A DNA stretch of 16,399 nt from positions 1 through 16,399 of the forward strand of contig CAZDTP010000072.1 of NCBI GenBank assembly GCA_964508365.1. The letters are read 5' to 3'. Positions 1 to 16,399 of this stretch are shown here, one piece after another (the first letter of the stretch is position 1; every line of letters starts with the position of its first letter). A model generated the notes under the pieces. The model did not search any database. It was not told the DNA's origin and saw only the letters and a program-made list of their open reading frames with translations. Both the position numbers and the translations under genes were made by a program. The stretch is from an uncultured archaeon. Lineage in GTDB: Archaea; Asgardarchaeota; Lokiarchaeia; Sigyniarchaeales; SOKP01.

Positions 1-250
1 TTATCTATCCCCATAATATAGATGACTAAGGTTTCTTTTTTCGGCTTCCGTAGTGTTTTTTGCTGAGTTGGTTGATTTTACGTGAACTTACTTTACGCTC
101 CTGACTTTATTCCTCACAAAATGTGCCGTACTAACAACTGTTAATAAAATATCAAAGATCTGCTTTTTTGAAATGATATTGTTCATATGAACTTCTTCGG
201 AATGGATGAAAATGATCACATCTTGACTGAAAACATGGATCGAGATTATT

Positions 251-270
251 AAAAAACAAAGCTTTATAAA
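251..270 (+). promoter_or_regulatory. Candidate archaeal BRE/TATA promoter for the + strand frhB-like/hdrA unit
   Basis: A-rich tract (aaaaaacaaa) followed by TTTATAAA at 263-270, about 170 nt upstream of the TTG at 443. The region is AT-rich, so a chance match is possible. Confidence 0.3.
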
Positions 271-442
271 CTTTTTCTCTATATATTATTTGGGTTTCCC
301 GATAATTATTTGTCAGTTTACAAACAAAAGTACTGTAATCGGAAACTCGACTACTGAGAACAGTTATGATATATTTGATTTAGTAGAATAAATTATTAAA
401 AATGAAAATGAGAATAACGAAAAAGAGCGGTAAAGGGGTATT

Positions 443-1585
443 TTGAAAGTTAAAAGTTTTGAGGATTTAATAGAAGAAGTCCATAAAAAAGGGATTTGTC
501 AGCAATGTGGAGGTTGTGTGAGTTTCTGTAATTCGATGGAATACGACGTAATTGGTTATAAAGAGCCGAATTCTCCTCCAGAATTTATAAATAAAGAAAA
601 TTGTCTTAAATGCGGAATTTGTTATCATATATGTCCACAGACTCACGTATTGGACAACGATCTCGATAGAACCTTTAACGTGTTAAATTTTTTATCTATG
701 CCCCTTGGTAATATTTGTGATCTCTACTCATGTCAAGCGGTAGATTACGACTTTTTACGCCATGGAACTGATGGAGGAGTTGTAAACGCACTGCTTAATT
801 TCATGTTTCAAGAGAACTTAATAGATGGAGCTATTGTGGCAAAAACAAGAGCTCCTTTCTCGAGAGAGCCTTTTTTTGCTAAGAGCAAAGAGGATTTACT
901 CAGTGCGTCAGGGCTTAAATTAGGGGTTTCCCAGCAATTAGACGAAGTTCAAAGGTACCATTCCTATTCGAGTTCACTTCCTAAGATAAGCAGTACCAAG
1001 TTTAAAAAGTTAGCGGTGGTCGGAACTCCGTGCCAAATTTATACGATTAGGTGTATGCAAAATCTTGGCATCATTCCTTCACAAAATATAGAGTTTTGTT
1101 TAGGATTATTTTGTTACGAGAATTTCGAATTTGACCAACGAAAAGTGGAGCAGTTTGAGAGGGAATTCAATATTAAGTTCGAGAACATCGAAAAGATTAA
1201 GATTAAAAAAGACCTTATTATACAGTTAAAGGCAGATAAAACAAGAGAGTCATTAATTCATATACCTTTTGAGGATTTAAAAGATTATATGCGACCAGCT
1301 TGTAATGCGTGTCGCGATTTTACAAATGTATATGCTGATGTGTCGTTTGGAGGTTTAGGTTCTCCAGAAAATTTCACCACAGTAATTACAAGAACAAAAA
1401 AGGGATGCAAATTAATAGCTGAAGCCCTAAAACGAGGAATTTTTATTAACTTAGAAATCGATTCTTCGAAAGAAAAACTCGTCAAGAATCTTCTTTTTGA
1501 ATATTCAATTTCAAAAATAGAGCGAAAAGAGAACTTCTTGAAATCAAAATTAAGACCTCTAAAAGAAATTAAATCTACGGTTTAA
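443..1585 (+). CDS. Coenzyme F420 hydrogenase/dehydrogenase beta-subunit family protein (FrhB/FdhB/FpoF-like) with N-terminal 2x[4Fe-4S] domain
   Basis: N-terminal CQQCGGCVSFC and CLKCGICYHICP ferredoxin motifs. FrhB-family motifs TDGGVV, VGTPCQ, GLFCYENF, RPACNAC-DF and ADVSFGGLGS. TTG start preceded by AGGGGT. Confidence 0.9.
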   Translation: MKVKSFEDLIEEVHKKGICQQCGGCVSFCNSMEYDVIGYKEPNSPPEFINKENCLKCGICYHICPQTHVLDNDLDRTFNVLNFLSMPLGNICDLYSCQAVDYDFLRHGTDGGVVNALLNFMFQENLIDGAIVAKTRAPFSREPFFAKSKEDLLSASGLKLGVSQQLDEVQRYHSYSSSLPKISSTKFKKLAVVGTPCQIYTIRCMQNLGIIPSQNIEFCLGLFCYENFEFDQRKVEQFEREFNIKFENIEKIKIKKDLIIQLKADKTRESLIHIPFEDLKDYMRPACNACRDFTNVYADVSFGGLGSPENFTTVITRTKKGCKLIAEALKRGIFINLEIDSSKEKLVKNLLFEYSISKIERKENFLKSKLRPLKEIKSTV

Positions 1586-1654
1586 AAATTAACAAAATTA
1601 AATTTAAAATTAATTCCAAAAACTATATGGTGATGTTGTAAAAGGGTGTATTAA

Positions 1655-3691
1655 ATGTCTGATTTACAGATCAAAGTTAGAATCGGTGTTTATATCTGCA
1701 GATGAGGAGTTAATATTGGTAATAGCGTTGATTGCGATATCGTAAGAGACTTCGTTGAAATGCTCCCAGATGTAGAAATCGCGAGAGTAAACAATTTCAC
1801 TTGTAGCGATCCAGGGCAGAATATTATTAAAAATGATATTTTAGATATAGGATTAAATCGGATCGTTGTTGCAGCGTGTACTCCAAAAATTCACGAGTCT
1901 ACTTACCGAGCTGTGTTAATCGAAGCTGGATTGAGCCCCTATTACTTTCAAATGGTAAACATTCGCGAGCATTGTTCGTTTGTGCACCAAAACGACATAA
2001 AAAATGCCACTGAAAAAGCGATAAGAATGGTAATAGGAGGAATAAATCGAGCTCGCCAGTTAGAAGTCATCCCTTACAAGGAGATTCCAGTGAAGAAAGC
2101 TGCTTTAGTAATCGGTGCGGGGATAGCAGGAATGAATGCAGCTTTAGACTTAGCAAACCAAGGTACAATTGTTTATCTTGTCGAAAAAGCAGCTACTATA
2201 GGGGGAAAGATGGCACAATTAGACAGAATCTACCCTACAGACGATTGTGGTATATGAGTTCTGGCACCAATTATGGTTAGTACTTCGAAACATCCTAATA
2301 TAACCTTACTTACATACAGCGAAATCGTTGAATTTAGTGGTATCCCCGGGAATTTCAATGTTAAAGTAAAGAAAAATCCGCGGTATGTAAACGAAAAAAA
2401 ATGCACAGGCTGCGGACTATGTACGGAAAAATGTCCTATCAAAGTTCCTAACGAATTTAACAGGGGAATTGGTGAAAGGGGCGCGATTTACATACCTTTT
2501 CCACAATCTATACCTAAAATCGCCACAATAGATAGGAGTGTATGTATTGAATGCAATAGCTGTCAAAGAAATTGTCCTGCCGAAGCAATTGAGTTTGAAC
2601 AACAACCGGAATATATTAATTTAAATGTTGGGGCAGTAATAGCTGCAACTGGTTGGGACGAGTATCCCATTATGAAATATAACGATTATAAATACGGTAT
2701 TTATCCTGATGTGATAACTCAAATAGAGTTAGAGCGAATGCTAAGTCCGATTGGACCAACAGGAGGCCATCTTTACAGAATTTCTGACGGAAAAAAGCCA
2801 AAAATAGTAGCTATGATTCAATGTGTTGGTTCAAGGTCGTTAAAAAGAAACCCATATTGTTCTGTAGTATGCTGTAGCGTTGCTCTTAAAAACGCTCAGC
2901 TGTTAAAACAGGAATATCCCGACATGGAAATAGTCATATTTTACATAGATATGCGCACATGGGACAAAGGAAACGAAGAATACTATAGAAAAGTGAGAGA
3001 AGCAGGTGTTTTAACAATTCGGGGGAAAGTAGGAGATATTCAAGAAGACCAAGAAACAAAGAAGTTAAAACTTACAGCCTCTGATACTCTTTCGAATCAA
3101 ATAGTTAATCTGAACGCTGACTTAGTCGTTTTATCAACGGGTATGGTTCCATCCAAAAGTTCAGCAAAACTAACTGAAACATTAGGTTTGAGTACAGATA
3201 GTTATGGATTTCTATCCGAGATTCATGGGTGTTTAAAGCCTCAGGAGACAACTAATATGGGAATTTATATATGTGGATGCGCTGCCGGTCCAAAAAACAT
3301 ACCATCATCCGTCTCAACAGCTTTAGCGGCCGCAAGTAAGGTAGCTACATTGCTTTCGAAAGACACAATTATTCAAGAATTAATGATAGCGGAAGTTGAC
3401 GATACACTCTGTTTGGGGTGTCGTAGATGCGAAAAACTCTGTAACTACAACGCTATAAAAGTCAACGGATATGCAATTGCTGAAGTAGATGGTTTAAAAT
3501 GTAAAGGTTGCGGCGTTTGTATATCATCTTGTCCTGCTCGTGCAATTGATCTTAAATATTATCGTGATAAACAAGTAATTGAAGAAATAAAGGGGATTTG
3601 TAGTACTGCCCTTGAATATAAGGAGGAATTTATTGAATCAATTGAGCTTATTTGGAAAAGAATAGAAGCTTTAGCTCCCCATCAAACTTAA
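1655..3691 (+). CDS. hdrA: Heterodisulfide reductase subunit A, selenoprotein with two Sec (U17, U201), 678 aa
   Basis: ATG 1655 (AAGGGTG upstream) reads MSDLQIKVRIGVYICR-TGA(1703-1705)-GVNIG. It continues in frame into ORF 1760-2257, through TGA 2255-2257 (YPTDDCGI-TGA-VLAP) and into ORF 2273-3691. In-window paralogs read RIGVFICHCGTNIGG and FPTNDCSICILAP, so both TGAs occupy Cys positions. Full HdrA architecture: N-terminal domain, GAGIAG FAD motif, inserted 2x[4Fe-4S], CSVVCC, C-terminal 2x[4Fe-4S]. Confidence 0.93.
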
Positions 3692-3762
3692 TCTGAAAAA
3701 GAATGATCCTCTTAAAAAAATCATAGTTGAGAGGTAACTAACCCATAGCATGGGTTTTCAGA
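3692..3762 (+). promoter_or_regulatory. SECIS-like 3'UTR RNA structure of the Sec-hdrA
   Basis: Starts directly after the TAA. AUGA at 3703-3706, stem UCCUCUUAA (3707-3715) with UUGAGAGGU (3727-3735; includes U.U and U.G), then unpaired A run 3716-3720. A second hairpin AACCCAU/AUGGGUU (3740-3756) and closing helix UCUGAA/UUCAGA (3692-3697/3757-3762) complete the fold. The 3' core strand is UAAC rather than canonical NGAN. Confidence 0.55.
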
Positions 3763-3780
3763 ATATTATATAAAAATATG

Positions 3781-3817
3781 TGATATAAATTTATATCATT
3801 AATTCAAATTAATTTGA
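3781..3817. repeat. Two adjacent perfect palindromes between convergent genes (possible terminator or protein-binding site)
   Basis: tgatataaatttatatca (3781-3798, 18 bp) and tcaaattaatttga (3804-3817, 14 bp) are each their own reverse complement. Confidence 0.5.
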
Positions 3818-3909
3818 TTTATTTGATTAGAAATCTATCTTTCTTATTTTAGCTTCTTTAAGTTAATAATGTATAAAATCGTTTATCCAATGGTTGCTAA
3901 ATAATTTGT

Positions 3910-5025
3910 TTATTTCTTGGTTTTTAAAGAAATTAATTTTTTATACCATTCTAATTTCTTATTCTTCCATTCAATAGTATAGTTAGATGGAACAATAAAT
4001 TGCTCAATTATATCTTTTGAAAGCATAGTATTAATTACATTTTCACCATTATCAGTTCTAATTATTATCATCGAATATCCTTCTGGTGCTCCAGAGGCCC
4101 CAACACTAATATCTGTAAACCTTCCTGTGAATTCATCACATTCATGGCAAGTATTTCTAACAGCGGGGTCTAAAGTTTTAATATCGATTTCAAATTCCTT
4201 ATCATCTCTGGTTTGTATAAAGAAATTCTTTTTTATCCAAGTTTTTTTGATTATAGTAGGATCCACATTGGTTTTTGTCATTAGAATATCATACAATTGA
4301 GTATAATTAAAATTTTCAAAACAGAAAAGACCTATAATATATTTAATAACATGAGCAGGTTTAACATACAAAAATTTCATTTTACTAACAGCTCTACATT
4401 GACAAGGTGTTCCTACAAATGCTATACGTAGATTGTCAATATCATGAATTCCTTTCTTATCAAGGATTTCTCGAGATATATTAGAAAGATCTTTTAGAGG
4501 TAGGATTTGAGAAGATATTGAATAGCGCGTTCCAGCAGACTTTAAGAGTTCTTCTTTATTGAATATTATTTTTGGAATAGGTTCTAAATTTATGTCATAT
4601 TCAGAGACGATAGCAGCATCAATTTTCATTTCTTCAAATAAATAAGTTAAAATTGTTGAAACAATTCCACCATCTTGTCCAACTTTCTCAATTGCTTTTT
4701 TAGTAGTTTTTGCAGCTAAGATTTTAATAATATATCCAAGCTCATCCTCAACAGACCAGGTTTCATTTAATTTTTCTATTACCATAGGTGTTTGAGGACA
4801 TATGTAATAACATACTCCACACTCATTACAATTTTCCACAGTTTTATCTGATTTAAACTTAGGAGAATAATGATCCATTTCAATAACATTGAAACTCTGA
4901 CTTTCGCAATAAGCTATACATGCCCCGCATGCACAACATTGCTTATTGTTAATTACTTCTTTTTCAAGATCTTTAAATGTTTTTACAATTTCTGTCAATT
5001 TTTTATTAGACTTTATTTCTGTCAT
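3910..5025 (-). CDS. Second FrhB/FpoF-like F420-binding protein with N-terminal 2x[4Fe-4S]
   Basis: CCACGACIAYC and CNECGVCYYICP motifs; QDGGIVS, SAGTRY, VGTPCQ, GLFCFENF, CHEC-EFTGRFTDISVGASG. Confidence 0.9.
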   Translation of the reverse strand: MTEIKSNKKLTEIVKTFKDLEKEVINNKQCCACGACIAYCESQSFNVIEMDHYSPKFKSDKTVENCNECGVCYYICPQTPMVIEKLNETWSVEDELGYIIKILAAKTTKKAIEKVGQDGGIVSTILTYLFEEMKIDAAIVSEYDINLEPIPKIIFNKEELLKSAGTRYSISSQILPLKDLSNISREILDKKGIHDIDNLRIAFVGTPCQCRAVSKMKFLYVKPAHVIKYIIGLFCFENFNYTQLYDILMTKTNVDPTIIKKTWIKKNFFIQTRDDKEFEIDIKTLDPAVRNTCHECDEFTGRFTDISVGASGAPEGYSMIIIRTDNGENVINTMLSKDIIEQFIVPSNYTIEWKNKKLEWYKKLISLKTKK

Positions 5026-5048
5026 GATTCTATCGTTAAATTTTCTTT

Positions 5049-8000
5049 TTAACTAGTTTTCATTTTAATTTTTCCAGATAGTTTAAGAATATTTGATTCT
5101 CCTAATTTGCTTATTTTATCTGTAAATTTCGTAATTTTTTCTGCAAACATTTTTCCTTCACTAGCAGAAATTTGATGGATTTCTATTCTATCATCTTCAA
5201 TTCCAATTTTACGTAAAAGATTTTTGAGATGATCCATTCTAAAATAAGCCTTTTCATTTCCACTAATATAATGACAATCACCTATATGACAGCCCGCAAT
5301 AAAAACTCCATCAACACCATTTAAAAAGGCTCTTAGAATATAACTTTTAGACATACCTCCAGAACACATTGTCCTTATAACTCTAACATTTGGGGGATAT
5401 TGATAGCGACTTACACCTGCTAAATCCGCTCCAGCATAACTACACCAATTACAGAGAAACGCTACTATCCTTGGTTTCCATCCCTCATCGAATGATTTTA
5501 CAGCTTCGTCAACCATTGGTTTAATCTGTTTATTTCCATAATGATTCATAATAATTGCAGAGGTAGGACATTCAGCAAAGCATGTTCCACATCCTTTACA
5601 AACAGCTTTAATAACTTGAGCTTTTTTTATATGTTCTGTAAATAATCCCATAGGCCTAGTAATATCATACAATCGAATAGCATTATAAGGACATATTTCA
5701 AGGCATTTTCCGCAACCTATACATTTTTCTTCATTTACATAAGAAGTGATACCTTCGGTTTCTAACATATCTTTAGATAAGATTGTTACGGCTCTAGATG
5801 CTGCTGAAAGAGCTTGTGAGATACTTTCTTTTATGTTTGCAGTTCCTCGTGCCGTTCCGCATAAAAACACTCCATCTGTTGCAAAATCAGATGGTCTTAA
5901 TTTAACATGTGCTTCTAAAAAGAAATTATCTTCATTTAACGGAACTTTCAATATCTTGGCGAGATCAGAGTTTTCCTTGGGGGCGACAATGCCTGTACTT
6001 AATACAACTAAATCAGCATTAAATTTCAGTTCTCCAATATCAGTTCTACTTAATAAAATAGTTAGGGTCTCATTATTGACCTCCACTTCTGGAGGTTTAT
6101 CTTCATTAAATCTGAGAAAGATAATCCCTTTATCCCTAGCTAAATTGTAATATTTCTCCTTAAAGCCATAAGTCCTAATATCGCGGAATAAAACAATAAT
6201 ATTAATATCTGGATTAAGTTCCTTCGTTTTCAAGGCATTTTTTATTGCTTCAGAACAACATATTCGACTACAATAGGGATGCTCTTCATTTCTAGAGCCA
6301 ACACATTGTATCATAACCATTGATTTTATGTTTTTTATTTTCATTTCATTAGAAAAGAGAATTTTTTCTAATTCTGCTTGCGTTGTGATTCTATCATCTT
6401 TTCCGAATAGAAATTCATTGTTCTGTGGTTGATATTCTTTTGCACCAGTAGCTACAATAATAATACCATGATCAACACTTGTTTTTATACCTTCTTTACC
6501 ATAGATTATTTTTGTATTAAAATTGCCAATATATCCATTAATAGATTCAATTTCAGCATCAAGAAACACATTTACTAATTTATGTTCAGTAATTTTTTGT
6601 ATTAAGTTTGTAATGAATTTTTGAACATCATCATTTTCTAAAGTCCTAAAAATTTTATTTGAGAAACCACCTAACCTATCAGTTTTTTCTATAATATATA
6701 TTTCATATCCTTGATCTGCTAAATTCAAAGCTGCTGTCATTCCTGCAACTCCGCCTCCAATTACGATTCCCTTATGAGTAACTTGGACTTTTTGTTCTTC
6801 TAAAGGAACAAGGTTTCGAGCTTTTGCAATAGACATTCTTACTAAATCTTTAGCCTTATTAGTAGCTTCGTCGGGCTCATGCATATGTACCCAAGAACAT
6901 TGATCTCTTATATTTGCCAAATCAAATAAATATTTATTTAAACCTGCTTCTCTAATAGTTGCTTGGAATAAACGTTCGTGTGTTCTAGGTGTACATGATG
7001 CTACAATTACTCTATTAATCTTATGTTCTTTAATTTTTTCTTTAATGTTTACTTGAGTGTCTGCTGAACAGGTATATAAATTTCTTTCAGCATATACTAC
7101 ATCAGGAAGGGTTGCTACATATTCAACAACTTCAGGGACATTAACAACCCCTCCAATATTAATACCACAATGACATATAAAAATACCAATTCGAGGAGGT
7201 TCATCACTTATATCCAACTCTTCTGGAAGCTCCTTTTCTTCAACTAATGTATTCTTTACATCAGATAAAAGAACATTAACTTCTCCCGCTGCCGCACTAG
7301 CTTCAACAACCGTTTCGGGGATATCTTTTGGCTCAGAAAACATTCCGCACACATAAATTCCCTTTCTGGAAGTCTGTACTGAAGAGAATGGTTTAGTTTC
7401 GCAAAAACCGTACTCATTTAGGTTTATATTTAATTTCTCTGCTAATTTTTGAGCTTTATGGTGTGGTTTCGCTCCTACTGAGAGAACAACTAAATTGAAA
7501 GTTTCTTCAATGATCTCACTTAGTTCAGTTTCATAATGTAGAATAAGATCATTAGTTTCTGAATCTTCCTTTATAGATGAAATTCTACTTCGAATATACC
7601 TTACTCCATATTCTTTTTTTGCGCGTTCGATATATTTATCAAAATCTTTTCCACAGGCTCTAATATCCATCGAAAATATTGTAGGTTGAACAAGCTCCAT
7701 GTGTTCTTTAGCAATTACAGCTTCTTTAGTAGTGTACATACAACATACAGATGAACAATATTCTATTCCAATACGTTTATCTCTTGAACCAATGCATTGT
7801 AAAAATGCTATTTTTCTAGGAATTAAACCATCAGAAGGTCTAAGTATAGTCCCAGTAAAAGGACCACTAGCACTTAAGATTCTTTCAAACTGAGTACTTG
7901 TAACTACATTTAAATATTTCCCATAACCATAAATTTTAAGAGGTGCTGGATCAAATTCATCAAATCCAAGAGCTAAAATAATAGCACCAACATTGATTCT

Positions 8001-8534
8001 AATATTTTTATGCTCAAGTGTGTAATCTATAGCGTTAGCTTCACATCTTCCTTCGCAAATGCCACATCCTATACACATATCTTTATCTATAGAATATACT
8101 AATGGTACTGCTTGAGGAAATTTTACTGATATTGCCGATCTTGTTGAAAGCCCTTCATTGAATATATCAATAGCTTCTACAGGACAAACTTGGGAGCATA
8201 GCCCGCAGCCTGTACATTTATTTTGATCCAAATATAAGGATTTTTGTTTAATATCAACAAAAAAATTTCCTGCTTCCCCTTCTACCTTTTCTATACTAGT
8301 TCCTATAAGAATATCTATATTTTCATGTCTTCCTGCTGCGACGAGTTTTGGGGCAAGGATACAGATTGAACAATCGTTAGTAGGAAAGGTTTTATCTAAT
8401 TGAGCCATCACACCACCTATGCTCATTGTTGATTCAGCTAAATAAACTTTGTATCCAGAATCTGCTAAGTCCATAGATGCTTGTATACCGCCGATGCCAC
8501 CCCCAATGACTAAAACAGCGCCAACTTTTTCCAT
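5049..8534 (-). CDS. hdrA: Large HdrA-family fusion: HdrA FAD module with inserted ferredoxin + HdrA N-terminal domain/FAD module/C-terminal ferredoxin + MvhD
   Basis: Two GGG(I/V)(G/A)G FAD motifs. DKTFPTNDCSIC appears in module 1 only and RIGIFICHCG precedes module 2. CSSVCC and CSRICC motifs; C-terminal MvhD motifs FLCNWCSYAGAD, MCSG, GCHIGDCHY. GAGGA SD upstream. Confidence 0.92.
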   Translation of the reverse strand: MEKVGAVLVIGGGIGGIQASMDLADSGYKVYLAESTMSIGGVMAQLDKTFPTNDCSICILAPKLVAAGRHENIDILIGTSIEKVEGEAGNFFVDIKQKSLYLDQNKCTGCGLCSQVCPVEAIDIFNEGLSTRSAISVKFPQAVPLVYSIDKDMCIGCGICEGRCEANAIDYTLEHKNIRINVGAIILALGFDEFDPAPLKIYGYGKYLNVVTSTQFERILSASGPFTGTILRPSDGLIPRKIAFLQCIGSRDKRIGIEYCSSVCCMYTTKEAVIAKEHMELVQPTIFSMDIRACGKDFDKYIERAKKEYGVRYIRSRISSIKEDSETNDLILHYETELSEIIEETFNLVVLSVGAKPHHKAQKLAEKLNINLNEYGFCETKPFSSVQTSRKGIYVCGMFSEPKDIPETVVEASAAAGEVNVLLSDVKNTLVEEKELPEELDISDEPPRIGIFICHCGINIGGVVNVPEVVEYVATLPDVVYAERNLYTCSADTQVNIKEKIKEHKINRVIVASCTPRTHERLFQATIREAGLNKYLFDLANIRDQCSWVHMHEPDEATNKAKDLVRMSIAKARNLVPLEEQKVQVTHKGIVIGGGVAGMTAALNLADQGYEIYIIEKTDRLGGFSNKIFRTLENDDVQKFITNLIQKITEHKLVNVFLDAEIESINGYIGNFNTKIIYGKEGIKTSVDHGIIIVATGAKEYQPQNNEFLFGKDDRITTQAELEKILFSNEMKIKNIKSMVMIQCVGSRNEEHPYCSRICCSEAIKNALKTKELNPDINIIVLFRDIRTYGFKEKYYNLARDKGIIFLRFNEDKPPEVEVNNETLTILLSRTDIGELKFNADLVVLSTGIVAPKENSDLAKILKVPLNEDNFFLEAHVKLRPSDFATDGVFLCGTARGTANIKESISQALSAASRAVTILSKDMLETEGITSYVNEEKCIGCGKCLEICPYNAIRLYDITRPMGLFTEHIKKAQVIKAVCKGCGTCFAECPTSAIIMNHYGNKQIKPMVDEAVKSFDEGWKPRIVAFLCNWCSYAGADLAGVSRYQYPPNVRVIRTMCSGGMSKSYILRAFLNGVDGVFIAGCHIGDCHYISGNEKAYFRMDHLKNLLRKIGIEDDRIEIHQISASEGKMFAEKITKFTDKISKLGESNILKLSGKIKMKTS

Positions 8535-8536
8535 AT

Positions 8537-9307
8537 TTAATCCTCTTGAATTGATATAAATGTTGGAATTATATCATTAATTATATCAAAATCAACTAAT
8601 CCTCTAGATTTGAGGTATACTATATGTTCTAATACTTTATTTGGTTTAACATTGATTTCCTTTGATATTTCCGGAACAGATTTACCCTTATTCTTTATTT
8701 TTACTAATATTTTATGGCGGAGATATTCATCATTAATTGCCTGCTCTAAAAGCTTATTATATTCCTCTTCGGGGACTATTTCCTCATATACATTGCCTTC
8801 TGTTGTTATAGATCTTTTTCTTGCTACTAAAGCTCTTAATCTTATATCTGATAAAGCTGATTTTATTGCTTTAAGCTCATCTGTTATTTCTGCTTTTTGA
8901 TTCTTATCTTTTATAGGGGAGGGCCCTAAATTACGGACTTTTTCTGTGAATTCATTAACAACTTGAGCAAATCTATTACCCTCTGAAGCAGATACCCAAT
9001 CTAAACGTAATCGTTCAGAGAATCCACTAAATCCTAATATTTTATCTAATAATTCCATTTTTATAACAGCTTCATAATTTCCGCTAATGTAATGACAATC
9101 TCCAAGATGGCAGCCTAAAACAAGTACACCATCGACCCCTTTTAAGAAAGCCTCAAGGATAAAAACAGGATCAACCCTTCCGCTACACATAACCCTAATC
9201 ACTCTTAGGTTAGGTGCATATTGGATTCTACTTACCCCAGCAAGATCTGCACCAGCATAAGAACACCAATTACATAAAAAACCTAGCAGTTGAGGTTCAT
9301 AAGTCAA
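8537..9307 (-). CDS. mvhD: MvhD-type [2Fe-2S] protein with ~120-aa C-terminal extension ending in an HTH-like segment
   Basis: FLCNWCSYAGAD, RVMCSGRVDP, GCHLGDCHY, RLRLDWVSASEG, all Cys with no Sec. TTG start follows the upstream TAA directly, with GGAGGTGA SD. Confidence 0.88.
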   Translation of the reverse strand: MTYEPQLLGFLCNWCSYAGADLAGVSRIQYAPNLRVIRVMCSGRVDPVFILEAFLKGVDGVLVLGCHLGDCHYISGNYEAVIKMELLDKILGFSGFSERLRLDWVSASEGNRFAQVVNEFTEKVRNLGPSPIKDKNQKAEITDELKAIKSALSDIRLRALVARKRSITTEGNVYEEIVPEEEYNKLLEQAINDEYLRHKILVKIKNKGKSVPEISKEINVKPNKVLEHIVYLKSRGLVDFDIINDIIPTFISIQED

Positions 9308-10966
9308 TTAGAATTCACCTCCACATGAGGCTATTTCTGATAGAATTTGTTCATCTGTGAAATGAAGGATAGTAATTGCTCCAGTAGGGCAACTTGCTCC
9401 GCAAACACCACAAGCTTTACAAAGAACTTGATTCACTTCGATTTTTCCTTCTTTATTTTTATAAATTGCTGAAAAAGGGCACATTCTTGTACAGATTTTA
9501 CATTTTATACAAATCTCTATATCAACTTCAGCTGTAGATCCTTCCACTTCTAAAGTATCTTTTGATAAGATTCGGCTTGCCCTTGATGCTGCAGCATATG
9601 CTTGAGATATACTCTCACGAACATCAGCAGGCCAGTGTGCAGAACCGCATATAAATATTCCATCCGTTGCAAAATCTGAAGGTCTCAATTTAACATGAGC
9701 TTCTAAAAAGAAGTTGTTATCTTGCTGAGGAATTTTTAATAATTTAGCAAGCGTGGTTGAGTCTTCATGGGCTATAAGAGGGGTTGACAATACAACAAGA
9801 TCATAAGGGATATTAATTTCTTGATTTCTCAATTCATTATAGACTTCAATAATACTATCTTTAACTAGTGGAGGCTTATCAGAAGAATATTTTATAAATA
9901 TAATTCCATTCTCTCTTGCTTTTCTATAGTAATCCTCGTAGGTTGTTCCATGTACCTGAATATCTCTATAAAGTATTACTAAATTTGAATTTGGATTGAG
10001 CTTCTTTATAATCATAGCATTTTTTAATGCGGTCATACAACAAATATTTGAACAATACGGTCTTTCTTCATTTCGTGCTCCAACACATTGAATCATTACA
10101 ATATTTTGGGCAACTAATTTATTCTCTTTTAATAACGGTTCTAAATCTAATTGAGTGATTATAGATTTGCCATTATAACGAAATAAACCCTTAGGAATCA
10201 ATGGTTTTGCACCAGTTGCGACTATTATGATTCCTGTTTTTATTTTAGATATCTGTTCTCTTTCTTTTACTGATATTTCAAAATTTCCTACAAATCCCTC
10301 TACTTTAATTGGAACAGCTGACGTAATTACATGTATATTTTTATTTCTTTCTATTATATCGATTATTTCTAATAATTTTGAGGCATCCACTTCGATGGGA
10401 TACAATTTATTCAATAATCTTAAGTTTCCACCCAATTGTGATTCCTTTTCAATAATTGTAGTTTGAAATCCTTGTTTTGCTAAATTTAGAGCTGCAGTCA
10501 TACCTGCAATACCACCACCAATAATAGCAGCAGAGGGCGTAACTTCTACCTTTATCTTTTCTAAGGGTTTCAATAAAGCTGCTTTACTTATACCCATATG
10601 GATTAAATCCTTTGCTTTTTCAGTTCCTTTTTCAGGTTCTTTCATATGAACCCAAGAATCTTGATCTCGAATATTTACCATCTCAAACAGATAAGGATTT
10701 AAACCGGCTTCATGACAAGTTTCTCTGAATAAATTTTCATGAGTACGAGGGGAACAAGAAGCAACAACAACGCGATTTAAATTATGTTCCTTTATCTTAC
10801 CTCTAATCTCAGATAAACCAAGTTCAGAACATGTATAAATATTATCTGCAGCATAAATGACATTTGGTAAAGTTTTTGTGTATTCCGTGATACTCGTGAT
10901 ATCTAATATACCACCTATATTTGTGCCACAATGACAAATGAATACTCCAATTCTTATATCTTCCAT
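9308..10966 (-). CDS. hdrA: HdrA-like subunit (N-terminal Fe-S domain, FAD module, C-terminal 2x[4Fe-4S]; lacks inserted ferredoxin and the DCxxC motif), 552 aa
   Basis: Start corrected from 11020 to ATG 10966 (MEDIRIGVFICHCG), which is preceded by the GAGGTGA SD overlapping the upstream stop. Motifs GGGIAG, CSNICC, CIKCKICTRMCP, CKACGVCGASCP. Confidence 0.88.
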   Translation of the reverse strand: MEDIRIGVFICHCGTNIGGILDITSITEYTKTLPNVIYAADNIYTCSELGLSEIRGKIKEHNLNRVVVASCSPRTHENLFRETCHEAGLNPYLFEMVNIRDQDSWVHMKEPEKGTEKAKDLIHMGISKAALLKPLEKIKVEVTPSAAIIGGGIAGMTAALNLAKQGFQTTIIEKESQLGGNLRLLNKLYPIEVDASKLLEIIDIIERNKNIHVITSAVPIKVEGFVGNFEISVKEREQISKIKTGIIIVATGAKPLIPKGLFRYNGKSIITQLDLEPLLKENKLVAQNIVMIQCVGARNEERPYCSNICCMTALKNAMIIKKLNPNSNLVILYRDIQVHGTTYEDYYRKARENGIIFIKYSSDKPPLVKDSIIEVYNELRNQEINIPYDLVVLSTPLIAHEDSTTLAKLLKIPQQDNNFFLEAHVKLRPSDFATDGIFICGSAHWPADVRESISQAYAAASRASRILSKDTLEVEGSTAEVDIEICIKCKICTRMCPFSAIYKNKEGKIEVNQVLCKACGVCGASCPTGAITILHFTDEQILSEIASCGGEF

Positions 10967-10970
10967 TTTT

Positions 10971-12269
10971 TCACCTCTCCGATAAAATTTCGGTAGCTCT
11001 CGCAGCAGCACTACTGGCATCTAAAACTGATGTAGGTATATCCATAGGTTCCCTACATGCACCACATAAGAAAATGCCTTCTTTTGAAGATACTTGAGGA
11101 TGATAAGTATCACCTTTAAAGAAATTGTAATGATCAAGCTCAATTCCTAAAGCTTTAGATAATTCTTCGGCATCTTTCTTAGGAATCATGCTGGCTGCTA
11201 ATATAACCAAATCAAAAGCTTCTCGTTCTATTTCAAAAGTTTTTGTATTTTCATAGATGACAATCGGATTTTTTTTCTTATCCTCAATAATTTTAGCAAC
11301 TTTAGCCTTAACATAATTAATGTTGTATTCCCTATTTCCTCTTTTAATGTATTTTTGAAAATCTTTTCCTGGAGCTCTAAGATCTATATAAAAGATAGTG
11401 GAATTAATTTCATTATCATGTTCATAAGCAACCATAGCTTCTTTAGTAGTATACATGCAACAACATGAAGAACAATAAGGATTATAATTAATATCTCGAG
11501 ATCCTACACAATTAATAAATGCTATTTTTTTAGGCTCTTTCTTATCTGATGGCCTAACTAAATGTCCACCTAAAGGACCCGATGCGCAAATTAATCTTTC
11601 GAATTCTAATCCAGTTACAACATTATTAATCCTGCCATATCCTAAACATGGTATTAAAGTTGCATCAAATACATCAAATCCTGTAGCTATTATGATCGAT
11701 CCTACATTAAACTCGATTTCCTCATCTTTTTGAGAAAAATCTATAGCTCCCGCCCCACAAGCTTTTACACATAGTCCACATATACCATAATTTAAATATA
11801 AACATTTTTTATCATCAATTAGATATACTAGGGGGATAGATGATGGGAAGGGAATATAAATTGCGCCATGGCTATTCAAATTAGTATCAAATCTATTAGG
11901 TAGTCCTCTGATTGGGCAAATTACTTCACAATCTCCGCATCCTTTACAAACATCTTCTATTACATATCGTGCTTTTTGAAGCATCTTTACTGTGAAATTT
12001 CCTGCTTCACCTGTAATATTTTTTACTTCTGATAAAGTATGAAGTGTTATATTTGGATGACGATTACATTCAGCGAGTTTTGGAGCTAAAATACAGATGG
12101 AACAGTCATTAGTTGGAAAGGTTTTGTCTAGTTGAGCCATTCTACCTCCAATACAAGATTCTTTTTCAACTAACTCAACTTTAAATCCTCGCTCAGCTAA
12201 GTCTAAGGATGCTTGAATCCCTGCTATTCCTCCACCAATGATTAAAACACTTTTTAGGTTTTCTTCCAT
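10971..12269 (-). CDS. hdrA: HdrA-like subunit (FAD module + inserted 2x[4Fe-4S]; lacks N-terminal and C-terminal domains)
   Basis: GGGIAG, DKTFPTNDCSICILAP, CKGCGDCEVICP, CGLCVKAC, CVGSRD, CSSCCC, GIFLCGAC. Confidence 0.9.
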   Translation of the reverse strand: MEENLKSVLIIGGGIAGIQASLDLAERGFKVELVEKESCIGGRMAQLDKTFPTNDCSICILAPKLAECNRHPNITLHTLSEVKNITGEAGNFTVKMLQKARYVIEDVCKGCGDCEVICPIRGLPNRFDTNLNSHGAIYIPFPSSIPLVYLIDDKKCLYLNYGICGLCVKACGAGAIDFSQKDEEIEFNVGSIIIATGFDVFDATLIPCLGYGRINNVVTGLEFERLICASGPLGGHLVRPSDKKEPKKIAFINCVGSRDINYNPYCSSCCCMYTTKEAMVAYEHDNEINSTIFYIDLRAPGKDFQKYIKRGNREYNINYVKAKVAKIIEDKKKNPIVIYENTKTFEIEREAFDLVILAASMIPKKDAEELSKALGIELDHYNFFKGDTYHPQVSSKEGIFLCGACREPMDIPTSVLDASSAAARATEILSER

Positions 12270-12406
12270 GAGACTACACTTAATCTAAAATTATTCATTC
12301 CAAGATAATACCAAGATTTATGTAATACTTTAATGTTTTTTTTAATTTTATGATTTCATTTAAATTAAATAAAAATAATGAATTATCTATTTCTTAGATT
12401 TAGCAT

Positions 12407-13663
12407 TTAAACAAGGTAGAGTAACTCTCCAATAAAATTTGCTAAATCTATTATCCTTATTTTATCTTTCAACTCGTTGAATTCTCCATTCAAAGAAGGC
12501 TCAGTAAGATAGCAGTTGAAATGTGTTAAGCATTTTGGGCATGGTACAATTAAATAATCCGCTCCAGTTTCAATAGCTTCAATAATGCGATTTTTCCTAA
12601 TTGTACGTGAAATTTCATCACATCCCATAAATGCTGAAACACCACAACAATTTGCATCATCTTTTATATTTTTCATTTCAACTAATTCAACACCAGGGAT
12701 CTTTTTAATTAAATCTCTTGGAGCATCGTATAGTTTTCCTCCCATACGCCCTAATCGACAAGCGTCATGATATGTAACCTTGCGATTAAGTCCTTGAGGG
12801 AATTTAATATTTTCAAGAATTTTCTCTTTTAAAAAGAATTCTGTGAAATGAAAGACTTTAAAATCAAAATCTTTTATTATTTTTGGATAATCAAATTTCC
12901 AAGTTCTATATCCCTCAGCACAGCCTATTATAATTGTTTTAACTCCAGCATTTTTATATAATTTAACATTATACTCCGCAAGTTTTTTAAAGGTTTCAAT
13001 GTCTCCTTTACCCCATAAAACATCATGACCACAACATTTTTCATTTAAAACAACTGGTATTATTCCCTTCTCATTAAGTAAACTTATTATTGATTTTGCT
13101 ATATTTGAATATTTAATACCCAAGTTATAGAAAATATCTTCCATTAATGGTAAACATCCAAGAAAATATGCAATTTCACCTGACACTGTTGTTTTTAAAT
13201 GAGTTTCGTTTAAAAATTCTAATTTATTTGGCTCTAATTGATCTTCTGCCATAATTTGTGAAATTAATGGAAAAATATCATCATGGGTTTCACATTTAGC
13301 AATCTTATCCAATTCTGAAGTATTACTATTTGAAATCTTTCTTAATTCTAAAATTAATTCAGGTATTCTTACACCTTCATTCTCTTGAGTCATTGGACAA
13401 TATATTGTACATTGACCACATGTAAGACAACTCCATATATTATGTTTCTTTAAAACTTCTCCTAATGAAGAAAAAACTAAATCTCCTACTAAATTTCGTG
13501 GATAAAATACATCTAAATGCGAAAGTGGACACACATTTACACATCGATTGCAAGCATAACAATAATTTGCCATTGAAATTATTTTTTTAATATCTTGCTC
13601 TAAGACTTGGGAGTTAGAATTAACAGAATTAATTTCATTATTGATATAAGATATCATCAACAA
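12407..13663 (-). CDS. HdrD-like (HdrC-HdrB fusion) Fe-S oxidoreductase with two CCG domains
   Basis: N-terminal CYACNRCVNVCP and CLTCGQCTIYCP. CCG domain 1: LGC, EKCCGH, GCAEG. CCG domain 2: YHDACRLGR, NCCG, PCPKC. The start could be TTG 13663, TTG 13660 or ATG 13657, after a GAGGAG SD. Confidence 0.85.
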   Translation of the reverse strand: MLMISYINNEINSVNSNSQVLEQDIKKIISMANYCYACNRCVNVCPLSHLDVFYPRNLVGDLVFSSLGEVLKKHNIWSCLTCGQCTIYCPMTQENEGVRIPELILELRKISNSNTSELDKIAKCETHDDIFPLISQIMAEDQLEPNKLEFLNETHLKTTVSGEIAYFLGCLPLMEDIFYNLGIKYSNIAKSIISLLNEKGIIPVVLNEKCCGHDVLWGKGDIETFKKLAEYNVKLYKNAGVKTIIIGCAEGYRTWKFDYPKIIKDFDFKVFHFTEFFLKEKILENIKFPQGLNRKVTYHDACRLGRMGGKLYDAPRDLIKKIPGVELVEMKNIKDDANCCGVSAFMGCDEISRTIRKNRIIEAIETGADYLIVPCPKCLTHFNCYLTEPSLNGEFNELKDKIRIIDLANFIGELLYLV

Positions 13664-13810
13664 TTACTCCTCGAAATAAATCTCAGAATATCCACAGTTA
13701 GAACATATATATGTTTTAACATTAGGTGCTCTATGTCTGTAAACATAATCAGTATTTATTAAAGGTGCCTTACATTTTTTACATATTTCTTTCTTTACTT
13801 CTATTAACAT
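13664..13810 (-). CDS. 48-aa zinc-ribbon microprotein (absent from the ORF track)
   Basis: Manual translation MLIEVKKEICKKCKAPLINTDYVYRHRAPNVKTYICSNCGYSEIYFEE* shows CxxC-x22-CxxC. AGGGGTGA SD lies 6 nt upstream of the ATG, and its TAA abuts the TTG of the HdrD-like gene. Confidence 0.8.
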   Translation of the reverse strand: MLIEVKKEICKKCKAPLINTDYVYRHRAPNVKTYICSNCGYSEIYFEE

Positions 13811-14051
13811 GTATTTATCACCCCTATTTTTAATATTTAACTTTCTATTTTTAAGAATTAAATACGAAATTCTGATAATATTGTATGTTTTTAAAAAAAT
13901 ATTTTTTTAAAATGATCCATCTCTATTATAGAAGATGCATTTTGCATTTAAAAACTCTTACTTTTGATTACGTTTTTCATTAATTGCATTATCCAGAAAT
14001 GAAATTTATATTATAGATAATCAAGAATTTTTATGCTAACAATAAAAAGAT

Positions 14052-14315
14052 ATGATAATTTTGATAATATTGTTGATCGAAATAAACAATTTTCTGATAA
14101 TAATATTGATCGAAATAAACAATTTAATTATAAACATTGGTTTTATCTGTTATTTAATTTCTAATCTTATTTTGCCTACATTATTAGCAAATTATATTGA
14201 CCCAAGTTCGCTAGATGGGGAGAGAATCGCTGCTCTAATCTTAGAATTAGGAACCTTATTTTCTATAGTAATTGCTTTATTAGGATTTAGAAAGAAAGCT
14301 AATTACAAGAAATAA
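14052..14315 (+). CDS. Small hypothetical membrane protein; N-terminus uncertain, possibly frameshifted
   Basis: C-terminal half has two hydrophobic segments and a basic tail (FRKKANYKK). The N-terminal part is built from a tandem repeat and has no SD. Confidence 0.35.
   Translation: MIILIILLIEINNFLIIILIEINNLIINIGFICYLISNLILPTLLANYIDPSSLDGERIAALILELGTLFSIVIALLGFRKKANYKK
14062..14127. repeat. 33-bp tandem duplication (2 copies, 29/33 identical)
   Basis: tgataatattgttgatcgaaataaacaattttc / tgataataatattgatcgaaataaacaatttaa. Confidence 0.85.
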
Positions 14316-14321
14316 ATCTCC

Positions 14322-15779
14322 CTAATAAGCCAATCCCTTTAGTATCTGGACGGTTGTATATTGATTTTTCCCGCCCATCCTCAAAAAATCCATCGCTTCT
14401 TCAATTCCTTCGACGGTCAAGTTATACATTGGGATAATGCTTGAAATTATTTTCCTCGTCCATGGTACCCATTCAAGGCGTATTAACTCGGGATTTAACC
14501 ACACCACGTTATTCTTAAAATGATTCGCAAGCTCTCTAACATAATAAATCCCAGGCATCTCATTTCGATGGTAATAGTAAATGCTTCCATAGCGTTCGGT
14601 GAGCTCCCAACTCGCCTGTACCGGAAAATAACCGGAATTCGGTTATCCTATAGCAGCGTCGCCCACCATTACAACCTTATATTTACTATTATACTTTTTT
14701 AAGAATTCTTCAAAAGGAATTGCCTCATCTGGATTCCTTTGTGCATTATTATAAAGTTTATCGTAAACACAGTTATGAAAATAATAAAACTTAAAATCCT
14801 TCCAGTGGGACATATTATTAGATGCGGAGAAAAGAAGATTAACGAGATGAGCATACGGAGTCATGCTTCCTCCAACATCCATCAAAAGAACGAGTTTTAC
14901 GTTATTTTTGCGACGTTTTTCGACTATAATTTCGATATCTCCACCATTCTTCGCAGTTTTGTCGATGGTTTTATCCATATTAAGCTCGTCAAGTTTCCCA
15001 ATTTCTTCTAATTTTTTTAGACGTTTTAACGCAACTTTTATTTGACGAGTGTCGAGCACGATATCCTTTCTATAATCAGAAAATATTCTTTTTTGGGCAA
15101 TTTGAACTGCCATGCGCATTCCTGAAGATCCACCTATCCTCATCCCCATCGGATTTTGTCCCGAATTACCAAAAGGAGAAGTTCCTTGAGTTCCTACCCA
15201 GTGGTCTCCTCCGTTATGTTCTTCGTCTTGTCTTTGCATGAGGTCTTCGAATTGCTTCTGCATTTCTTCGAGGTTAAAAAATTGGTTTAGCATCTCTTGA
15301 AAATTACCATCTACTTGTGAAAGGTCTATATTTTTTTGTAACCAATCCCAAATCTCCTCTTTAACCTTCTCCGGTGCGTTTATTAATAAGTTTCCGTCTA
15401 GGTCTTCATTGAGTTTCTGGAGCAATCCTTCTAGGAATTCTTGGAGGTCCTCAATATTTAAATATTGTTGGTATTCTCTTAATAGAATTTTCAATCCTTC
15501 GATTAACTCGGGAATAGTGATTTCCTGGTTTAACCAGTCCCATATTTCTTGCTTAATATCGTCGGGAAATTTAATTACAGCGTTTTTAAAAAAGTTAGCA
15601 AATGCGATATCGTATATATCAAAGTGGTGTTCATTTTTACATAGGATTGAACGCGATATGTAATAAAATTCGACCATATTGTGAATAAGACCTTTATTTA
15701 ACGCTTCTATCAATGCCATATATTCCGTTATACTGACCGGTAATCTTTCCTTGAGATAATAAAAATATTCTACAAACAT
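14322..15779 (-). CDS. vWA-domain protein (CoxE-like/COG3825-type), two exons 15779-14650 and 14616-14322, 474 aa after splicing
   Basis: ORFs 14643-15779 and 14322-14558 share a frame and are separated by a single TAA. MIDAS-type LMDVGGSM, YYFHNCVYD, WVGTQGTSPFG and VVWLNPE motifs. Removing 33 nt gives VGDAAMASWEL. Confidence 0.82.
14617..14649 (-). other. Predicted 33-nt bulge-helix-bulge (BHB) intron in pre-mRNA
   Basis: 3-nt bulges AUA (14651-14649) and CAG (14618-14616) on opposite strands flank a 4-bp helix UGCU/GGUA. The intron stem is GGA/UCC plus UAACCG/CGGUUA, and the exon helices are CGC/GCG plus GGUGGGC/GCUCACC. The insert contains the in-frame UAA. Confidence 0.8.
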
Positions 15780-15987
15780 TATGTTTAATTTTTCAATTTA
15801 TTCTCTTTTATAATAAAATTGAATTAATCATCAAATATAGTTTTATGTTAAATTCCATAATGGTAATTAAAATTCTGTTAAATCAGCGTTTTCTGATTAA
15901 GACAATCTAGAAATTAGATTTGTGATAGATAAAACTTGAGTAGTTAATTTTTTAACAATTTTTCTTAAAATCGAATAGATGTTTGTC

Positions 15988-16353
15988 TTAAAACCACATA
16001 GTAGCGTCGGCTTCTAACACTAAATCGTTCAATGTTGCTGCCCCAACAATTTTCAATCCTGGAATTAAATCAGCAGTTTCCCAACCTAACATTCTTTTTG
16101 AAGCTTCGCAAACATAAATTTCGATACCTTCCGCAAGTGTTTTATCAATCATTTCCTTGAGCGTTGGGAAGTTTCCCGCTTTAATCTCCTCTGCTTTGCC
16201 AGGTTTTAAGATCCTTATTCCTTGACCTAGATAATAAATAAGTGCTTTAACATCCATTGCTTTAGCTGTCTGTGCTAATACATGTGGTGAATACTGGCGT
16301 TCAGGATCATCGCTAGTTTGCACATACAGAATACATTTTTCTTTATCGCTCGT
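15988..16353 (-). CDS. DsrE/DsrF-family sulfur-relay protein; probable true start at ACG 16353 (121 aa) rather than GTG 16323
   Basis: DsrE-like pattern with conserved Cys (GIEIYVCEAS) and C-terminal GAATLNDLVLEADATMWF. The in-frame upstream segment SDKEKCILYVQTS supplies the first beta strand. GAGGTGA SD lies 6 nt before ACG. Confidence 0.8.
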   Translation of the reverse strand, partial: TSDKEKCILYVQTSDDPERQYSPHVLAQTAKAMDVKALIYYLGQGIRILKPGKAEEIKAGNFPTLKEMIDKTLAEGIEIYVCEASKRMLGWETADLIPGLKIVGAATLNDLVLEADATMWF

Positions 16354-16399
16354 GATTCCTCACCTCATTTTTAAATTATAATATGAATAGATATTATTT

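What the first reader, a model, noticed from the sequence alone, without database searches (positions are those of the whole stretch)
14598..14667. Canonical BHB intron interrupting a vWA protein-coding gene (candidate non-cbf5 archaeal mRNA intron)
Seen in sequence: the minus-strand pre-mRNA reads GGUGGGC-GA-CGC-UGCU-[AU^A]-GGA-UAACCG-AAUUC-CGGUUA-UUU-UCC-GGUA-[CA^G]-GCG-AGUUGGGA-GCUCACC. This gives two 3-nt bulges on opposite strands separated by a 4-bp helix (two G.U pairs), flanked by an intron stem and exon-exon helices including a 7-bp GGUGGGC/GCUCACC. Established: the archaeal tRNA-splicing endonuclease (EndA) cuts a BHB after the second nucleotide of each bulge. Applying that rule removes 33 nt (14649-14617) including the in-frame UAA, and joins AU+G into a Met codon, giving GDAA-M-ASWEL and a 474-aa ORF. 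From recall of this family, GDA(S/A)M(S/A)PxEL has Met at this position. BHB introns in archaeal mRNAs are best documented in crenarchaeal cbf5. One in a vWA/CoxE-like gene of a probable Asgard archaeon would extend EndA-dependent mRNA splicing, and could make expression depend on splicing (inference).
Basis: partly seen in the sequence, partly recalled or inferred. Interest (0 to 1): 0.93.

Follow-up and report, generated by a model that had tools for sequence, protein, structure and literature searches.

The report
tRNA-type mini-intron in Asgard vWA gene
A 33-base insert with a stop codon that breaks a von Willebrand-A (CoxE-like) gene of an Asgard archaeon has the exact shape that the archaeal tRNA-splicing enzyme cuts. 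Comparison with relatives makes it very likely that the mRNA is spliced, which the papers I could search confirm for only one other archaeal protein gene (cbf5).

Summary
The minus-strand VWA_CoxE gene (15779..14322) has one in-frame TAA. Removing 14649..14617 (33 nt) gives a 474-aa protein reading ...VGDAA-M-ASWELTER..., the length and sequence of most intron-less orthologs.

Fifteen distinct same-site inserts of 29, 30 or 33 nt were found in related Promethearchaeota (Asgard) MAGs and metagenomes.
- They keep two 3-nt bulges and a 4-bp central helix: 94.7% of cells pair, against 32-43% in slid controls, and 12 of 23 pairs show compensatory changes.
- AU|...|G always rebuilds the Met codon.
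- The 29-nt versions shift the frame, so read-through cannot work.
- Exon 2 is under strong purifying selection (median dN/dS 0.025).

The genome encodes two EndA subunits and RtcB.

New here: the window's gene is 97.3% identical to an intron-less sister gene except for about 280 bp around the intron, which is 24% divergent. Intron presence is therefore exchanged by homologous recombination.

No RNA data could be tested. This scan has reported the same kind of intron on other DNA, including other genes of this genome. My own scan independently recovered the one in aIF2-gamma.

The parts
14650..15779 (-). Exon 1 of the VWA_CoxE gene (1130 nt; 376 codons plus AU of the Met codon)
   Evidence: ORF 14643..15779. 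Pfam PF05762 scores 31.2 bits against a cut-off of 26.4. It is 90% identical to 474-aa orthologs.
14617..14649 (-). 33-nt BHB intron carrying the in-frame TAA (14645-14643). It comprises the third nucleotide of the 5' bulge, the hairpin, the 3' strand of the central helix and the first two nucleotides of the 3' bulge.
   Evidence: It is precisely absent from intron-less orthologs. Same-site inserts of 29, 30 and 33 nt occur in relatives. Covariation supports the structure. Covariance model R1 hits it at E 2.7e-14 and nothing else in the genome.
14322..14616 (-). Exon 2 (G of the Met codon, 97 codons, and the stop at 14324-14322)
   Evidence: It reads ASWELTERYGSIYYYH... as in intron-less orthologs. 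Among 16 intron-bearing copies the median dN/dS is 0.025 and the maximum 0.106, with no stops.
14652..14655 (-). Central 4-bp helix, exon-side strand UGCU (third positions of two Ala codons)
   Evidence: It pairs with GGUA at 14622-14619. The helix types seen in relatives are UGCU/GGUA, UGCU/GGCA, CGCA/UGUG, AGCA/UGCU, CGCU/AGCG and UGCG/CACA.
14619..14622 (-). Central 4-bp helix, intron-side strand GGUA
   Evidence: Alignment columns 51-54 pair with columns 18-21 in 96.7% of cells. Two of these pairs each show 8 double changes.
14649..14651 (-). 5' bulge AUA, cut AU|A
   Evidence: A and U are invariant in 15 sequences and the third position is A or U.
14616..14618 (-). 3' bulge CAG, cut CA|G
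   Evidence: The bulge varies (CAG, AGG, AAG, UUG, UAG), but its last G is invariant, so AU+G always gives Met.
14623..14648 (-). Intron hairpin (h' helix): GGAUAACCG, loop AAUUC, CGGUUAU, a UUU bulge, then CC
   Evidence: The hairpin MFE is -8.5 kcal/mol. Helices 4 and 5 pair in 98-100% of cells, and 7 of their 9 pairs show compensatory changes.
14656..14658 (-). Proximal exon helix h, strand CGC; it pairs with GCG at 14615-14613
   Evidence: Two pairs are invariant. The third is C-G in 5 sequences, U-A in 5 and unpaired in 5. All three pairs form in 9 of 14 intron-bearing genes against 2 of 19 intron-less genes.
14472..14751 (-). Recombination tract around the intron: the foreign haplotype relative to the intron-less sister gene of G011
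   Evidence: The window gene and L004 differ by 2.7% outside this tract and 24.3% inside it. All differences from spliced-CDS nucleotide 1028 to 1274 cluster here. The nearest tracts all come from intron-bearing alleles.

Best explanation
The 33 nt at 14649..14617 are an archaeal bulge-helix-bulge (strict hBHBh') intron in the pre-mRNA of a VWA_CoxE gene.

How it works:
- In the transcript, the last four exon-1 bases before the bulge (UGCU) pair with GGUA near the 3' end of the insert.
- An intron hairpin and a short exon-exon helix flank this 4-bp helix, leaving two 3-nt bulges on opposite strands.
- The genome's two-subunit (alpha-beta)2-type splicing endonuclease cuts between the 2nd and 3rd nucleotide of each bulge (AU|A and CA|G).
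- RtcB joins the exons. This recreates the AUG codon and a 474-aa reading frame, and releases a 33-nt, probably circular, intron.
- Unspliced mRNA would give a 378-aa protein lacking the conserved C-terminal 97 residues.

Shown here: the anatomy, its conservation by covariation, exact restoration of the orthologous protein, selection on exon 2, and presence of the enzymes. Inferred: cleavage and ligation in vivo.

At the DNA level, presence or absence of the intron is exchanged between alleles together with about 100-150 bp of flanking exon on each side, by homologous recombination.
For: - Sequence and single in-frame stop.
- Most of the 120 best homologs are exactly 474 aa and read VGDAAMASWELTE(R/K)YGS. 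Seven clusters stop at 376-380 aa with GDAAIG, GDAAII or GDAAIV.
- In the genus (42 species held), 7 carry a same-site insert and the others with the junction read ATG.
- Pattern scans added Promethearchaeota MAGs and metagenome contigs. Insert lengths are 33, 30 and 29 nt, and the 29-nt inserts put exon 2 out of frame.
- Covariation: 94.7% of cells paired against 32-43% when slid; 12 pairs with double changes; 0 of 500 shuffles reach the observed values for four of the five measures (3 of 500 for further pair types).
- G-U pairs are frequent in the central helix, so the structure is specific to the sense strand.
- Exon 2 has a median dN/dS of 0.025 in 16 intron-bearing copies.
- This is the only copy of the gene found in the genome.
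- There are two tRNA_int_endo ORFs of 200 and 201 aa. One has the Tyr, His and Lys pattern and the other lacks the His. RtcB is present.
- Asgard archaea are reported to have (alpha-beta)2 EndA with the L1 loop that gives broad specificity (PMC5829648).
- The cleavage rule comes from PMC2738675.
- The mosaic around the intron is shown.
- A second case in the same genome restores the universal GHVDHG|KTTL P-loop of aIF2-gamma.
Against: - No transcript, circular-intron or peptide data could be examined.
- The exact BHB is not the predicted minimum-energy fold (-22.2 against -26.9 kcal/mol in the window), and the fold z-score is only -1.26.
- One lineage (L043, L064) has a C-A mismatch in the central helix.
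- The 15 sequences are related, so counts of covarying cells overstate the number of independent events.
Confidence: 0.87

Rival explanations
1. The gene is a decaying pseudogene: a dead insertion with a nonsense codon, and exon 2 is no longer expressed.
For: There is an in-frame TAA, and gene callers output a truncated 378-aa product.
Against: Sixteen distinct intron-bearing copies keep exon 2 open, with a median dN/dS of 0.025 while synonymous sites are saturated. The insert's structure is kept by compensatory changes. It is the only copy found in a genome scored 100% complete.
Confidence: 0.03
2. It is a split gene. The stop is real, and the 97-residue C-terminal part is translated separately or the mRNA is cut at the BHB without ligation. 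The two pieces would then assemble as separate polypeptides.
For: EndA cleavage without ligation cannot be excluded from sequence alone. In the CGCA/UGUG class an in-frame GTG lies two codons before exon 2.
Against: No start codon is conserved before exon 2: the window has GTA CAG GCG and the L016 type has ATT GCT AAG GCG. The first Met inside exon 2 is 20 codons in, yet the preceding 19 codons are conserved. AU...G rebuilding the orthologous Met is invariant in 15 variants. RtcB is present.
Confidence: 0.05
3. The insert is handled by translational recoding: stop-codon read-through, or ribosomal bypassing over the hairpin as in phage T4 gene 60.
For: A stop codon is followed by a stable hairpin, and the 33-nt and 30-nt inserts keep the frame.
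Against: The 29-nt inserts shift the frame. Some inserts carry two stops. There are no matched take-off and landing codons, and bypassing would not recreate Met (read directly from the sequence). What covaries is the 4-bp helix between exon 1 and the intron's 3' end, which is what EndA needs and has no role in bypassing.
Confidence: 0.02
4. The insert is an assembly or binning artefact, or a chimeric contig.
For: The genome is a MAG of 149 contigs with 3.65% contamination.
Against: The same insert at the same site, with sequence variants, appears in independent assemblies: at least 7 species genomes, 6 GenBank MAG contigs and 13 JGI metagenome contigs.
Confidence: 0.01

Closest known systems
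BHB intron in the cbf5 (pseudouridine synthase) pre-mRNA of Desulfurococcales and Sulfolobales (Watanabe 2002; Yoshinari 2006; Yokobori 2009, PMC2738675)
   Same: A short intron inside a protein-coding sequence folds into a bulge-helix-bulge. The predicted cuts fall between the 2nd and 3rd bulge nucleotides. The intron carries a stop or frame change, so the protein needs splicing. The organisms have a two-subunit endonuclease. The phylogenetic distribution is patchy, with gains and losses.
   Different: The gene (VWA_CoxE) and the phylum (Asgard/Promethearchaeota) differ. Here the motif is the strict canonical hBHBh', whereas PMC2738675 calls most cbf5 motifs unconventional. cbf5 splicing was confirmed by cDNA and in vitro cleavage; this one was not. 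Here, exchange of the intron with a flanking exon tract by recombination is visible.
Archaeal pre-tRNA BHB introns, including the many non-canonical-position introns of Asgard tRNA genes (Marck and Grosjean 2003; bioRxiv 10.64898/2026.10.13.758758)
   Same: The motif geometry and the expected enzymes (EndA, RtcB) are the same. The size range is similar. [quoted passage not shown]
   Different: The host RNA is an mRNA, so the exon side of the motif must also satisfy codons. Here it sits on synonymous third positions of Ala codons.
BHB in the 5' UTR of a Haloferax volcanii mRNA, found as an EndA substrate (Schwarz 2020, PMC7714728)
   Same: An mRNA serves as an EndA substrate.
   Different: That element lies in the untranslated leader, not in the coding sequence.
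Homing of group I and archaeal rRNA introns with co-conversion of flanking exons
   Same: The intron-bearing allele carries a tract of flanking exon sequence with its own history. This is the signature of transfer by recombination.
   Different: A 33-nt intron encodes no homing endonuclease, so ordinary homologous recombination between alleles is the simplest reading. The direction of the event is only moderately resolved.

Membership tests
Archaeal BHB (hBHBh') intron, substrate of the splicing endonuclease EndA | [quoted passage not shown] | tested here: met
   AUA and CAG flank UGCU/GGUA. The same geometry holds in 15 variants, and the central helix pairs in 96.7% of cells.
Archaeal BHB (hBHBh') intron, substrate of the splicing endonuclease EndA | Flanking helices: h made of exon sequence and h' made of intron sequence, at least 2 bp each | tested here: met
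   h is CGC/GCG, with two invariant pairs and a third in 10 of 15 sequences. h' is a 9-bp interrupted hairpin that pairs in 98-100% of cells.
Archaeal BHB (hBHBh') intron, substrate of the splicing endonuclease EndA | Structure maintained in evolution by compensatory changes | tested here: met
   12 of 23 pairs change on both sides. The covariation score is 0.464 against 0.034-0.099 for slid partners, and 0 of 500 shuffles reach it.
Archaeal BHB (hBHBh') intron, substrate of the splicing endonuclease EndA | Cuts between the 2nd and 3rd bulge nucleotides give the functional mature RNA | tested here: met
   The rule is from PMC2738675. Applied here it rebuilds ATG and a 474-aa protein matching intron-less orthologs.
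Archaeal BHB (hBHBh') intron, substrate of the splicing endonuclease EndA | Endonuclease and ligase encoded by the organism | tested here: met
   Two PF01974 ORFs are present (98.2 and 71.2 bits), and RtcB PF01139 scores 559 bits.
Archaeal BHB (hBHBh') intron, substrate of the splicing endonuclease EndA | Excision and exon ligation observed (spliced RNA, circular intron, in vitro cleavage) | not testable with these tools
VWA_CoxE (PF05762) protein family (the host gene) | Pfam match above the gathering score | tested here: met
   Exon 1 alone scores 31.2 bits against a cut-off of 26.4. PF05762 is precomputed on all 120 listed homologs.
Self-splicing group I or II intron, or another curated RNA family | Match to a ribozyme or RNA family model, with size of hundreds of nucleotides | tested here: not met
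   The window has no Rfam match at gathering score. The insert is 33 nt.
Dispersed mobile element family (MITE-like) within this genome | Several similar copies elsewhere in the genome | tested here: not met
   blastn-short found only the intron itself. Covariance model R1 hits it at E 2.7e-14 and the next hit is at E 0.8.
Programmed translational bypass (T4 gene 60 type) | Matched take-off and landing codons flanking the gap | tested here: not met
   No matching codon pair flanks the insert in the window or in the variants (read). The 29-nt variants and the restored Met argue against it.

The most novel reading that the evidence does not exclude
In this Asgard genus the tRNA-splicing enzymes (EndA and RtcB) act as a general mRNA-splicing system. 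Micro-introns of about 30 nt sit in several ordinary genes (here a vWA gene; also aIF2-gamma in the same genome), are polymorphic between species, and move between alleles by homologous recombination together with flanking exon sequence. If so, the closest prokaryotic relatives of eukaryotes would have interrupted protein genes whose expression depends on splicing, and whose intron gain and loss can be watched in population data.
Probability: 0.55. Interest if true: 0.85.

Novelty: new member of a known kind. Interest (0 to 1): 0.7.

Why it matters
For more than twenty years, the papers I could search have confirmed protein-dependent (EndA-type) splicing of an archaeal coding sequence only for cbf5 in Crenarchaeota (PMC2738675; searches found nothing for Asgard protein genes).

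A second, comparatively well-supported case in a different gene and in Asgard archaea would have three consequences. The mechanism would not be a one-gene curiosity. Gene callers would be systematically truncating such genes: seven of the 120 best database clusters here are cut at 376-380 aa. And it would provide a clean natural experiment, because closely related species carry or lack the intron and a 280-bp recombination tract marks the exchange. That makes gain and loss of archaeal mRNA introns directly testable.

Tried and rejected
The DNA behind the truncated proteins P0002-P0004, P0007, P0008, P0072 and P0073 could therefore not be fetched. The GDAAIV type (P0073) was not recovered.
- Thermodynamic folding is not discriminating: z is -1.26, and the exact BHB is 4.7 kcal/mol, and in some variants about 10 or more, above the MFE.
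- The outer 7-bp exon helix was rejected as intron-specific.
- My own genome-wide scan for BHB motifs whose removal fuses ORFs is noisy. It gave 161 hits against 122-144 with junctions shifted by 1-2 nt, and only the strictest filter gave 6 against 1-2. It therefore gives no count of introns. It does recover this intron, and it finds the aIF2-gamma intron and a 30-nt candidate on C3.
- A dispersed or mobile sequence family was rejected. The weak covariance-model hits on C7, C15 and C55 were looked at and left open.
- A single origin for all intron-bearing tracts was rejected (p-AU 0.014).
- The direction of the recombination event between the window gene and G011 is only moderately resolved. 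The G011 tract fits its backbone distances (11.8-22.5% against 13-18%). The window's tract is 21-27% from every intron-less allele and 12.5% from L073, against a backbone distance of 16.9%. This favours gain in the window's lineage, but replacement in G011 by an intron-less tract is not excluded.

Full report
**What is in the sequence**

On the minus strand an ORF runs from 15779 and stops at a TAA at 14645-14643 (378 aa). The same frame continues open to 14322. Exon 1 matches Pfam VWA_CoxE (PF05762, 31.2 bits, cut-off 26.4).
- GGUGGGC at 14667-14661
- CGC at 14658-14656
- UGCU at 14655-14652
- bulge AUA at 14651-14649
- hairpin at 14648-14623
- GGUA at 14622-14619
- bulge CAG at 14618-14616
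- GCG at 14615-14613
- GCUCACC at 14604-14598

**Homologs define the insert**

A search with exon 1 found thousands of relatives. Most of the best 120 are exactly 474 aa, and those that carry a source name are mostly named after Asgard groups (Promethearchaeota, Lokiarchaeota, Heimdall-, Hod-, Thor- and Odinarchaeota MAGs). They read ...VGDAAMASWELTE(R/K)YGSIYYYH....

Removing window 14649..14617 (33 nt) gives the same text and the same length, 474 aa. Seven clusters among the 120 are truncated at 376-380 aa and end in GDAAIG, GDAAII or GDAAIV. They are broken at the same spot.

More distant families in the same order read GDAAMA(P/F)YEL, so the Met is conserved.

**Same-site inserts in relatives**

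Of the 42 species held for the genus, 30 gave a match to the gene. Seven of these, the window's genome included, carry an insert at this exact position. Every other copy in which the junction could be read has ATG.

A DNA pattern built on the flanking codons found the insert in 6 GenBank contigs, five labelled Promethearchaeota or Promethearchaeia archaeon and one 'uncultured archaeon', and in 13 JGI metagenome contigs. The remaining pattern hits were unrelated bacterial chance matches. NCBI taxonomy places Promethearchaeota in the kingdom Promethearchaeati, the Asgard archaea.

Fifteen distinct junction sequences resulted, with inserts of 33, 30 and 29 nt.
- The 29-nt inserts (L043/L064 and L065) put exon 2 in another frame.
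- Several inserts carry two stops.
- One (L071) carries none and would be annotated as a 10-residue insertion.

**The BHB is conserved by covariation**

- 94.7% of cells form standard pairs, against 31.6-42.7% when the 3' partners are slid by 1-3 columns.
- 12 of 23 pairs show changes on both sides.
- 0 of 500 shuffles reach the observed values for four of the five measures (3 of 500 for further pair types).

The central 4-bp helix pairs the third positions of the two Ala codons with the 3' end of the insert. It occurs as UGCU/GGUA, UGCU/GGCA, CGCA/UGUG, AGCA/UGCU, CGCU/AGCG and UGCG/CACA, the last with one C-A mismatch. Synonymous exon changes are therefore compensated inside the intron.

The intron hairpin pairs in 98-100% of cells, and 7 of its 9 pairs show compensatory changes. 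The first two nucleotides of the 5' bulge (AU) and the last nucleotide of the 3' bulge (G) are invariant, so the cut AU|N ... NN|G always rebuilds AUG. The frequent G-U pairs make the structure specific to the sense strand.

The rule that EndA cuts between the 2nd and 3rd bulge nucleotide is stated for the cbf5 introns in PMC2738675.

**What is not supportive**

The thermodynamic fold alone is unremarkable (z -1.26). The exact BHB lies 4.7 kcal/mol above a slipped MFE structure in the window, and further above it in some variants.

The 7-bp outer helix is largely a by-product of the Val-Gly and Leu-Thr codons. Intron-less genes form 4-7 of the 7 pairs too, with a mean of 5.6 against 6.4. Only the third pair of the proximal exon helix is enriched, complete in 9 of 14 intron-bearing genes against 2 of 19 intron-less genes.

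**The gene is alive**

Among 16 distinct intron-bearing copies, exon 2 (97 codons downstream of the stop) has no stop or frameshift. Its median dN/dS is 0.025 (maximum 0.106) for the pairs where dS can be computed, and synonymous sites are often saturated. The window's genome, scored 100% complete, has only this copy.

This excludes a pseudogene. The 29-nt inserts and the double stops exclude read-through. No start codon is conserved before exon 2, while the 19 codons before its first Met are conserved, which argues against a split gene.

**Machinery**

The genome encodes two tRNA_int_endo proteins of 200 and 201 aa. One shows the Tyr, His and Lys pattern of a catalytic subunit, and the other lacks the His (my reading). 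This fits the (alpha-beta)2 type that PMC5829648 reports for Asgard archaea, with the L1 loop that gives broad specificity. RtcB is present (559 bits).

**Evolution: the new point**

In the protein tree, intron presence needs at least 5-6 changes. The window's gene is sister to the intron-less gene of G011 (L004). The two differ by 2.7% over the backbone, but by 24.3% between spliced-CDS nucleotides 1028 and 1274. In window coordinates that is 14751..14472, with the intron in the middle. The neighbouring DsrE gene is 95% identical.

The window's tract is nearest to intron-bearing alleles (11.8-16.3%), and the 16 nearest tracts all bear the intron.

In a tree of the tract alone, 12 of 16 intron-bearing sequences cluster although their backbones lie in different deep clades, including both the 474-aa and the 410-aa forms of the gene. 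Two intron-less genes (L012, L013) fall among them and are candidates for precise loss. A single clade of all intron-bearing tracts is rejected (p-AU 0.014).

Within the 474-aa clade, intron-bearing and intron-less alleles differ by 25.5% in the tract against 12.5-16.4% elsewhere. So the intron travels with about 100-150 bp of exon on each side by homologous recombination. The distances favour gain in the window's lineage, but the direction is only moderately resolved.

The intron is not a dispersed repeat. blastn-short and a covariance model hit only the intron itself in the genome.

**Other introns in the genome**

My own scan for BHB motifs whose removal fuses ORFs is too noisy to count introns (161 hits against 122-144 with shifted junctions). 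It does independently recover a 29-nt BHB at G000:C43:14337-14365 that restores the universal P-loop GHVDHG|KTTL of an aIF2-gamma-like GTPase, and a 30-nt candidate at G000:C3:30946-30975.

Earlier notes of this scan describe the same kind of intron in other genes of this genome and in many other Asgard genomes. I treat those as leads. Only the aIF2-gamma case was re-found here.

**Literature**

Five full-text searches found cbf5 as the only confirmed BHB intron inside an archaeal coding sequence. PMC2738675 says so explicitly and mentions only predictions for other genes. A 2026 preprint treats Asgard tRNA introns but not mRNAs: it contains the term 'mRNA' 0 times.

**Verdict**

This is a real, conserved, canonical BHB intron in a vWA gene of an Asgard archaeon, very probably spliced by EndA and RtcB (confidence 0.87). 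It is a new member of a known kind (the cbf5-type pre-mRNA intron) in a new gene and phylum, with clear evidence that the intron is exchanged between alleles by recombination. Splicing itself remains to be shown with RNA.

Noticed in passing
window 1760-3691 (+), TGA at 2255-2257: An HdrA-like heterodisulfide reductase gene is called as two ORFs (165 and 472 aa) because of an in-frame TGA in the motif PTDDCGI-TGA-VLAPIM. In the best PDB match (9sfi_A, E 1e-207) the aligned residue is a non-standard X (PTDDCAMXILAPKM). The TGA is therefore very probably a selenocysteine codon. No SECIS element was searched for.
   Followed up: partly
G000:C43:14337-14365 (-): A 29-nt BHB-shaped insert (central helix ATGG/CTAT) lies in an aIF2-gamma-like GTPase gene of the same genome. 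Its removal restores the P-loop GHVDHG|KTTL and fuses ORFs of 124 and 396 codons.
   Followed up: partly
G000:C3:30946-30975 (-): A 30-nt BHB-shaped insert (ACGT/GCGT, hairpin -7.6 kcal/mol) is present. Its removal fuses 157 and 300 open codons, reading ...FLCGFHV|TRAALRDLYVKGAKP..., which looks like a PurM/HypE-type protein. It was not checked against relatives.
   Followed up: no
L008-L011, L039, L079 and others, compared with window 15779-14322: The vWA gene exists in the genus in a 474-aa and a 410-aa form, which lacks about 64 residues around positions 96-158. The intron occurs in both forms.
   Followed up: partly
L071:2393-2472 (-): One metagenome variant of the intron (30 nt) has no stop codon. 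An unspliced reading would give an in-frame 10-residue insertion and would pass as an intact, longer gene.
   Followed up: no
window 9308-12269 (-): Two HdrA-like ORFs (432 and 570 aa, both with FAD Rossmann and 4Fe-4S motifs) overlap by 50 nt in different frames. They could be two genes, a frameshift or another interruption.
   Followed up: no
G000:C7:57426-57468 (-): This is a weak full-length hit of the intron covariance model (E 0.8). It has a BHB-like shape (AGCU/AGCU, bulges ACA and AGG) inside an open frame, with no stop.
   Followed up: partly
L004:647-1499, compared with window 15781-15943: The intron-less sister genome G011 has about 850 nt between the DsrE-like gene and the vWA gene, where the window has about 160 nt. 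This is an insertion or deletion next to the gene.
   Followed up: no
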